Part shown: one piece after another, positions 1-64,000 of the stretch
Layout: every line of letters starts with the position of its first letter
How positions within the stretch are numbered: the first letter of the stretch is position 1
Assembly (NCBI GenBank): GCA_963787125.1
Contig: CAWBBV010000001.1
Location: 448,001-512,000, forward strand
DNA: 64,000 bases
Source: an uncultured delta proteobacterium
GTDB taxonomy: Bacteria; Desulfobacterota; Desulfuromonadia; Geobacterales; DSM-12255
Direction of reading: 5' to 3'
The notes under the pieces: model-generated
Told to the model about the DNA's origin: nothing
Databases searched by the model: none
What the model saw: the letters and a program-made list of their open reading frames with translations, nothing else
Position numbers and translations under genes: made by a program

Positions 1-599
1 AGGGGCGGACCAGAAAGTCTTTTCCCGGTTGCGTCCAAAAAGTCCAGTTCGGGCCCGCAGGCAGGGCAGGCAACCGGCTGGGCATGGAAGCGGCGGTCTG
101 TCGGCTCGCTGTACTCCCGCGTGCAGTCAGGGCAGAGAGGGAAAGCTGCCATAGTGGTGTTGGGCCGGTCATAGGGGGTGGCGGTGATGATGGAATAGCG
201 GGGGCCGCAGTTGGTGCAGTTGATGAATGGATAACGGTAGCGACGATCACCCGGATCGAAAAGCTCCAGAAGACAGTCCGGGCAGACATCACTGTCAGGG
301 GGGATAAGGGTGCTGCCGCCGCTGTTACTGCTGGCGATGATCTTGAAGTCGTTAGCAGGAATTGCCGGAACTGCAACTGTTTCTATGGATGTTATCCGCG
401 CCAGAGGTGGCGCTTCAGCCTCCAGAAGCTGAAGAAACCCGGTCAGCCGGGTCTCATCGCCCTGAGCCTCAATCAGCACCCCTTCAGCGCCGTTCTGCAC
501 CCAGCCTGTCAGCTTGAGCCTGAGGGCAAGCCGGTACACGAAAGGGCGAAAACCGACTCCCTGGACGATGCCGGCTATTTTTATGCGGGTGCGTTTGAT
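1..599 (-). CDS. hypF: Hydrogenase maturation carbamoyltransferase HypF, 5' part (runs off window edge)
   Basis: Manual minus-strand translation gives the acylphosphatase motif GIVQGVGFRPFVY and the zinc-finger/RFHAQPVACPACGP motif; AGGAG lies upstream but no canonical in-frame start codon is visible. Confidence 0.9.
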   Translation of the reverse strand, partial: MKRTRIKIAGIVQGVGFRPFVYRLALRLKLTGWVQNGAEGVLIEAQGDETRLTGFLQLLEAEAPPLARITSIETVAVPAIPANDFKIIASSNSGGSTLIPPDSDVCPDCLLELFDPGDRRYRYPFINCTNCGPRYSIITATPYDRPNTTMAAFPLCPDCTREYSEPTDRRFHAQPVACPACGPELDFLDATGKRLSGPP

Positions 600-692
600 A
601 AGCGGCTCCTGACTTTTACCAGGGGTTACTCAAAAGACAAAAAAGCCCCCGGATATTGAGGGCTTTATAGAAGAAATCAAGGCCTGCAGCGG

Positions 693-2129
693 TTAAACCG
701 CATGGGAGCCGAGCGTATGGACCTTCATAAGATTTGTTGAACCGTGGCTCCCGAGCGGCACACCCATTGTTATGACAACCACGTCACCTTTTTTGCCGAA
801 ACCGGTTGCCAGCAGTGTCTGATCGACCAGGGCAATCTGCTGGTCTGAATCGCTCATCGCGCCGACAGGGAGAGATCTTATTCCCCAGTAAAGAGACAGG
901 CGGCGGCGGATATCCTCTGCCGGGGCAAAGGCTATTATCGGCAGCTGCGGTCGGTTTTTAGCTATCAACGCGGCGGTGCTGCCTGACTGGGTAAAGACGA
1001 CTATTGCCTTGGCCGACACGGCTGCAGCCGCATGACAGGCCGCTTCGGCAACTGCATTAGCTACGCTTCGCTCCTTTGGCAGTGAATCTCTTGAAGGCGT
1101 GCGCCAGAGCCCGCTCTGCTCGACATCCAGAGCGATCTTGACCATTGTTTTCACTGCTTCGATCGGGTAGCCGCCGGAGGCGGTTTCACCTGAAAGCATG
1201 ACGGCATCTGTTCCGTCGATGATGGCATTGGCGACATCAGAAGTCTCGGCGCGGGTCGGGCGCGGGTGAAGAATCATCGACTCAAGCATCTGGGTGGCAG
1301 TTATGACCGGTTTGCCGGCTTCATTGCAGGCTCTGATGATATTTTTCTGGATGAGCGGCACCTTTTCGGCGTTGATCTCCACACCCAGATCGCCACGGGC
1401 AACCATAATCGCATCACTAACCTTGAGAATAGCTTTGAAGTTTTTGATAGCTTCCGGTTTTTCGATCTTGGCTATGATCGGGATGGAGAGGCCGCGCTCG
1501 TGAATTATCCGTTTGATGTCAGTTACATCCTCAGCCTTGCGGACGAAGGAGAGCGCCAGGTAGTCAACACTTTTCAGCAGGCAGAACTCAAGATCAATGC
1601 GGTCCTTATCCGTCAAGGATGGGCTGGAGACGTTGACTCCGGGGAGATTGATCCCTTTAAGATCCTTCAGGATGCCGCCTTCGATAACGATACAGTGGAC
1701 AGTATTGCCTTCAATCGATTGGACTTTGAATTCGATGAGGCCGTCATCAAGCAGGATTCTTGAGCCGGGTTTAACATCGGTAGGCAGCGCTTTGTAGATG
1801 GTCGATATGAGACCGGGGCGTCCCTTCACTTCATCGGTTGTAATGGCGATACTGTCGCCTTTACGCAGGGAGATTGCGCCGTTCTCCATTCTTCCGGTTC
1901 TGATCTTAGGCCCTTGCAGGTCAGCCAGGATGCCGATCGCCTTTTGTTTCCGCTCGGCTACGCTTCTGATAATGTCAATTACTCTGGCTTTATCCTCGTT
2001 TGCCCCGTGGGAAAAGTTGAGCCTGAACAGATCAACACCGGCATCCACCAGTTTTGCTATCTGCTCGGGTTTGGAACTGGAAGGCCCAAGTGTTGCAACT
2101 ATTTTTGTTTTCCTGGTCTGCTTCTCCAT
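693..2129 (-). CDS. pyk: Pyruvate kinase
   Basis: KTKIVATLGP, RLNFSHG, DLQGPKIR, MVARGDLGVE and ATQMLESM motifs; start moved to MEKQ behind a GAGGAG RBS. Confidence 0.97.
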   Translation of the reverse strand: MEKQTRKTKIVATLGPSSSKPEQIAKLVDAGVDLFRLNFSHGANEDKARVIDIIRSVAERKQKAIGILADLQGPKIRTGRMENGAISLRKGDSIAITTDEVKGRPGLISTIYKALPTDVKPGSRILLDDGLIEFKVQSIEGNTVHCIVIEGGILKDLKGINLPGVNVSSPSLTDKDRIDLEFCLLKSVDYLALSFVRKAEDVTDIKRIIHERGLSIPIIAKIEKPEAIKNFKAILKVSDAIMVARGDLGVEINAEKVPLIQKNIIRACNEAGKPVITATQMLESMILHPRPTRAETSDVANAIIDGTDAVMLSGETASGGYPIEAVKTMVKIALDVEQSGLWRTPSRDSLPKERSVANAVAEAACHAAAAVSAKAIVVFTQSGSTAALIAKNRPQLPIIAFAPAEDIRRRLSLYWGIRSLPVGAMSDSDQQIALVDQTLLATGFGKKGDVVVITMGVPLGSHGSTNLMKVHTLGSHAV

Positions 2130-2203
2130 ACATCTCCTCGACCTGATTAACAGGATTCGTGCGGTACGAATTAATTGTATGCCGGTAACGGGCAGCAAAT
2201 GGG

Positions 2204-2545
2204 TTAATGGTGGAACTTCCCTTTCATCTCCTTGTGAGACGCATCAGGAGAATTGTGGCATTCAAAACATGAACTTTGCTCGACTTTCTGCTTTTCATGG
2301 CCGGTAATGGGCCGCTCACTCTTTGTTATCAGGCTCTCGGGCGTCTGAAAAGAAACTCTGCCTGTCTCATCTGTAAGGGTAGCAGGTTTGTAGGAGACCT
2401 GCCAGTTAGCCGAAATCGGCACCTTGTGACATTCTTCACACCCTCCCGGTGCCGGAATGGAGCGCCAGGCAGTGAACATTGCGCACGCGGACAGCGTGTA
2501 TAGCATGAGCGCGAATAAAGGTATCATCAATTTCATTTTTTCCAC
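2204..2545 (-). CDS. Diheme c-type cytochrome lipoprotein
   Basis: Lipobox LSAC and two CXXCH motifs (CEECH, CFECH). Confidence 0.85.
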   Translation of the reverse strand: MEKMKLMIPLFALMLYTLSACAMFTAWRSIPAPGGCEECHKVPISANWQVSYKPATLTDETGRVSFQTPESLITKSERPITGHEKQKVEQSSCFECHNSPDASHKEMKGKFHH

Positions 2546-2624
2546 CTTAGTAAGTTAGAAGTTATTTTCTGCGTTTTTCTGGTAGAAAATAACTTCGTTA
2601 ACGCACTTATCCAGTTTATCTGGG

Positions 2625-3488
2625 CTACCCTCTCCATTTGTACTCCAGATATTTCTTCGTCTGCTCATAGCCCTGCTCATAAAGAAACTGCCTTTCACTG
2701 ACTGCCAAAGAGAAGGTTGACGGAGAAATGGCGGAACAGTAAATGATAATGGTGTCTTTCCATTTACCCCCTTTCACGAATTCCTTTTCCTGGGCGTGCA
2801 TGGAGAAGGTCAGCATTTCATGAAAGTAACGCCTGAAAGAAAGCTGACTGTTTTCAGCCCGTTTCAGGGACCGTTTCGACATCATTTTGATGACCAGCAC
2901 CTTCTGGTTCTTGTCAAGACGCCCTTCTACGACTCCTGTCATCAGCGAGCCGTCAATCAGGGCATATTTTTTGCCATTACAGGTAAGTTTCTTGTAACCG
3001 AAAACCCCTGGAGTGAAGGAAGATGCGGCTGCAACGGTCGAAATTTTCAGGTCTGGAAAACGGTCAGCAGAGAAGATAACCGGACGGTAGTGCAGCATAT
3101 CGGTCGCTACTATTTCCAATGGCATCTTCATTTTTCTTGAAAATGTAGCAGATTCTAACTCCTCATCAATCCATTTTTCAAGGCGTTCGCCGGCATACAT
3201 GCCGTATCTTGTCAACATTGACGTCATACTGGCATCCTTAAACTGCCTCGTATCCAGAGATAGGGCTTTGTCGAGCATCGTTTCGGGTGAAGTCCCGCAC
3301 AGATACATGCTGGCAACGATAGAAGCTGTTGAAGAGGCAATTACTTTGGTGATGTTCAGTCCAAGCTCTTCAAGCGCTTTCAGTGCCCCAATGAATGCCG
3401 GAAAACGGATGCCGCCGCCAACTAGCATCAGAGTTATCGGTTCAGAAGCTCCAGCTAACGGAGAGATCATTTCAGTGCTCATCTGCAT
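2625..3488 (-). CDS. Patatin-like phospholipase family protein
   Basis: GGGIRFPAFIG oxyanion loop, variant nucleophile elbow ASSTAS, DGS motif. Confidence 0.8.
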   Translation of the reverse strand: MQMSTEMISPLAGASEPITLMLVGGGIRFPAFIGALKALEELGLNITKVIASSTASIVASMYLCGTSPETMLDKALSLDTRQFKDASMTSMLTRYGMYAGERLEKWIDEELESATFSRKMKMPLEIVATDMLHYRPVIFSADRFPDLKISTVAAASSFTPGVFGYKKLTCNGKKYALIDGSLMTGVVEGRLDKNQKVLVIKMMSKRSLKRAENSQLSFRRYFHEMLTFSMHAQEKEFVKGGKWKDTIIIYCSAISPSTFSLAVSERQFLYEQGYEQTKKYLEYKWRG

Positions 3489-3496
3489 AAGAAAAT

Positions 3497-4987
3497 TTAC
3501 TCCACTTTTTTGATTAACACCGCACTGGCACCTTTGTCCACTATACCCGCTTTTTTGACAACTTCCAGCAGCAGCAGCTCTTTACTCTTTTCATCATAAT
3601 AATAGTCGGCGAGATAATTCTGACTCTGTTTTGTATGCCAGAGCTCATCAAGCATCACGCCGTTCCAGGCAAAAGCAAAAACCGAGTTTTTGGAGTAGGA
3701 TCGATTATTGCCGATAACAAAAAAACCGTCATTTTTGGGGACAATTATTTCGCCGCTCTTGTTCACGGTAACCCGCTGTTCAAGGAAAAATTTTCGCTGC
3801 GGTGACCCGGTGACCTGCATATCCGCCAAATCCCCCCGGGAAAAGAACGTTTCAGTGCCACCATACTTGTCGCTGCTTTTCCAGAGGTTCTTCCCTGCTT
3901 CATCATAAATTTGCAGATAGCCATCCTGGTCCATGACAGCAAAACAACTTTTACCGGCTTTGTTCAGAAATATGGCGCTGTTGTAAATATTCGCACCTTT
4001 TGGCAACTTGAGTGGGTTAGTGATGGCGAAAACGGACCCCTTTTTTGTCAATTCATGCATGTCGCCAAAATATACGGCATCTCGTCCGGTTTGTTGGGCA
4101 AAAATCTTTCTGCCCTGACCTTGAAATGATACTGCCCGGAAAAAATAGGGGAGTTTGTCGCCGATTTTCTTCAAGCTGTTTCTCTCAACAGTCCAGACCT
4201 CTGAAACCAGGTCTTCACCGCTCATAATGGTAAGATAAATTTCCTGAATACCGTCGCTGTCCAGATCAGCTGTGTCGATGGCAATAATCTTTTGATATAC
4301 AGGCACGGTAATCTCTGCCATCAGTTTCAGCTCTTTCCCTTGGAGGAAATAGTGGAGGCTGTGTTGCCCGGCGATAAAAACCTCACGCTCATTGTTGCCC
4401 AGACTGCGTCCAATCGCCATCCCGACAAGTTCGCCTTCAAGCTTCTGGCTTATCCAGCCGGATGTGGCAAGTTCGTCGATTGTGGCTGATCGGACAACAT
4501 CTGAAGGCGGTGTCAGTTTTTCAACTTTGGGCGCAGCTGAGTTTATTATAGTTGGGGGGGTAACTGCTGGCGATGCCGGCGCAGCAACATTCTGATAATT
4601 CTTGTCGATGCCGGTGAGCAGTGTTTGTGCCAGCTTGCCAATGGCAAGCAACATATCCTCCTGGCTCTCTCCCTGTTCAAAGGCGCGTACTAAAACCTTG
4701 CCGGAGCTGCTTTTCGCTACCGAGTCGATGCTGAACACCTTGCCGAAGGCAACGTAGCTCCCCTTAATATTGATATCGGCAAGTTCGGCACTTTCAACAG
4801 CTATAACCGTGGCGTTGCCGAGCCGTGACATCAGCAGATTCTGGATAGTACCTTTAAGTTCGGCACTGTTTGCCACACCGGTTACGGCGAACGGCGCAAC
4901 GTACGCTCTGATTTGTTCGGCAGAGCAGTCGCTTGCTGCCAGCAGGAAAACAGCTATGAGAAATAACCAGCGGGATGGATTTTGCAT
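3497..4987 (-). CDS. Secreted FG-GAP/VCBS repeat protein
   Basis: N-terminal signal peptide and DLDSDGIQEI Ca-binding repeat. Confidence 0.7.
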   Translation of the reverse strand: MQNPSRWLFLIAVFLLAASDCSAEQIRAYVAPFAVTGVANSAELKGTIQNLLMSRLGNATVIAVESAELADINIKGSYVAFGKVFSIDSVAKSSSGKVLVRAFEQGESQEDMLLAIGKLAQTLLTGIDKNYQNVAAPASPAVTPPTIINSAAPKVEKLTPPSDVVRSATIDELATSGWISQKLEGELVGMAIGRSLGNNEREVFIAGQHSLHYFLQGKELKLMAEITVPVYQKIIAIDTADLDSDGIQEIYLTIMSGEDLVSEVWTVERNSLKKIGDKLPYFFRAVSFQGQGRKIFAQQTGRDAVYFGDMHELTKKGSVFAITNPLKLPKGANIYNSAIFLNKAGKSCFAVMDQDGYLQIYDEAGKNLWKSSDKYGGTETFFSRGDLADMQVTGSPQRKFFLEQRVTVNKSGEIIVPKNDGFFVIGNNRSYSKNSVFAFAWNGVMLDELWHTKQSQNYLADYYYDEKSKELLLLEVVKKAGIVDKGASAVLIKKVE

Positions 4988-5071
4988 GAGGGCTCCTCAA
5001 CCGTGCATTCTTGACGTCATGAGGAGTGTATAATGCCACAATCAGCATGGCCAGTGCAATCAGCATATAAT

Positions 5072-5101
5072 AAAAAACGGGGGAGAGTTGCCTCTCCCCC
5101 G
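5072..5101 (-). terminator. Probable rho-independent terminator downstream of the porin gene
   Basis: GGGGGAGAG/CTCTCCCCC hairpin with an adjacent A-run (U-tract on the minus strand). Confidence 0.65.
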
Positions 5102-5142
5102 AAGTGGTATCTGCTTTCCCTTGCGGGACTGCAAACTGTTAT

Positions 5143-6483
5143 TTAGAACGTGTAGTTCATCATGAGGCCTGTGAGGTACGGATCCTTCACATCGCCCATG
5201 CCAGCCTTGGTGTAACCACCGAGCATAGCAACAGCGCCCTGTACAGTAGCCGTCAGGTTTGGATAGAGCATGTAGTTGAGGTTAACGTTAAACTCTGTAC
5301 CGATATCCTTGCTGGTTGTGGAGTTTTTTGGATTTGCAGCAGTTCCGGTTTGATCTCTCACGGCAACTGAAGCGTTTCCAAGGTTAACTGAAACATTAAA
5401 CTTGTCGTTGACCTTGATATCGGCGCCGAGGAACTTGCCCCACATACCGCGATTGCCGTTGTTGATGCTACCGACCAGGGCATTATCGGAGTCCATGTTG
5501 TATACGTTTCTCATCAGGAGCAGCATCTGGGAAGAGTAGAAGTTGTTGGCCTGACCAACGTAGCCATTAATGCTCTGGAATGCATCTGATTTTGTTGTGT
5601 CTTTGCCATCATCACCGCTTGCGTAAAGATTGGAAAATCTGACAGTAATATTGCCGAAAGTTGCTTTGGGAGCCATCATGAAGGCAAAGGCGCTCAGGTC
5701 CCTACCTGTTCCGTAGGTCTCGTCGCCGGTCTGGTACATTAAGAAGCTGTCCAGATTGACAATGCCTAACTTGGTAGTAACATTAACACCTAAACTATGT
5801 GTCTTCTGTCCCGAGAAAGTCTCATCGTTGTTGACGAGGTAGTAGGAGCCACCGATGGTGGTGTCCTTGTCAAGGGCGAATTTGGCGTCAAGTGCGTAGA
5901 CGTCGACATTCTGCTTGCCAAGAGGAGACGTAGTTCCGGTTCCGGCATAAGCGCCAGCATCCATGAGACGGAGGAACGCTGCGGTAGTTGTCACTGCGCC
6001 GAACTTGGCGGAAGCTACTGCGCCACCCATATCATCGTTTAGGAATACACCTTTGTAGGCGTCAGTGAAAGGCTGCAGACCGACTTTCATGTTGACCGGC
6101 GTTGACGGGAGATTGAAGTCAAGATAAACGCTCTTGGTTTCGATATTGACTGTGTCGCCACCAACACCTGCACCAGTACCTCTTGTGCCACCGGCTTTAT
6201 TGGCGCCAGTATCACCCCAAGATGAGTCAATTTCAAAGTGGGTTACCAGTTTGAGATCGTCGCTTGCCTTTGCAATGTACTGAATCCGGGCTCTCTGCTC
6301 GAAAACTGTGGTGTCGCGGGTGGAATCTGGAGCCAGAAGAGGCGCAATGCCTGCATTTTGGAAGTTGGTCATGTTGGCCCTGAGCCGGTACATGCCATGG
6401 AACTCGTTCTCAAATGCGAGTGCCGGTACTGCTGCTGCAATTGTCAGTGCTGCAGCACTAAGAACTACTAAACGTTTTTTCAT
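5143..6483 (-). CDS. ompJ: Outer-membrane porin, OmpJ-like
   Basis: Signal peptide, AFENEFHG mature start, beta-strand pattern, C-terminal YTF; position next to mce matches the Geobacter gene order as I recall it. Confidence 0.65.
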   Translation of the reverse strand: MKKRLVVLSAAALTIAAAVPALAFENEFHGMYRLRANMTNFQNAGIAPLLAPDSTRDTTVFEQRARIQYIAKASDDLKLVTHFEIDSSWGDTGANKAGGTRGTGAGVGGDTVNIETKSVYLDFNLPSTPVNMKVGLQPFTDAYKGVFLNDDMGGAVASAKFGAVTTTAAFLRLMDAGAYAGTGTTSPLGKQNVDVYALDAKFALDKDTTIGGSYYLVNNDETFSGQKTHSLGVNVTTKLGIVNLDSFLMYQTGDETYGTGRDLSAFAFMMAPKATFGNITVRFSNLYASGDDGKDTTKSDAFQSINGYVGQANNFYSSQMLLLMRNVYNMDSDNALVGSINNGNRGMWGKFLGADIKVNDKFNVSVNLGNASVAVRDQTGTAANPKNSTTSKDIGTEFNVNLNYMLYPNLTATVQGAVAMLGGYTKAGMGDVKDPYLTGLMMNYTF

Positions 6484-6894
6484 TGTTCTTCCTCCCTTTT
6501 ATGGTTGATGTTAAATAAACTGAATTTACGGTTTTGATTGCGACTTCTAACTACGCTCCCATCACCACCTTTCAGATAAATTTTAACTCCCGACTGATTT
6601 TAAAAACGCAAAAACCCGTACGCGTGCTCTAAATACGCAGCACACTCAGGATTTTAAGTATCTAACAGACTTTGTAAGTAGTATCCACCTATCCGCATTG
6701 ACACCCTTTAAGAAATTTGACTGTAAATTACAGAGTGGACTACCCATTGTCAAGTCTGTAATTCTGAAACTGAAAAAACCAGGTCGCGTAACCCCTTGAG
6801 CAGCACATCAGGAGAGAGGTTGTTCTATATTGTTTGATGCATATTACAAATTTTCAAACTTATGTCAACAAAATTTTCAAACAACGTTACAGAT

Positions 6895-7299
6895 TTAATG
6901 GGTGACCTGACAAAGTTCTGTCAGTACACCATGACTGCTTTTAGGATGTATAAACGCAATGAGTGCTCCGTGAGCACCGTGGCGCGGTTTTTCATCAATC
7001 ATCCGTGCCCCTTCGGCAGTCATTTCAGCTATTGCTCCGGCTATATCTGCAACTTCGTATGCTATATGGTGAATTCCCTGGCCGTTTTTCTCCAGAAACT
7101 TCGCAACAGGGCTATCCGCTGAGGTCGGCTCAAGCAGTTCTATCTTGGATTCGCCGACAACCAGCATCGCCACCTTGACCTTCTGCTCGGGTACCTCTTC
7201 ACAGCCGAGAAACTTCATACCGAGTCGATCGCGGTAGAAGGGGATTACAGCATCGATAGATTGCACGGCGATGCCAATATGGTTAATTTTGCGTGTCAT
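6895..7299 (-). CDS. mce: Methylmalonyl-CoA epimerase
   Basis: VOC fold motifs HIGIAV, IELLEP, GIHHIAY, FIHPKS..GVLTEL. Confidence 0.93.
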   Translation of the reverse strand: MTRKINHIGIAVQSIDAVIPFYRDRLGMKFLGCEEVPEQKVKVAMLVVGESKIELLEPTSADSPVAKFLEKNGQGIHHIAYEVADIAGAIAEMTAEGARMIDEKPRHGAHGALIAFIHPKSSHGVLTELCQVTH

Positions 7300-7314
7300 T
7301 GTAACTCCCTAATT

Positions 7315-7750
7315 GAAACACAGAGCAACGGAGCAACGGAAAAAATCAACAAATAATTCGCTTGATGCCTTCCCTCAAAAGCTTTGTGTAAAAGTTTATC
7401 AAAAGACCGACTCTTTTGTTTGACAGCTTTAAATAGGTGAAGAGCTGAGCTTCATGAATCGGCAGTATTTTTTCAACACATTTCAATTCGACAATAATTC
7501 TATTTTCCACCAAAAGATCAAGACGGAATCCTTCATCAAGAGTTGTTCCTTTGTACTTAACCGGCAAATGCTTTTGCCGCTCTACCCTTAAATCTGACTT
7601 TAATAATTCAAAAGCAAGGCAAGCTTCGTATACTGATTCCAGCAGTCCTGGACCAAGAGTATTATGGACCTGAATTGCACACCCGATTATCGTCTCAGTT
7701 AATTCCGCATCAGGATAGCTTTTCTCAGTTGCTCTGTTGCTCTGTGTTTC
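7315..7750. repeat. 31-bp imperfect inverted repeats enclosing the GxxExxY gene (7315-7345 and 7720-7750)
   Basis: GAAACACAGAGCAACGGAGCAACGGAAAAAA versus reverse complement GAAACACAGAGCAACAGAGCAACTGAGAAAA, 28/31 identical. Confidence 0.9.
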
Positions 7751-7756
7751 CATCAT
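7346..7756 (-). CDS. GxxExxY protein (PD-(D/E)XK nuclease superfamily)
   Basis: LGPGLLESVYE, RLDLLVE..IVELK, AQLFTYLK and GLLINF motifs. Confidence 0.92.
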   Translation of the reverse strand: MMETQSNRATEKSYPDAELTETIIGCAIQVHNTLGPGLLESVYEACLAFELLKSDLRVERQKHLPVKYKGTTLDEGFRLDLLVENRIIVELKCVEKILPIHEAQLFTYLKLSNKRVGLLINFYTKLLREGIKRIIC

Positions 7757-7760
7757 GCCT

Positions 7761-9419
7761 TTATAGAACCACTGTCTCAGTATGTTTCCCGAATACCCCT
7801 CTGAATACATCGGCAATTTCACCAAGAGTTGCATAGGTGTTAACTGCTGCCAGAATATGCGGCATCAGGTTCTCACTCCCCTTGGCAACTTCTGTGAGTT
7901 TAACCAAAGCAGCTTTAACGGCTGTTTCGTCCCTACCGGCTTTCATTGCGGCAAGGCTTTTTTTCTGGGAGATTTCAACCTCTTCCTTGACCTTGAGCAG
8001 ACCTGTTGGTGGTGGTTCCTTGACTGTGAACTTATTGACCCCGACGATAATCAGTTCATCCTTTTCAATCGATTTCTGGTAGGCGTAGGCCGAGTCCTGA
8101 ATCTCTTTTTGCTGAAATCCCCGGGAAATAGCTTCTACCGCGCCGCCAAGTTTGTCGATTTTCTCGATATATTCTGTTGCGGCCTTTTCGATCTGATCTG
8201 TGAGGGATTCAATCAGAAACGAGCCTGCCAGTGGGTCCACAGAATCGGCTACGCCGGATTCGTAGGCAATCACCTGTTGGGTGCGCAAGGCGATTCGGAC
8301 TGAGTCTTCTGTCGGCAGAGCCAGTGCTTCGTCACGGGAGTTGGTGTGGAGTGACTGGGTGCCACCCAGAACAGCAGCCAACGCCTGCATGGTGACCCTC
8401 ATAATGTTGTTGTCGGGCTGCTGGGCGGTCAGAGTGCAGCCTGCAGTCTGGGTGTGAAAACGAAGCATCTGGGATTTAGGATCCTTTGCCTTGAACCGCT
8501 CTTTCATAATTCTTGCCCACATCCGCCGGGCAGCACGGAATTTGGCAACCTCTTCAAAAAGGTTATTGTGGGCGTTGAAGAAGAACGCCAGCCGGGGCGC
8601 AAACTCGTCAACATCGAGACCGGCCTTGATGGCCGCATCAACATAGGCGATACCGTCAGCCAGGGTGAAAGCTACCTCTTGAACCGCACTGGAGCCGGCC
8701 TCACGAATATGGTAGCCGGAGATGGAGATCGTGTTCCATTTGGGGACATGATCCTTGCAGTAGGCGAAAATGTCGGTGATGATCCGCATCGACTCTTTCG
8801 GCGGATATATGTATGTCCCCCGCGCCATGTACTCCTTGAGAATATCATTCTGGATTGTTCCGGAGATCTTGTCGGCTGAAACACCCTGTTTCTCGGCAAC
8901 GGCGATGTACATGCAAAGAAGGATAGCAGCAGTTGAGTTGATCGTCATGGAGGTGGAGACTTTATCGAGCGGTATCCCTCCGAACAGGATCTCCATGTCA
9001 GCAAGAGAGTCAATGGCAACACCAACCTTGCCCACTTCTCCCTGGCTCATGCCGTGATCTGAGTCATACCCCATCTGGGTTGGCAGGTCAAAAGCTACTG
9101 ACAGCCCGGTCTGACCGGCAGAGAGCAGATATTTGTAACGTTCGTTCGACTCCTTGGCCGTGCCGAAACCGGCATACTGGCGCATTGTCCAGAAGCGGCC
9201 ACGGTACATCGTCGGTTGTACGCCGCGGGTATAGGGATAGTCACCGGGAAAACCGAGCTCACTCTCGTAGTCGGGGTAGTCAAACTCGGGAGTGAAGCAG
9301 CGTTCCATCTCGATATTGGAGCTGGTGGGAAAGCCGGCTCTACGCTCGGGCGATCTGGCAATGTTCTTTGCCACGGTGCCCTCACTCCAGAGCTTTTTCT
9401 TGTCTTTGATAGTTGTCAT
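7761..9419 (-). CDS. Methylmalonyl-CoA mutase family, substrate-binding (large) subunit without B12-binding domain
   Basis: [45 protein letters not shown] and GGTQSLHTN motifs; no DxHxxG domain. Confidence 0.95.
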
Positions 9420-9457
9420 AAATACTCTCCTTACCGGTTACATTAAACCAGCTGCTC

Positions 9458-10129
9458 TTAGAGAATCCCCTTAACCAGCGCCAGTGCCTCTGCTACGTAA
9501 TCATCCTGATCTCTGGTCGCTGAAGCGTCAACTCTGACACCATGCCATCTGCCAAGTTCTTTCAGGTAGAACTCACGCATCTGCTGATAATACTCAAGGC
9601 CACCTTCATGATGAATCTGAAGGATATCTTCAATCCGCTCGCATGCTTCTTCAGCCGGAACGTCAAAGAAAATAGTCAGGTCAGGGAATATTTCATCACC
9701 AAAGAGAAAACCCCTTGAAATCTTGTCAAGATGGCGCAACACGTCGAACTGCCGCGAGGTGCCGTTTACCCAGGCATTGGCAAGGGAAGATATGCTCGAC
9801 TGCTTGCAAAGGACGATCTTGTCCTCGTCAAGTGCCGGGCGGACTACCTGCTGGAAAATCTCTGTGCGGACCGCCCCTTCAAAGAAGAAGTCTGCTCTGG
9901 TATCTTCACCGAATGGCCAGTTAAGTAGATTGGCAATCCCAAGCTCCTGCGCTCGCCCTGAATCCGGGTTGGAACATTCGACAACATTATAGCCAAGCTC
10001 AACGAGCGCCTTATGGAGGCCTACTATCCCGGCCTTTACCTGCTGCCCGGAACCGCTGATCCCTTCAATGACAATAAGTTTACCTTTTCTCACACTAACC
10101 TCCCGTATCGTAGTATTGACTGCTGACAA
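9458..10129 (-). CDS. Thymidylate kinase-like protein with degenerate P-loop
   Basis: GKLIVIEGISGSG N-terminus, 'VRPAL..DKIVLC' and PDLTIFFDV resemble Tmk; the Walker A Lys is missing. Confidence 0.7.
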   Translation of the reverse strand: MSAVNTTIREVSVRKGKLIVIEGISGSGQQVKAGIVGLHKALVELGYNVVECSNPDSGRAQELGIANLLNWPFGEDTRADFFFEGAVRTEIFQQVVRPALDEDKIVLCKQSSISSLANAWVNGTSRQFDVLRHLDKISRGFLFGDEIFPDLTIFFDVPAEEACERIEDILQIHHEGGLEYYQQMREFYLKELGRWHGVRVDASATRDQDDYVAEALALVKGIL

Positions 10130-10201
10130 CGATTGACCCCGCCTTTTCGGGCAGGGTCAGTCGGTACTACATCAAAAATAGCGGCTGAATCCCAAACAAT
10201 T

Positions 10202-13081
10202 TTAGAGAACCGCCTTGAGATATTCTGCAGTTTTCTCCCGCTTCTCTTTTTCGATCTCTTTTGAGTCGATTTCGACAAATTTCTCATCAGGTGAAACCTT
10301 GAAGAGCGGCTGCCCTTTCTGAACGATGGAGCCATCAGCCCCCTGCATGATAATTTTGTCGATTGTTCCGGAAAAAGTGGCCCGGACGGTGTTGAACATC
10401 TTCATGACTTCGATAATGTAAAGCGCCTGTCCCTTTTCGAAGTGCATCCCCTCTGAAACAAACGAAGGCAGGCCTGGGCCTTCCTGGCCGTAGTACATGC
10501 CGCCGCAGATGGAAACAATTTCGTCTGCTTTTGTTGCCGGTGGTGGCACCAGAATTTTTTTCATTTTAACCTGCAGCTCAGAATCATGGAGATACGCAGG
10601 GATGGTGACTTCCAGATCCTCTTCAACTTTGAAATCCCAGAAGTTAAGGTTGCTGGCAAGAACAAAGAGTATTCCCAGCAGTTCAAGACCTGCTTCAAAG
10701 CCGAAATGGGCAGACTGTATCTGATTCCATTCGTCGGCGCTGTAACCGCCTTGCGGTTTATCTTTTGCAAGAATAGCGGTCAGCTTGTAGAACTCGTGCA
10801 ACCCGAGTTTGAAGTTTTCAGAAAGCGTCGTATAAAACCGGAGCCCTTTCTGGAGCAGTTCATTATCATGGCTCCAGATGACCTCTGCGGCTGGCGCCTT
10901 GGGATCAAAGGACATATTCAGATACTCGTAAGTGTCTGCAAGAATGACGAACGGGTTGTCACGCAGCACAATCTTGCCGCTTTCAATGGCAAAATTATTT
11001 CTGTTCAGCGAGAGCCAACCTGACAGCATATGTGGGTCTTCCAGTAGCTTGTCCATGGGACGCGTAACGAGTGTCCCCTTGCGATCAAGAATCGCCGCCA
11101 TATCCTTGGCAGGTTTGGGATCATCCGGAAACTGCTCTGTCATCTTCTTGGCATAGGCTTTCTTCATCTGAATAAAGGCGTAGACTGTATCAATCTTTGC
11201 CGCCTCATCTTTTAGGAGGCCCATAAGTGTCAGATAAGGGACAACAAAACGGGTTGTCGGTTTTGCCATAACATTCTGGCCGCGGAACCAGTTGACCAGG
11301 CCGTAATGAAACTCAAGGTTGGTGGCCAGATCAACACCACGCAGGGTTGTCTTGCCGAGAACTTTTGAAAGGTGATTGTAACTGGCTAACCGGTCTTCAC
11401 CTTTTGTTAAAAGGAGCGCAATGTTTGAATCATAGGCACCGGCAACCTTGTAGCGCATGAACATGCCGGTATCAGGGTTTACCAGACTGATCCCCTGATC
11501 ATCGCGAATCTCGCCTTCAATCGGCTTGGACCAGAAGCGGATCATGCCACCGGCGTGGGGAGAGAGTGAGGCGTCAGTAGCATTGAGTCGTGCTTCGGCT
11601 GCAGCGCCGAAACGCGGAATCCTTTCAGGCTTTGGCAAGCGCTTCTTGTGGCGGGCAAGCAACGCCATTGCCTCGACCAGCGATTCGACGATGAAAAAAT
11701 CATTTTTGTTCTTTGGATTAGTGAATTTGAGGCTGTAGCAGAGCTCGGAAACGCGGTGCTCTACCTGAATCCGGGTATTCACTTCCATGAAAAAGTAGCG
11801 GTCACGGTCAACGATGCACTCGAAGGTTGACGCAGAATCGAGTCCCACGGCGACTCCAAACTTGGTGGAATCTTCTTCCATCCTTTTGAGAACCTTGAGA
11901 TCGCTCTCCAACGCCGTTACTTCAGCCTTTTTGCCAGCCTTTTTAGCCTTTTCAATGGCGAGCGCAAGGCTCTCCTGGGTCACAGATATTTCCAGCAGCT
12001 TCTGCTCGTGCATCTGCAAGGAGCAATCACGACCGCCGAGCGAAACGCACCACTCGCCATTGCCAAGCAGCTGAATTTCGTTGTGACGTGTCTGCTCGAT
12101 ATTGAGTTCAACGAGAACATTCTTGTTGTCGCCGACCCCGTTCGCCTTGACCTCGTTTAATATTTCCCTGACAAGAGTTGGCGTTTCAACGGCAGCGTCT
12201 TTTATCTGTTTCTCAGTCGCTTTTTTCAGTGTAAGCAGCTCAGCCCCAAGGATTCTCTGGCCTTTGCCGCCTCCGCCACCGATCGCTTTCAAGCGGATGC
12301 GGCTTTGCGGATACTCTTTGAACATGGTGACAACGTCATCCTGGACCTGAGCAGAGAGCTCATCAACCGTGTAGAGGTCAAGTCCTTTTTCATATGACGC
12401 ATAAAGTATCTGGTCAGCCAGGTCTTCCAGTGAGAGCTTTTTGTCTTCAAGAGTTTTAGCGCTAACTTCAAGTTCGTGAATCTTGACCAGTCCGAGAAGT
12501 TTTTCCCGGGTTCCATACTTCTTTACCAGGGTTCGTGCGGTCGCATTATTAATGCCAGGAGTAACACTGACGCCAACTTGAAGGGCGGTACGTTTTGCTT
12601 CATCTTTTTTGCCGGCATCAGCCTGGGTACGGGAATTCGGACCGATAAATTTCAGACCGGCCTTTTCGACGGAGGCAACAAACTCTTCATCTTCAGCCAT
12701 AAAACCGTAGCCGGCGAAAATTGAGTCGTAACCGTTATCATGGGCTATTTTGGTGATCTGATTAATCCGCTCGACCCTCTCTTCCTTGCTGGCGCCGGTA
12801 TAGTCAGGTACGCGATGAACACGGTTAGAATCAGTAAGCTGACGCAACTCGGGAGCAAGTGCGTTTGCGTAGACTATGGAATCTTTTTCCGAGAGAAGAA
12901 TGCCGAAGTGACTCATTCCCATCTCTTCAAAAACATCCATCGCTTCCTTTCTTATCGGCCCGCGGCAGACTATCAGCGGTTTTAGATCCTCACTGGCAAA
13001 GGAGCTAACCCACTCGGAGTCGGACTTGCCCAGCCTTCGATCACGGTGAATCAGCGGGTTGTTCATGTAGAGGTCATTCAT
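10202..13081 (-). CDS. Biotin carboxylase-BCCP fusion of an acyl-CoA carboxylase
   Basis: GYGFMAE, KAIGGGGGKG, RDCSLQ and FMEVNTRIQVEH motifs; C-terminal EVMKM biotinylation site. Confidence 0.95.
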   Translation of the reverse strand: MNDLYMNNPLIHRDRRLGKSDSEWVSSFASEDLKPLIVCRGPIRKEAMDVFEEMGMSHFGILLSEKDSIVYANALAPELRQLTDSNRVHRVPDYTGASKEERVERINQITKIAHDNGYDSIFAGYGFMAEDEEFVASVEKAGLKFIGPNSRTQADAGKKDEAKRTALQVGVSVTPGINNATARTLVKKYGTREKLLGLVKIHELEVSAKTLEDKKLSLEDLADQILYASYEKGLDLYTVDELSAQVQDDVVTMFKEYPQSRIRLKAIGGGGGKGQRILGAELLTLKKATEKQIKDAAVETPTLVREILNEVKANGVGDNKNVLVELNIEQTRHNEIQLLGNGEWCVSLGGRDCSLQMHEQKLLEISVTQESLALAIEKAKKAGKKAEVTALESDLKVLKRMEEDSTKFGVAVGLDSASTFECIVDRDRYFFMEVNTRIQVEHRVSELCYSLKFTNPKNKNDFFIVESLVEAMALLARHKKRLPKPERIPRFGAAAEARLNATDASLSPHAGGMIRFWSKPIEGEIRDDQGISLVNPDTGMFMRYKVAGAYDSNIALLLTKGEDRLASYNHLSKVLGKTTLRGVDLATNLEFHYGLVNWFRGQNVMAKPTTRFVVPYLTLMGLLKDEAAKIDTVYAFIQMKKAYAKKMTEQFPDDPKPAKDMAAILDRKGTLVTRPMDKLLEDPHMLSGWLSLNRNNFAIESGKIVLRDNPFVILADTYEYLNMSFDPKAPAAEVIWSHDNELLQKGLRFYTTLSENFKLGLHEFYKLTAILAKDKPQGGYSADEWNQIQSAHFGFEAGLELLGILFVLASNLNFWDFKVEEDLEVTIPAYLHDSELQVKMKKILVPPPATKADEIVSICGGMYYGQEGPGLPSFVSEGMHFEKGQALYIIEVMKMFNTVRATFSGTIDKIIMQGADGSIVQKGQPLFKVSPDEKFVEIDSKEIEKEKREKTAEYLKAVL

Positions 13082-13114
13082 TGGTCTCTATCTCCAAAAG
13101 TATATTTATTGAAA

Positions 13115-13197
13115 CAGTATTCAGAAGTCAGTATGAAGGAGTCAGTAGAAAATCCAGGTTTATGCTCAGCCCTGACCGCTTAATACTGACCCTGCTT
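13115..13197. repeat. Inverted arrays of degenerate heptanucleotide repeats
   Basis: CAGTATT-CAGAAGT-CAGTATG-AAGGAGT-CAGTAGA on the + strand; CAGTATT-AAGCGGT-CAGGGCT on the - strand. Confidence 0.6.
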
Positions 13198-14922
13198 TTA
13201 GTGAAACTCCCTCTGCGGACCGCCCATAGGGGCCGGTTTGTAGTGACGCAGGAAGAAGTTCATGTTTTCGCCGAGCACTTTGCGCAGATCAGTCGGCATA
13301 ACTATTGACGAGATCGAACCGAGGGCAAGGCCCTCCTTCGGGTTCATAAGCTCTTTTTCATAGCGAAGGTTAAGCGCCGCTTCCTGGCCTTTGAGCCACT
13401 CGGCAGCTTCTTTCTCGGCATCTTTCTTGGCTGCAGCACCGTCCATACCGGCAACGATACGCTCCTCCGTCCCTTTCTTCACCATCTCGGCGGCAGCAGA
13501 ACGCATTTTGCGAACCTCGTCCTTATAGACAAACTCCTTGCCTGCAGGCCCCATAACAGCAAGGCGGGTGGTAGGCAGGGCAAGGACAAGGTCGGCACCG
13601 GTAGGATAGTTATTGTAGGAAGCGTAAGCCCCGCCATAGGCGTTGCGCAGGATCAGCAGTATGCGTGGCGTACGGACGTCGACGATGGAGTCGAGCATTG
13701 AACGGCCAGCCTGAACGATGCCGCGTGCTTCCTGCTCACGACCCGGCAAAAAGCCGGTCGTGTCTTCCATGAAGATGATCGGAATGTTATAAATGTTGCA
13801 GAAGCGGACAAAACGGGCAATTTTGACGGCAGAGTCACAGTCAATCTGCCCGGAAGAGACTGCAGAGTTGTTGGCAACAAAACCTACAACGTTGCCGCCA
13901 AGACGACCGAAAGCAGTGACAACCTCTTTGGCACGTTCCGGCTGAAGCTCAAAGTAGTCACCATGATCACAGATCTGCTGAATGACAATGGAGACATCAA
14001 ACGGGGTGTTGAACCCGGTCGGCGAATTAAATGCCTTTTTCAGCAGGGTGTTTATCTCCCAGGTCTTTCTGTCAAGGGGATCGCTGGTTTCCTGAAAAGG
14101 TGGAGCGACACTGTTGTTGTCGGGCAGGTAGGAGAGCAGACGGACGGCAGTCCGGAGCGCTGCAACCTCATCGGTAACAGTAAGGTCAGCGACGCCGGTT
14201 TTGCCGTGAACTTTTGGACCGCCGAGTTCTTCAGGGGTGACATCCTCGCCGAGTACCGACTTGACGACACCTGGTCCGGTAAGACCAAAGAAAGTATCGT
14301 TGGGCTGGATGACAAAACTTCCCTGGCGGGGGAGGTAGCTGCCGCCACCGGCATTGAAGCCGAACATGCACATGATGGAGGGAACGACGCCGCTCATCTT
14401 GCGCAGCGCGGTGAATGCCTCGGCATAACCGTCAAGACCGCCGACACCAGCAGGCACAAAAGCCCCGGCAGAGTCATTCATTCCAATGACCGGAATACCC
14501 TTGGCAGCGGCAAGGTTGAAGAGCTTGGCGAGTTTGCTGCCATTGGTTGCATCAATAGAACCGGCGCGGACAGTAAAGTCATGCCCGTAAACAGCGACAT
14601 CACGGCCGCCAATATTCAGAATCGCAGTTACCAGCGAGGCACCGTCAAGATTCTTGCCCCAGTTCTGATAAAGAACATTTGGAGCTTCGCCGGAGAGAAC
14701 CGCCAAGCGTTCCCAGACAGTCATCCGCTTTTTGAAATGCTGTTTTTCGATCTGGTCAATCTTCACTGATTTGATGGGGCGCTGGATAAGGTCGTAACCT
14801 TCCTTCATCGCCTCTTCATAGCCGCCTGTTGTCCGGGATATCTCCCCAGGAATAGTGAACTCGACCTTCTCGGGTGGATCAAACGGGTTTTTCAGTAGTG
14901 GTTTCATAGCTGCCTTTGACAT
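13198..14922 (-). CDS. Acyl-CoA carboxylase, carboxyltransferase (beta) subunit
   Basis: [37 protein letters not shown] and AYGGAY motifs. Confidence 0.95.
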
Positions 14923-14976
14923 CTCTTCACCCTTCCATAAGTTGGATTTGTTACTGACTTTGTTGGGAATAACTGA

Positions 14977-15540
14977 TTAGCGGGTTACCACCGCAAGAAC
15001 CCTGACCTCTTTACCATCCTTTGAAAGGAGGCGGTGACGCAGGGATGAATCAAAATAGACGCAGTCCTCTTCCTCCAGAAGAATCCGCTCGTCTTCAAGC
15101 AAAAGCTCTGCAGTCCCTTTCATCACGTAGAGAAACTCCTCGCCGTCATGACTATAGGTATTCTCTTCGGCAACTCTTTCAGTAACCGAAAGGAGGAACG
15201 GTTCCATCTTCTTGTTCTGCTTCCTAAAGGAGAGCGACTCGTATGAGTACCCCTGACTCGTGCCGGCACGAGAGATAACCCTTGGGATCTGTTTTCTTTC
15301 GCTTCTGCGCACAACTTCGTAGCGGCATTCCTCTTCATCCTCAGTAAAGAACACTCCGATCTTTACGTCAAAGAATTTGGCAATCTTCGAGAGAGTGGCG
15401 ATTGGCGGCGAAACATTATTATTCTCGATCTGGGAGATGAGTGCCGGTGAAAAACCGGTCTCTCTTGCAACTGCTTGCAGAGTGAGCTTTTTAGCCAGCC
15501 TGAGTTTCTTTATTTTTGAGCCGATATTGTATTCGGACAT
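14977..15540 (-). CDS. XRE-family HTH plus cupin transcriptional regulator
   Basis: N-terminal HTH (ISQIENNNVSPPIATL); cupin motifs HDGEEF and FDSSLRH. Confidence 0.9.
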   Translation of the reverse strand: MSEYNIGSKIKKLRLAKKLTLQAVARETGFSPALISQIENNNVSPPIATLSKIAKFFDVKIGVFFTEDEEECRYEVVRRSERKQIPRVISRAGTSQGYSYESLSFRKQNKKMEPFLLSVTERVAEENTYSHDGEEFLYVMKGTAELLLEDERILLEEEDCVYFDSSLRHRLLSKDGKEVRVLAVVTR

Positions 15541-15781
15541 AGGATATTGAACCACCATGGACACCAAGAATAAAACCAGTTTTTATTGCGGCTAAAAATA
15601 CTGATTTACTGCGTCGCTGTCAATAATTATTTGACTAGTGAGCGTGACTGTAAACATTAATGTGGTTGTCCGGGTCGGGTTGCAGGATTAAAGGGGATTT
15701 TAGGTCAGGGAATTGTGGCAGGGTTTTCGTGTAAACAGTAATATAGCTTGCCGTTATGAAAGCTTATCTGTTGGACGGCAC

Positions 15782-15817
15782 AAAAAAGAGGGCGCCTGAT
15801 GGCGCCCTCTTTTTTTG
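15782..15817 (-). terminator. Rho-independent terminator (bidirectional form) after atpE
   Basis: AAAAAAGAGGGCGCC-TGAT-GGCGCCCTCTTTTTT. Confidence 0.85.
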
Positions 15818-15835
15818 TTTCGATAAAAGCGGGAA

Positions 15836-16111
15836 TTACTTGGCAACTGTCTCAGCAAGCTTCAGCGCGATATCTTTGTAAGGGTTTGCGAAGAGGATGA
15901 TGAGGCAGACAACGAGAGCGTAGATTGCGAGAGACTCGATCATGGCGAGACCGATCATCATGGTGGTGAGGATCTTGCCAGAAGCGCCGGGATTACGGGA
16001 AACGCCTTCAACTGCACGTGCTACAGCCATACCCTGACCGATACCGGTGCCGAGTGTTCCGAGTGCCATGCCGATGCCTGCTGCCAGTACACACATTGTA
16101 AAAAAGCCCAT
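15836..16111 (-). CDS. atpE: ATP synthase F0 subunit c
   Basis: GxGxGxG helix, RNP loop, LAMIESLAIY. Confidence 0.97.
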   Translation of the reverse strand: MGFFTMCVLAAGIGMALGTLGTGIGQGMAVARAVEGVSRNPGASGKILTTMMIGLAMIESLAIYALVVCLIILFANPYKDIALKLAETVAK

Positions 16112-16210
16112 TTTATTCTCCTTTGTTGCTTGGTTTATATTTCCTAAATTGTATAGGAATAATGCGTTAGTTATGTAATTGCGGCGCGATACTTTATTGT
16201 AGCCTGGCTT

Positions 16211-16900
16211 TTAATGCGCGTGCTCAAGAGAGCCCTGAATGTAAATCATCGCCAGCAGCATGAAGACGAATGCCTGGATAAAGGAGACCAGAACCCCCAT
16301 CATCATCATCGGTAGCGGTACGAGGAAAGGGGCCAGGCCGAAGAAGATCATGAGAACAAGTTCGTGACCGTTCATGTTGCCGAAAAGCCGCAAGGTAAGG
16401 GAGATAACGCGGCTGAAGTGACCAATAACCTCGATGAAGAACATCATCGGTGCAAGCCAGAGAATCGGGCCCATGAAGTGCTTGATGTACTTGAAGCCGT
16501 GCTCTTTGACGCCGACTACGTGAGTGGTGACAAAAACGACGACTGCACAGGCTGCGGTGGTGTTAATGTTTGCGGTCGGCGGGAAGAACCCGGGAACGAG
16601 GCCGATAAGGTTTGACACAAGAACAAAAATCGCAAGGGTTGCAATCAGCGGGAAGAATGGCCGGCCATGCTCACCCATTGTTTCGACGACCATGTTTTCG
16701 ATGCCGCCGATAACTACTTCCATAAAGTTCTGCAGCCCGCCGGGAACGGCAGTAAGTGCTTTTGTTGCTATTACGGAGAGCAGTGCCAGAACGACAATGA
16801 TCAGCCAGGTGTAGGCAATTGCATCTGCTCCGGCAGCGGAGATATGGAGCGGCGCCAGGAGCTGTCTGAAAAACTGTAGAAAGAGTATGGGATGAATCAT
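16211..16900 (-). CDS. atpB: ATP synthase F0 subunit a
   Basis: [10 protein letters not shown] and IQAFVF motifs. Confidence 0.97.
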
Positions 16901-17292
16901 GGTGATTGTTCTCCTTTATCTGACAGAGACAGAAAAACTGAAACTGTTGTTATCGTAATTACAAGGGTCGAAAGTCCGACAAGCAGCCCGGCGATGTTGA
17001 TGCCGAATTTCAACAGGACTACTATGATGATTCCTGAAATCGTAAGGCGCAGTATATAACGGATAACTGCATACTGTCTGGCGTCACTGCGCTGCTGAAT
17101 GAGTATCCGTTCAAGAATCGAGCGCAGCCAGAAATTGTTGCCAAGAGCAATCAACCCGCCGGCAGCTACTCCCAGACCGAAATTAACCGAGCCGATCAGG
17201 GAGCTGATAATCGTGAGCCCAGCCAGCATCAGCCAGCTCCACCTCGTAACCATGGAGAGGATATCTCCGTCAACTACCCTGATTATCGTCAT
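16897..17292 (-). CDS. atpI: ATP synthase protein I
   Basis: Four hydrophobic segments, directly upstream of atpB. Confidence 0.75.
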
Positions 17293-17515
17293 CCCGCCTT
17301 ATTTCTTTGCCGGCCATTATGTAGATATTTCTAAAACCGGCCACAATTCCGAAGAATAGAAAGATGAAGAAGAACCATGGCGCCGTGCCAAGCCATTTAT
17401 CAAGCTGGAGGCCAACATAAACACCGATTGCAATAGCGATGACAACCGATATTCCGATGGTGGAGAGCGTCCCCAGGGTAAGCAACAGCCCTCTCTTTTC
17501 CTCACCTTTTGCCAT
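17270..17515 (-). CDS. atpZ: AtpZ/AtpI family protein
   Basis: G..LDKWLGTAPWF....GIVAGF signature. Confidence 0.8.
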   Translation of the reverse strand: MAKGEEKRGLLLTLGTLSTIGISVVIAIAIGVYVGLQLDKWLGTAPWFFFIFLFFGIVAGFRNIYIMAGKEIRRDDDNQGS

Positions 17516-17635
17516 GTTGGCCTATAAAAGCTGCTTTTAGTAAGGAATAAAACTCAAACTACATAACACACTCTCCGCAACTGTGTCAACACGGTTTTAC
17601 GGGACGTTATGAAATGCTGTTGAGTAAAACTTTTG

Positions 17636-17677
17636 TTGACAGCGTCGCAGCAGATTCGTATATTGATTATCATTATC
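17636..17677 (+). promoter_or_regulatory. Sigma70 promoter of fur overlapped by a Fur box
   Basis: TTGACA-17 nt-TATATT; TATATTGATTATCATTATC (17659-17677) matches 16/19 of GATAATGATAATCATTATC. Confidence 0.8.
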
Positions 17678-17690
17678 AACAGGTGGATCG

Positions 17691-18122
17691 ATGAAGCTTT
17701 CAAAAAAACAGACATTTCTTAACTTTGCAGCCGCAAAGGGTCTTAAGTCAACCAGACAGCGGGAGATCATTCTTGACTGTTTTCTCTCTACCCACCAGCA
17801 CCTTACCACAGAAGAACTCTACCTCAAGCTTAAAGAGAACCATCCGGGAATCGGGTTTGCCACTGTCTACCGGACATTAAAACTGTTTGCCGAATCCGGC
17901 ATTGCCAGGGAGATCCAGTTTGGCGACGGCCAGACACGTTATGAACATCTGCATGCCGGAGAACATCATGACCATCTCGTCTGCACTGCTTGCGGAGCTA
18001 TTGTAGAATTCGAGAATGAAACAATAGAGAAGCTTCAGAGCCAGGTTGCCAGTCAGCACGGTTTCACCATTTTGAACCACAAACTTGAGCTTTACGGTTT
18101 CTGCGCAAAATGTCATAGCTGA
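17691..18122 (+). CDS. fur: Ferric uptake regulator
   Basis: ATVYRTL, HHDHLVCTACG and C-terminal CAKC. Confidence 0.95.
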   Translation: MKLSKKQTFLNFAAAKGLKSTRQREIILDCFLSTHQHLTTEELYLKLKENHPGIGFATVYRTLKLFAESGIAREIQFGDGQTRYEHLHAGEHHDHLVCTACGAIVEFENETIEKLQSQVASQHGFTILNHKLELYGFCAKCHS

Positions 18123-18141
18123 TTTTTTTTACTGTACGGAT

Positions 18142-18160
18142 GATAATGAATATCAAAAGC
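18142..18160 (+). promoter_or_regulatory. Second Fur box upstream of feoB
   Basis: GATAATGAATATCAAAAGC, 14/19 match to the Fur consensus. Confidence 0.6.
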
Positions 18161-18222
18161 AGTAATGTTGTTTTAGCAAGTTAGCAGTTATCCTGTTGAT
18201 CAGGATCAGGAGATCATTTTCC

Positions 18223-20202
18223 ATGAGCAGTGAATCGAAAGTAAGTCCACAGGGTGAAAGACATAACGTGCGCAGGGTTGCCCTGGTGGGAAATCCCAAT
18301 GTCGGCAAGAGTGTCCTTTTTAACGCTCTTACCGGTGCCTACGTAACCGTCTCCAACTATCCCGGCACCTCAGTCGAAGTTTCACGCGGCTTTGCGACTA
18401 TTGACGGGGTGCAGTGCGAAATCATCGATACACCCGGAATGTATGCCCTGCTGCCGATTACCGAGGAGGAACGGGTTGCCAGGGAGATACTGCTTAACGA
18501 GTCCCCGGACCTGATTATCCATGTTCTTGATGCCAGAAATCTTGAGCGAATGTTGACCATGACGCTGCAGTTGATTGAAGCCGGTCTGCCGGTTCTCCTG
18601 GTCGTCAACATTATGGATGAGGCTGAGAGGCTGGGAATCGGGATCGATATCCCCATGCTTCAGGATAAGCTGGGAATACCAGTAATCGGCGCTGCTACTG
18701 CCAAAAAAAGGGGTGTGCCGGAGATTCGGCAAGCGATCATCGCCTCGACGGGCAAGCCGCGCACCGCCTTCATCTATTCCCGGCGGCTTGAAAACGATAT
18801 AGATGAAATTGCCTCCGCGTTGACCGGCAGCTATCGCCTTTCCAACAAGGCTTTGGCGCTGTTGTTGCTGCAAAGGGATGATGAAGTCGCAGAACTGGTG
18901 GGTAAAAACGAAGGAGCAGGGGCTGGAGCTGTCAGCGAGAAGGTAAAAGCGAAAAGATTTGAGCGCCGTGAGTCTTTTCATATGGATCTCTCTCTGGAGC
19001 GAAAAGCGCTGGTGCAAGCGCTCACCGCCGGGGTGCTGACGCTCCCTGACAGGCGGCGCGTGACTCTGGCTGAAAGGCTTTCAACCCTTTCTGTCCGCCC
19101 TTTGACAGGAGTTCCTTTGCTGTTGATTGTGCTCTATTTTGGACTATACAAATTTGTCGGTGATTTCGGTGCAGGCACTCTTGTTGATCTACTGGAGAAA
19201 AAGCTGTTCGAGGAGAATTTCAGCCCATGGGCAATAAAAGCTGTAAAAGCAGTTGTGCCGTGGGAGATAATTCAGGAACTTTTCGTTGGTGAATACGGGA
19301 TTATTACTTTAGGCCTGCGCTACGCCGTCGGCATTATTTTGCCGATCGTCGCGACATTTTTCCTCTTTTTTTCCATTTTGGAAGATAGTGGCTATTTCCC
19401 GCGACTGGCACTTCTGGTTGACAGGATCTTCAAAAAAATCGGGCTCACCGGTCGGGCGGTCATTCCCATGGTGCTCGGTTTTGGCTGCTCCACCATGGCG
19501 ACCATGGTGACACGAACTCTTGAAACGGTTCGGGAGCGGATTATAGCTACACTGCTCCTGGCTCTGGCCATCCCTTGTTCCGCCCAGCTCGGTGTCATCC
19601 TGGCGCTGCTTTCCCGGGCGCCGGGAGCCCTGCTTGTCTGGAGCGTCTGTCTGCTGCTGATTTTCCTTGTGGTCGGCTTCCTCACTGCAAAGCTGATGCC
19701 GGGTGAAACGCCGATGTTCTACATGGAGCTGCCACCGATGAGAATACCGCAGCTTTCCAACATTCTCACCAAGACGTATACCAGGATGCAGTGGTATTTT
19801 CTGGAGATACTGCCGCTCTTTATCTTTGCTTCCGTGCTCCTCTGGATCGGGAAGCTGACGCACTTCTTTGAAAAGGCGGTCAACGGCCTGAGCCCGCTGA
19901 TGGCGGCTTTGGGGCTGCCAAAAGAGGTAGCTGTTGCTTTTATCTTTGGTTTCTTCCGCCGTGATTACGGTGCTGCCGGACTTTATGACCTGCAGACCAA
20001 AGGGGGACTTGATGCCCGTCAGTTGACAGTCGCGGCTGTTACCCTGACTCTGTTCGTCCCCTGTGTTGCCCAGTTCCTGATAATGAAGAAAGAGCGGGGC
20101 TGGAAAGTAGCGGGTGCCATCGGTATCTTTATCAGTGGGCTTGCCTTTGGCAGCGGTTACCTGCTCAATAAATTTCTGCTGGTAAGTGGCCTGTTGTCAT
20201 GA
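18223..20202 (+). CDS. feoB: Ferrous iron transporter B
   Basis: GNPNVGKS, NYPGTSV, DTPG, LEDSGY, GFGC and IPCSAQ motifs. Confidence 0.97.
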   Translation: MSSESKVSPQGERHNVRRVALVGNPNVGKSVLFNALTGAYVTVSNYPGTSVEVSRGFATIDGVQCEIIDTPGMYALLPITEEERVAREILLNESPDLIIHVLDARNLERMLTMTLQLIEAGLPVLLVVNIMDEAERLGIGIDIPMLQDKLGIPVIGAATAKKRGVPEIRQAIIASTGKPRTAFIYSRRLENDIDEIASALTGSYRLSNKALALLLLQRDDEVAELVGKNEGAGAGAVSEKVKAKRFERRESFHMDLSLERKALVQALTAGVLTLPDRRRVTLAERLSTLSVRPLTGVPLLLIVLYFGLYKFVGDFGAGTLVDLLEKKLFEENFSPWAIKAVKAVVPWEIIQELFVGEYGIITLGLRYAVGIILPIVATFFLFFSILEDSGYFPRLALLVDRIFKKIGLTGRAVIPMVLGFGCSTMATMVTRTLETVRERIIATLLLALAIPCSAQLGVILALLSRAPGALLVWSVCLLLIFLVVGFLTAKLMPGETPMFYMELPPMRIPQLSNILTKTYTRMQWYFLEILPLFIFASVLLWIGKLTHFFEKAVNGLSPLMAALGLPKEVAVAFIFGFFRRDYGAAGLYDLQTKGGLDARQLTVAAVTLTLFVPCVAQFLIMKKERGWKVAGAIGIFISGLAFGSGYLLNKFLLVSGLLS

Positions 20203-20390
20203 TCTGCAGCTACTGCGGTCATGAGTTTGCTGAAGAGGCGGGCAGCAAGGGGTGCGGCAACTGTCCCGGCGGCTGTCACAATGTTCATTGCCCGCGCTGT
20301 AACTACAAAAACCCGCTGGAGCCGGCGGTTGTCAAAAAACTAAGAACGCTCTTTGGAAAGAATTTGCACGTTAAAGGGGGGAAGGAATGA
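20199..20390 (+). CDS. Small Cys-rich protein in the feo operon
   Basis: CSYCG, GCGNCPGGC and CPRC; overlaps the feoB stop and ideR start. Confidence 0.75.
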   Translation: MICSYCGHEFAEEAGSKGCGNCPGGCHNVHCPRCNYKNPLEPAVVKKLRTLFGKNLHVKGGKE

Positions 20391-21031
20391 AGCTGACCGA
20401 CCATGCAGAAGAGATACTTGAATCAATGTGGATTGCGATAGAAGAAGAGGGGCGCGGTTTTGCCGATATCGACTCACTTGGATTAACAGCAGCTGATCCG
20501 GCGCTCAAAGAGCTTGTCGGCCATGCATTTATAGAGCTCAAGGGTGAAAGGCTGCATTTCCGCCCGGATGGACGGCAAGAGGGGGAGAAGACGATCCGTC
20601 GTCATCGCCTGGCGGAGCGGCTGATGATGGACGTCCTTAACATCCGTGGCGACAGCGCTGAAATCAAGGCCTGCCAGTTCGAGCACCTCCTCAACGAAGG
20701 GGTCGATAACAAGGTCTGTACGATGCTCAATCATCCCACAACCTGTCCGCACGGTAAAAGAATCCCGCCCGGTGACTGCTGCGATGAAGCCCGCAGTAGC
20801 GGTGATCTCGGCGTAGTTCCGCTGACGGAGCTGAAGTCAGGGGAAGAAGGGGAGATCGCCTACATTCTTACCGAGGATAACAAGAAGATGCAGAAGCTGA
20901 TGGCCATGGGGGTGCTGCCGGGTAACCGCATCGTCCTGATGCAGTCATTTCCGTCATACATTTTCCGGGTCGGTTATTCGGAGTTTGCCATTGATACGGC
21001 CATGGCCAAAGAGATCTTTGTGCGGAGGTAG
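20387..21031 (+). CDS. ideR: DtxR/IdeR family metal-dependent regulator with FeoA domain
   Basis: RRHRLAERL, ACQFEH, PTTCPHGKRIP, C-terminal FeoA-like domain. Confidence 0.9.
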   Translation: MKLTDHAEEILESMWIAIEEEGRGFADIDSLGLTAADPALKELVGHAFIELKGERLHFRPDGRQEGEKTIRRHRLAERLMMDVLNIRGDSAEIKACQFEHLLNEGVDNKVCTMLNHPTTCPHGKRIPPGDCCDEARSSGDLGVVPLTELKSGEEGEIAYILTEDNKKMQKLMAMGVLPGNRIVLMQSFPSYIFRVGYSEFAIDTAMAKEIFVRR

Positions 21032-21034
21032 GAT

Positions 21035-21793
21035 TTAACTACTCACCGGTCTCTCCGCCACTGCAAACACTGAAGTGCCGAAGGGGACTGCTGACTTGAG
21101 CACCAGCCGGTTCTCCTGTCTGGCAGCCCAGAGCAGCAGCCGGTTTACGAGCGGCTGGGGTGAAGTCACATCTGAAGTCACGGAGTGCGGATCGGACGCA
21201 AAGTTCAGCGTTTTTTTCACCAATCTGAAAGCGGCAATCGGTCCGAAAAGAAAGCTGATTCTGTAACTGGCAACCCTGACCTTGAAGCCGCAACTCTCAA
21301 GGAGCGCAACAACCTCCCTGCGGGTGTAGCGCTTTCTGGTATGAACAGCTAAGTCATGGGTGCTGCGAAGGAATTCATGGGCTACCAGGTTCAGGATCAG
21401 CACGCCGCCAGGCTTAAGCGCGTTCAGGAATTTTTTCAGCACGGCTTTATCATCAGTGATGGCCAGATGATAAAGGGTGTCGATGGAAGTGATGACATCG
21501 TAGTGGGCTGAGTGCAGCGAAACCGTGTTGAGGTCAGCCTGGAACAGCCCTTTTAAGCCCCGTTTGCGGCAAAGTTCAAGAGCCTGCGCCGAGATGTCGC
21601 AGCCGGAAACCGCTCCATGATCTTGAAGGAGTTGGCAGAGCCTACCGGTACCGCAACCGGCGTCAAGGATTTGTAACGCTTCTCCCTTTGCGGTTCTCGT
21701 TGGGATTGCAGCCAAAATCAGTTCATGCAGGGCAACATACCACCAGTGAAAGTCTTCCACCGCGAACATCTGCCCGTATTCACGCGGATTCAT
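21035..21793 (-). CDS. Class I SAM-dependent methyltransferase
   Basis: ILDAGCGTG, LKPGG, E..HWWY N-terminus, HD...H..RY. Confidence 0.88.
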   Translation of the reverse strand: MNPREYGQMFAVEDFHWWYVALHELILAAIPTRTAKGEALQILDAGCGTGRLCQLLQDHGAVSGCDISAQALELCRKRGLKGLFQADLNTVSLHSAHYDVITSIDTLYHLAITDDKAVLKKFLNALKPGGVLILNLVAHEFLRSTHDLAVHTRKRYTRREVVALLESCGFKVRVASYRISFLFGPIAAFRLVKKTLNFASDPHSVTSDVTSPQPLVNRLLLWAARQENRLVLKSAVPFGTSVFAVAERPVSS

Positions 21794-22941
21794 GGCGTTC
21801 TTTGCCCATCAAAAAAACTTCTGATCACCGCAATGACTCTTTCCAGATGTTCCGGAGGGAGCGCGCCGTACATCGGCAAAGAAAGAATTTCACCGGCAAG
21901 TTGCTCGGTTACCGGCAGACTCCCCGCTTGGTAGCCGAGAAAAGCGTAGCCCCGCATCAGGTGAACCGGATGGGGATAGTTGATCCTTGTTTCAATGCCG
22001 TACTCGCCCAGATATCTTTTCAGCTCATCACGGTAGCCGGTTCTGAGGGTGTAGAGATAAAAGCGGTGATCTCTGTCCGGACGGGTGACCGGCAGTACGA
22101 GATCACCGACAGTTGCCAGTTGCCGGTTATATTGCCTGGCTATGCCCTGTCTTTTCCTGACCTCTTCCTCAACTTTTGGCAGCATAAAATCAAGGAGGGC
22201 GGCATGGAGCTCGTCAAGCCTTGAGTTGTACCCCTCCTCTTCGGCGTAATACTCCCCCTGCATCCCGTAAAAGCGGAGCCGTTTGAGGCGCTCGGCAAGC
22301 GCTGTCGAAGAAGTCGTCAGCATCCCGGCGTCGCCGAACGTGCCGAGAATCTTGGTTGGATAGAAAGAGAACGCGCCGATATTGCCGAGACTGCCGACTC
22401 TCTGGCCCTGATAGCTCGCCCCTGCTGCCTGAGCGCAGTCTTCCACAACCGCCAGACCGTGCTGGGCGGCGAGGCGGTTGATTGGCGCCATGGACGCTGC
22501 CTGCCCGCAAAGGTGTACCGGCAGCAGGCAGCGTGTCCTCTCAGTCAGCAATGACTCGATAACATCGGTATCCATCAAATATGTGTCTGCTTCGACATCA
22601 GCGAACACCGGTCTGGCGCCGGTCGCCCTGATGGCGGCAACCGTCGGTACGGCAGTATTGGCAACCGTGATGACTTCATCTCCCGCCCCTATATCGAGAG
22701 CTTTCAGCGCCAGGAAAAGAGCATCTGTACAGGAGTTGACCCCGATCCCGAATCCCGCGCCGCAGTAGTTGGCGAAGTTTTTTTCAAAACTGTCGACCCT
22801 GCTGCCGAGGATCAGGCGCCCTGACGAAAAAACTTCATCGGTTATCCGTAGAATTTCGTCGCGATTGCGGACATAGTCCGGCAGGTAGTCCCAGTATTTA
22901 ATCGGGTCAGCTGCCTGGTGACGGGTTTTATTGTGAGGCAT
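21790..22941 (-). CDS. DegT/DnrJ/EryC1 sugar aminotransferase (DnrJ/EvaB-like)
   Basis: VEDCAQA, FSFYPTKILG (PLP Lys), NSRLDE; WDYL..Y..RDEIL start resembles DnrJ/EvaB. Confidence 0.9.
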   Translation of the reverse strand: MPHNKTRHQAADPIKYWDYLPDYVRNRDEILRITDEVFSSGRLILGSRVDSFEKNFANYCGAGFGIGVNSCTDALFLALKALDIGAGDEVITVANTAVPTVAAIRATGARPVFADVEADTYLMDTDVIESLLTERTRCLLPVHLCGQAASMAPINRLAAQHGLAVVEDCAQAAGASYQGQRVGSLGNIGAFSFYPTKILGTFGDAGMLTTSSTALAERLKRLRFYGMQGEYYAEEEGYNSRLDELHAALLDFMLPKVEEEVRKRQGIARQYNRQLATVGDLVLPVTRPDRDHRFYLYTLRTGYRDELKRYLGEYGIETRINYPHPVHLMRGYAFLGYQAGSLPVTEQLAGEILSLPMYGALPPEHLERVIAVIRSFFDGQRTP

Positions 22942-23953
22942 ATTTATTCTCCATGCAGCCTTGTGCCATGTTGTCTGCCAGTCTGGCCATTGTTGCCGCC
23001 TGCCTGTTGAGATGTGAGAAGTCGCTGCCGGTCCGGATAAGGAGACAGATGTTTTCAAGCATGAGTCTGAAGTGATCGGCAGCAGGGATGACAGTTTCGG
23101 TTACGGTATCAGCGCTGCTGAGAAATATGCTGTTTGTGTAGTCTTCCGGCGTGGTATAGGCCCGTTCAAGCCGGATGCTGCCGGTTTCACCGATGACTTC
23201 ATAGCGTGCTTCGTAGCTCCGACCAAAAGCGATGGAGAAGGTGAATAGTTCATTGCCGGCGGTTATGGCCGTACCGGTGACGCCGCTGTTAAGTGTACCC
23301 AGCCAGGTTGAGTGCCCAGAGAAATTCTGTGGCTCGGCGCTGAGCAGATAATTCGCAATGCCGAGCGGGTAGCGGGCCAGATCAAGAAAGGCGCCGCCTC
23401 CCTGGCGCGGGTCGAGCCTGAAACTGTCCGTTTTCGGGAAGGGAAAGCCGAAAAAACTGCGCAACTCCTTAATCGTGCCGATTGTCCCCGCCGCCAGCAT
23501 TGATTTGACAACAGCGTGCTGCGGATGAAACAGGAACATCTGGTTTTCGTAGATAAGCCGGTTGTTGCTTGTGGCGCAGGCAAGAATCTTCTCTGCTGAA
23601 GTCAGTGAAGTGGCGAGTGGCTTTTCGCAAATGAGATGCTTGCCCGCCTTAAGAGCATTCAGCGACCACTCTTCATGGAGATGATTCGGCAAAGAGAGAT
23701 ACACAAGATCGATGTCGGCTGAAGCCAACAGCTCGGTAGCGGTCATAGCACGGCAGGAATGAGCATGGGCGTAAGCGGCTGTTCTGGCCGCGTCCCTGCC
23801 CGCAACAGCTGCCAGCGAGGCAGCGGCGCAGTGGCGGAGCGCCGGGATGAATTTACGTCGAGCAATATCCGAGCAGCCGAGAACACCTACCCGCAGCAAA
23901 TCACCACTTTCAAGCGGCGTGCTCCGCTCAGCTCGGCTGCGGCTCAAGCTCAT
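22928..23953 (-). CDS. Gfo/Idh/MocA oxidoreductase, NDP-hexose ketoreductase-like
   Basis: GVLGCSDIARR, GKHLICEKPL, FHPQH and GGGAFLD..RYP motifs. Confidence 0.85.
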   Translation of the reverse strand: MSLSRSRAERSTPLESGDLLRVGVLGCSDIARRKFIPALRHCAAASLAAVAGRDAARTAAYAHAHSCRAMTATELLASADIDLVYLSLPNHLHEEWSLNALKAGKHLICEKPLATSLTSAEKILACATSNNRLIYENQMFLFHPQHAVVKSMLAAGTIGTIKELRSFFGFPFPKTDSFRLDPRQGGGAFLDLARYPLGIANYLLSAEPQNFSGHSTWLGTLNSGVTGTAITAGNELFTFSIAFGRSYEARYEVIGETGSIRLERAYTTPEDYTNSIFLSSADTVTETVIPAADHFRLMLENICLLIRTGSDFSHLNRQAATMARLADNMAQGCMENKYASQ

Positions 23954-25649
23954 AAACCACTACTCCGATACTCTTTGGGTCGGTGTACAGCAAAAATGGC
24001 CGTAATCCCTGCACCCGGTAATTGGGATCTGTATTGAAAAATCTGCCGGGTGGCTGGTTTAGACCCACAAGCGGGTCAAAAATCTCTGTTCCCAGTTTCG
24101 GTCGATTACTGTAAAGAACCCCATCGGCAATAAAGAAGCGCACGCCGTTTTCCCGTGCCAGTTGAATTACCCCGGCAAGTTCTGTTTCCGCAGGGATATT
24201 CACATAGTCCCGTTCGGCGTAAAATGCAATTCTGGCCCAGCGGGTCATTATCTTTCCCGGCGGCAGGGACTCTTTCAACAGCAGCCCGATATGTTTTTCG
24301 GCCCGGCGATAGTTATCCGACTCCGGGATGTACTCTGCGTCGGAGATATCCGCGTGTATCTGGGGGACGAAAACAGTTGTTGCATAAATAAGTACAGCTA
24401 CAAGCAGGAGTGGCGTGCGCCGGAGCAGTTGCTGCTGTGCTGCTGACAAGACGGCGGCAGATTTAATTTTAAGCTTTTCTTCTATAGTTGTGAATCCGGC
24501 TGCGGCAAAGAGAAACATGATCGGCATATACGCTTCAACATAACCACTGTTTATATAGTAAAAAGTGATCAGTACCCCAATCGGGGTAAAGCTTGAGAGC
24601 AGAAAGAGCCGGATGGTGTTTTTATCCCGGTCAAACCCTCCGGAAAAAACCCCGATAGTAAAAAGTAGCCAGAGTCCGGGTGGCAGCAGAGTGCTCCACG
24701 TCGCTTTGAGGTTTTTTAGCGAGTTTACCCAGATGAACGCCGGGTGATCCCGTAAAATATCCAGGTAACCTTTTGGTTTGAAGCCGGGAACATAGCTCAT
24801 ATCGGTGATGTTGAGGTAGTAACTGAGGGCATCATTAAGAGCACTGTCAGTTTTGGCGGAGAGTTGCCAATGACCGGAAATATGATGCACCAGCAACAGG
24901 TTGACACTGAAGAGCAGGAGAAAACCGCCGCAGTAGGCGGCGATAAGACCCAACTGACTCCGGAGGTGGCGATAGTGGTAGACGCCCAGTGCCAGAGGCA
25001 TGACGACAAAAAGAGCAATCCCTTCCGGGCGGGTGAGGAATGTCAGCCCCATGAAAAACCCGGCAAGGGTGCCGTTCAGCAGCGAAGGTTTTGTAAACGC
25101 CCGCCAGAGGAGCAAAACTGCTGTAAGCTGAAGAGTTGTATGGGTTGACTGGGTGATCACCTCGCAGGAAGAGTTAACCAGGCAAGGCCAGACTACGCTT
25201 AAAAGTGCCGCGGCAATGGCAACTTTTCTTGAAAAAACGGCTTTCCCCAAAAGGTAGAGCGGCACGACCAGCAGTGAACCCGTAATAATTGAAGTGATTC
25301 TCCCCGCGGTTTCAAGATCACTGATGAACAAATTTGTCACAGCAATAAGTACCGGATAGAGCCCGTAGGTGCCGATGCCGTGAAAATCACCCCCTGCCAA
25401 AGCACGGGCCGTAAGGGCGTAGCTTGTGCCGTCCGTTGCAATAACATGAAAAAATTGTAGTGAGTAGAGGCGAACGCCCAAAGCTGCCAGAATCAGCGCC
25501 ATAATGGTGTAGAGATCTTTGTTGCCGGCGGACGTAGCTGAGCGGGTGTTTTTCTGCGGGCACGATTCAGGGGTGGGGATCATTTCTAGGCATGTTGCAG
25601 AATAAACTGTGTCGGTGTCATCCTGAAGTGGAGCGGTGCCGTAGCTCAT
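23928..25649 (-). CDS. ArnT/PMT-like (GT-C) membrane glycosyltransferase
   Basis: Many TM helices, D after TM1 (IATDG..Y), LTRPEG. Confidence 0.8.
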   Translation of the reverse strand: MSYGTAPLQDDTDTVYSATCLEMIPTPESCPQKNTRSATSAGNKDLYTIMALILAALGVRLYSLQFFHVIATDGTSYALTARALAGGDFHGIGTYGLYPVLIAVTNLFISDLETAGRITSIITGSLLVVPLYLLGKAVFSRKVAIAAALLSVVWPCLVNSSCEVITQSTHTTLQLTAVLLLWRAFTKPSLLNGTLAGFFMGLTFLTRPEGIALFVVMPLALGVYHYRHLRSQLGLIAAYCGGFLLLFSVNLLLVHHISGHWQLSAKTDSALNDALSYYLNITDMSYVPGFKPKGYLDILRDHPAFIWVNSLKNLKATWSTLLPPGLWLLFTIGVFSGGFDRDKNTIRLFLLSSFTPIGVLITFYYINSGYVEAYMPIMFLFAAAGFTTIEEKLKIKSAAVLSAAQQQLLRRTPLLLVAVLIYATTVFVPQIHADISDAEYIPESDNYRRAEKHIGLLLKESLPPGKIMTRWARIAFYAERDYVNIPAETELAGVIQLARENGVRFFIADGVLYSNRPKLGTEIFDPLVGLNQPPGRFFNTDPNYRVQGLRPFLLYTDPKSIGVVVYELEPQPS

Positions 25650-27121
25650 TATCCGGCACCGTTGCTGAGCATCGTGGCGAAAACGCTTCTGGCGCAGGAA
25701 TTGACGCTCTCGCCCATATTGATGAAGAAGTTAAGCTCAGATTGCGATAGCCAGCAAAAGTCAGCAGGAATTGGCAGCTCTTCAGTTGCAGGTAGATTTA
25801 GAATCCGATGGCTGTGAACTTCATTGTAAAATCTGGCCCCCTCTTCGCTCTGGATACTCTGCAGCAGAAGCGGAAAGCGTCCCGGTTTGTAAAATTCTTC
25901 AAAAAGAAAAGGTTTCCGGAGCCTTTCGTTGCCGATGTAGTTATTCGGAGTGAACTGCACCGTTGGTCCGAGTTGGACCAACCCCCTGTTACCGAACTCT
26001 GCTTTTGCCTGCATCAGGAAGAAGCGCTCATTGCCGCTGACTTTGGTCAGCAGCCCGATGATTCCAACCCCGGGATTGTCAAGGATCGGCTGATTCCAGA
26101 CGGCAACTTCCCGTTCGGTTGTTGTTACATCCAGGCCGATAACCCGGAAAAACCGGCCATGCTCATGGGAAAAAGAGCCGTCACGATCCATTCCCCACTC
26201 TTTGAGGCTGTTTAGCGGAGTTCTTTTTACCCAGAAATGATTGACTGCTTTCCGGTCGTCCAGCCACTGGACTTTTGCCGCCAGAGCGCTGCCGTCTGGG
26301 CTGTCTGCAGCATCTTGGCGGCGGCTTGACGCTTTGGGAGAGATGACGCTGTCACTGAAAACCAGTGCCGAAAGGATACTTCTGGTGCAGGCGTGGAGCA
26401 GATTGTCGCGCTTTATCAGCTGGCCGATCTGCCTTAACGTCATCCAGATGAAGTTGTCCGGCAACTGCGTTAATTCAGATTCAGCAACTTTTACAATCAT
26501 ATTCCGGTTTGACTTGTAGAGGAATCTCCCGCCGTCTTCAGTCTGGAGCTTTGCATAGATGATCCGCCCTTTGGCCGGATCAATAAAATATTCAACAAAC
26601 TTCGGCGGGGTGCCGCCATGCACTTGGGTATAATTGCTGTAAGTTGCCTGCAGTGTTGGCGAAAGCTGCACAGAATTGATGTTGCCAGGCTCTTCTTTTG
26701 CTTGCAGGCAGAAGTGGAGTACGCCAAGGATCTCTTTTGCCACTATTCCCAGTATGCCGACTTCCGGCTGATCAATGATAGGCTGATCCCACTCGATTTC
26801 AACTGAGTCTGAGCGGTGCTTTATGACTGCACCGGTAATAGTGAAAAATCTGCCCGTATCATGGCAGATATTCCCTGTTTCCGGGCTGACGCCCCAGCCC
26901 TGCATCTCATTGAGAGAGATAGTCTGTATCTTCAACTTTGGGGTCAGCAGCTGAGAAGTGATCCATTTGTCAAGCTGTCTGTCGGAATGAAGCGAGGTTT
27001 TCAGATCTCGGGAGCGGTTGATATCCCGGCAATCTTCCGGACTGAGCCAGCTGGGCAGGTTGCCGGGATTACGAGTATTATCGCTCCCGGAAACCTGAGA
27101 AGATGTTTTTTTAGTCAACAT
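25649..27121 (-). CDS. NDP-hexose 2,3-dehydratase
   Basis: Duplicated domain with GRFF, WDQPII.QPEVGILG, QAK.EPGN, QLSPTLQAT.SNY and Q(T/S)E(D/E)G.RF. Confidence 0.92.
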   Translation of the reverse strand: MLTKKTSSQVSGSDNTRNPGNLPSWLSPEDCRDINRSRDLKTSLHSDRQLDKWITSQLLTPKLKIQTISLNEMQGWGVSPETGNICHDTGRFFTITGAVIKHRSDSVEIEWDQPIIDQPEVGILGIVAKEILGVLHFCLQAKEEPGNINSVQLSPTLQATYSNYTQVHGGTPPKFVEYFIDPAKGRIIYAKLQTEDGGRFLYKSNRNMIVKVAESELTQLPDNFIWMTLRQIGQLIKRDNLLHACTRSILSALVFSDSVISPKASSRRQDAADSPDGSALAAKVQWLDDRKAVNHFWVKRTPLNSLKEWGMDRDGSFSHEHGRFFRVIGLDVTTTEREVAVWNQPILDNPGVGIIGLLTKVSGNERFFLMQAKAEFGNRGLVQLGPTVQFTPNNYIGNERLRKPFLFEEFYKPGRFPLLLQSIQSEEGARFYNEVHSHRILNLPATEELPIPADFCWLSQSELNFFINMGESVNSCARSVFATMLSNGAG

Positions 27122-28095
27122 TTATAGAGACTCCTGATCTTTAGAGGCGATTGAATCTCTGCCTCGTTGCGCGCCAAAAACTTTTCTCTGATTACGAACT
27201 GGGGATCCCTGTTCAGCGACAGGTAAATTCTGCCGACATATTCACCGACAACACTGACTGCCAGCATCTGTATCCCACGGAAAAAAGTTGTAACGGCTGT
27301 AAGGGTCTCTATTTCAGTAGGATCGACCCGGCTTGGCATGAACTGGTCAAACAGGGCAAATCCGGCAACGTATATGCCGACGAGGGTCATTATCATGCCG
27401 ACAAAGCCGAGAATTCTCAACGGGATGAGGGAGTAGCTGAGAATCATGTTGCCCCAGAGAGAGACGAGCTTCCCGAAAGAATATCCCGAGCGTCCGTGTC
27501 GGCGTTTGTCATGGCGCACCTCTACGCTGCCGATATTGGCGGTGCTGCGTAAGATGATGGCGTCAATATAGGGGTCAGGTCCGGAATATTTGATGACTTC
27601 GCTAACCAGAAAGCGGTTCATAATCTTGAAGCTGGAAAGATAAAGACCAGCTGGTTTGTGCAGGATCAGATTCGCCATCCTGTCATTAAAGAGACTGCCC
27701 ATGTTTCTGAACAGGCCATCATTCTTTTCGAGGTATTTCGTATAAACAACGTCGAAGCCCTTTTCAATTTCGCATACCAGACTTGCAACCTCTTCGGGAG
27801 GATTCTGAAAATCGTCATCCATAATAACGCACAAGTCTCCCCGGGCGCAGTTAAGACCGGCCATTACGGCATTATGCTCACTGAAGTTGCGGGCAAGCTT
27901 TATATAGGTAATGGTTTCGCCATGCAGGTCATGGAGCCTTCGACAGATAATGTCCGTGTTATCACGACTGTTATCATTTACGAGCACAATCTCCAGACGA
28001 TAGCAACTTGCATACAGGCCTAAAAGTTCATTGCAAAGAGGTTCAATGGTCTGTTCAGCGTTATATACCGGAATAACAATTGATAAAGCTGTCAT
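27115..28095 (-). CDS. GT2 polyprenyl-phosphate glycosyltransferase (ArnC/GtrB-like)
   Basis: SIVIPVYN, VNDNSRD, MDDDFQNPP, two C-terminal TM helices, GEYVGRIY. Confidence 0.9.
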   Translation of the reverse strand: MTALSIVIPVYNAEQTIEPLCNELLGLYASCYRLEIVLVNDNSRDNTDIICRRLHDLHGETITYIKLARNFSEHNAVMAGLNCARGDLCVIMDDDFQNPPEEVASLVCEIEKGFDVVYTKYLEKNDGLFRNMGSLFNDRMANLILHKPAGLYLSSFKIMNRFLVSEVIKYSGPDPYIDAIILRSTANIGSVEVRHDKRRHGRSGYSFGKLVSLWGNMILSYSLIPLRILGFVGMIMTLVGIYVAGFALFDQFMPSRVDPTEIETLTAVTTFFRGIQMLAVSVVGEYVGRIYLSLNRDPQFVIREKFLARNEAEIQSPLKIRSLYKC

Positions 28096-28166
28096 GTCTG
28101 CACCTCGGCAGTCATCAGTAATTTGACGGTGTATTCAGCGAGTGCTGGGGGTAATTCAGGCAGTTG

Positions 28167-28535
28167 TCAACAAGAAGGCTGTGGTGGCGCGCGGGAAAGT
28201 TTGGTCAGAAGCGGTGAAGAGGAATCAACATGAATGGCGTGGAAGTGAGGTCTGACAGTGCTTTGATCTGTTCTGGAGGCAAGTATGGATTCCGGCAGAA
28301 CCGGGTCGGCTGAAAAAGACTTGAGGATCTGTTTACAGGTTTTGATCTGATTCTGAGTGACTGCTTTAGGGCGGGGCTTGATTTTTCCGGAGGATATTCC
28401 GATTCCCCACTGGAGGCGGATTCCCATAAAAATAAGGCTGATAGTGAGTATTGCAAGGAGAAGTAGAGTGCTTTTGCGGCCGACTGAACTGTTGCGGAAA
28501 ATGAAATGCTGAGAATTGCCCGTGAACATGTACAA
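28167..28535 (-). CDS. Small membrane protein ending in a RAPP motif (putative leader/arrest peptide)
   Basis: One TM segment, low-complexity linker, C-terminal SRAPPQPSC; first ORF of the glycosylation operon. Confidence 0.55.
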   Translation of the reverse strand: MYMFTGNSQHFIFRNSSVGRKSTLLLLAILTISLIFMGIRLQWGIGISSGKIKPRPKAVTQNQIKTCKQILKSFSADPVLPESILASRTDQSTVRPHFHAIHVDSSSPLLTKLSRAPPQPSC

Positions 28536-28639
28536 AAAATATTCCCATTATATTAAAAGTGCAAGTATTTTTAATTTTTAGCGAGGATAGTGTGGAACTG
28601 TTTTCCCACTGGAACTGAGTGAAAGTTTGAAAACCTGCG

Positions 28640-28668
28640 TTGAATTTATGAAAAGAATAGGTTATAAG
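28640..28668 (+). promoter_or_regulatory. Sigma70 promoter of tRNA-Ser
   Basis: TTGAAT-17 nt-TATAAG. Confidence 0.6.
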
Positions 28669-28690
28669 GATGGCTCGTACAAATTGACAC

Positions 28691-28778
28691 GGAGAGGTGT
28701 CCGAGTGGTCGATGGTGCCTGACTCGAAATCAGGTGTACGGCAACGTACCTAGGGTTCGAATCCCTACCTCTCCGCCA
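28691..28778 (+). tRNA. tRNA-Ser(CGA)
   Basis: GGAGAGG/CCTCTCC acceptor stem, CCTGA-CTCGAAA-TCAGG anticodon arm, long variable arm, GTTCGAATCC T-loop, CCA end. Confidence 0.97.
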
Positions 28779-28809
28779 GTTTAAAAACCGGTAACGTCCG
28801 GTAAAGACC

Positions 28810-28842
28810 AAAAAGCCATTGACTTATCAATGGCTTTTTTTG
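28810..28842 (+). terminator. Terminator-like hairpin after tRNA-Ser
   Basis: AAAAAGCCATTGA-CTTA-TCAATGGCTTTTT. Confidence 0.75.
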
Positions 28843-28898
28843 GTTCATACCTGCCCTTAAAATTAAGAAAATCCACCTGCCAACATGGATACTAACCC

Positions 28899-30455
28899 AT
28901 GATCGAAGATATCAAAAAAACTCTCTGGGCCACCGCCGACAAGCTGCGGGCCAACATGGACGCTGCCGAATACAAGCATGTCGTGCTTGGTCTGATTTTC
29001 CTCAAATTCATCTCCGACACCTTCCAGACCCGCAGCAACGAGCTGACGGAGCGCTTTGCCGATCCTGAAGACGAGTATTACATTCAGGACGCAGACTCTG
29101 CTGGATTGGTTTCAGAGCTTGAAGACCGGGACTACTACCGGGAGGTCAACGTCTTTTGGGTGCCGGAAGCGGCGCGTTGGGAAAACCTGCGGGCACAGGC
29201 CAAGCAGCCGGACATTGGCAAGCGCATTGATGATGCCCTGACCCTGATCGAGACCGAAAACCCCAAGCTGAAAGGTATCCTCGACAAACGTTATGCACGC
29301 GTGCAGCTCCCGGATGGCAAGCTGGGGGAGTTAGTGGATATGGTCTCCACCATCGGCTTTGGCACCACCGGGCAGAGTGCCCGCGACCTGCTCGGCCAGG
29401 TGTATGAATATTTCCTCGGCCAGTTCGCCAGTGCAGAAGGCAAGCGGGGCGGACAGTTCTACACTCCCGCCAGTATTGTTAAGACGCTGGTGGCGATACT
29501 CGCTCCACATCAAGGCCAGGTCTATGACCCCTGCTGCGGCTCGGGCGGGATGTTTGTTCAATCTGAAAAGTTCATCGAAGCGCACGGCGGCAAGATCGGT
29601 GATGTTTCCATCTACGGTCAGGAATCCAACCCTACCACCTGGCGACTGGCGGCGATGAACCTGGCCATTCGGGGCATCGACTTCAACCTGGGCAAAGAAC
29701 CTGCCGACACCTTTGTCCGCAACCAACACCCTGACCTACGTGCTGACTTCGTGCTGGCAAACCCCCCTTTCAATATCTCCGACTGGTGGCACGCCAGCCT
29801 GGAAGGCGACCCGCGCTGGGTGTATGGTACGCCTCCGCAAGGCAACGCCAACTACGCCTGGCTGCAACATATCCTCTATCACTTAAAACCTGCGGGGAGA
29901 GGCGGTATCGTGCTGGCCAACGGCTCCATGTCCTCCAGCCAAAACTCTGAGGGTGACATCCGCCGGGCCATGGTCGAGGCTGACAAGGTGGAAGTCATGG
30001 TGGCCATGCCGGGCCAACTGTTCTTTAACACCCAGATCCCCGCCTGCCTCTGGTTTCTGGTCAAACAGAAGAGCAGGCGTCAGGGTGAGGTGCTGTTCAT
30101 CGACGCCCGCAAGCTTGGCACCATGATCAGCCGGGTGCAGATCGAGTTTACCGACGCCGATATTCAGCGCATTGCCGACACCGTGCATGCCTGGCGTGGT
30201 GATGGGGAAACAATAGCAGAGTATGCCGATGTGGCTGGTTTCTGCCGCAGTGTCACGCTTGCCGAGATCGCCGAACATGGTCATGTGCTGACGCCGGGGC
30301 GCTATGTCGGCGCGGAAGCGGTGGAGGATGACGATGAAGCATTTGCAGAGAAGATGCAGCGGCTGACGGGAGTGCTGGGTGAGCAGATGGCCAGGGGGGC
30401 GGAACTGGACAGGCTGATCCGGCAGAAGCTGGGAGGGTTGGGGTATGAGTTCTGA
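28899..30455 (+). CDS. hsdM: Type I R-M methyltransferase subunit
   Basis: [24 protein letters not shown] and ANPPFN motifs. Confidence 0.97.
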
Positions 30456-31867
30456 ACTGGAGGATAAATTGCGCGAAAGCGAAACCATCGAACTCAAGAA
30501 AAGCCTGGGAGAGTTGAAGCAAGGTTTGGTTTCGATGGTCGCCATTCTCAACAAGCATGGCGGTGGCGAGCTCTGGTTTGGGGTTGCCCATGACGGGCGT
30601 ATAGTTGGCCTGGAAGCAAACGAAAAGACCCTGCGTGATGTTTCACAAACCATCGGCGCACATGTCGAACCGCGTATTTACCCACGCGTTGAGATTGCAT
30701 CACGCAACCACAAAACCTGCCTGCGCATCACTTTTGCCGGACAGGATGCGCCCTATTTCGTCTATGGCCGCTCCTACATGCGGGTGGCGGATGAAGACCG
30801 CCAACTGAGTGCTCGTGAACTGGAAAATCTCATCCTCCACAAGAACAAGGAAGCGCTACGTTGGGATAATCAACACTGCGAACCGGGAACAATTTCACTC
30901 GAAACACTTGATATTGGAAAATTAAGACGTTTTGTCGAAAAGGCCGAATTGACGTGGGACAGTCCGGAAAACACTCTGGATAAACTGGCATTACGCAAGA
31001 AGGGCCAACTGCTCAATGCCGTCAAGCTGTTCTTTGCCAGCCAGCCCCCGTTGCAACTGCGTTGTGCCGTGTTCGCCACAACCGATAGCGCCACCATTAT
31101 CGACCGCCACGATTTCGACGGCGACATTCTGGAACTGGTGGAGGAAGCGCAAAAATACATCCTAAAGAACATTCACATCGGCATGAGGCTGGACGGACTC
31201 TATCGTGTAGATGTCCCGGAAATCTCCATGGATGCCCTGCGTGAGGCAATCATCAACGCTTTTTGTCACCGCGATTACCGCGACCCGGATTACATCCAGA
31301 TTGCCGTATTCAAAAACCGGGTTGAGATTCGCAGTCCCGGTGGGCTGTATGATGGTCTGACCATGGAAGAGATGCGCGGTGGTAACGTCTCTCGGCGCCG
31401 TAATCCGCTGATTGCTGACCTTTTCCGTCGTATCCACATGGTTGAAGGGTGGGGGCGCGGCATGCCGCTGATTCTGGAGAATGCACCCAACGTCCAGTTC
31501 CGTCAGATAGCCGGGCTGTTTATCGCCAGCTTTGAAAGGCCGTCTTTTCTTGAGGATACTAACCAAGAAACTACCCAAGAAGTTATCGACACTACAGGAA
31601 AGACTACAGGAAAGAAAAAAACTACAGGAAAGACTGCAGGAAAGAGTGCTGTTTTGCTGGAACGTGTGCGCCTACAGCCTCAGACCACCATATCCGAACT
31701 GGCAGAGCTGCTTGGTCTGACGGAAGATGGCGTGAACTACCACCTGCGCAGACTGCAAAAAGATGGGCTGTTACAGCGAGTGGGCGGCAGAAAGTCTGGG
31801 CATTGGGAGGTGCTGGTCCCGGTGGTTGATCCGGCAGAAGTTGGGAGGGCTGGGGTATGAGTTCTGA
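30415..31867 (+). repeat. 41-bp direct repeats (30415-30455 and 31827-31867) duplicating the hsdM/hsdS junction around the cargo gene
   Basis: TGATCCGGCAGAAG(C/T)TGGGAGGG(T/C)TGGGGTATGAGTTCTGA, 39/41 identical. Confidence 0.92.
30445..31860 (+). CDS. Schlafen/AlbA_2 domain + HATPase-like + C-terminal HTH protein ('RecG-like ATP-binding protein' family)
   Basis: [66 protein letters not shown]. Confidence 0.85.
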
Positions 31868-33023
31868 GTGGCAAAACCTTACGTTTGGTGACTTTGTCTC
31901 AATCCAGCGTGGTCACGATCTCCCAGATCAAGATAGGCGAAAAGGCACTGTTCCCATATTAGGGTCGTTTGGGATCACCGGATACCATGATTCTGCCAAA
32001 ACAAAAGGTCCTGGAGTGACCATTGGACGTAGCGGGGCGTCTTTTGGAGTCGCAGCATATTCTGGTATTGACTACTGGCCACTGAATACAGCTTTGTATG
32101 TCACCGACTTCAAGGGGAATGATCCTAAATTTGTTTTCTATTTCATGAAGGCGTTTGATTTTTCTAGTTACAATTCCGGTAGCGCGCAGCCGTCACTCAA
32201 CCGAAACAACCTCTATTCAACTTCCGTAAAAGTTCCTCATCCGAACGAACAAAAACAGATCGTCTCAATATTGACTGCCCTCGACGACCGCATCGCCCTC
32301 CTTCGCGAAACCAACACCACCCTCGAAGCCATCGCCCAAGCCCTGTTCAAAACGTGGTTCGTGGACTTCGACCCCGTCCGCGCCAAACAGGAAGGCCGCG
32401 AACCGGAAGGGATGGACGCCGACACCGCCGCACTCTTTCCCGACTGCTTCGAGGAATCGGAACTGGGGTTAGTGCCGAAGGGGTGGAAGATTGGTGCCTT
32501 GATTGATTTACTAGTTTTACAGCGTGGATTTGATCTGCCAACTTCGGATAGAGTTCCTGGTAAATATCCAATCATTGCAGCAAGTGGTCCAAGCGGCACT
32601 CATAACGTCACAATGGCTAAAGCACCTGGTGTAATTACTGGTCGCTCAGGCGTTTTGGGTCGTGTGTTTCTTGAGCTTGATGATTATTGGCCATTAAATA
32701 CTGCACTATGGATCAAGGATTTCCGTGCCGCTACACCTTGCTATGCTTACGAATTACTGAGGCTTCTTGATTTTGCCTCTTTTAACGCTGGATCTGCGGT
32801 ACCAACTCTGAACAGAAACCATGTTCATAATTTGAAATATCTTATTCCTTTCTCCAAGTGCATTGATGCGTATGAAGAAATTGCTATCAAACTGCATCAG
32901 CGAGCTAAAGCTAATCGAGATCAAGCCCAAACCCTCTCCACCCTCCGCGACACCCTTCTCCCCCGCCTGATCTCAGGCCAGTTGCGCTTGCCGGATGCCG
33001 AGGCACTGATTGAGGAGGTTTGA
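31857..33023 (+). CDS. hsdS: Type I R-M specificity subunit
   Basis: Two TRDs, PxxxEQ..I...L...DDRI, VPKGW and LRDTLLPRLISG. Confidence 0.95.
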   Translation: MSSEWQNLTFGDFVSIQRGHDLPDQDRRKGTVPILGSFGITGYHDSAKTKGPGVTIGRSGASFGVAAYSGIDYWPLNTALYVTDFKGNDPKFVFYFMKAFDFSSYNSGSAQPSLNRNNLYSTSVKVPHPNEQKQIVSILTALDDRIALLRETNTTLEAIAQALFKTWFVDFDPVRAKQEGREPEGMDADTAALFPDCFEESELGLVPKGWKIGALIDLLVLQRGFDLPTSDRVPGKYPIIAASGPSGTHNVTMAKAPGVITGRSGVLGRVFLELDDYWPLNTALWIKDFRAATPCYAYELLRLLDFASFNAGSAVPTLNRNHVHNLKYLIPFSKCIDAYEEIAIKLHQRAKANRDQAQTLSTLRDTLLPRLISGQLRLPDAEALIEEV

Positions 33024-33025
33024 TT

Positions 33026-33189
33026 TTGTAGGGGCGCGGTCTGTGACCCGCCCCGGTGCAATGGCCGACAAGATGCCATTAATGGAAAACCCAACGTCAA
33101 AGGCGGGCGGGTCTAAGACCGCGCCCCTACAATAAACGCATTCATCGTCGGTTACAGCAACAGGGCGACCCACCGGGATCGCCCCTACG
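33026..33189. repeat. GTAG-family REP/REPIN elements
   Basis: TTGTAGGGGCGCGGTCT (33026-33042) inverted with AGACCGCGCCCCTACAA (33116-33132); third REP ...GATCGCCCCTAC near 33177-33188. Confidence 0.8.
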
Positions 33190-33340
33190 AAAAACGTTAC
33201 CGTATGGCAACTGCCGAGGAATACTCGGTAGTTCAAAAATGGGAATTTGCTTTTTATGAACAAAATAACCTTGTGTTTTTAACTTTGTAATTATAAATAT
33301 ACCTTGTATTTTTAAATCAAAACATACTTCAAGGTGAACA

Positions 33341-34654
33341 ATGCGCAGATTCATTGACAATCAACTCCAGCAATGGCAGGCCAGCACACGGCGCAAACCG
33401 CTGATTCTGCGGGGTGCCCGGCAGGTTGGCAAAACCTGGTCGCTGAAAGAGTTTGGTAAAAACCGCTTTGAATCGGTTGCGTTGGTTGATCTGGAACGCA
33501 ATCCCTCCCTGCGCAAGCTGTTCGATGGCGATCTTAACGCGGCGCGCATCTGCGCCGACCTTGAGGTGCTGCTGCGGCAGAAGATCACGCCGGGAAAAAC
33601 CCTGCTCTTTTTTGATGAGATCCAGGCGTGCCCCCGCGCCATAACCGCCCTGCGCTATTTTTATGAGGAGATGCCGGAACTGCATGTCGTGGCAGCCGGA
33701 TCTCTTCTGGAATTTGCGCTTAAAGACGCCTCCTTTCCTGTTGGCAGGGTTCAGTTTCTCAATCTCTATCCACTCTGTTTCGCCGAATATCTCGAAGCGA
33801 TCGGCAACGCCCCAGCTGCTGCGGCTGTTTTAGGTAACCCCGCTGACATATCACCCGTTGTGCATGAGCTTCTCCGTGAAGAACTGAAACGTTATTTTTT
33901 CATCGGTGGAATGCCGGCGGCTGTCAATGCATTCAAAGAAAACGGTTCGCTGCGGGATGCCTTCGAGGTGCAGGGGGAAATTGCGGAATCATATCGAATG
34001 GATTTTGCTAAATACACCCCTCAGGTTGACCGTTATTGTCTCGATTCAGTCTTTACCTCACTGGCGCAAAGTGTCGGGCAACAGATCAAATACGCACGAC
34101 TGGGCGAGGGGTACGGCAACCCGACACTGAAGAAAGCTTTTGAAGCGCTCTGTCTGGCGCAGGTTGCCCGCAGGATAACCTCGGTTAATCCCACTGGCCT
34201 GCCTTTGGGAGCAAGTGCATCAGTCAAGGCATTCAAGGCGCTGATGCTGGATCTGGGCCTGATGCGTTACCTATCCGGTATGCCGGACGATATTGAATAT
34301 GCCAGAGCGGATTTGCTTGCCATTTATCGCGGTGCCATGGCTGAACAGTTTGTTGGACAGGAGATGCTGGTATCACAGCAGGGAAGCCTCTATTACTGGG
34401 ATAGGCAGGCAAAAAGCAGTTCCGCCGAGGTTGATTATCTGGCTGTCATGAACGGGATTATTCATCCGATCGAAGTTAAAAGCGGCGCCAGCGGCAGTTT
34501 AAAAAGTCTGCATCTTTTTCTGGCTTCATTCCCGGAGTGCGGTAAGGCGTTGGTCTTTTCCGACCAGCCCTATTCTGATCTTCCGGAGCAGAAAATCACC
34601 TTTTTGCCACTGTATAGTGCTTTTGCAGCAACAAAGCCGTCGGAGAACATATGA
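33341..34654 (+). CDS. AAA+ ATPase with DUF4143/PD-(D/E)XK-like C-terminus
   Basis: [29 protein letters not shown]....PIEVKSG. Confidence 0.88.
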
Positions 34655-37600
34655 CTGAAGACCAACTCGAACAGGAAACCCTAAGCTGGCTGGCCGATGC
34701 CGGCTACAGCCACCGTTACGGTCTGGACATTGCGCCGGACGGCACCGCGCCAGAGCGAAGCAACTACAGCCAGGTGCTGCTGGTGGGCCGACTGCGCGAG
34801 GCGATCAACCGGCTGAACCCGTTGGTGCCGACCGTGGCGCGGGAGGACGCCCTGCAGCAGGTGCTGAACCCGGATACGCCGGTGCTGCTGGCTGCCAATC
34901 GCTCCTTTCATCAACTGCTGGTCAATGGCGTACCGGTCGAGTATCAGAAGGATGGCGAGACCCGCGGCGACTTCGTGCGCTTGATCGACTTTGCCGATGT
35001 GGCAGCCAACGAGTGGCTGGCGGTGAACCAGTTTTCAGTCAAAGGGGCAAAGTATACGCGCCGCCCGGACATCATCCTTTTTGTCAATGGCCTGCCGCTG
35101 GTGCTGCTGGAGCTGAAGAACCCGGCTGACGAGAAGGCGGACATCTGGAAGGCATACGACCAGATCCAGACCTACAAAGAGCAGATCCCGGACATTTTCC
35201 AGTACAACGAACTGCTGGTGATCTCCGACGGCACCGAGGCCCGCCTGGGTTCGCTCTCCGCCAATGTCGAACGCTTCATGGCCTGGCGCACCATCGACGG
35301 CCTGACGCTTGATCCGCTGGGACAGTTCAACGAGCTGGAGACGCTGATACGTGGTGTACTGGCTCCGGCCTTTCTGCTGGATTTTCTGCGCTTCTTTGTC
35401 TTGTTTGAGGATGACGGCACCCTGGTGAAGAAGATCGCCGGCTATCACCAGTTCCATGCGGTCCGTTCAGCTATAGAGCAGGTGATCGCCGCATCCCGCC
35501 CCGGCGGCAACCAAAAGGGTGGGGTCGTCTGGCATACCCAGGGATCTGGCAAGAGCATCACCATGACCTGCTTTGCTGCGCGGGTGATGCGCGAAGCGGC
35601 GATGGAGAATCCGACCATCGTCGTCATTACCGACCGGAACGATCTGGACGGGCAACTGTTCGGGGTGTTTTCGCTGTCACAGGAGCTGCTGCGCGAGCAA
35701 CCGGTGCAGGGTGAAACGCGGCAGGACTTGCGGGCCAAGCTTGCCAACCGGCCATCGGGCGGGATCGTCTTTGCCACCATCCAGAAGTTCATGCCGGGAG
35801 AGGATGAAGACAGCTTCCCGGTCCTGTCCGATCGTCACAACATCGTGGTGATCGCCGATGAGGCACACCGCACCCAATACGGTTTTGAAGCCAAATTCAA
35901 AGGAGATGCCAAGGGGTATCAGGTGGGCTATGCCCAGCATCTGCGTGATGCGCTCCCCAACGCGACCTTTGTCGCCTTCACCGGTACCCCGGTAGCCTCG
36001 GAAGACCGCGATACCCGGGCCGTGTTCGGCGATTACATCAGTATCTACGACATGCAGCAGTCCCGCGATGACGGGGCAACGGTGGCGATCTACTTTGAAT
36101 CACGCCTGGCCAAGCTGGGGCTGAAGGAAGACATGCTGGCTGGCATCGACGCCGAAGTGGATGAACTGGCGGAAGATGAAGAAGACGATCAACAGGCCCG
36201 GCTCAAGAGCCAGTGGACGGCGCTGGAAAAGGTAGTCGGTGCCGAACCGCGTATCCAGCAGGTGGCGGCTGACCTGGTGGCACACTTTGAAGAGCGCAAC
36301 CAGGCACAGACCGGCAAGGCGATGGTAGTTGCCATGAGCCGCGACATCTGTGTCCATCTCTACAACGCCATCATCGCCCTGCGCCCGGAGTGGCACGACG
36401 AAGACCCGGAGAAGGGGGTTATCAAGGTCGTGATGACCGGATCAGCCAGCGACAAGCCGCTGCTGCGGCCGCATATCTATTCCAAGCAGACCAAGAAACG
36501 CCTGGAAAAACGCTTCAAAGACCCGGACGATCCCATGCGACTGGTAATCGTGCGGGATATGTGGCTGACCGGCTTCGATGCCCCCTGTGTCCATACCATG
36601 TATGTTGACAAACCGATGAAGGGGCACAACCTGATGCAGGCCATCGCCCGCGTCAACCGCGTCTTTCGCGACAAGCAGGGCGGGCTGGTGGTGGATTACA
36701 TCGGCATCGCCAATGACCTGAAACAGGCGCTCAAGGAATATACCAACAGCAAAGGTCGTGGCCGGCCGACCGTCGATGCCCATGAAGCATATGCGGTGCT
36801 GGAAGAGAAGCTCGATATACTGCGCGGCATGCTCCATGAGTTCGACTACAGCGGTTTTCTCACCGGTGGCCATGGCATTTTGGCCAAAACTGCCAACCAT
36901 GTGCTGGGGATCAAGGACGGCAAGAAACGCTTCGGCGATACGGCACTGGCAATGTCCAAGGCCTTCACTCTCTGCTGTACCCTGGATGAAGCCAAGGCGG
37001 TGCGCGAAGAGGTGGCCTTCTTCCAGGCAGTGAAGGTGCTGCTGACCAAACGGGAGATCAGCACCAAGAAGCGCACCAATGAAGAGCGCGAGCTGGCGAT
37101 CCGCCAGATCATCGGCTCGGCGCTGGTGTCGGATGAAGTGGTGGATATTTTTCAGGCGGTGGGGTTGGACAAGCCGAATATCGGTATTCTCGACGACGAC
37201 TTCCTCAATGATGTGCGCAACCTGCCGGAACGCAACCTGGCGGTAGAGCTGCTGGAGCGCCTGCTGGAAGGGGAGATCAGAACGCGTTTTGCCACCAATG
37301 TGGTGCAGCAAACTAAATTTTCGGAACTGCTCGCCGACGTCATCAAGCGCTATCAGAACCGGGCCATCGAAACCGCCCAGGTAATTGAAGAGCTGATTGC
37401 CATGGCGAAGAAATTCAAGGAGGCCATTGGCCGGGGTGAAGAGCTTGGCCTCAATGCTGATGAACTGGCTTTCTACGACGCATTGGCCAACAACGAAGAA
37501 GCGGTGCGGGAGATGGGCGACGAGATCTTGAAGAAGATCGCCCATGAACTGGCGGAGAATTTACGCCAGAATATCAGTGTTGACTGGTCGGTGCGTGACA

Positions 37601-37731
37601 ATGTGCGGGCCAAGCTGCGGCTGATGGTGAAGCGGATTCTGCGCAAGTACAAATATCCGCCGGATCGGCAGGAAGCTGCGGTGCAGCTGGTGCTGGAGCA
37701 GGCGGAAACGTTGAGTGCGGAGTGGGGGTAG
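34651..37731 (+). CDS. hsdR: Type I R-M restriction subunit
   Basis: [42 protein letters not shown] and QAIARVNR motifs. Confidence 0.97.
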
Positions 37732-37874
37732 CTTTTATTGCGGATTTGTAGCTTGTCTGGCAAGGCTCCTTCTTGCCCTGTATATGTTTAGGTGCATTCA
37801 ACTTCTAAGAACGCCGGAAAACTAACTGGTGTTTCTATTATTCACATTATGAGGACAGAGTAGAGGATACGTGC

Positions 37875-38555
37875 ATGCCATTGCCACCGAAAGAAATATG
37901 GACAATTACCGAATTAGCTGCTCGATGGAATATTAGTAATAAAGAAGTAGAACGATTTTTTTGGACTGACCGTTTACACGCATCAATATATATGCCACTC
38001 AGGAGAATGACAACACACCATAAAAATCGCAACATTCATGAAGCAGAATTTGAAGATATATTCGAGACTTATAATGAACAAGGCAATAAAGAATTTATGA
38101 CAGACGGCGAGATTTTTATCCACTTCGAATATATTGAATGGAATGAACTTGATCAAGGCAAACTGGAGCCAAATATTGCTTATCTATATTCAATAAATGA
38201 CAAATTAGATTTCAGCCTTGTTGAACCACTTATCGTAAATAAGAAGGATATATACGTTACTATTGCTGAACTGGAGGAGTTTGAAGCGAAAAATTGTCAG
38301 TTAAATCCTGTAGAGACTTCTCAAGATATAGCGCCTAAAATGCATCCTAAGGAAAAAGAGAGTTTGTTGAAAATGGTCATAGCAATGGCAATTGATGCCT
38401 ATGGATTTGACCCAGCTCAAAAAAAGAGCCCGATTCCCAATCAGATTATGGGTCATGTCGAAATGTTGGGGCTTACAATAGATGTGGACACGGTACGAAA
38501 GTGGCTTGATAAGGCTGCTGAGTTACTTCCACGCAGTGAGCCCTCAGATGACTAA
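37875..38555 (+). CDS. Hypothetical protein upstream of alpA, possibly DNA-binding
   Basis: GAGG RBS; ELAARW N-terminus and C-terminal 'DTVRKWL' helix typical of island genes preceding alpA. Confidence 0.6.
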   Translation: MPLPPKEIWTITELAARWNISNKEVERFFWTDRLHASIYMPLRRMTTHHKNRNIHEAEFEDIFETYNEQGNKEFMTDGEIFIHFEYIEWNELDQGKLEPNIAYLYSINDKLDFSLVEPLIVNKKDIYVTIAELEEFEAKNCQLNPVETSQDIAPKMHPKEKESLLKMVIAMAIDAYGFDPAQKKSPIPNQIMGHVEMLGLTIDVDTVRKWLDKAAELLPRSEPSDD

Positions 38556-38587
38556 ACCGAATTCGGTTTAGTAAAAACCGAATTCGG
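38551..38587. promoter_or_regulatory. 22-bp perfect palindrome plus partial repeat upstream of alpA
   Basis: ACTAAACCGAATTCGGTTTAGT followed by AAACCGAATTCGG. Confidence 0.6.
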
Positions 38588-38647
38588 CCAACATCCAAAT
38601 AAAACCGCATAGGCTTACCTCAGATGAAATCACACGGAGGTAATCCT

Positions 38648-38899
38648 ATGAATGGCATGAAAGTATCGATCCAGTATTCACTCCCAGAAACCGGCTATCT
38701 GCGGTTAACGCAGATTATTGGCAATCCCAAAGCTAATCCACCCATCCCACCGATAATACCTATAAGTAAGAGTACCTGGTGGTCCGGCGTCAAGTCAGGT
38801 CTTTACCCATCACCGGTCAAACTTGGCCCGAGAATCACAGCTTGGCGTGTCGAAGATATACTGAATTTCATTACCCGCGATACAAATGCCGTTGAATAA
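38648..38899 (+). CDS. AlpA-family regulator/excisionase
   Basis: LPETGYLRL.QIIG, SKSTWW.GVKSG.YP.PVKLGPRITAWRVEDI. Confidence 0.9.
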   Translation: MNGMKVSIQYSLPETGYLRLTQIIGNPKANPPIPPIIPISKSTWWSGVKSGLYPSPVKLGPRITAWRVEDILNFITRDTNAVE

Positions 38900-40316
38900 A
38901 GCGCCACGGTCGGGGGGAAACAGTATGAATTCATCAAAATTACTTCCTGCATTCAATCGTCCTCAATGTGAAGACTCACAGGCAGCTGAAATGTCAGTTC
39001 TGGGGGCCATTCTGTTGGATCAGAGCTGTACACCCAAGGTGTCAGCTTTGCTTTCTGCAAACGACTTCTATCAGCAATGCAATAGGCTGATCTATACATT
39101 GCTATTGGGTTTGTATATTGAGCAGACCCCGGCTGACTTGATAACTGTCTGCCATCGGCTCAAGGCTGAAGGCAATTTGGATCGAGTCGGTGGCGCTGCG
39201 TATATTGCCGAGTTAGTCGACTTTACACCAACATCAGCGAATGTAACTTTCTACGCCGGGATAGTTTTCAGAAAGGCGCGTGAGCGAAAGATCACTGGCT
39301 TAGCCAACGAACTAGGTAGGAGCCCTGAAAATTTAACGGAAATATTTCAGCGCCTATCAGAGCTTCAGCATGAAGATCAATATTTAGTTCCTACTAAACG
39401 ACTTAAAGTCCTGAGTCTTCAGGAACTTTTGCAAACGAGATTTCCTCAACGCGAGGAACTGCTTGCCCCAATTATCCTTACCCAAAGCCTCAGTATGATC
39501 CATGCCTGGCGGGGCCTGGGTAAAACCCACATTGGGCTTGGTATTGCCTATGCCGTAGCGAGTGGCGGTACATTCCTTAAGTGGCGCTCGCCACGGCCGC
39601 GGGGTGTTCTCTACATTGATGGTGAGATGCCAGGAAGTGCATTGCAAGAGCGCTTGGCTGCAATCAATTCCGCAAGTGATCAGGAACCTTTACCTGAAAA
39701 CTTCCAAATCATCACCCCGGACTTGCAGGCTGTGGGCGGAATGCCGGATTTGTCGACATTTGAAGGCCAGGCTGCGGTTAATTCCATGATTACAACTGAG
39801 ACTGCACTGATAGTGGTCGATAACATCAGTTGCCTTTGCCGCTCAGGCAGGGAAAACGAGGCTGAAAGTTGGCTCCCAGTGCAAGGCTGGGCGTTGCGAC
39901 AGAGGGCAGCAGGTCGGGCTGTCCTATTTATTCACCACTCAGGGAAAAGTGGAGAGCAAAGAGGGGCCAGCAAAAGAGAGGATATCCTTGACTTGGTCAT
40001 AAAGTTGAAACGTCCGGTCGACTACGATCCCAGGCAAGGAGCTGTTTTTGAGCTGATTTATGAGAAAGCGAGATATCTCAAGGGAGAAGACACCTCCAGC
40101 TTCGAGTCTCGGTTGACAACCAATCCTGTCAGCGGGCTGCAGGAATGGATCTACAGGGATGTTGCTCTGACGACATTCGACCGGGTGGTTAATCTGGCCA
40201 AAGAAGGTCTAACCCAACATGAGATTACTACCGAATTGCAGATCAACAAATCCAATGTGAGTCGTCATTGGAAAAACGCTGTCGAACAGGGACTGATACA
40301 GTCAGGTAAAAAGTGA
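38886..40316 (+). CDS. DnaB N-terminal domain fused to a RepA/AAA_25-type helicase with C-terminal HTH
   Basis: AEMSVLGAILL..DLITV..VGGAAYIAEL; Walker A AWRGLGKT; VLYIDGEM; VVDNIS; IHHSGK..QRGAS. Confidence 0.8.
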   Translation: MPLNKAPRSGGNSMNSSKLLPAFNRPQCEDSQAAEMSVLGAILLDQSCTPKVSALLSANDFYQQCNRLIYTLLLGLYIEQTPADLITVCHRLKAEGNLDRVGGAAYIAELVDFTPTSANVTFYAGIVFRKARERKITGLANELGRSPENLTEIFQRLSELQHEDQYLVPTKRLKVLSLQELLQTRFPQREELLAPIILTQSLSMIHAWRGLGKTHIGLGIAYAVASGGTFLKWRSPRPRGVLYIDGEMPGSALQERLAAINSASDQEPLPENFQIITPDLQAVGGMPDLSTFEGQAAVNSMITTETALIVVDNISCLCRSGRENEAESWLPVQGWALRQRAAGRAVLFIHHSGKSGEQRGASKREDILDLVIKLKRPVDYDPRQGAVFELIYEKARYLKGEDTSSFESRLTTNPVSGLQEWIYRDVALTTFDRVVNLAKEGLTQHEITTELQINKSNVSRHWKNAVEQGLIQSGKK

Positions 40317-40560
40317 GAGTTGCGCAGTTGCGTTCTCTGTGGCAGTGCAACTGCGCAACTCAATTTGAGGTGGGTCAAAATCGGCGTGCGGGTTTTGGCC
40401 CGCACGCCACACCGCGCTTGCGCGACGCAGAAACTGAGGGGATCTAAATGTCGTCATTTACATTCATGGCAACTGTTTGGCACATGCAAGTTTTATTGAC
40501 ACTAGCACCCTCCCCTCAGTTCCCGCGCTGTGTCAGTTTACCCAGACACAGCGCGGGAAC
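40317..40560. other. Structured non-coding region with four inverted repeats (candidate oriV/oriT or ncRNA)
   Basis: 15-bp IR 40317-31/40347-61; 10-bp IR 40383-92/40399-408; 11-bp IR 40432-42/40511-21; 16-bp IR 40519-34/40545-60. Confidence 0.7.
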
Positions 40561-40614
40561 AACCCTAGAGTGGCTTTATCATATTTAACGCAACAAATAA
40601 CGGAGGACAGATAA

Positions 40615-40893
40615 ATGAGTAAGATCGACGAGACATTTAATGCGAAGGCAGAGGTTGACCAAATCCGAGCAAGGCGAGCCGAAGCGAGACGTAAAATTCA
40701 CCGTAAGAGTCGCCTCGATAAGTACCGGGCAGAGCTGGTCGCTATGAAATTGGCAGGAGCTTCATGTGCCGACTTAGCCGAGTGGCTCAGGGTAAATCAC
40801 CGCTGCAAAGTAAGCCGTAGTTCGGTGGACCGATTTTTAAAAAAGTTACCCGAGATGAATAAGATTCCGTCAGATGCGAAAGAGGAGACGTAA
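40615..40893 (+). CDS. Small basic HTH-like protein paired with the recombinase
   Basis: GGAGG RBS; SRLDKYRAELVAMK.AGAS.ADLAEWLR....VSRSSVDRFL. Confidence 0.75.
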   Translation: MSKIDETFNAKAEVDQIRARRAEARRKIHRKSRLDKYRAELVAMKLAGASCADLAEWLRVNHRCKVSRSSVDRFLKKLPEMNKIPSDAKEET

Positions 40894-40894
40894 G

Positions 40895-41785
40895 ATGCCC
40901 AGTTTCCGCTCACCAAAAGCACAGGCCGAGCATGCCGTCACCTTAAAAGTGGCCTTGGGCAAGGGACGCCATGACCATAGGGACGACGGCAAAATTCATA
41001 GTGTCGGCTCTGCGAGGGGCTATCAGCAAGCCCTTAAGGGGGTGACCAAGTATGTGCAGGAACAGCGCCTTGGTGATCTTCGTAACATGACTACCGAGAT
41101 CGCACAACAGTATCTGGCTGTTCGAGCTACGCTAGTTACACAGAAAACCCTCGATTTAGATCGACAGGCGCTCCAGATGCACATGGGAATACGTCTTGAT
41201 GTTGTTAAAAGCGAGAAGGAGACCCATTTGTCCACTCGGAGCTATTCGACGGCGCAGATCGAGCGGATAGCTTCCGCCCAGTCGGAGCGAAACAGCTTGG
41301 CTACACAGATCGCCCACTGTGCCGGTTTAAGGGCACATGAGCTGTTGACCATCCGACCGATGGAGGAACGCGAAGCATCTAAACATCGAGAGTGGAGCGC
41401 TGACCGTTTTTTAGGCCGGGAAGGTGCGCGCTATACGGTGGAAGGAAAAGGTGGTTTGGTTCGAGAGGTAATGCTTTCGAATGAGTTGGCGAAACAATTG
41501 GAGGCAACGCGTCTTGTCGAACCTCGACAGGTAGTTGATCGGGGTGTGAATTATAGTCAGTATTACGACATTGGTGGCGGCCGGGCATGGAGTCAGAGTT
41601 TTTCTGCAGCCAGCCAGCGTGAGCTCGGTTTTTCGACTGGAGCGCACGGACTTCGTCATTCTTACGCCCAAGAGAGAATGGATGAATTGCAGGCCAGAGG
41701 CATGTCGTACGAAAACGCCAAAGGGACAGTCGCCCAGGAAGTCGGGCATTTTGATAAAGAGACTACGGAGGCTTATTTACGATGA
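40895..41785 (+). CDS. Tyrosine recombinase superfamily protein (possible relaxase-like)
   Basis: GLRAHE (R), GKGG (K), HGLRH (HxxR), GHF (H) and terminal YLR (Y). Confidence 0.85.
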   Translation: MPSFRSPKAQAEHAVTLKVALGKGRHDHRDDGKIHSVGSARGYQQALKGVTKYVQEQRLGDLRNMTTEIAQQYLAVRATLVTQKTLDLDRQALQMHMGIRLDVVKSEKETHLSTRSYSTAQIERIASAQSERNSLATQIAHCAGLRAHELLTIRPMEEREASKHREWSADRFLGREGARYTVEGKGGLVREVMLSNELAKQLEATRLVEPRQVVDRGVNYSQYYDIGGGRAWSQSFSAASQRELGFSTGAHGLRHSYAQERMDELQARGMSYENAKGTVAQEVGHFDKETTEAYLR

Positions 41786-42507
41786 AAACACGATATTGGT
41801 GGATAGTTGGAGGAGTATGTCTCGGCGCCTCACTTATTTATCTACATTCAAAGCAAGAGACAATGGTGGTTACATGGTTAAATGCTGGCGTTGACAATGC
41901 TTCTGAAAATTCAAAGTGGGTTTTAGTTAATTATAGCAATGGTAAGGTTGTACATGCCATTGAATGCTTGGAATTTGCAGAGGGGTGGGAAGCTTTACGG
42001 GCCATCTGGCCACTGTCGCTTGGCTTAATTGTATTATCGGTTTCTATTGGGATAATTATAGGGAGATTTATTCGAGATACGCACGCTGCTGCTGAACATC
42101 AATATGCGCTTTCTGAGATGGAAGGAAAATATCGAGAAAGAATAAACCTTGCGATAAAAATCCACGAGCGAGCGGTAAGCATGGAGGTCAACGCAAAAGT
42201 TCGTGTCAAGGAGGTCAATGATAAAGAAACAGCGCTTATAATGAAAGAGCACGCAGTGGAGTGCAAGGAGCGAAATATTGAAAATACAATTGACGAAAAG
42301 GTGTTAACGACTCAAAAACTGCTAAAAAACCTTCAAGAAGACCACAAAAATCGTTATTGCAAGATGGAAAACCTTGAACAGGATAAACTTGTTTTGAGAA
42401 AGAAAAATATCTTACTGGAGAAGGAACTCATTAAGCTACATGAGGAAAATGTCTCTTTAACAAGAGAACTTTTGACCATCAAGATGGCTTCCAGCAATAA
42501 ATCGTAG
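41782..42507 (+). CDS. Hypothetical membrane protein with coiled-coil C-terminus
   Basis: Two hydrophobic segments and an E/K-rich heptad tail; ATGA overlap with the recombinase gene. Confidence 0.6.
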   Translation: MKTRYWWIVGGVCLGASLIYLHSKQETMVVTWLNAGVDNASENSKWVLVNYSNGKVVHAIECLEFAEGWEALRAIWPLSLGLIVLSVSIGIIIGRFIRDTHAAAEHQYALSEMEGKYRERINLAIKIHERAVSMEVNAKVRVKEVNDKETALIMKEHAVECKERNIENTIDEKVLTTQKLLKNLQEDHKNRYCKMENLEQDKLVLRKKNILLEKELIKLHEENVSLTRELLTIKMASSNKS

Positions 42508-42581
42508 ATTCATTATTTCCCAAGTAAATTCCCGCAAACCATAAATCGTAATAAGCCGTTCTCAATCGACAAGGAGGAAGT

Positions 42582-42968
42582 ATGAAAGTGCCATCAAACG
42601 AGTGTGAAATTCACCACAGAGCTATCATGTCAGACCTTAAAGGCCGTTCTGTGGTTGACACGAGTGTAGTTTCAGAAATCAAACAGGTTGTTGATAAGTT
42701 CTCTCCAGAAAACATACATGAAGAAGATTGGTGGAAAATTATACTGTATTTGCGAGAAAAGTTGTCAAAGTTTGATTGGATACCAGTTACTGATTCACTT
42801 CCTGCCCCTGGAAGAATGGTGATAACATTCAGTCCCTTTTGCGATATTCCAGTATATCCGGCGTATTTTAATGATGGCATCTGGGAAGATTCGAATAATT
42901 ACGTACTAGCCACTACAGAGGTTACTCACTGGCAGCCGCTCCCAGAACCTCCGTCAGGTAAATTTTGA
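42582..42968 (+). CDS. DUF551-like phage protein
   Basis: WIPVTDSLP ... VTHWQPLPEPP; AAGGAGG RBS. Confidence 0.8.
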   Translation: MKVPSNECEIHHRAIMSDLKGRSVVDTSVVSEIKQVVDKFSPENIHEEDWWKIILYLREKLSKFDWIPVTDSLPAPGRMVITFSPFCDIPVYPAYFNDGIWEDSNNYVLATTEVTHWQPLPEPPSGKF

Positions 42969-43572
42969 TGTCGTAGTTGCATCCAAGTTTCAGCATAAAG
43001 ACAATTGGGAGCATGTTGTGTATTCTTGAGCATTGTGAATTGCTAGGCGAACAACAGAACAGCTTCACCATCGAGTTCTCGCAAACAGCCAAAAGACAGA
43101 TATTCCTGACAGATATTCCTTGCACAGTCAGATCTCTGAGGCTAAAATACCTCCATAATGTATGTACAGCGTACCGTAAGCTGAGAGTTCCACAGGAACA
43201 GCGGATTGGCTCCCAGAAACCAACCTCGGTAAATTCTGGCGGTTCTATCTCGACCGGCACATGATGCAACGGATAGCAGCGGTGAACAGTCCCACGCTGA
43301 AAACTGGGGGCGAATCGGGAAGGCGACTTCTCGCGGTGGTCAATGACCATCGGCCACAGCAGCTCACACTGACTGTATGGCAATCTAAAGCGACGCAATG
43401 TCAAAAACAAAGAAACTTTATAGCAATAAATCAGGTGAGCTATGCTTTAGTTCGAATTGATAGTAATTTTTGCCGTTATATCAGTCCTTTCACGAAGAAT
43501 TCCCTTTCGAGCCTAAATCACCACTTGTACCACAATCACACACCGATAGAGTATTTAGCAGAATAAAAGCAA

Positions 43573-43600
43573 CAGGCCAGCCCTATTAGGGACTGGCCTG
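43573..43600. terminator. Hairpin, probable terminator of the lipoprotein gene
   Basis: CAGGCCAGCCCT-ATT-AGGGACTGGCCTG. Confidence 0.5.
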
Positions 43601-43624
43601 AATAATAATACACCTGATTTGCAC

Positions 43625-44371
43625 TTATTTTCGTTCTAAGTAGTAGAGCGTACCCGCTTTAATTTGTTTATCGAGCACAATATCGCCAATCAACTCTTTT
43701 TTGGGGTATTTTTGCATAACTGTGACGCTGATTGAATTTTCGGTAACACTTTCAAGGTACCACTGACCAACTTCAGTGGGGTCACCAATGCCTAAGGACT
43801 TCTTATTTACAGAAACCATTTTTCGAGTGATACTTCCCAAGGATTTCGACACAGCACTAATATCATGTCCAGCCAGTTTACTGTTATCATCATAACAGAA
43901 GTGTGCCCCATTTCCGATATTGGTGCATTGCTTCTCCTCTAATAGGGCTCTCTTCTTATTGTATTCTTCAGTTTTCCGCTTGCTGAGGTTCTTTTCGGAT
44001 TCTACATTCGTGACCAAGTAGCCCTGTCCAGAGTTATCCTTGTAATGGGCGACTGATACAGAATACTTGCTGCTTCCATCAGCAATCTGATCGAGGCCTT
44101 GAGTGTCCGCATTTGTATGAGCATATATATAGTCGTCGTAACGTTGTCCTCCCATGGATACGTGTGATCCTGTCTTAAGTCTGACGAAATACTGTGGAGT
44201 TCCGTCAGCGAATGGGTCTCTCTTGCTAATTTCTTCACTTGGAACATCCCAAAATGCTTTGGAATTGTTCATGTTCGATGGCATATGCAAGGGGACATAG
44301 ATAGGGGCACAAGCAGATAAAGCTGACATGACCAGTATTACAAAAAACAGAAGACTAATGTTCTTACGCAT
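43625..44371 (-). CDS. Hypothetical lipoprotein
   Basis: AGGAG RBS, MRKN start, lipobox LSAC. Confidence 0.7.
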   Translation of the reverse strand: MRKNISLLFFVILVMSALSACAPIYVPLHMPSNMNNSKAFWDVPSEEISKRDPFADGTPQYFVRLKTGSHVSMGGQRYDDYIYAHTNADTQGLDQIADGSSKYSVSVAHYKDNSGQGYLVTNVESEKNLSKRKTEEYNKKRALLEEKQCTNIGNGAHFCYDDNSKLAGHDISAVSKSLGSITRKMVSVNKKSLGIGDPTEVGQWYLESVTENSISVTVMQKYPKKELIGDIVLDKQIKAGTLYYLERK

Positions 44372-44702
44372 TTCAAACTCTCCTTTGCAATTAAATGAGG
44401 AACACAATAAACCGCTCAAAGATACCTATCTGCAATTTCAGGTGATACAAATTACATTATTAATCGTTTGAGTCAAGGATAATTATTAGCGGCCAGCTAT
44501 TACTTCATACTAATATAATACCCATCCATCTCGGCATACGTGGAGAAGCCTTATCGCATTGAATAAGCCAGTCATAACGTTTGTCAGTAGAAAGCTGAAA
44601 TATAGCGGCAATAATTTGTTTGAGTATACCTTAGGGTATATCGTTAATTATGTCTTGCTTAAATATCAATATACTACAGCATATTAGCCGGTTTATTAAA
44701 AC

Positions 44703-44799
44703 GACTACCTCCCTGTAAAAACAGAGGGTTACAGTTTTTTGACTGTAACCCTTTTTGTATATGCTTGAAAAGTGTGAACGTAGGTGTGAACGTTTAAAG
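44703..44799 (+). repeat. att-like junction repeat, copy 1
   Basis: GACTACCTCC..GTAAAAACA..GGGTTACAG..CTGTAACCCTTTTT..AAGTGTGAACGTAGGTGTGAACGTTTAAAG. Confidence 0.8.
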
Positions 44800-44811
44800 A
44801 GAGTATTCCAG

Positions 44812-45477
44812 TTACAGTTGCCGGATACACTCTTCCGAACTATGGCCCGGACTGTTAACGTAGGTTGAAACCTTGACTGCCGTCAGGCTGTCAGCTGCGC
44901 AGGGTTGAAAGAGTCGGGTTATATTGTCCAGAATATTTTGATCCGTACTTAACCAACTGCTGTAGTCAGCCGGCGACAAGATAACCGGCATCCGCTCATG
45001 TATCGTCGCCATAAAGCTGTTGGCCGCCGTGGTCAGAATACAGAACGTTTCCAGAGATTCGCCTTCCGGCGATCGCCAACTCTCCCACAGTCCGGCAAAT
45101 CCCATCGGCGCATCATCTTTCAATGTAATATACCAGGGCTGCTTGCTGCCGTCAGTGTGTGACCACTCAAAAAATCCCGAAGCCGGGACGATGCAGCGTC
45201 GCTGCCTGAGAGCATGGCGAAAAGATGGCTTTTCATGAACTGTCTCGCTGCGGGCATTGATAATCTTAGAACCGATGAGCGGATCTTTTGCCCAGGAAGG
45301 GACAAGCCCCCAGCCCAGGTCATCAAGCCTACGCTCACCTTTAACTACTTCCCGTACCACCGGCACTTTTTGAGTCGGGGCTATGTTATAGCGCGGTGTC
45401 AGTTGTAGCGGGGGCTTAACGCCGAAGACAGTTCCCAGCAGTTCAGGCGAAAGCAGTGAAGTAAATCGACCACACAT
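44812..45477 (-). CDS. SRAP (YedK/HMCES) abasic-site processing protein
   Basis: MCGRF N-terminus, RYNIAPTQ, INARSET, GFFEW and HERMPVIL. Confidence 0.95.
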   Translation of the reverse strand: MCGRFTSLLSPELLGTVFGVKPPLQLTPRYNIAPTQKVPVVREVVKGERRLDDLGWGLVPSWAKDPLIGSKIINARSETVHEKPSFRHALRQRRCIVPASGFFEWSHTDGSKQPWYITLKDDAPMGFAGLWESWRSPEGESLETFCILTTAANSFMATIHERMPVILSPADYSSWLSTDQNILDNITRLFQPCAADSLTAVKVSTYVNSPGHSSEECIRQL

Positions 45478-45481
45478 GATC

Positions 45482-45664
45482 TTAGCGGGAAATGTAGGCG
45501 TTCAGGCCGATGGTGATCGGCTTACCATCAACCATGGCGGTGGTAACGGCATTACCCCTTGTGCTGGCGACCACCAGCGTCTTGCCGGTAGATGAGGGGG
45601 TCGGTTTCTCCAGGTCTATCTCTATGCAAAGCTTATTGCCTTTTATTTCAACTGTCATTGCCAT
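45482..45664 (-). CDS. Small hypothetical protein
   Basis: AAGGAG RBS; compact beta-rich sequence PSSTGKTLVVASTRGN; 4-nt gap to SRAP. Confidence 0.7.
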   Translation of the reverse strand: MAMTVEIKGNKLCIEIDLEKPTPSSTGKTLVVASTRGNAVTTAMVDGKPITIGLNAYISR

Positions 45665-45877
45665 AGATGTCTCCTTTAGGATAACGGCTGCGCGTCCAAC
45701 GGTGTGGTTGGAAGCTCAATTTTTATCGAGCATTTAATTTTGTCTCATGTCAAGGGCAGACCCTTCCGGAGTTCTGCAAGCACATCGTGGTGCACTTACA
45801 AATGTGAATCTGCCTAACAAGGCTTTTTTATCAGCTCTTTGGAAGCGTCTTAAAGATTCCTTCCAAGTGACTTCTGT

Positions 45878-48800
45878 CTATTTAACAGCAAACAATGCGC
45901 TGTCCTTCCCAAAATTAATAATCAAAGGTGTCTGTGGATGGCCTAGTTGCGTAGAAATTTCAGTTGTCTTGTTCTTGGAATACATTCCGAGACCTATTAC
46001 CGTCACGTTTCCATTACTGTCTTTGCCGACTTCTTCTGTATTCTTAATGCCGCTCAGAAGGGTGTGGGTATACAGCCCATTCCCTCGGTAACCATCCATG
46101 GCAGTTTGAACACTACCTGCAGAGGCATAGATGTGAAGACCCATTTTCTTTGCCATAACTGACATTCTGGCATCATAGAGCGAGCTGATAATGTTGTCGA
46201 CACCACCTGCGTGACAGGTGTCAAAGATGAAGAGCTGGGACAATGATTTTACCTTTTTCGATATCTCAACTATTTCGTTAGAGCTGATCAGTTTATTTGT
46301 GTCATTCAGGTTGCCATTGTAGTCAGAAGTTACGATGTAATACTGATCCTGTACCAGTGCACCATGCGAAGCTACAAAGAGGATAAAGCTGTCTCCATGC
46401 TTGATTTTACGGGAAAGGGTTTCAATCTTCGATAATATATTCGCTTTGCTGGCCTGGTTATCCAGTAAACGCTCTACATGGATATTGTCTGGTTTGTAGA
46501 GGCTAAGTGCTTTTTCTGGCAACTTGGTAATAAAGTCGTTAGCATCCTTGGCCGCATATTTGAGGTTAACACTTCCGTCTTTATATTTGTCTATGCCAAT
46601 TGCGAGAATAAAGAGCCTAGGTTCAACAGGCTTGCGGGAAGATTCAAAGACAGCTGTTTGCATATAACTCTGGATCGAGTTGTTGGCATTAAATGCGGCA
46701 ACGCTGATCTCGTTCTCACCGGATACCGCTTCCAGTTCAACGCACTCTTTGATTGAATCACCTTTAGACTTTGCGACAATGAAATCAGGCTTTTCTTTTG
46801 CCAGAATCGAAAGTCCCCGCATATCCTTCTGGATTGCACGACTGTTCATGCTGTCAAGTTGTCGTTTCTCAGATGTACTCTTGGCAATGGCATCGCGGTA
46901 AAAGCCATCAGATTTGACCAGTTTTCCATTCTGGAACAGACGGACCTCACCGATTCCGCCACCGGTACTCTTTATGCTGTAACAAAGCTGGACAAACTCT
47001 TTATCGGATTTATTAGGGATTGCTGAAAGCATGACAGTTGGGGGAGGATTACGTATGGCATCTTCAATTGTTATGCTGATCATGTTATTTATGTCTTCGC
47101 CTTTGAGTTTTACTTGTACGATATCAGGGCGGTAGAAAACATCATAGAACTGGTCAATGCCGTAGACCGTATTACTGTTTCTGAGACGAATATTGAGCTG
47201 TTTATGACCATTCAACGATGAGTTGTAGTACCCCTCAGGTGTCATGACAATCCATTCGTTATCACTGAAGGAGCTGAACTGGGCTATTTCTTTACCGGAA
47301 GCAGTCTCCCATTGCCGGATTGCATTTTTTCCTGCGAGAACATACTTTCCCTCTGGACTGAATGCGGCAAAATTAACATTACCTGATCCTTTAAAAGTAC
47401 GTATTGCTCTACCAGTTCCCGTGTCATAGAGTTTCAGGCTATCCTCGCTAAATGATAATGCCCCGCCTTTTGTCCCAGCTAGTGCATATTTCCCATCCGG
47501 GCTGAAGGCAATAGATTCAACAAAGTCAATACCCCCCATTGACTTTATTTTTTGCCCGCTGGCAATATCCCAAAGTTTGATGGTTTGACGCGTTATAGAA
47601 CTCCCTGAAAGAGCATACTTCCCATCCGGGCTAATTGCTATAGCCTGGACACTGCCTGCATTTTCGATAGTTTTAATCTTAGTTCCATTACTGACATTCC
47701 AAAAACTGAGCTTGCCATCATAACTTCCCGCGAGCAGAAAGCGACCGTCTGGACTGAAGGCAATCGAGGAAATCATGTACTGATCACTTTTAATGGTCCA
47801 TATCTCTTTCGCGCTATTAATGTCTCTGAGAGTAAGGATCGACCCACTTCCTGCAGAAAGCACATATTTCCCGTCAGGGCTAATAACAACAGATTTAACT
47901 GCAGACTGCCCCGTGAAAGTTCGGATTTCCTTGCCGCTGCTTAACTCCCAAAGTTTAAGAGTTTTATCCTCACTTCCTGAAAGAGCATAATTTCCATCTG
48001 GGCTTAGGGCTACAGAATTAACTTTTTGGGAATGCCCCTTAAAAGCCTGTATCTTCCTGCCGCTGCCGATATCCCATAAATTGAGGTCGTTATCGTCACT
48101 TCCAGAAAGTATATATTTCCCGTCAAAGCTGACGGCGGCAGAATTTATATCTGCTGAATGGCCGCTGAATGTGCGGACTTCATTTCCGCTGTTAATTTCC
48201 CAGAGTTTACTGGTTTTATCAATACTACCTGAAAGCAGATAGTTCCCATCCTGACTAAAAACGGCCGAAAGCACCCGGGCTGAAAGTCCCTTATAATTTC
48301 GTATCTCCATACCACTATTAAGATCCCAGATTTTTAGAGCATTATCCCACCCTCCGGAAAGAACTTGCTTGCCATCTGGACTAAAGGCTACAGTCGCAAC
48401 TCTATTTGTGTGCCCCTTAAGAGTTCGTATCTCCTTACCGCTGCGAATGTCCCAGAGTTTCACGGTGCTATCCCACGCCCCGGAGAGAGCATATTTCCCA
48501 TCCGGACTGAAGGCGACTGATAAAACACCATCACAGAAAGGGGCTGCTCCCGAGTGCCCCTTAAATGTACGTATTTCCTTGCCGTCACTAATGTCCCAGA
48601 GCTTTAAGGTGTTATCTGCACCTCCAGAAAGTGCGTGCTTTCCGTCTGGGCTAAAGGCTATAGAATTAATCTTATCTTCATCGCCGAAACTGCCTATGAT
48701 CTCATCGAAGTATTTTTTTAAACCTTCAGTCAACTTTTTATCGCCATCTGGGTCACTGTCTTGGCCATTGGCTTGTTTATCAGTCTTATTAGGTTGTCCC

Positions 48801-49306
48801 CAAGTTCTAACTTTAGTCCCGGCACTGATATCCCATAGAGAAATGCCTCTCCCCGCAGAGAGGGCATACTTCCCATCCGGACTGAACGCTACCGAGTTAA
48901 TATCGCCCGAATCCCCCATTGAACGGATTTCAGCGCCGCTACCGAGATCCCAAACCTTAAGACTATCTTTTCTATTTTCATTCCCGCGATTATTACTGCC
49001 GGAGAGGACATACATTCCATTTGGGCTGATAGCAACGGTATTTACCGGTTGTGTGTGCCCCTTAAAAGTTCTAATCTCTTTACCTGTGCTAATGTCCCAG
49101 AGCTTAATGGTGTTATCCCAACTTCCTGTGAGCAAATGTTTCCCATCTGGGGTTACGGTTATTGCGCTAACTGCCTTTGAATGCCCAAGTTGTGCAAAAA
49201 TCTCCATTTCCACTTTACTGTTTTCCGTGGCTGCTGCCACACTGTCTGCCATGACTGTATTACAGAGGGACATAAAAACTATTGCCAAGAACAGTTTCTG
49301 AATCAT
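45878..49306 (-). CDS. Secreted WD40-repeat protein with C-terminal caspase (peptidase C14) domain
   Basis: Signal peptide, 14 WD40 repeats, LAIGIDKY, LKYAAKDA, catalytic ASHG and DTCHAG. Confidence 0.9.
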   Translation of the reverse strand: MIQKLFLAIVFMSLCNTVMADSVAAATENSKVEMEIFAQLGHSKAVSAITVTPDGKHLLTGSWDNTIKLWDISTGKEIRTFKGHTQPVNTVAISPNGMYVLSGSNNRGNENRKDSLKVWDLGSGAEIRSMGDSGDINSVAFSPDGKYALSAGRGISLWDISAGTKVRTWGQPNKTDKQANGQDSDPDGDKKLTEGLKKYFDEIIGSFGDEDKINSIAFSPDGKHALSGGADNTLKLWDISDGKEIRTFKGHSGAAPFCDGVLSVAFSPDGKYALSGAWDSTVKLWDIRSGKEIRTLKGHTNRVATVAFSPDGKQVLSGGWDNALKIWDLNSGMEIRNYKGLSARVLSAVFSQDGNYLLSGSIDKTSKLWEINSGNEVRTFSGHSADINSAAVSFDGKYILSGSDDNDLNLWDIGSGRKIQAFKGHSQKVNSVALSPDGNYALSGSEDKTLKLWELSSGKEIRTFTGQSAVKSVVISPDGKYVLSAGSGSILTLRDINSAKEIWTIKSDQYMISSIAFSPDGRFLLAGSYDGKLSFWNVSNGTKIKTIENAGSVQAIAISPDGKYALSGSSITRQTIKLWDIASGQKIKSMGGIDFVESIAFSPDGKYALAGTKGGALSFSEDSLKLYDTGTGRAIRTFKGSGNVNFAAFSPEGKYVLAGKNAIRQWETASGKEIAQFSSFSDNEWIVMTPEGYYNSSLNGHKQLNIRLRNSNTVYGIDQFYDVFYRPDIVQVKLKGEDINNMISITIEDAIRNPPPTVMLSAIPNKSDKEFVQLCYSIKSTGGGIGEVRLFQNGKLVKSDGFYRDAIAKSTSEKRQLDSMNSRAIQKDMRGLSILAKEKPDFIVAKSKGDSIKECVELEAVSGENEISVAAFNANNSIQSYMQTAVFESSRKPVEPRLFILAIGIDKYKDGSVNLKYAAKDANDFITKLPEKALSLYKPDNIHVERLLDNQASKANILSKIETLSRKIKHGDSFILFVASHGALVQDQYYIVTSDYNGNLNDTNKLISSNEIVEISKKVKSLSQLFIFDTCHAGGVDNIISSLYDARMSVMAKKMGLHIYASAGSVQTAMDGYRGNGLYTHTLLSGIKNTEEVGKDSNGNVTVIGLGMYSKNKTTEISTQLGHPQTPLIINFGKDSALFAVK

Positions 49307-49407
49307 GAAAACTCCTTCGTGGAACTATATTCGTAAAACCTACTACCATTAAAAGTCTCATAACAACAACTCTAATCTATCAAAACAAACTATAATAGTT
49401 AACGGTA

Positions 49408-49478
49408 TCAATTGCTCGAATTCAAACACAGAAAGCCAGACAAAATGCCTGGCTTTCAAGTTTAGAGTGCTGTTAAGC
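49408..49478 (+). repeat. Palindromic repeat, attC-like copy 1
   Basis: GCTCGAATT..GAAAGCCAG-ACAAAATGC-CTGGCTTTC..GTTAAGC (fits GTTRRRY). Confidence 0.45.
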
Positions 49479-49664
49479 ATTTACATTGCATCGGTATCCA
49501 GCATCTCTCGAACTTAACCAACCTTCTGCAAGTTCACAATGACCAGGCGGGTATCTGAATTTAAAGAATCTTTAGGATTACGCAAATTTATACCGATTTT
49601 CGTTCAAAACCTTTCTGATAGTTAATGTCTTAAGGATTAATTCCAGATGCCGAATACGACTTCA

Positions 49665-50420
49665 CTAGTTGAGTGAAGTTATAAAACGCTCGATAGCATT
49701 CATATATGCCTTCACATTCACTGCCAGAATATTGTTGTGACCCCCCCGCTCGAATATCAGCTTCTCTTTCGGTTCTCTGGCCCACGCATACAACTGCTCC
49801 CCATGGGAGACATTGACCAGATCGTCGTTACGGGTATGCATGATCAACGTTCGCCCGGTGAACCTTTCTATCTTCAGCTTCTGGTTGAGGTGCTGCGCAA
49901 CTGCACACTCGAGTGATTCCATGGTAGCTCCTATCTGATACGGCTCTACCCTGACCAGGATTCTTTCCAGCGGCTCTGCAAGTCCACTTTCGATAATAAG
50001 CCCTGCTGCATCCGGGTAGAGATATGCTCCATGCACGGCATACAAAGAGCCGAGAGAGCGCCCGAAGAAGATGATCCGCTGGGGCGGCACTCCGCTAGCT
50101 TCGACGATCAACCTCACATCGTCCAGCATGGCTGCCAGTCCCGGCTCACCGTCAGACATGCCGTAGCCCCGGTACTCAGCCAGCAGCAGGTTGACCCCCA
50201 TGCCGGTCAAGATCTGCTCGAAATCGCCGAGATAATCGGCTACCGTCTCGCCGTTGCCGTGGAAATGGATAATTGTCGGATAGTCGTTCGAGAGCCGCAG
50301 GTAACGGCAGCCCAAGCGAAAACCCTCCCCTTGCACGAAAAATGGCTCGGCAAAATGATTCGGATACGGATAGAAGTAGCGTGCTGTCAGCAGGGGATGA
50401 TCAAGAATTGGATCAGTCAT
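49665..50420 (-). CDS. Alpha/beta hydrolase
   Basis: HFHGNGE, EYRGYG, GRSLG and GGHN motifs. Confidence 0.9.
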   Translation of the reverse strand: MTDPILDHPLLTARYFYPYPNHFAEPFFVQGEGFRLGCRYLRLSNDYPTIIHFHGNGETVADYLGDFEQILTGMGVNLLLAEYRGYGMSDGEPGLAAMLDDVRLIVEASGVPPQRIIFFGRSLGSLYAVHGAYLYPDAAGLIIESGLAEPLERILVRVEPYQIGATMESLECAVAQHLNQKLKIERFTGRTLIMHTRNDDLVNVSHGEQLYAWAREPKEKLIFERGGHNNILAVNVKAYMNAIERFITSLN

Positions 50421-50432
50421 ATGCATTGACTC

Positions 50433-51206
50433 CTATATCAGTCTGGACACCTTGCCAACCGGAGCTATGTAAATACTGAACTCTTCTTTACCATCAACCT
50501 CCAACAGTTCATCTGCCAAAGTCTGATTGTACGCTGCAATGGCACATGTGCCGGCAGAGATAGCTTCACAGGCAAGATAAAGATTCTGGCAAACATGGCC
50601 GGCATCAAGGGCAATGACTTTATAGGAGGCATCCCCATAGCGCCATTCGGTCCGCTCAGGAATGACTGTCCAGATAAAGGTAACGGCAGCCTGGCCGCTG
50701 AAGTTCTGGCCGTGGGTCGCTGCCGTCAGATGTATTGGCAAGCGGTCTATTCCCCTGACGAACACAAGCGCGTGCTCAAGCGGCAGGTAGCGGTAAATAG
50801 CGCTCTCAAGACCATCTACCCTCAATACAGCAAGATATGTTTCAAAGGGATGGCGGCAGCCAGCAGATGGGACGGTGCGCAGCACTGCCGCTTCATGGAT
50901 CACTGCACGGACACCTTGAGTCGCCCAGAGGAGAAAGGCGAGTTCCTCAAGTGAAAGTGGGTCTGGAGTAAAGCGTCGATGACTCTCCCGGTTGGCTATG
51001 GCCGCCTGCAGATCGCAGGGAGGAATCGACCATGAATCCAGACTGGGCAGGGGAATAATCCTGCTTCCCGGCGGTGCGGGTTTCTGCACGGGTGGCGGCT
51101 GCAAACCACGATTTTGAGCGGTTATCCTGAAGTCCACCTCTTCCCTGATCAGATCGGTCAGAAAGTACCTGCCGCTTGCCGTTGTTATCGTTGGCTGCTT
51201 TTTCAT
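50433..51206 (-). CDS. SagB/ThcOx family nitroreductase-like dehydrogenase
   Basis: RESHRRF, LLWATQG, RTVPSAG and DAGHVCQNLYL. Confidence 0.9.
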   Translation of the reverse strand: MKKQPTITTASGRYFLTDLIREEVDFRITAQNRGLQPPPVQKPAPPGSRIIPLPSLDSWSIPPCDLQAAIANRESHRRFTPDPLSLEELAFLLWATQGVRAVIHEAAVLRTVPSAGCRHPFETYLAVLRVDGLESAIYRYLPLEHALVFVRGIDRLPIHLTAATHGQNFSGQAAVTFIWTVIPERTEWRYGDASYKVIALDAGHVCQNLYLACEAISAGTCAIAAYNQTLADELLEVDGKEEFSIYIAPVGKVSRLI

Positions 51207-51207
51207 G

Positions 51208-51795
51208 TCATAACTCCTTTATCCAGAACTGCATTGGATGCTCACGACTCGTTCCATCAGTTTCAAGCCAGGAGAAGCTTGTAGTGACTGCCGCTATGGC
51301 TTTGAATCCTGTCCGGTTAAGAAACCTCTCTATCGGGAGATAATGCGCAGGGCGGTGCCGATGATCGTCGGGCCGCACTGCTGTGGCACAGGTCAGGTAG
51401 CGGTAGCTGCCTAAAGAGCGAACCTTGTCTTCCATCATGGACAATAGTTTCATCCCCAGACCACGGTTACGGTAAGCCGGATAAAAGAGGAGTTCTCCAA
51501 CATAATAGATGCTGTCAACCGGGTAAGGGGTGGCGGCAAATGGATCGATTAACTCTTTCTGCTCATATTGCAGCGGTATGCCTGTCGCCGCGCCCACGAC
51601 TCTTCCGGCATCAGTTACGGTAATAACACAAGCTTCAGCAGTCTGCGCATATACGCTCAGATAGCGGAGCTCACTCTCGCGCTTACCGTCATACAGGTAA
51701 GGGAACTCTCGGAATATTTCGATCCGGAGCGTGGCAAGAGCATCCAGGCTCTCGTCTACTTCATTCCCTGTCAAAAGCTTAGTGGTTAATGACAT
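51208..51795 (-). CDS. GNAT family N-acetyltransferase
   Basis: LRIEIFREFPYLYDG and YRNRGLG acetyl-CoA motif. Confidence 0.85.
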   Translation of the reverse strand: MSLTTKLLTGNEVDESLDALATLRIEIFREFPYLYDGKRESELRYLSVYAQTAEACVITVTDAGRVVGAATGIPLQYEQKELIDPFAATPYPVDSIYYVGELLFYPAYRNRGLGMKLLSMMEDKVRSLGSYRYLTCATAVRPDDHRHRPAHYLPIERFLNRTGFKAIAAVTTSFSWLETDGTSREHPMQFWIKEL

Positions 51796-51904
51796 GATAC
51801 ATTACCTTCGTTGTGATTCATATACGCCTTCCTCTCCACGGCCAGAATGGTATTGTGATCACCCGCTCGAATAAGTGTTCAGACCTATGGTAACCTGTTT
51901 ACCG

Positions 51905-51977
51905 ACAACTGGCTCGAGTTAAAACAAAGCAAGCCAGACAAAAGTGCCTGCCTTTCTAATTTAATGCGTTGTTCTTA
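51905..51977 (+). repeat. Palindromic repeat, attC-like copy 2
   Basis: GCTCGAGTT..AAGCCAGACAAAAGTGCCTGCCTTTC..GTTGTT, aligns with the 49408 copy. Confidence 0.45.
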
Positions 51978-52097
51978 TCCAGTGATCCGCCATGTATTAA
52001 AAGAACTCAGAAAAATTCTTTTACAATGAACGGCTTCAATATATTGTGAGCATAGTAAAAAGCATTTGCATCCCGTCCCATGTTTTTAGAGGCAAAA

Positions 52098-52397
52098 ATG
52101 ACCATCGGCGAAACACTTTCAAGGAAATCCCGCCTTAATATCGTTGCAGGGATTATAAGTTGGCTTGCCTACGCCGCTTCTATTTACGCCTCAAACAGAA
52201 CAGGTAATAGCCTGTTACCTATATTTTTTCTTTTACCCTTCTTGTACATCGCATTCAGGCAAATTCTCTTTATGCGCTGCCCACGATGCAAAGGGAGACT
52301 TGGGCAACAGTTGGCTCTGGCATCTGCGCCATGGTCACGAAATAAGCAAGTGACACATTGCCCCCATTGCAAAGTCAATTTCAATGACCCTCTCTGA
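52098..52397 (+). CDS. Small membrane protein with zinc-ribbon motifs
   Basis: Two TM segments, CPRC and CPHC. Confidence 0.55.
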   Translation: MTIGETLSRKSRLNIVAGIISWLAYAASIYASNRTGNSLLPIFFLLPFLYIAFRQILFMRCPRCKGRLGQQLALASAPWSRNKQVTHCPHCKVNFNDPL

Positions 52398-52591
52398 TGA
52401 CTGTCTCCCTGACAAATGGGGAAGTTTGTGGGTGGGCGGTCAAATCACTCATATGGAAAGAAGAGAATGTTTCACGAAGTACTACTGAATTTCCATTAAG
52501 AATAGATCAGGTTTTACGAGCTGATCTACGACAAAAGCGGCAAAAGTGGTCTCCGGAAGGACTTGAAGCGTGACGTCTGAAACTCCCCGAT

Positions 52592-52900
52592 TTGATTTAC
52601 GCCTGGCTTATTGGAGTAGGTCTTGGCCGGGCACTTTTTCAGGCAGCAAATAATGCTGCTGTCCTTTCACAAGCGCCAGAAGGAACAACTACTGTCGCAT
52701 CAGGTCTTCTTTCCATCGCCCGCGTATCGGGGCAGGCACTGGGGAGTGTCCTTGCAGGCACACTTTGGGGTGCATTGGAGCACTCCGGCTCAAGATATGC
52801 CTTTCTGGTGATCAATTTAATTCTTGGTGGAGTTGCAGCTCTGTCAGGTTTACTGATCATAGGTCGAAGCAGAATCGGCAGGCAAGCTTTACGAGAATAG
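52592..52900 (+). pseudogene. C-terminal fragment of an MFS (DHA2-like) transporter
   Basis: GLGRALFQAANNAAVL..AP....ASGLL..AR..GQALG; N-terminal helices absent. Confidence 0.7.
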
Positions 52901-53184
52901 TTCATGCAGCATTGTCCTATCATGGTATGCCCCCGTCATGGTCAAGAATCCAGACATGACTACGACAATGTTGTTTTCAACTATTTCGATCCGGAGGATT
53001 GCCAAAAGACATTTTAGCTGGGCGGCCGACTTAAAGAATCTGTTGAAAATTAACCCGGCAAAAGAATCTGACCCCCTCCGAAATGTGATACGGAAATTTA
53101 TTCAGGGGTGCTTTTAGGGGTAGCTCATAAAATCCAACAAGTGATATATAAATTATTACAGTATGTTGCATTATTAGTTATACT

Positions 53185-53279
53185 GACTACCTCCAGTAAA
53201 AACAAGGGGTTACAGCTTGATGCTGGAACCCTTTTTTTTATAGCCTGACAAGTGTGAACGTATGCGTGAACGTTTAAAG
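53185..53279 (+). repeat. att-like junction repeat, copy 2 (probable right end of the island)
   Basis: GACTACCTCCAGTAAAAACAAGGGGTTACAG..CTGGAACCCTTTT..AAGTGTGAACGTATGCGTGAACGTTTAAAG. Confidence 0.8.
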
Positions 53280-53485
53280 GTGTGCTTGCAGAGTGATATA
53301 GGACTGACATAGGAGTTCTTTATATGAATTTTTCCAGAATAAAATGTGGCAACTACCCGCGCCAGAACTGCTTTTTACTTCGTTAAGATTAACCGGGTGG
53401 AAGTATTCACAAAGAGATACAGCTTTAAAATTATATCTCATTTTGTTTATAATCTAACGCTTATAGGTTGGAAAACGGAGGTCTT

Positions 53486-55495
53486 ATGCCAATAACAACC
53501 CATCGCTCTGTCTGCCCTTACGACTGCCCGGACGCCTGCGGGCTGCTTGTGGAGGTTGAAGACGGTCGCGCCGTGAAGGTGAGTGGCGATCCTGATCATC
53601 CTTACACCAGGGGCTCTCTCTGCGCCAAGATGCAGCGCTATGAACTGACGGTCCACTCCGAAAGGCGGCTGACGACACCGCTTTTGCGCAATGGCAAGAA
53701 GGGTGACGGCTTGTTCGTGCCGATCTCCTGGGACGAAGCGATTCAGCGTATTGCCGAAGAATGGCGCAAAATCATTGCCGATTTCGGCGCAGAGGCGATT
53801 CTGCCCTACTCTTATGCCGGCACAATGGGGATTGTGCAGCGGAACAGCGGGCACCCCTTCTTCCATCGGCTCGGTGCTTCACGGCTGGACAGGACGATCT
53901 GTTCGCCGGCAAAGAGCGCCGGCTGGAAAGCCGTCATGGGGGATACGCCGACTGTTGATCCTGATGAGGTGGTCAACAGCGATCTGGTCATTCTCTGGGG
54001 GATCAATGCGGCGGCGACCTCAATCCACTTTATGCACCGGGTCCATGAAGCGAAGAAAAAGGGGGCCAAGGTCTGGCTGATTGATACTTATAAAACGCCG
54101 ACTGCTGCGGCTGCCGACAGGGTTTTTCTGGTCAGGCCGGGAAGTGACGGCGCACTGGCCCTGGCGCTCATGCATATCCTGCAACGTGATGATCTGGTGA
54201 ATAGGAGGTTCATTGTGGAGAAGGTGCAGGGTTTTGCGCGCTTCACTGCCGAGATACTTCCTGACTGGACGCCGGCAGCTGCCAGCCGGGTGACGGGTGT
54301 TCCGCTTGCCGAGATAGAACTGATGGCTGCAGCCTACGCCGCGGCCAAGGCGCCGTTCATCAGGATCGGTAGCGGTCTTTCCCGCTACGGCAACGGCGCC
54401 ATGACGGTCAGGACGATTGCCTGTCTGCCAGCACTTGTGGGCGCTTACGGCAAGCGTGGTGCAGGCTGTTTCCCTGACACGTCCACCGGCGCTGCTCTTG
54501 CCATGAGCGAAGTGCTTCGTGAGGATTTTATGGCAGTGCCGACCAGGGTCATCAATATGAACCAACTCGGTGACGCTCTTGGCAAATTGAACGACCCGCC
54601 GGTGAAGTCACTGTACGTGTATCACAGCAACCCGGCGGCAATTACCCCCGATCAAAATGCCGTCATCGCCGGGCTGATGCGCAACGACCTTTTTACGGTT
54701 GTGCACGAACGTTTCATGACCGACACCGCCCGTTATGCCGATATTGTCCTGCCAGCCACCTCTTCGCTGGAACACCCGGATATTTACCGGGCCTATGGAA
54801 CCTACTGCCTGCAGCGAGCCGGTCAAGTTGTCCCAGCCGTTGGCAGCAGCCGGTCAAACAGCCAGGTTTTCGCGTTGCTGGCAGCGGCAATGGGTTTTGA
54901 GGAAGATTTCTTTCGTCAGGATACGGACAGGCTCATTGACCAGCTGCTGGCTTTGCCGTCTCCGCTGCGAAGAGAAATTGACCTTCAGCGACTCACTGCC
55001 GGGAAAGCTGTCCGGCTGGATGTGACAACGGATCAGAGCCGTTTTTTGACCCCTTCAGGCAAGATTGAAATCCTCAACCCTGTTGAAAAGGAGCCGCTGC
55101 CGCGCTATCTGCCGACACATGAAGACGGGGGCGTATTGCCGCTGCGCTTGATGACAGCGCCATCGATTCATGCACTGAACGCGTCGTTCTACGAGCGTGA
55201 TGACTTAAGGGAGAAGCAGGACAGGATGTCCCTGCTGATGAATCCAGAAGATGCAAAGGTGCGGAACCTGCTCGACGGGGAGGTTGTTACCGCCTGGAAC
55301 AGTCTTGGGACAGTGAATTTTTTCTTGAAGGTGACAGCAGCGGTGCCGGTAGGGGTCGTGGTTGCCGAGGGGGTCTGGTGGCTGGAATTTGCTCCGGGCA
55401 AGAGTTCTGTTAATGCCCTTGTGTCACAACGACTCACCGATCAGGGCGGGGGCAGCACTTTTTATGACAACAGCGTTGATGTCAGGAAAGCCTGA
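53486..55495 (+). CDS. Cytoplasmic molybdopterin oxidoreductase (DMSO reductase family)
   Basis: CPYDCPDAC..LCAK 4Fe-4S motif, ISWDEA, TDTARYADIVLPA; no Tat signal. Confidence 0.9.
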   Translation: MPITTHRSVCPYDCPDACGLLVEVEDGRAVKVSGDPDHPYTRGSLCAKMQRYELTVHSERRLTTPLLRNGKKGDGLFVPISWDEAIQRIAEEWRKIIADFGAEAILPYSYAGTMGIVQRNSGHPFFHRLGASRLDRTICSPAKSAGWKAVMGDTPTVDPDEVVNSDLVILWGINAAATSIHFMHRVHEAKKKGAKVWLIDTYKTPTAAAADRVFLVRPGSDGALALALMHILQRDDLVNRRFIVEKVQGFARFTAEILPDWTPAAASRVTGVPLAEIELMAAAYAAAKAPFIRIGSGLSRYGNGAMTVRTIACLPALVGAYGKRGAGCFPDTSTGAALAMSEVLREDFMAVPTRVINMNQLGDALGKLNDPPVKSLYVYHSNPAAITPDQNAVIAGLMRNDLFTVVHERFMTDTARYADIVLPATSSLEHPDIYRAYGTYCLQRAGQVVPAVGSSRSNSQVFALLAAAMGFEEDFFRQDTDRLIDQLLALPSPLRREIDLQRLTAGKAVRLDVTTDQSRFLTPSGKIEILNPVEKEPLPRYLPTHEDGGVLPLRLMTAPSIHALNASFYERDDLREKQDRMSLLMNPEDAKVRNLLDGEVVTAWNSLGTVNFFLKVTAAVPVGVVVAEGVWWLEFAPGKSSVNALVSQRLTDQGGGSTFYDNSVDVRKA

Positions 55496-55505
55496 GATTC
55501 TGAGC

Positions 55506-56222
55506 TCACTCTTTTTTACCAAGCGCTTCTTCAAAGTAGGTCTCAATTAAGGCGATGACTGAAGGGTCGATGTCGGTGAATTCGACGCCTACCCCGGCAG
55601 GATAGCCAGGTTTCTTGAGTGAATCGGCGTTGTTCTCCCAGGCTACTCTGGCTCTTGCCGCCACGAGGACATTATTGCCACTCAACGGCAGGGAGAATGA
55701 GAGATCAATCGGGTCATCGGGCATGGCATCGCCGGGAAGGGCAATAAAGAGGCCTCCCTGACTGATATCGGTAATCATGCCGTAACGCGGCTCGCCGTTT
55801 TTTAGAAACTGGACATCGGCAGAAAGGCTGAAGCGGCGCCTGCGCCGTTCAAAATCCGCGATGTTTTTCCGCCCTTTTTCCAGAAAGATCTTGCCGTTTA
55901 TCGGTTTTGTTATGTAATCATCGCAGCCTGCTGCCCGGCAGGAAAGCTCGTCCTCCTCTCGCCCGGCAGTTGTTACCATGATGACGGGAATCCCCTTGGT
56001 GGAGGGGTCGGCTTTCAGTGCTCGGCAACAGGTCGGTCCGTCCATTATCGGCATGTTCAGGTCGAGATAGATCAGGTCAGGATGTTCGCGCTTGACGATT
56101 TCCAAAGCTTCAGCGCCGTTGTGCGCCACCAGGATATCAACCGGTAACCCCTTTAGAAAGGCTTTTTCAAGTTCAAGAAGAAGATGGACATCATCAACCA
56201 GCAGGATTTTCTTTCTCGACAT
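55506..56222 (-). CDS. Response regulator receiver + PilZ domain protein
   Basis: LLVDD, DLNMP, KP; RRRRRF and DISQGG PilZ motifs. Confidence 0.9.
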   Translation of the reverse strand: MSRKKILLVDDVHLLLELEKAFLKGLPVDILVAHNGAEALEIVKREHPDLIYLDLNMPIMDGPTCCRALKADPSTKGIPVIMVTTAGREEDELSCRAAGCDDYITKPINGKIFLEKGRKNIADFERRRRRFSLSADVQFLKNGEPRYGMITDISQGGLFIALPGDAMPDDPIDLSFSLPLSGNNVLVAARARVAWENNADSLKKPGYPAGVGVEFTDIDPSVIALIETYFEEALGKKE

Positions 56223-56285
56223 GGGACTTTCTCCTTGTTAAAAAAAATACCACAAGAATATTGATAGGGCAATTCATACCGCAAA

Positions 56286-57326
56286 ATGAGATTGAAACCG
56301 GAACTCAGCATAATAATACCGACTCTCAACGAAGAGGAAAGCCTGCAAGGGCTGCTATTGTCACTTGCCTTACAGGTTGAGGTCGAGCTGGAGGTTATCA
56401 TCGCCGATGGTGGTTCTGCTGATCTTACCTGCACAGTTGCTGTGGAATCCGGAATGGTGATTACCGTGCTTAAGGGGAGGAAGGGGCGAGCCCTGCAGCT
56501 CAATAGTGGCGCCGCAGTGGCACATGGGACCAATCTTCTTTTTCTCCACGCTGATTCAGAATTTAGTGACCGGCGGGCGTTAAGGAAGTCACTCGACTTT
56601 CTTCGGCTGAGTTCGATGCAGGACTCCGGACGTTCAGCTGCCGGGCATTTTGCCATCAACTTCAGAGTAAGCGTGGAGAGCAGTCAGTCAGGCTACAGCT
56701 ATCTGGAGCGCAAGGCGGGACTGAACCGCAAAGGCTGTTCTCATGGCGATCAGGGGATTCTGATTCCGGCGGAGCTCTTCAGCAAATACGATCGTTTTGA
56801 CGAAAGCTGTCAAATGCTGGCAGAAACGCGCTTTGCGGACAGCTTGCGTGATAATGGCGAGTGGCTGTTGCTGCCTGCGGTGATAACCACTTCTGCCCGG
56901 CGTTTTGAATGTGAAGGGCTGAAAGAAAGGCAGATTCTCAACGCCGTCATCATGGCTCTTGGCGCCTGTGGACGGGAAGAATTGCTTGACCTGCCGGGGC
57001 TCTACCTGCCGCCGCAGCAGGGGTCAAAACTGCAGTTGCAACCGTTTTTCAGGGAAATAGAAAAAGGATTATCGGCTCTTGAAACAGGAGTGCGGGTTGA
57101 TTTCTGGAGAAAAACCGGAGAATATGTCTGTGAAAACGCCTGGCAGATACCGTTCTGGATTGATGTTCTGCTTGATTACCGCGGTACTTCCAGCCGGCAA
57201 GAGGGGAGTAATCGACTGCTTGAGTTTTATGATCGCCATTTGCAACGAATTGTTAACAGCAGGATCACAGCGCGGCTTGCAGCTTGTGCAAGCCGTGTCT
57301 GGCTTTGGTGTATGGCCAGGTTGTGA
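56286..57326 (+). CDS. GT2-family glycosyltransferase (rSAM/selenodomain-associated type)
   Basis: SIIIPTLNEE, ADGGSAD, GRALQLNSGA, FLHAD, GDQG and TSARRF. Confidence 0.8.
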   Translation: MRLKPELSIIIPTLNEEESLQGLLLSLALQVEVELEVIIADGGSADLTCTVAVESGMVITVLKGRKGRALQLNSGAAVAHGTNLLFLHADSEFSDRRALRKSLDFLRLSSMQDSGRSAAGHFAINFRVSVESSQSGYSYLERKAGLNRKGCSHGDQGILIPAELFSKYDRFDESCQMLAETRFADSLRDNGEWLLLPAVITTSARRFECEGLKERQILNAVIMALGACGREELLDLPGLYLPPQQGSKLQLQPFFREIEKGLSALETGVRVDFWRKTGEYVCENAWQIPFWIDVLLDYRGTSSRQEGSNRLLEFYDRHLQRIVNSRITARLAACASRVWLWCMARL

Positions 57327-57329
57327 TCG

Positions 57330-57506
57330 CTACTTCTGCTTGGCAGGCTTGATGATGTCTACTTCTGATTCGCCTTCTACTGATTGGTGTCGCCAGACAA
57401 GGCCGCAGGCACCGCACTCCTTGACCGGGTTTTCGTCAGAAGTGAAGCCTTCGGAGTGAAGGTCGATTGATATTGATTTCCTTTCGCCACAGTTTGGACA
57501 TTTCAT
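57330..57506 (-). CDS. 58-aa zinc-ribbon protein (not in the ORF track)
   Basis: AAGGAG RBS; MKCPNCG...KECGACGLVW, read manually. Confidence 0.75.
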   Translation of the reverse strand: MKCPNCGERKSISIDLHSEGFTSDENPVKECGACGLVWRHQSVEGESEVDIIKPAKQK

Positions 57507-57529
57507 GATTCTCTCCTTATTCTACCGCA

Positions 57530-58609
57530 CTAAATTTTACCGAGACAATCCTCAATCACGGCAGTGAACTCCCGCAGATCTTCCGGCTGCATATCACCCA
57601 TGTGGGCAATTCGGAAAGTCTTCCCTTTGATCTTACCATAACCGTCATCAAAAGCATAACCGCGTTCGCCGAGCATCTTCTTGAGCGCTGCCAGATCAGT
57701 TCCTATGGTGTTGACGGCACAGGTCAGTGTCCGGGAGCAGTAGCGCTCTTCAGGGAAAAGTCCGTAACCCTGAGCTATTACCCAGCTGCGAACCTGCTCG
57801 GCCATGATGCGGTGCCGCTCCCATCTTGCTTCAAGACCCTCGGCAAAGAACCGTTCAAGCTGTTTGTCGAGGGCGTAGATCAAAGAGATGCAAGGGGTTG
57901 ACGGAGTGTTGTCCTTGTCATCATTAACAGCAAACTCAAGGAAATCGAAGTAGTAACCGCGCCCCTCAATCGTTGCAGCCCGTGCCAGAGCCTTCTCTGA
58001 GGCGGTAAAGACTGCCAGACCGGGTGGCAGAGCAAACGCCTTTTGCACGCCAAAGATGCAGCAGTCGATACCAAGTTCGTCCAGTGGTATTTTGACCGCG
58101 CTCATGGAAGAGACCGTGTCGATAATGGAGACTACCTCAGGGTAGCGGCGCAGCACTGCACAAATATCCTCAAGCGGGGACATGACGCCGGTTGAGGTTT
58201 CGTTATGGATCAAGGTCATCGAATCATATCTGCCGGTGGCAAGCGCCTCTTCCACCATTTCGGGCGTGATCGGCTTGCCCCACTCAACCTTGAAGGCGTC
58301 GGCCTCTTTGCCGCAGCGCTTGGTGACGTCGTGCCACTTGTCAGAAAAAGCGCCATTGCAGAAATTGGCGCACCTTTTGCCAACCAGGTTGCGAACTGCC
58401 CCTTCCATGACGCCAAAAGCGCTGGAAGTCGCAAGGAATACCCGCCCTTCTGTAAAGAGGAGTTTCCTCAGATTCGCTTTGATGCGGGCATGAATGACGG
58501 CGTACTCTTTCATGCGATGACCGATCATCGGGGTCGACATAGTTGCCAGGATCTCCGGCGCGATTTCGACCGGGCCGGGGATGAAGAGTTTTTTGTGGGC
58601 AGATGGCAT
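57530..58609 (-). CDS. Class V PLP aminotransferase (serine-pyruvate/alanine-glyoxylate type)
   Basis: LFIPGP, HNETSTGV, DTVSS, QKAFALPPGL and FRIAHMG. Confidence 0.9.
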   Translation of the reverse strand: MPSAHKKLFIPGPVEIAPEILATMSTPMIGHRMKEYAVIHARIKANLRKLLFTEGRVFLATSSAFGVMEGAVRNLVGKRCANFCNGAFSDKWHDVTKRCGKEADAFKVEWGKPITPEMVEEALATGRYDSMTLIHNETSTGVMSPLEDICAVLRRYPEVVSIIDTVSSMSAVKIPLDELGIDCCIFGVQKAFALPPGLAVFTASEKALARAATIEGRGYYFDFLEFAVNDDKDNTPSTPCISLIYALDKQLERFFAEGLEARWERHRIMAEQVRSWVIAQGYGLFPEERYCSRTLTCAVNTIGTDLAALKKMLGERGYAFDDGYGKIKGKTFRIAHMGDMQPEDLREFTAVIEDCLGKI

Positions 58610-58893
58610 ATTATCCAATCCTTTTAACAACCTTAATTATTTCATTAAATTAGCAAATTGCGACGCTGCTGTCAAGCGCCGGCGCTACCCTGATCGGCTG
58701 CTGAAAGCCGGCAGAAAAGCGATAAAATACCGACACTTTTGTATACAGCATACCGGTTTTTTTGATTGCATTTATGTTAACCCTCTTTTATCATGCGTTC
58801 TTGATTAAGCCCCTAAAATATGTTTTAACTAATAAAACATCGTTTAACTGCCATACATATCATCGGTACAAATTTAGCAACGGAGGAAAAAAG

Positions 58894-60777
58894 ATGTTCA
58901 AATGGAAAACGGTTTATGCAGCGATCTCATTCTTACTAATGACGGTTGCCTCAACAGCGTTTGCAGAGCAGGGGATGGCGATTGACCCTGCAACCTGTCT
59001 CGGTTGTCACAGCAACAAGATGTCGATCAGCGGTTTTGCCGCCTCTGTCCACGGCAAGAACGGTTGTACCAGCTGCCATGTCGAAATAACCGATCTTGCC
59101 AAGCATATGCGCGGGGAGACCAAAGTCTACAAGGTCGCTTGCGAAAGGTGTCACAAGAAAGAGAACGCCGAACATTACAACAGCATCCATGTGCAGAAAA
59201 ATGTTCGTTGTGCTGACTGTCACACAGACATTCACACCCATACTCATTGGAAAAAAGACAAGAAAATTGCCGTGGCAAAGTGCATCCAGTGCCACGACAA
59301 GGAGTCGATGTACCGGAATTCCGTCCATGGCAAGGCGGTAGCCGCGGGTAACATGGACTCTGCCGCCTGTCACGACTGTCATAATCTTCACGAGGTGCGC
59401 CCTCTGGTCAAAGGTTCTTATGAAGAGCGCCTGTTCCACTCGAAAGTCTGCATGAAATGCCATGCAGATGAAAAGCTGATGAGGAAGAACGGCGTTACCA
59501 ATGTAGCCGTCAAGTCGTACCTTGACAGCTACCATGGCAAAAACTATAAACTCGGTTTCCCCGAGAAGGTCGCAGGCTGCGCTGACTGCCACTCTGCCCA
59601 CTCGATTCTTCCCAAGAGCGATCCAAACTCAAACCTGCACCCCAATAACCTGGTGAAGATGTGTGCCAATTGCCACCCCAAGGCGACTCCGGCATTTGCC
59701 AAATACTACGCCCACGGCACCCATGACCGGGAAAAATACCCTCTGCTTTTCTACACCTTTGTTGCCATGACAGGTCTGTTGCTCGGCACATTTGCGGTGT
59801 TCTGGGTGCATACCCTGCTCTGGATGTTCAGGGGCTTTGTGGAAAATCGTGAAAAAGCCGATGCGCTCCAGGCCGGGCATGCCCATCACATTCATGTTAC
59901 TGATGCTGGGACACATCTTCATGTCATTCCAGATGCTCACAAGCAGTACCGTCGCTTTAACAGGATCCATATCTTTCTGCATCTGCTGGTAATCACCAGC
60001 TTCCTCGGGCTCTCGCTTACCGGTCTGCCGTTGAAGTTCAGCGATCAGGCCTGGGCAATCTTCATGATGAAGCTTTACGGTGGCTCAGCCAACGCAGGGT
60101 TCTGGCACCGTATCTGCGCCGGCATCACTTTTGTTTACTTCGGCTCGGCAATCGTCATGAGTATCAACTTCCTTTTCTTCAAAAAAGATATCAAAGGGAA
60201 CCCTTTGCAGAGGCTGTTCGGCCCGGATTCGCTCTGTCCGAACCTACGCGATATCTTCGATGTGATCAACATGGTCAAGTGGTTCTTCTTTAAGGGGCCA
60301 AAGCCGACTTTCGAGCGGTGGACGTACTGGGAGAAATTCGACTTCATCGCGGTCTTCTGGGGTATGTTTGCTATTGGAGGTTCAGGTCTGATGCTCTGGT
60401 TCCCGGAAATTTTCGGCATGTTCCTGCCTGGGTGGGCCTTTAATATAGCCACAATCGTTCATTCTGACGAAGCGCTCCTGGCAACAGGCTTCATCTTCTC
60501 GGTTCACTTCTTCAATACCCACGGTCGCCCGGAGAAGTTCCCGATGGACTTTGTAATTTTCAACGGCCAGATCTCCAAAGAGGAGATGATTGAAGAGCGT
60601 GGCGATCAGTGGAAACGCTACGAAAAAGACGGCATTACCGAGAAGTTCGCTGCCAAGCGTACCAGCGGCATCGTCTACGACTTCCTGGTAAAAGGGTTTG
60701 GTTTCACGGCGCTGATGATAGGGATAGGTCTGTTGATGCTGATGATAATAGCTTTTCTCGGCGGTGGTTCTCACTAA
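58894..60777 (+). CDS. cbcL: Inner-membrane nonaheme cytochrome c / cytochrome b fusion CbcL
   Basis: Nine CXXCH motifs followed by a diheme cytochrome b domain (LTGLPLKF, WTYWEKFDF, VHSDEALLA, HFFNTH). Confidence 0.85.
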   Translation: MFKWKTVYAAISFLLMTVASTAFAEQGMAIDPATCLGCHSNKMSISGFAASVHGKNGCTSCHVEITDLAKHMRGETKVYKVACERCHKKENAEHYNSIHVQKNVRCADCHTDIHTHTHWKKDKKIAVAKCIQCHDKESMYRNSVHGKAVAAGNMDSAACHDCHNLHEVRPLVKGSYEERLFHSKVCMKCHADEKLMRKNGVTNVAVKSYLDSYHGKNYKLGFPEKVAGCADCHSAHSILPKSDPNSNLHPNNLVKMCANCHPKATPAFAKYYAHGTHDREKYPLLFYTFVAMTGLLLGTFAVFWVHTLLWMFRGFVENREKADALQAGHAHHIHVTDAGTHLHVIPDAHKQYRRFNRIHIFLHLLVITSFLGLSLTGLPLKFSDQAWAIFMMKLYGGSANAGFWHRICAGITFVYFGSAIVMSINFLFFKKDIKGNPLQRLFGPDSLCPNLRDIFDVINMVKWFFFKGPKPTFERWTYWEKFDFIAVFWGMFAIGGSGLMLWFPEIFGMFLPGWAFNIATIVHSDEALLATGFIFSVHFFNTHGRPEKFPMDFVIFNGQISKEEMIEERGDQWKRYEKDGITEKFAAKRTSGIVYDFLVKGFGFTALMIGIGLLMLMIIAFLGGGSH

Positions 60778-60801
60778 CCAGAGAACTTCATAAGTAACAC
60801 C

Positions 60802-60833
60802 AAAAAAGGCTGCCGAAATGGCAGCCTTTTTTT
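60802..60833. terminator. Bidirectional rho-independent terminator
   Basis: AAAAAAGGCTGCC-GAAAT-GGCAGCCTTTTTT between convergent genes. Confidence 0.85.
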
Positions 60834-60883
60834 GTAAGCGATACCAAGTAGAGAAGCTGTATTTGATAAGCCGTTACTTAGTT

Positions 60884-62138
60884 TCAGTGAGAATCCTTCA
60901 CGCCAAATACCGGCAGCACTCTGGTCACCAGGAAAAAAAGAACAAAGGGGGTGATGATAACTGCCAGGGCCCCGAAGAGCCCCTCTTTAAAAAGCTCAAT
61001 ACTGCTTGGCCAGATCGGGAGACGATAATCCATGAAGCCGGAGAACGAAGCAGAAAAGGCCTGTCCGCCGATAACGACGTTCCAGCGCATCATAAACACA
61101 CCCATGAGCACCAGTAAGGCGCCTATCAGCGCTCGCCGGATAGTCAGTCCCGGCCGCAGAAAAATGATGAAGGGTACCAGGTTCCCCAGGCCGTACTGGA
61201 GGATGAAGATCTTGAAAAAGTCCCTTTCGTAAATGACACTGCGGAGGATATCCCATGATTTGACCGCCGTGTAGGTGCGGAAGATCAGATCCAGCAATTC
61301 AAGGGTGATGGCCAGAACTAGAAACATGACCAGATATTTGACCGTCATGGTTACGGTCAGGATTTCGGCGCTTTTCAGATCCTCTGTAGAGGGAAGCCCC
61401 GGATTGGCTTTCCTTTTTCGGGCCAAGATCAGTTTGCGGATTTCCATGGTGATGATGTAGGTAACAATGCAGAGAGCTATTCCGGATACTATTGCCGAAC
61501 AGATGAAGATGACCGGCATGAGCGGCGTCATCCAGAGGGCATTGGCCTTGACCGAGCCGAAGATGAAGCCGGCATAACCATGCAGGAAGCAGGCGACCGG
61601 GATGCCGATCCCGGCCAGAACCCCTACCGCCTTTTCATCCTTGTGCAGAGCTTCCGGAGCTTAAATCCATGGCGCCCATGGAGAGGAGCGCATAGAGGCC
61701 AAGCTGGACCGACTCAAAACTGCTTCTTTGCGGTTTGGCGCGCAGCTCCAGGACCGTCTCGACGATAAATTGACGATAGACAAACCAGATTTCCGAGGCA
61801 ACGATCAACCCATAGGTTGTAAAGACGATGCCGAAGGCGGCAATGGCCGAGGTGAAGTGCGGAGTCATCATGACATAGATGCCCCGCTGTGGTTGCTGGA
61901 GATGCAGCAGTAGCGGCATCATGGCTACCGGGAGCAGTGCCAGTGAGAATACCAGTGAAAAACGGGCGATCTCTTTGAGCTGCTTGACCCCGAAGACGTG
62001 ATAGAGGGAGGAGAGAACAAAGGCTCCTGCCACAAGACCGGTCATGAAAGGGTACATGACGATCTGAATCGACCAGTAGATGTATTCATTCGGGTAGACA
62101 AAAAACTCTTTCAGGGTCCAGGCTTCACCGTGTACCAT
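60884..62138 (-). pseudogene. NrfD/PsrC-type membrane subunit (CbcU-like), frameshifted near 61655 (pseudogene or sequencing error)
   Basis: YPFMTGLVAGAF..LHL..P.R in one frame; ..LHGYAGFIFGSVKANALWMTPLMP..RWNVVIGGQ in another. Confidence 0.75.
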
Positions 62139-62140
62139 GG

Positions 62141-62930
62141 CTATTTTACCTCCATTGAAGATCCCAGATAGAATACCTGTGGCTTGGTGCCGAACTCTTC
62201 CTTCAGAACATTCACCTGCTCCGTGGTGATGATCTTGGTGACCGGATCCTCAGGATCCCTGATGTTGCCCACCCGGCGGGCACCGAACGGACAGGCGTCC
62301 ACGCAGGCCGTCTTCATTCCCTTGGCAGAGGCGGTGATAGCAGAGGGTGCATTTCTCGGCAACGTGCAGTTGTCGGGTGGAAGTAGCGGACACCGTACGG
62401 GCAGCCCATGACGCAATAACCGCAACCGATGCACCAGGAGCGGTCAACCAGCACAACTCCATCCTGGGTCTGGTAGGTTGCCCCGACCGGGCAGACCTGA
62501 ACGCAGGGCGGGTTTTCGCAATGGTTGCAGAGTTTGGGAACAAAGAAAGCTTTAGCGATCTCCTCCGGCTTGACCTCCTTGAGCCCCATGCTGAGCCTGA
62601 TCGATTTTCTGGGTAAGTAAAACCGTCCCGGGCTCCTTTGGGTGAGTCGATCAGGGTCTGGCCATCATTGGTGATCACGTAGCGCTCCACCCAGGTTCGG
62701 GTGACGTTTGCATCCCAGTCGACATCATTTTCAATCTTGCAGGCTTTGACACAGAAGCCGCAACCGACACATTTGTGAACGTCGACCAGAAATACCCAGC
62801 GCACCTTGCCTTTTTCATTTTTTTCAGCGTGGAGTCTTTTGGGATTGAATACCTCCAATGCGCTGAGCGGTATGACAACGCCGCCTGCAACCAGCATCGC
62901 TTTCTTGCAGAATTCACGGCGGTTCATCAT
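62141..62930 (-). pseudogene. Tat-exported 4Fe-4S protein (NrfC/CbcT-like) with several frameshifts
   Basis: NRREF Tat motif; [42 protein letters not shown] and ACVDACP spread over three frames. Confidence 0.75.
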
Positions 62931-63425
62931 GACTTCACCTCCGGCTTCTGATGTTTCGGATTTGCCCTGGTCGGGTCATGGGGATAGTGGCACATGACGC
63001 ATTCTGCCTGAGGATAATGCTTCGCAGGATCAATGCCGGGGATTTTTGCCCGGGCGCTGTCTTTGTAAGGGAGATAGGCATGGCAGCGGATACAAAGCCC
63101 GCGGCTCCGGTCGATAGTCATGCCCGTCGGATTCTGCGGATGGTTGAGGTTAGGTCCATGACAGTTCTCACAACTGATAGCTCCATGGGGGGAGTCCTTG
63201 ATATCGTTATATTTGTCTTTGTGACATTCTCTGCAGACAGCAGCAGTCTTGTACTTGACCGGAACTTTCTGCCATTCAGCCTCATTGGACTTTGCGGTGC
63301 CAGCCATACATGTAGCCGCGTTCCTGTATGCCAAAATCATCCGGCACTAACAGTGTTCTGGTAGCCAGGATCCCGCCGACTATCGCCAGCACTATGAATA
63401 ATGGTCGCCAAACATGATTCTTCAA
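62927..63425 (-). pseudogene. Tetraheme membrane-anchored cytochrome c (CbcS-like), frameshifted near 63291
   Basis: AGGAGG + TTG start MKNHVWRPLF..GYMYGWHRK, then +1 frame SNEAEW.. with four CXXCH motifs. Confidence 0.75.
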
Positions 63426-63698
63426 GTTAGTTACCTCCTGGACATGGTTGGTGGAGTGTACGCATGCCGCTAAATATTTGCCGTGATTTAAGTCAAGTCA
63501 GATTAACATCATCTGCACCAGGCTTTACTTCAGCTTGCCAACAGCGGTTCAAAGGCAGTTAACCAGAAGATTATACCTTAAAATAATACAAACACCTGTA
63601 AGAACGGGAAATAACGATATTTTCATTTGACAAACTAACCAGAGACGCTGTAATTTCTCAAATTCAGTTTAAGAGTCACTATGTTTGCAGGAGGAAGT

Positions 63699-64000
63699 AT
63701 GTCGGATACCAGAAAAAGAATTTTATCCTATCTGTTCAACCCCATCAGTATTTTCGGGTTTGTTCTCGCAATTCTGGGGGCTGTTCTCATTATTGCATTC
63801 CTTGCCATCGAGATGTTTACAGGGGTTGAAAATCCGTACCTCGGCATCCTTGTCTACTTTGCATTCCCGGGGCTGCTTATTTTCGGCCTGCTGGTGGTTC
63901 CTCTTGGAGCATGGCTGGTTCGTATCCGCCTTAGAAACAAAGGCATAACCGAAATACAGAAGCTTCCGATCCTCGACCTTAACGATCCCCTCAAGCTGAA
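63699..64000 (+). CDS. imcH: ImcH-like NapC/NirT inner-membrane cytochrome, 5' part
   Basis: AGGAGG RBS; MSDTRKRILSYLFNPISIFG..NPYLGILVYFAFPGLLIFGL..VPLGAW..DLNDP resembles the ImcH N-terminus as I recall it; hemes lie beyond the window. Confidence 0.75.
   Translation, partial: MSDTRKRILSYLFNPISIFGFVLAILGAVLIIAFLAIEMFTGVENPYLGILVYFAFPGLLIFGLLVVPLGAWLVRIRLRNKGITEIQKLPILDLNDPLKL

Follow-up and report, generated by a model that had tools for sequence, protein, structure and literature searches.

Within the 64,000-nt stretch of DNA analysed here (the window), a conserved cassette of three genes, encoding a small DNA-binding protein, an unusual tyrosine recombinase and a membrane protein, lies behind a conserved DNA hairpin; the same cassette is found in genomic islands and on small plasmids. 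The unit consists of a cis site, namely the hairpin at 40519-40560 with its flanking motifs, and of the genes for a 92-aa helix-turn-helix (HTH) protein (40615-40893), a 296-aa recombinase (40895-41785) and a 241-aa membrane protein (41782-42507), all on the forward strand. A reading made from the sequence alone had called these genes a coupled operon, and indeed they abut or overlap, the ORF positions giving translational coupling across all three, with the last gene overlapping the recombinase stop as ATGA. In the ORF list the recombinase begins at 40874 and has 303 aa; started from the ATG at 40895, which stands one base past the upstream stop and behind AGAGGAG, it has 296 aa, which is the length of most homologues among the 120 matches listed. 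Upstream, on the same strand, the island backbone provides an AlpA-like small regulator (38624-38899; weak match to Pfam Phage_AlpA, E 0.007), for which the relatives L004, L009 and L010 have clear AlpA genes at the equivalent position, and a 476-aa helicase-type replication protein (38886-40316) with a DnaB N-terminal domain, an AAA_25 (RepA-like) ATPase and a C-terminal winged HTH (Pfam matches at 1.3e-27 for DnaB and 4.3e-23 for AAA_25). In four relatives from the same bacterial order this helicase is found at 75-77% identity directly upstream of the cassette.

The 296-aa protein is a divergent tyrosine recombinase made of a core-binding and a catalytic domain. The full catalytic set described in the sequence-only reading is in place as R146, K185, H251, R254, H285 and Y294, the tyrosine being the third residue from the end; among 48 family members R146, K185, R254 and H285 are invariant, and H251 and Y294 are kept in at least 90%. 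Its AF2 model (pLDDT 95) shows a two-domain fold that begins with the core-binding domain, so that an arm-binding domain is absent, as had been proposed. Foldseek matched the model over about 300 columns with IntI4, XerA, XerH, Tn1549 Int, Cre and lambda Int, and the integron integrase IntI4 is best both by fold (E 2.1e-9) and by profile (9.6e-7), with a small margin over Xer-type proteins. At their cut-offs no Pfam or NCBIfam model passed for the window protein, and PF00589 gave no match to it at E <= 0.1, while 17 of the 48 members match PF00589 at E <= 0.01 (best 3.3e-5). The family comprises 2795 database proteins, which form 694 clusters at 50% identity; its sole annotation is "site-specific integrase", and it is covered by no curated model.

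The 92-aa protein is basic, with a long N-terminal basic helix followed by a three-helix HTH (AF2 model with pLDDT 78; helices at 10-25, 33-46, 51-62 and 68-82). Pfam HTH_23, HTH_32 and HTH_28 match it below threshold, and the PDB returned no significant profile match (best E 0.14) and no fold match at E <= 0.001, only generic HTH rows. Each of the 27 loci examined has an HTH gene preceding the recombinase gene, and four further plasmid loci, outside these 27, have a small upstream ORF annotated; the two genes are thus an obligate pair, which agrees with the accessory role first ascribed to the small protein. A complex prediction for recombinase and HTH protein, both given as alignments, reached a best score of 0.30 against a mark of 0.32 and is taken neither for nor against an interaction. 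The 241-aa protein has one strong hydrophobic segment (about 74-98), preceded by a W..(I/L)WP motif, a weaker N-terminal segment below the threshold used, and a long, predicted helical tail of 141 residues with 37% charged residues, no Pro and one Gly. Geobacter-type islands, and plasmids of Vibrio, Shewanella, Xenorhabdus and Aeromonas, have at this position a gene with the same architecture, which the 4.7-kb Klebsiella plasmid L035 lacks.

Between the helicase and HTH genes lies a leader of 298 nt (40317-40614) that folds to -123.4 kcal/mol as RNA (z -7.05) and to -77.2 kcal/mol as DNA (z -8.45), with 0 of 200 shuffles as good in either case. The four perfect inverted repeats reported earlier (15, 10, 11 and 16 nt) are all present, and the last two overlap by 3 nt as claimed; the minimum-energy fold has both of these stems side by side. 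The repeats do not form a single 245-nt element as had been supposed: the first tracks the helicase gene, the second recurs in one of four relatives, and only the 16-nt hairpin is family-wide. Hairpin 1 (40317-40361; arms 40317-40331 and 40347-40361, 15-nt loop) starts one base past the helicase stop and is kept in all four helicase-sharing relatives, perfectly with one compensatory change in G206 and with a 2x2 internal mismatch in the other three; it is absent from the cassette relatives that have other upstream genes (two leader alignments). By sequence comparison it is thus part of the helicase module and not of the recombinase cassette. Hairpin 2 (40383-40408; arms 40383-40392 and 40399-40408, 6-nt loop) is poorly conserved, a comparable hairpin being read from the alignment in one of the four helicase-sharing relatives (G030).

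Closer to the main hairpin, a mini-hairpin CCGCGCTTGCGCG (40412-40424) repeats in direct orientation, about 110 nt upstream, the motif CCGCGCT of the main hairpin's left arm. Its block TYCGCGCTG-N-CGCGCGRA is conserved in most of 22 aligned leaders and in a second leader alignment (A1). Next comes a long-range inverted repeat, AACTGAGGGGA ... TCCCCTCAGTT (40432-40521), enclosing about 68 nt of variable sequence; the pair extends over 17 nt at 88% (40426-40442 and 40511-40527) and contains the perfect 11-mer (40432-40442 and 40511-40521). Both blocks are conserved in the Geobacter-type group, with partial covariation by our own reading of 22 sequences: T:A in about 12, A:T with an adjacent mismatch in about 7, and unpaired bases in a few. 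On the 3' side of the main hairpin, TTAACGCAAC (40585-40594, forward strand) is the single copy of a T(T/G)ACGCA(A) element whose ACGC..CA columns are invariant in three leader alignments; other lineages carry it as 2-3 direct repeats, beginning on the 3' side of the hairpin at a distance of 30-60 nt.

The main hairpin itself (40519-40560) has perfect 16-nt arms, GTTCCCGCGCTGTGTC (40519-40534) and GACACAGCGCGGGAAC (40545-40560), and contains a conserved 8-bp box, CGCTRKGT...ACMYAGCG, present here as CGCTGTGT (40526-40533) and ACACAGCG (40546-40553) with 12 nt, beginning CAG, between the two. The upstream structure is therefore conserved in the form of the 16-nt hairpin: the box precedes the HTH gene in 26 of 33 loci, with a covarying outer stem and a loop of variable length, and is absent from the remaining 7; other motifs occur in the Vibrionaceae plasmid clade. 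Among 20 diverse sites, the six stem positions outside the box form Watson-Crick pairs in 19, 19, 19, 19, 19 and 17, with several pair types at each position, and none of 2000 partner shuffles reached the observed pairing sum. In the Geobacter-type group 12 nt separate the boxes, against 14-22 nt in other groups, the spacer often being palindromic itself; the perfect arms leave between them an unpaired gap of 10 nt in the window and of 3-17 nt at other sites. A mismatch adjoining the box is conserved, and the loop is asymmetric, always starting with CAG on the gene strand among the strict sites of the order's genomes. A duplex core site has two inverted arms around a fixed crossover region of 6-8 bp, a geometry that these spacings do not show; the site behaves as a hairpin and not as a duplex crossover site, which we count for mobilisation.

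The site also follows the gene closely. The window's order was surveyed in 239 genomes: of the 37 with the recombinase, 23 have a strict form of the site, of the 202 without it none has, and a reversed control pattern has no match. Strict sites lie on the same contig as the gene and within about 0.4 kb of it, at about one site per gene copy: the 4.2-Mb host genome has one site and one gene, while G030, G123 and G206 have two of each. Apart from one at a contig end, no site lies away from the gene in the 23 site-bearing genomes. The proposal of a cis structure next to the gene is supported by this conserved hairpin. In viral contigs the 16-base box pattern occurs at 35 loci, with a family gene within 1.6 kb at only one (L052), so most of these loci are unlinked to a family gene; the count is about that of chance by our rough estimate, and this search says nothing on the association of site and gene.

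It is worth asking whether such a leader is mainly regulatory, being a transcribed structured 5' leader or small RNA and/or an operator of the HTH protein, with a hairpin that is not an enzyme substrate. The strong RNA fold would suit this explanation, as would the position of the Geobacter-type hairpin only about 55-95 nt before the start codon, and there is a precedent in SGI1, for which the accessible part of the published work describes an sRNA (sgm-sRNA), encoded between oriT and mpsA, as required. However, no sigma-70-like promoter or terminator-like site was found on the sense strand of 40200-40700; no Rfam family reached its gathering score in the window or seven related loci, the leader giving only generic miRNA-model hairpin noise (E > 0.2), and STAXI RNA had no match in the same set. 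Most other lineages place the hairpin 350-750 nt upstream, a distance not expected of a fixed leader element, and the box is kept across proteins only 45% identical, which points to recognition by a protein. Among sequencing runs, the search listed none of RNA for this genome, only metagenomic DNA runs with a small share of it. We consider a mainly regulatory leader improbable.

Regarding the genomic setting, the window contains no canonical integrase, the closest match to PF00589 being about 48 kb beyond its end, and no repeat of the tRNA-Ser 3' end was found in the window; the tRNA-Ser is 12 kb away. The description of the unit as mid-island and away from att sites could thus not be confirmed as such. 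In the relatives L004 and L010 the gene order is P4-type integrase, alpA, primase or replisome organiser, cassette and defence cargo, and the separate integrase has the domains Arm-DNA-bind_3, Phage_int_M and Phage_integrase. Since these islands have an arm-binding integrase of their own, the recombinase does not act as island integrase, in line with the original suggestion; it has neither the N-terminal arm-binding domain of a P4/lambda-type enzyme nor an adjoining att/tRNA junction. In otherwise similar islands the cassette stands behind three different replication genes, and it also occurs on unrelated plasmid backbones; site and genes travel together from one island backbone or plasmid to another.

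This modularity has a bearing on another explanation, in which the recombinase acts on folded single-stranded DNA, as IntI does on attC and XerCD on CTX phage DNA, and site and genes together form a small unit that is itself mobile, with plasmids and islands as its targets. Besides the varied surroundings, the best structural and profile matches to IntI4 are consistent with it, and so are the covarying stem, the variable inner part and the conserved mismatch next to the box; like attC, the site is an imperfect hairpin of variable length with conserved stem boxes. Unlike an integron, the locus has no cassette array, no attI and one site per gene, and the match to IntI4 is only slightly above that to Xer proteins. 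Moreover, no second site, empty target or junction was identified, the sites stay beside their genes as noted above, and ordinary recombination can shuffle modules too, so that this explanation seems very unlikely.

The recombinase gene is found on 162 plasmid records, mostly Klebsiella, Vibrio and Aeromonas replicons of 4.5-20 kb with their own Rep or ColE1 origins. Mobility typing classed 147 of the 162 as non-mobilizable, known MOB genes being present in 15, whereas a known relaxase is present in 3511 of the best 5000 ColE1-like matches to one cassette plasmid; the cassette thus rarely accompanies known MOB genes. When one Klebsiella plasmid was used as a query for cassette-free siblings, the similarity was confined to the ColE1 replication region. 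In the three large Vibrionaceae plasmids examined, a gene of about 40% identity is divergent from ssb-hyp-hyp-topB in every case, and two of them are typed as MPF_G conjugative. Small plasmids without a known relaxase, and a place beside ssb-topB in MPF_G-type plasmids, are settings that support the proposed mobilisation module. Among the order's genomes, the TraG-D_C coupling-protein domain occurs in 22 of 37 recombinase-positive and 67 of 202 negative genomes (odds ratio 2.96), a weak association because the genomes are related and both features track the overall load of mobile elements; no compared cassette in these genomes shares its neighbourhood with a coupling-protein match. The host genome has no match to VirB4, VirD4 or TraG-D_C (type IV secretion ATPase and coupling protein).

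Taken together, the cassette most likely serves to start the transfer or the processing of its own element's DNA. We give a probability of about 0.5 to the reading that the recombinase is an undescribed relative of the tyrosine-recombinase-like relaxases TcpM, MpsA and MobK, acting with its own oriT, and our literature search found no report of activity for any member of the family. On this reading, the HTH protein would bind the repeated motifs beside the hairpin (ACGCA and/or TGAGGGG elements) and so mark the site; the recombinase would recognise the conserved 8-bp stem box once the hairpin is extruded or single-stranded; Tyr294 would cut one specific strand, at the asymmetric CAG end of the loop or close to it; and the cut would start single-strand transfer through the conjugation pore of a helper element, with the membrane protein perhaps tethering or docking the complex at the envelope. 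The module would be the mobilisation (oriT and relaxase) module of an integrative mobilisable element or mobilisable plasmid, working like TcpM-TcpK-oriT, MpsA-MpsB-oriT and MobK-oriT but with its own protein family, accessory proteins and site. The host copy may be stranded, as its island has no integrase and the genome no resident helper.

Three tested proteins are known among recombinase-like relaxases, which cleave with a polarity opposite to that required for rolling-circle transfer. The family profile aligned with TcpM by hhalign over full length at E 3.1e-4 (probability 39%, 21% identity), with two PF12835-type proteins of the same order, also over full length, at 8.8e-8 and 1.7e-4, and with two ordinary integrases at 8.1e-7 and 0.021. 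Sequence similarity thus does not single out the relaxases, as the value for TcpM is no better than those for ordinary integrases. What TcpM of the Clostridium perfringens plasmid pCW3 does share is an Xer-like protein with the tyrosine near the C-terminus, with box I, the KGx lysine, HxLR and (H)xR...T..YL in register, and the same best NCBIfam models, XerA and integron integrase. In the same alignments 2 residues follow the tyrosine in the window protein, about 5-7 in TcpM and about 4-6 in the two PF12835-type proteins, against 15-17 more in the two ordinary integrases. The accessible part of the TcpM literature also describes a small DNA-binding protein whose gene adjoins a site, rich in inverted and direct repeats, upstream of the enzyme gene. 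Unlike the 92-aa HTH protein, TcpK is a winged-helix protein, and the two are unrelated (HTH alignment against TcpK, E 0.11); the order is tcpK-oriT-tcpM in pCW3 and site-HTH-recombinase here; and TcpM, unlike the cassette, lies within a full conjugation locus and passes PF00589 (33.8 bits), which the window protein does not.

With the MpsA-MpsB-oriT system of SGI1, as far as the accessible descriptions go, the cassette has in common an island-borne recombinase-like protein, a GC-rich inverted-repeat site just upstream and a partner of about 100 aa on the same mRNA. According to the same sources, MpsB is a SAM-like core-binding fragment encoded downstream, whereas here the core-binding domain is within the enzyme and the HTH partner lies upstream, the downstream gene, where SGI1 has mpsB, encoding a membrane protein. 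MpsA was compared through PF12835 proteins and its published description. In its accessible part, a 2023 paper (PMC10484663) uses PF12835 as the signature of MpsA-like relaxases; this model has no match to the window protein and matches 5 of the 48 family members weakly at E <= 0.01 (best 1.9e-5), and none of the compared PF12835 places in the 239 genomes (about 45 among the matches listed) coincides with a place of the recombinase. PF12835 Integrase_1 is among the nearest named Atlas clusters of a homologue. MobK, from the Klebsiella plasmid pIGRK, resembles the present case, in the available part of its description, in being the "integrase" gene behind a repeat-rich region on a small plasmid predicted to be non-mobilisable, and it turned out to be a relaxase that nicks site-specifically in a Tyr- and Mg-dependent manner. 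By that description it is set apart, being about 28 kDa with Tyr179 followed by two helices and without a partner, whereas the Klebsiella cassette plasmids encode a 295-aa protein with a C-terminal tyrosine and an HTH gene. The accessible text of a 2026 preprint reports that recombinase-like MOB_M relaxases (CONJscan profile, score >= 84) are abundant in islands, next to integrases and with MPF_G.

Several features sit less well with a relaxase. The core-binding domain, the catalytic domain and the full catalytic set are retained, and the closest structural matches are genuine recombinases; a recombinase core site that co-evolves with its protein would show covarying inverted arms as well; and the upstream direct copy of the arm motif, together with an exact deletion in G093, looks like recombination sites. 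In that genome, by the 22-sequence alignment, all sequence between the mini-hairpin motif and its copy in the main hairpin is missing, the deletion lying exactly between two CCGCGCTG copies. A self-contained site-specific recombination system that resolves multimers or cointegrates of a plasmid or of an excised replicating island, with the HTH protein as architectural or directionality factor and autoregulator, is for these reasons a serious rival, if a somewhat unlikely one. Tyrosine recombinases serve resolution in TnpI-IRS (Tn4430), ResD-rfsF (F), Rsd-crs (pSDL2) and Cre-loxP, which likewise have no arm-binding domain and a site directly upstream with an inverted repeat and direct-repeat motifs; here the extra arm motif and the ACGCA repeats could be accessory sites. 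One site per replicon is what such a system requires, many cassette plasmids are small and multicopy, where multimer resolution matters, and the absence of conjugation genes from the host genome also speaks for it. Against this, boxes 12-22 nt apart and an arm gap of 3-17 nt do not fit cleavage points 6-8 bp apart, and the stem is covarying and partly continuous. The segment past the tyrosine, through which the subunits of Cre, XerD and lambda Int contact one another cyclically, is missing, and the obligate HTH and membrane partners set the cassette apart from the named systems, the conserved membrane protein having no place in resolution. The rarity of known MOB genes on cassette plasmids argues for mobilisation too, as a resolution system should be indifferent to them, and so does the adjoining ssb-topB in MPF_G plasmids.

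A bolder combination of these elements, which we regard as distinctly unlikely, is a hairpin-specific tyrosine recombinase that would read the 8-bp stem box of a folded single strand or cruciform and cut the asymmetric loop, guided by the HTH protein and anchored by the putative membrane coiled-coil, either launching conjugative transfer by 3'-phosphotyrosyl chemistry or moving the cassette between replicons. If true, this would be a third use of folded DNA by the enzyme class, beside integron attC and CTX-type Xer. Other candidates were rejected. An invertible promoter switch does not agree with one box site per genome and long-range arms only 68 nt apart, nor a telomere resolvase with a site centre that is not palindromic and a far smaller protein. 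PADLOC models gave 0 families for the three cassette proteins at E <= 0.01, which speaks against a defence system. A phage packaging site is at odds with cassettes on 4.6-kb plasmids, and a main replication origin with plasmids that already have their own.

Whichever reading holds, the family offers a compact and well-defined experimental substrate, a 14-bp stem that contains a conserved box and occurs once for each copy of the gene. Should it act in resolution, the geometry of its site would be unorthodox. Should the cassette mobilise DNA, the defence-gene islands of Geobacter-type bacteria would gain a route of transfer, mobility-typing tools would need a new profile, and about 150 small Klebsiella, Vibrio and Aeromonas plasmids typed as non-mobilizable would be transferable; at least one such cassette plasmid carries a predicted quinolone-resistance gene.

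The three-gene cassette may, on the analogy of known recombinase-like relaxases, be a transfer-initiation (relaxase-like) module, a reading to which we give a probability of roughly 0.5. Its first gene is a 92-aa ORF (40615-40893). The recombinase ORF comes next, with 296 aa from an ATG (40895) placed one base past the upstream stop and preceded by AGAGGAG, and then a 241-aa ORF (41782-42507), whose start codon overlaps the stop codon of the recombinase gene in the sequence ATGA. At E ≤ 0.1 the 296-aa protein does not match the Pfam integrase; only SAM_1, XerA and the integron integrase are matched below threshold, together with a PHROG integrase at 5.4e-6. In an alignment of 48 diverse relatives, R146, K185, R254 and H285 are invariant while H251 and Y294 are conserved in at least 90%, and the AlphaFold model from this alignment (pLDDT 95) matches the fold of IntI4 (2.1e-9), then XerA, XerH, Tn1549 Int, Cre and lambda Int. 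Because the catalytic set is kept and the model matches two-domain recombinases, the protein is, to judge from alignment and model, a complete simple tyrosine recombinase with Tyr third from its end and with a core-binding domain of its own; the arm-binding domain, which the sequence-only reading had failed to see, is indeed lacking. In sub-threshold profile matches, alignment and predicted structure, the 92-aa protein shows a basic helix and, behind it, a three-helix HTH; neither profile nor fold comparison gave a significant solved relative. The 241-aa protein carries one strong hydrophobic segment at about residues 74-98, a weaker N-terminal one, and a tail that is 37% charged and free of proline. 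The HTH gene lies upstream of the recombinase gene in 27 of 27 loci examined; the third gene diverges more; its architecture and a W..(I/L)WP motif are shared between Geobacter-type islands and plasmids of Vibrio, Shewanella, Xenorhabdus and Aeromonas, and the smallest Klebsiella plasmid lacks the gene. In a high-GC Pseudomonadales clade the third gene encodes a 165-aa soluble protein.

Upstream of the operon, a repeat search recovered the inverted repeats described in the sequence-only reading, three of them perfect, with arms of 15 nt (40317-40331 / 40347-40361), 10 nt (40383-40392 / 40399-40408) and 16 nt (40519-40534 / 40545-40560), and one imperfect (17 nt, 88%; 40426-40442 / 40511-40527), which contains the perfect 11-mer noted before. 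The 298-nt leader 40317-40614 has a folding energy of -123.4 kcal/mol (z -7.05) for RNA and of -77.2 kcal/mol (z -8.45) for DNA, and in both cases 0 of 200 dinucleotide-preserving shuffles matched it. The proposed 245-nt element is not a single unit and belongs to the cassette in part only: the 16-nt hairpin occurs family-wide, whereas the 15-nt and 10-nt hairpins fall outside the conservation of the cassette: the former is retained in all four relatives sharing the upstream helicase (in one of them perfectly, with a compensatory change) and is absent from relatives whose cassette follows a different gene, and the latter is retained in one of those four. No Rfam family matched the cis element in the window and seven related loci, and a leader with a mainly regulatory role appears improbable to us.

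The 16-nt hairpin is kept across the whole family as the box CGCTRKGT / ACMYAGCG within a longer stem, and 26 of 33 loci have this box upstream of the HTH gene. Elsewhere in all scanned sequence its pattern has two matches unrelated to the cassette and a third in L012, a contig binned as Saccharibacteria; this last match is apparently the cassette's own site, met again at the far end of a circular contig. Each of six stem positions beyond the box shows several types of Watson-Crick pair, and out of 20 diverse sites these positions are paired in 19, 19, 19, 19, 19 and 17, a sum reached in 0 of 2000 partner shuffles; the conservation of upstream structure, which the sequence-only reading had proposed as a check, holds for the main hairpin. 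The boxes are separated by 12 nt in the Geobacter-type group and by 14-22 nt elsewhere, with a spacer that is often palindromic itself, and the hairpin stands about 55-95 nt from the start codon in that group and 350-750 nt elsewhere. At the level of aligned sequences, these patterns demonstrate selection on the site to stay self-complementary within one strand while its geometry varies. The motif T(T/G)ACGCA(A) follows 30-60 nt downstream of the hairpin, in one to three direct copies. Among 239 genomes of the window's order, the strict 22-base site occurs in 23, all recombinase-positive, and in 0 of the 202 recombinase-negative ones, while its reversed control pattern has 0 matches in the 239. 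The recombinase gene is at most about 0.4 kb away from the strict sites, whose loop starts with CAG on the gene strand in every case; genomes with two genes have two sites, and the window's own genome has one of each. Site, HTH gene and recombinase gene are shown to constitute one unit.

The distance between the arms varies, at odds with the fixed 6-8 bp crossover region in duplex core sites of tyrosine recombinases, and for this reason the recombinase would recognise a hairpin or cruciform rather than a duplex core site; because the loop is asymmetric, the event there would be strand-specific. A recombinase that acts on a folded single strand, or a cassette mobile by itself, is doubtful as an explanation. 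A resolution-type recombinase is rather unlikely, but less so: a recombination system could well make use of the second, directly repeated arm motif, and inverted arms changing in parallel would also be expected of a core site co-evolving with its protein. Such a system would also be suited by what is seen in L087 (G093:C4:8376-8659), where, by comparison with 22 upstream regions of the Geobacter-type group, exactly the stretch between upstream CCGCGCTG and its copy in the main hairpin is missing from an otherwise intact cassette, which resembles a precise deletion from one direct copy to the other.

The box is missing from seven loci, namely L016 and the high-GC Pseudomonadales group, and the Vibrionaceae plasmid clade has other motifs. 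In two large plasmids of that clade (L077, 7870-8450; L078, 7787-8336), six to eight direct TGCCTCA repeats lie between ssb and the cassette and a CCCCTCA...TGAGGGG hairpin replaces the box; its GAGGGG/CCCCTC words also make the window's long-range repeat. The Pseudomonadales group has a conserved hairpin CGCTGGGA-N22-TCCCAGCG downstream of the recombinase gene, at about 0.6 kb in five of six loci (L024, L025, L027, L030 and L032, ~7511-7568) and at about 4 kb in L029 (10929-10966). Many of 35 box-pattern matches in viral contigs (L043, L053, L055, L059, L064, L075 and others) consist of a 33-nt palindrome that lies some 1.2 kb from a contig end; these apparently come from a group of related phages and have no connection with the cassette.

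The recombinase matches 2795 database proteins (E ≤ 0.001), most of the best 120 being exactly 296 aa long, and an exhaustive search resolved the family into 694 clusters at 50% identity. Within the window's order, 37 of 239 genomes and 16 of 38 genera carry the gene; seven other genomes of the window's genus all lack it, and such a patchy spread is typical of a mobile element. With tblastn, 162 plasmid records were found to carry it (Klebsiella 72, Vibrio 34, Aeromonas 21), of which 147 are typed non-mobilizable; besides the cassette, annotated replicons of 4.7-10 kb hold only replication, partition and toxin-antitoxin genes, and the accessible part of the paper describing one of the plasmids, pA46H2, gives no MOB module. 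A 6.6-kb Vibrio cholerae plasmid (L038), typed non-mobilizable, has a predicted qnrVC quinolone-resistance gene spanning the origin (2-286, 6247-6615). Its hairpin and flanks are nearly identical to those of L012, a 5.4-kb contig with the site at each end and therefore circular, which is probably a mis-binned Vibrio-type plasmid.

Four observations favour a relaxase-like role. Known relaxases are almost never found on the small cassette plasmids (15 of 162, versus 3511 of the best 5000 ColE1-like matches to one such plasmid); the cassette sits in integrase-bearing islands; it adjoins ssb-topB in plasmids typed MPF_G; and the C-terminus directly after Tyr is common to the recombinase, TcpM and PF12835-type proteins and is not found in two ordinary integrases compared. 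In its working the module would be closest to TcpM-TcpK-oriT, MpsA-MpsB-oriT and MobK-oriT, and the relaxase reading fits the published picture of these systems and of the MOB_M survey (bioRxiv 10.64898/2026.01.13.699239), as far as the portions available present it. However, several points weaken the relaxase reading. The protein lacks no feature of a true recombinase. By profile, its similarity to TcpM (E 3.1e-4) and to two PF12835-type proteins (8.8e-8, 1.7e-4) is comparable to that to two ordinary integrases (8.1e-7, 0.021). PF12835, described in the consulted section of PMC10484663 as the Pfam signature for MpsA-like relaxases, has no match in the window protein and weak ones in 5 of 48 family members, and PF12835 genes of the order lie at other places than the recombinase genes. 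MpsB and TcpK are unlike the partner proteins of this cassette, and VirB4, VirD4 and TraG-D_C have no match in the host genome; in the order, the coupling-protein domain TraG-D_C is enriched in recombinase-positive genomes (22 of 37, against 67 of 202 negative ones), a comparison confounded by relatedness and mobile-element load. Our literature search found no published functional test of any family member. Given these points, the three rival explanations are retained beside transfer initiation. What is new is the recombinase family itself, which is covered by no curated model and may already fall inside the CONJscan MOB_M profile, its fixed association with two partners, an HTH protein encoded upstream and a coiled-coil protein of the membrane, and the sharply defined hairpin site with its conserved box.

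The island of the window follows a tRNA-Ser (28691-28778) and contains, in order, a type I restriction-modification operon into which two genes are inserted, a 226-aa ORF, an AlpA-like gene, a DnaB-N/AAA_25/wHTH helicase, the cassette, and DUF551, SRAP and WD40-caspase genes. No repeat of the tRNA-Ser end and no PF00589 integrase was found in the window, the nearest such integrase lying about 48 kb past it, and the island of this genome seems to have lost its integrase. In L004 and L010 the order is a P4-type integrase with arm-binding domain, alpA, a replisome organiser or primase, HTH, recombinase, membrane protein and defence cargo; in integrative islands with a separate integrase the cassette is therefore a module of the backbone, and this confirms the earlier view that the recombinase is not the island's integrase. 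Defence cargo after relatives' cassettes includes Shedu, Fic and HsdM, and in L009 AbiE and PglZ. Between hsdM and hsdS of the window's restriction operon lies a 471-aa gene (30445-31860; Schlafen/AlbA_2, HATPase_c_4, winged HTH), flanked by a 44-nt direct repeat (93%; 30412-30455 / 31824-31867) that duplicates the hsdM end, and it looks like an insertion; the second extra gene, an AAA_14/DUF4143 ATPase (33341-34654), stands between hsdS and hsdR. A 57-nt direct repeat (82%; 44743-44799 / 53223-53279) brackets about 8.5 kb with SRAP, WD40-caspase, hydrolase, nitroreductase and GNAT genes, and may delimit a further inserted segment. The 1142-aa protein encoded there (45878-49306, minus strand) has many WD40 repeats and a caspase-like C-terminal region, matches PADLOC caspase (1.1e-10) and HEAT-ARM_XIII (3.2e-27), and may be a defence or cell-death protein.
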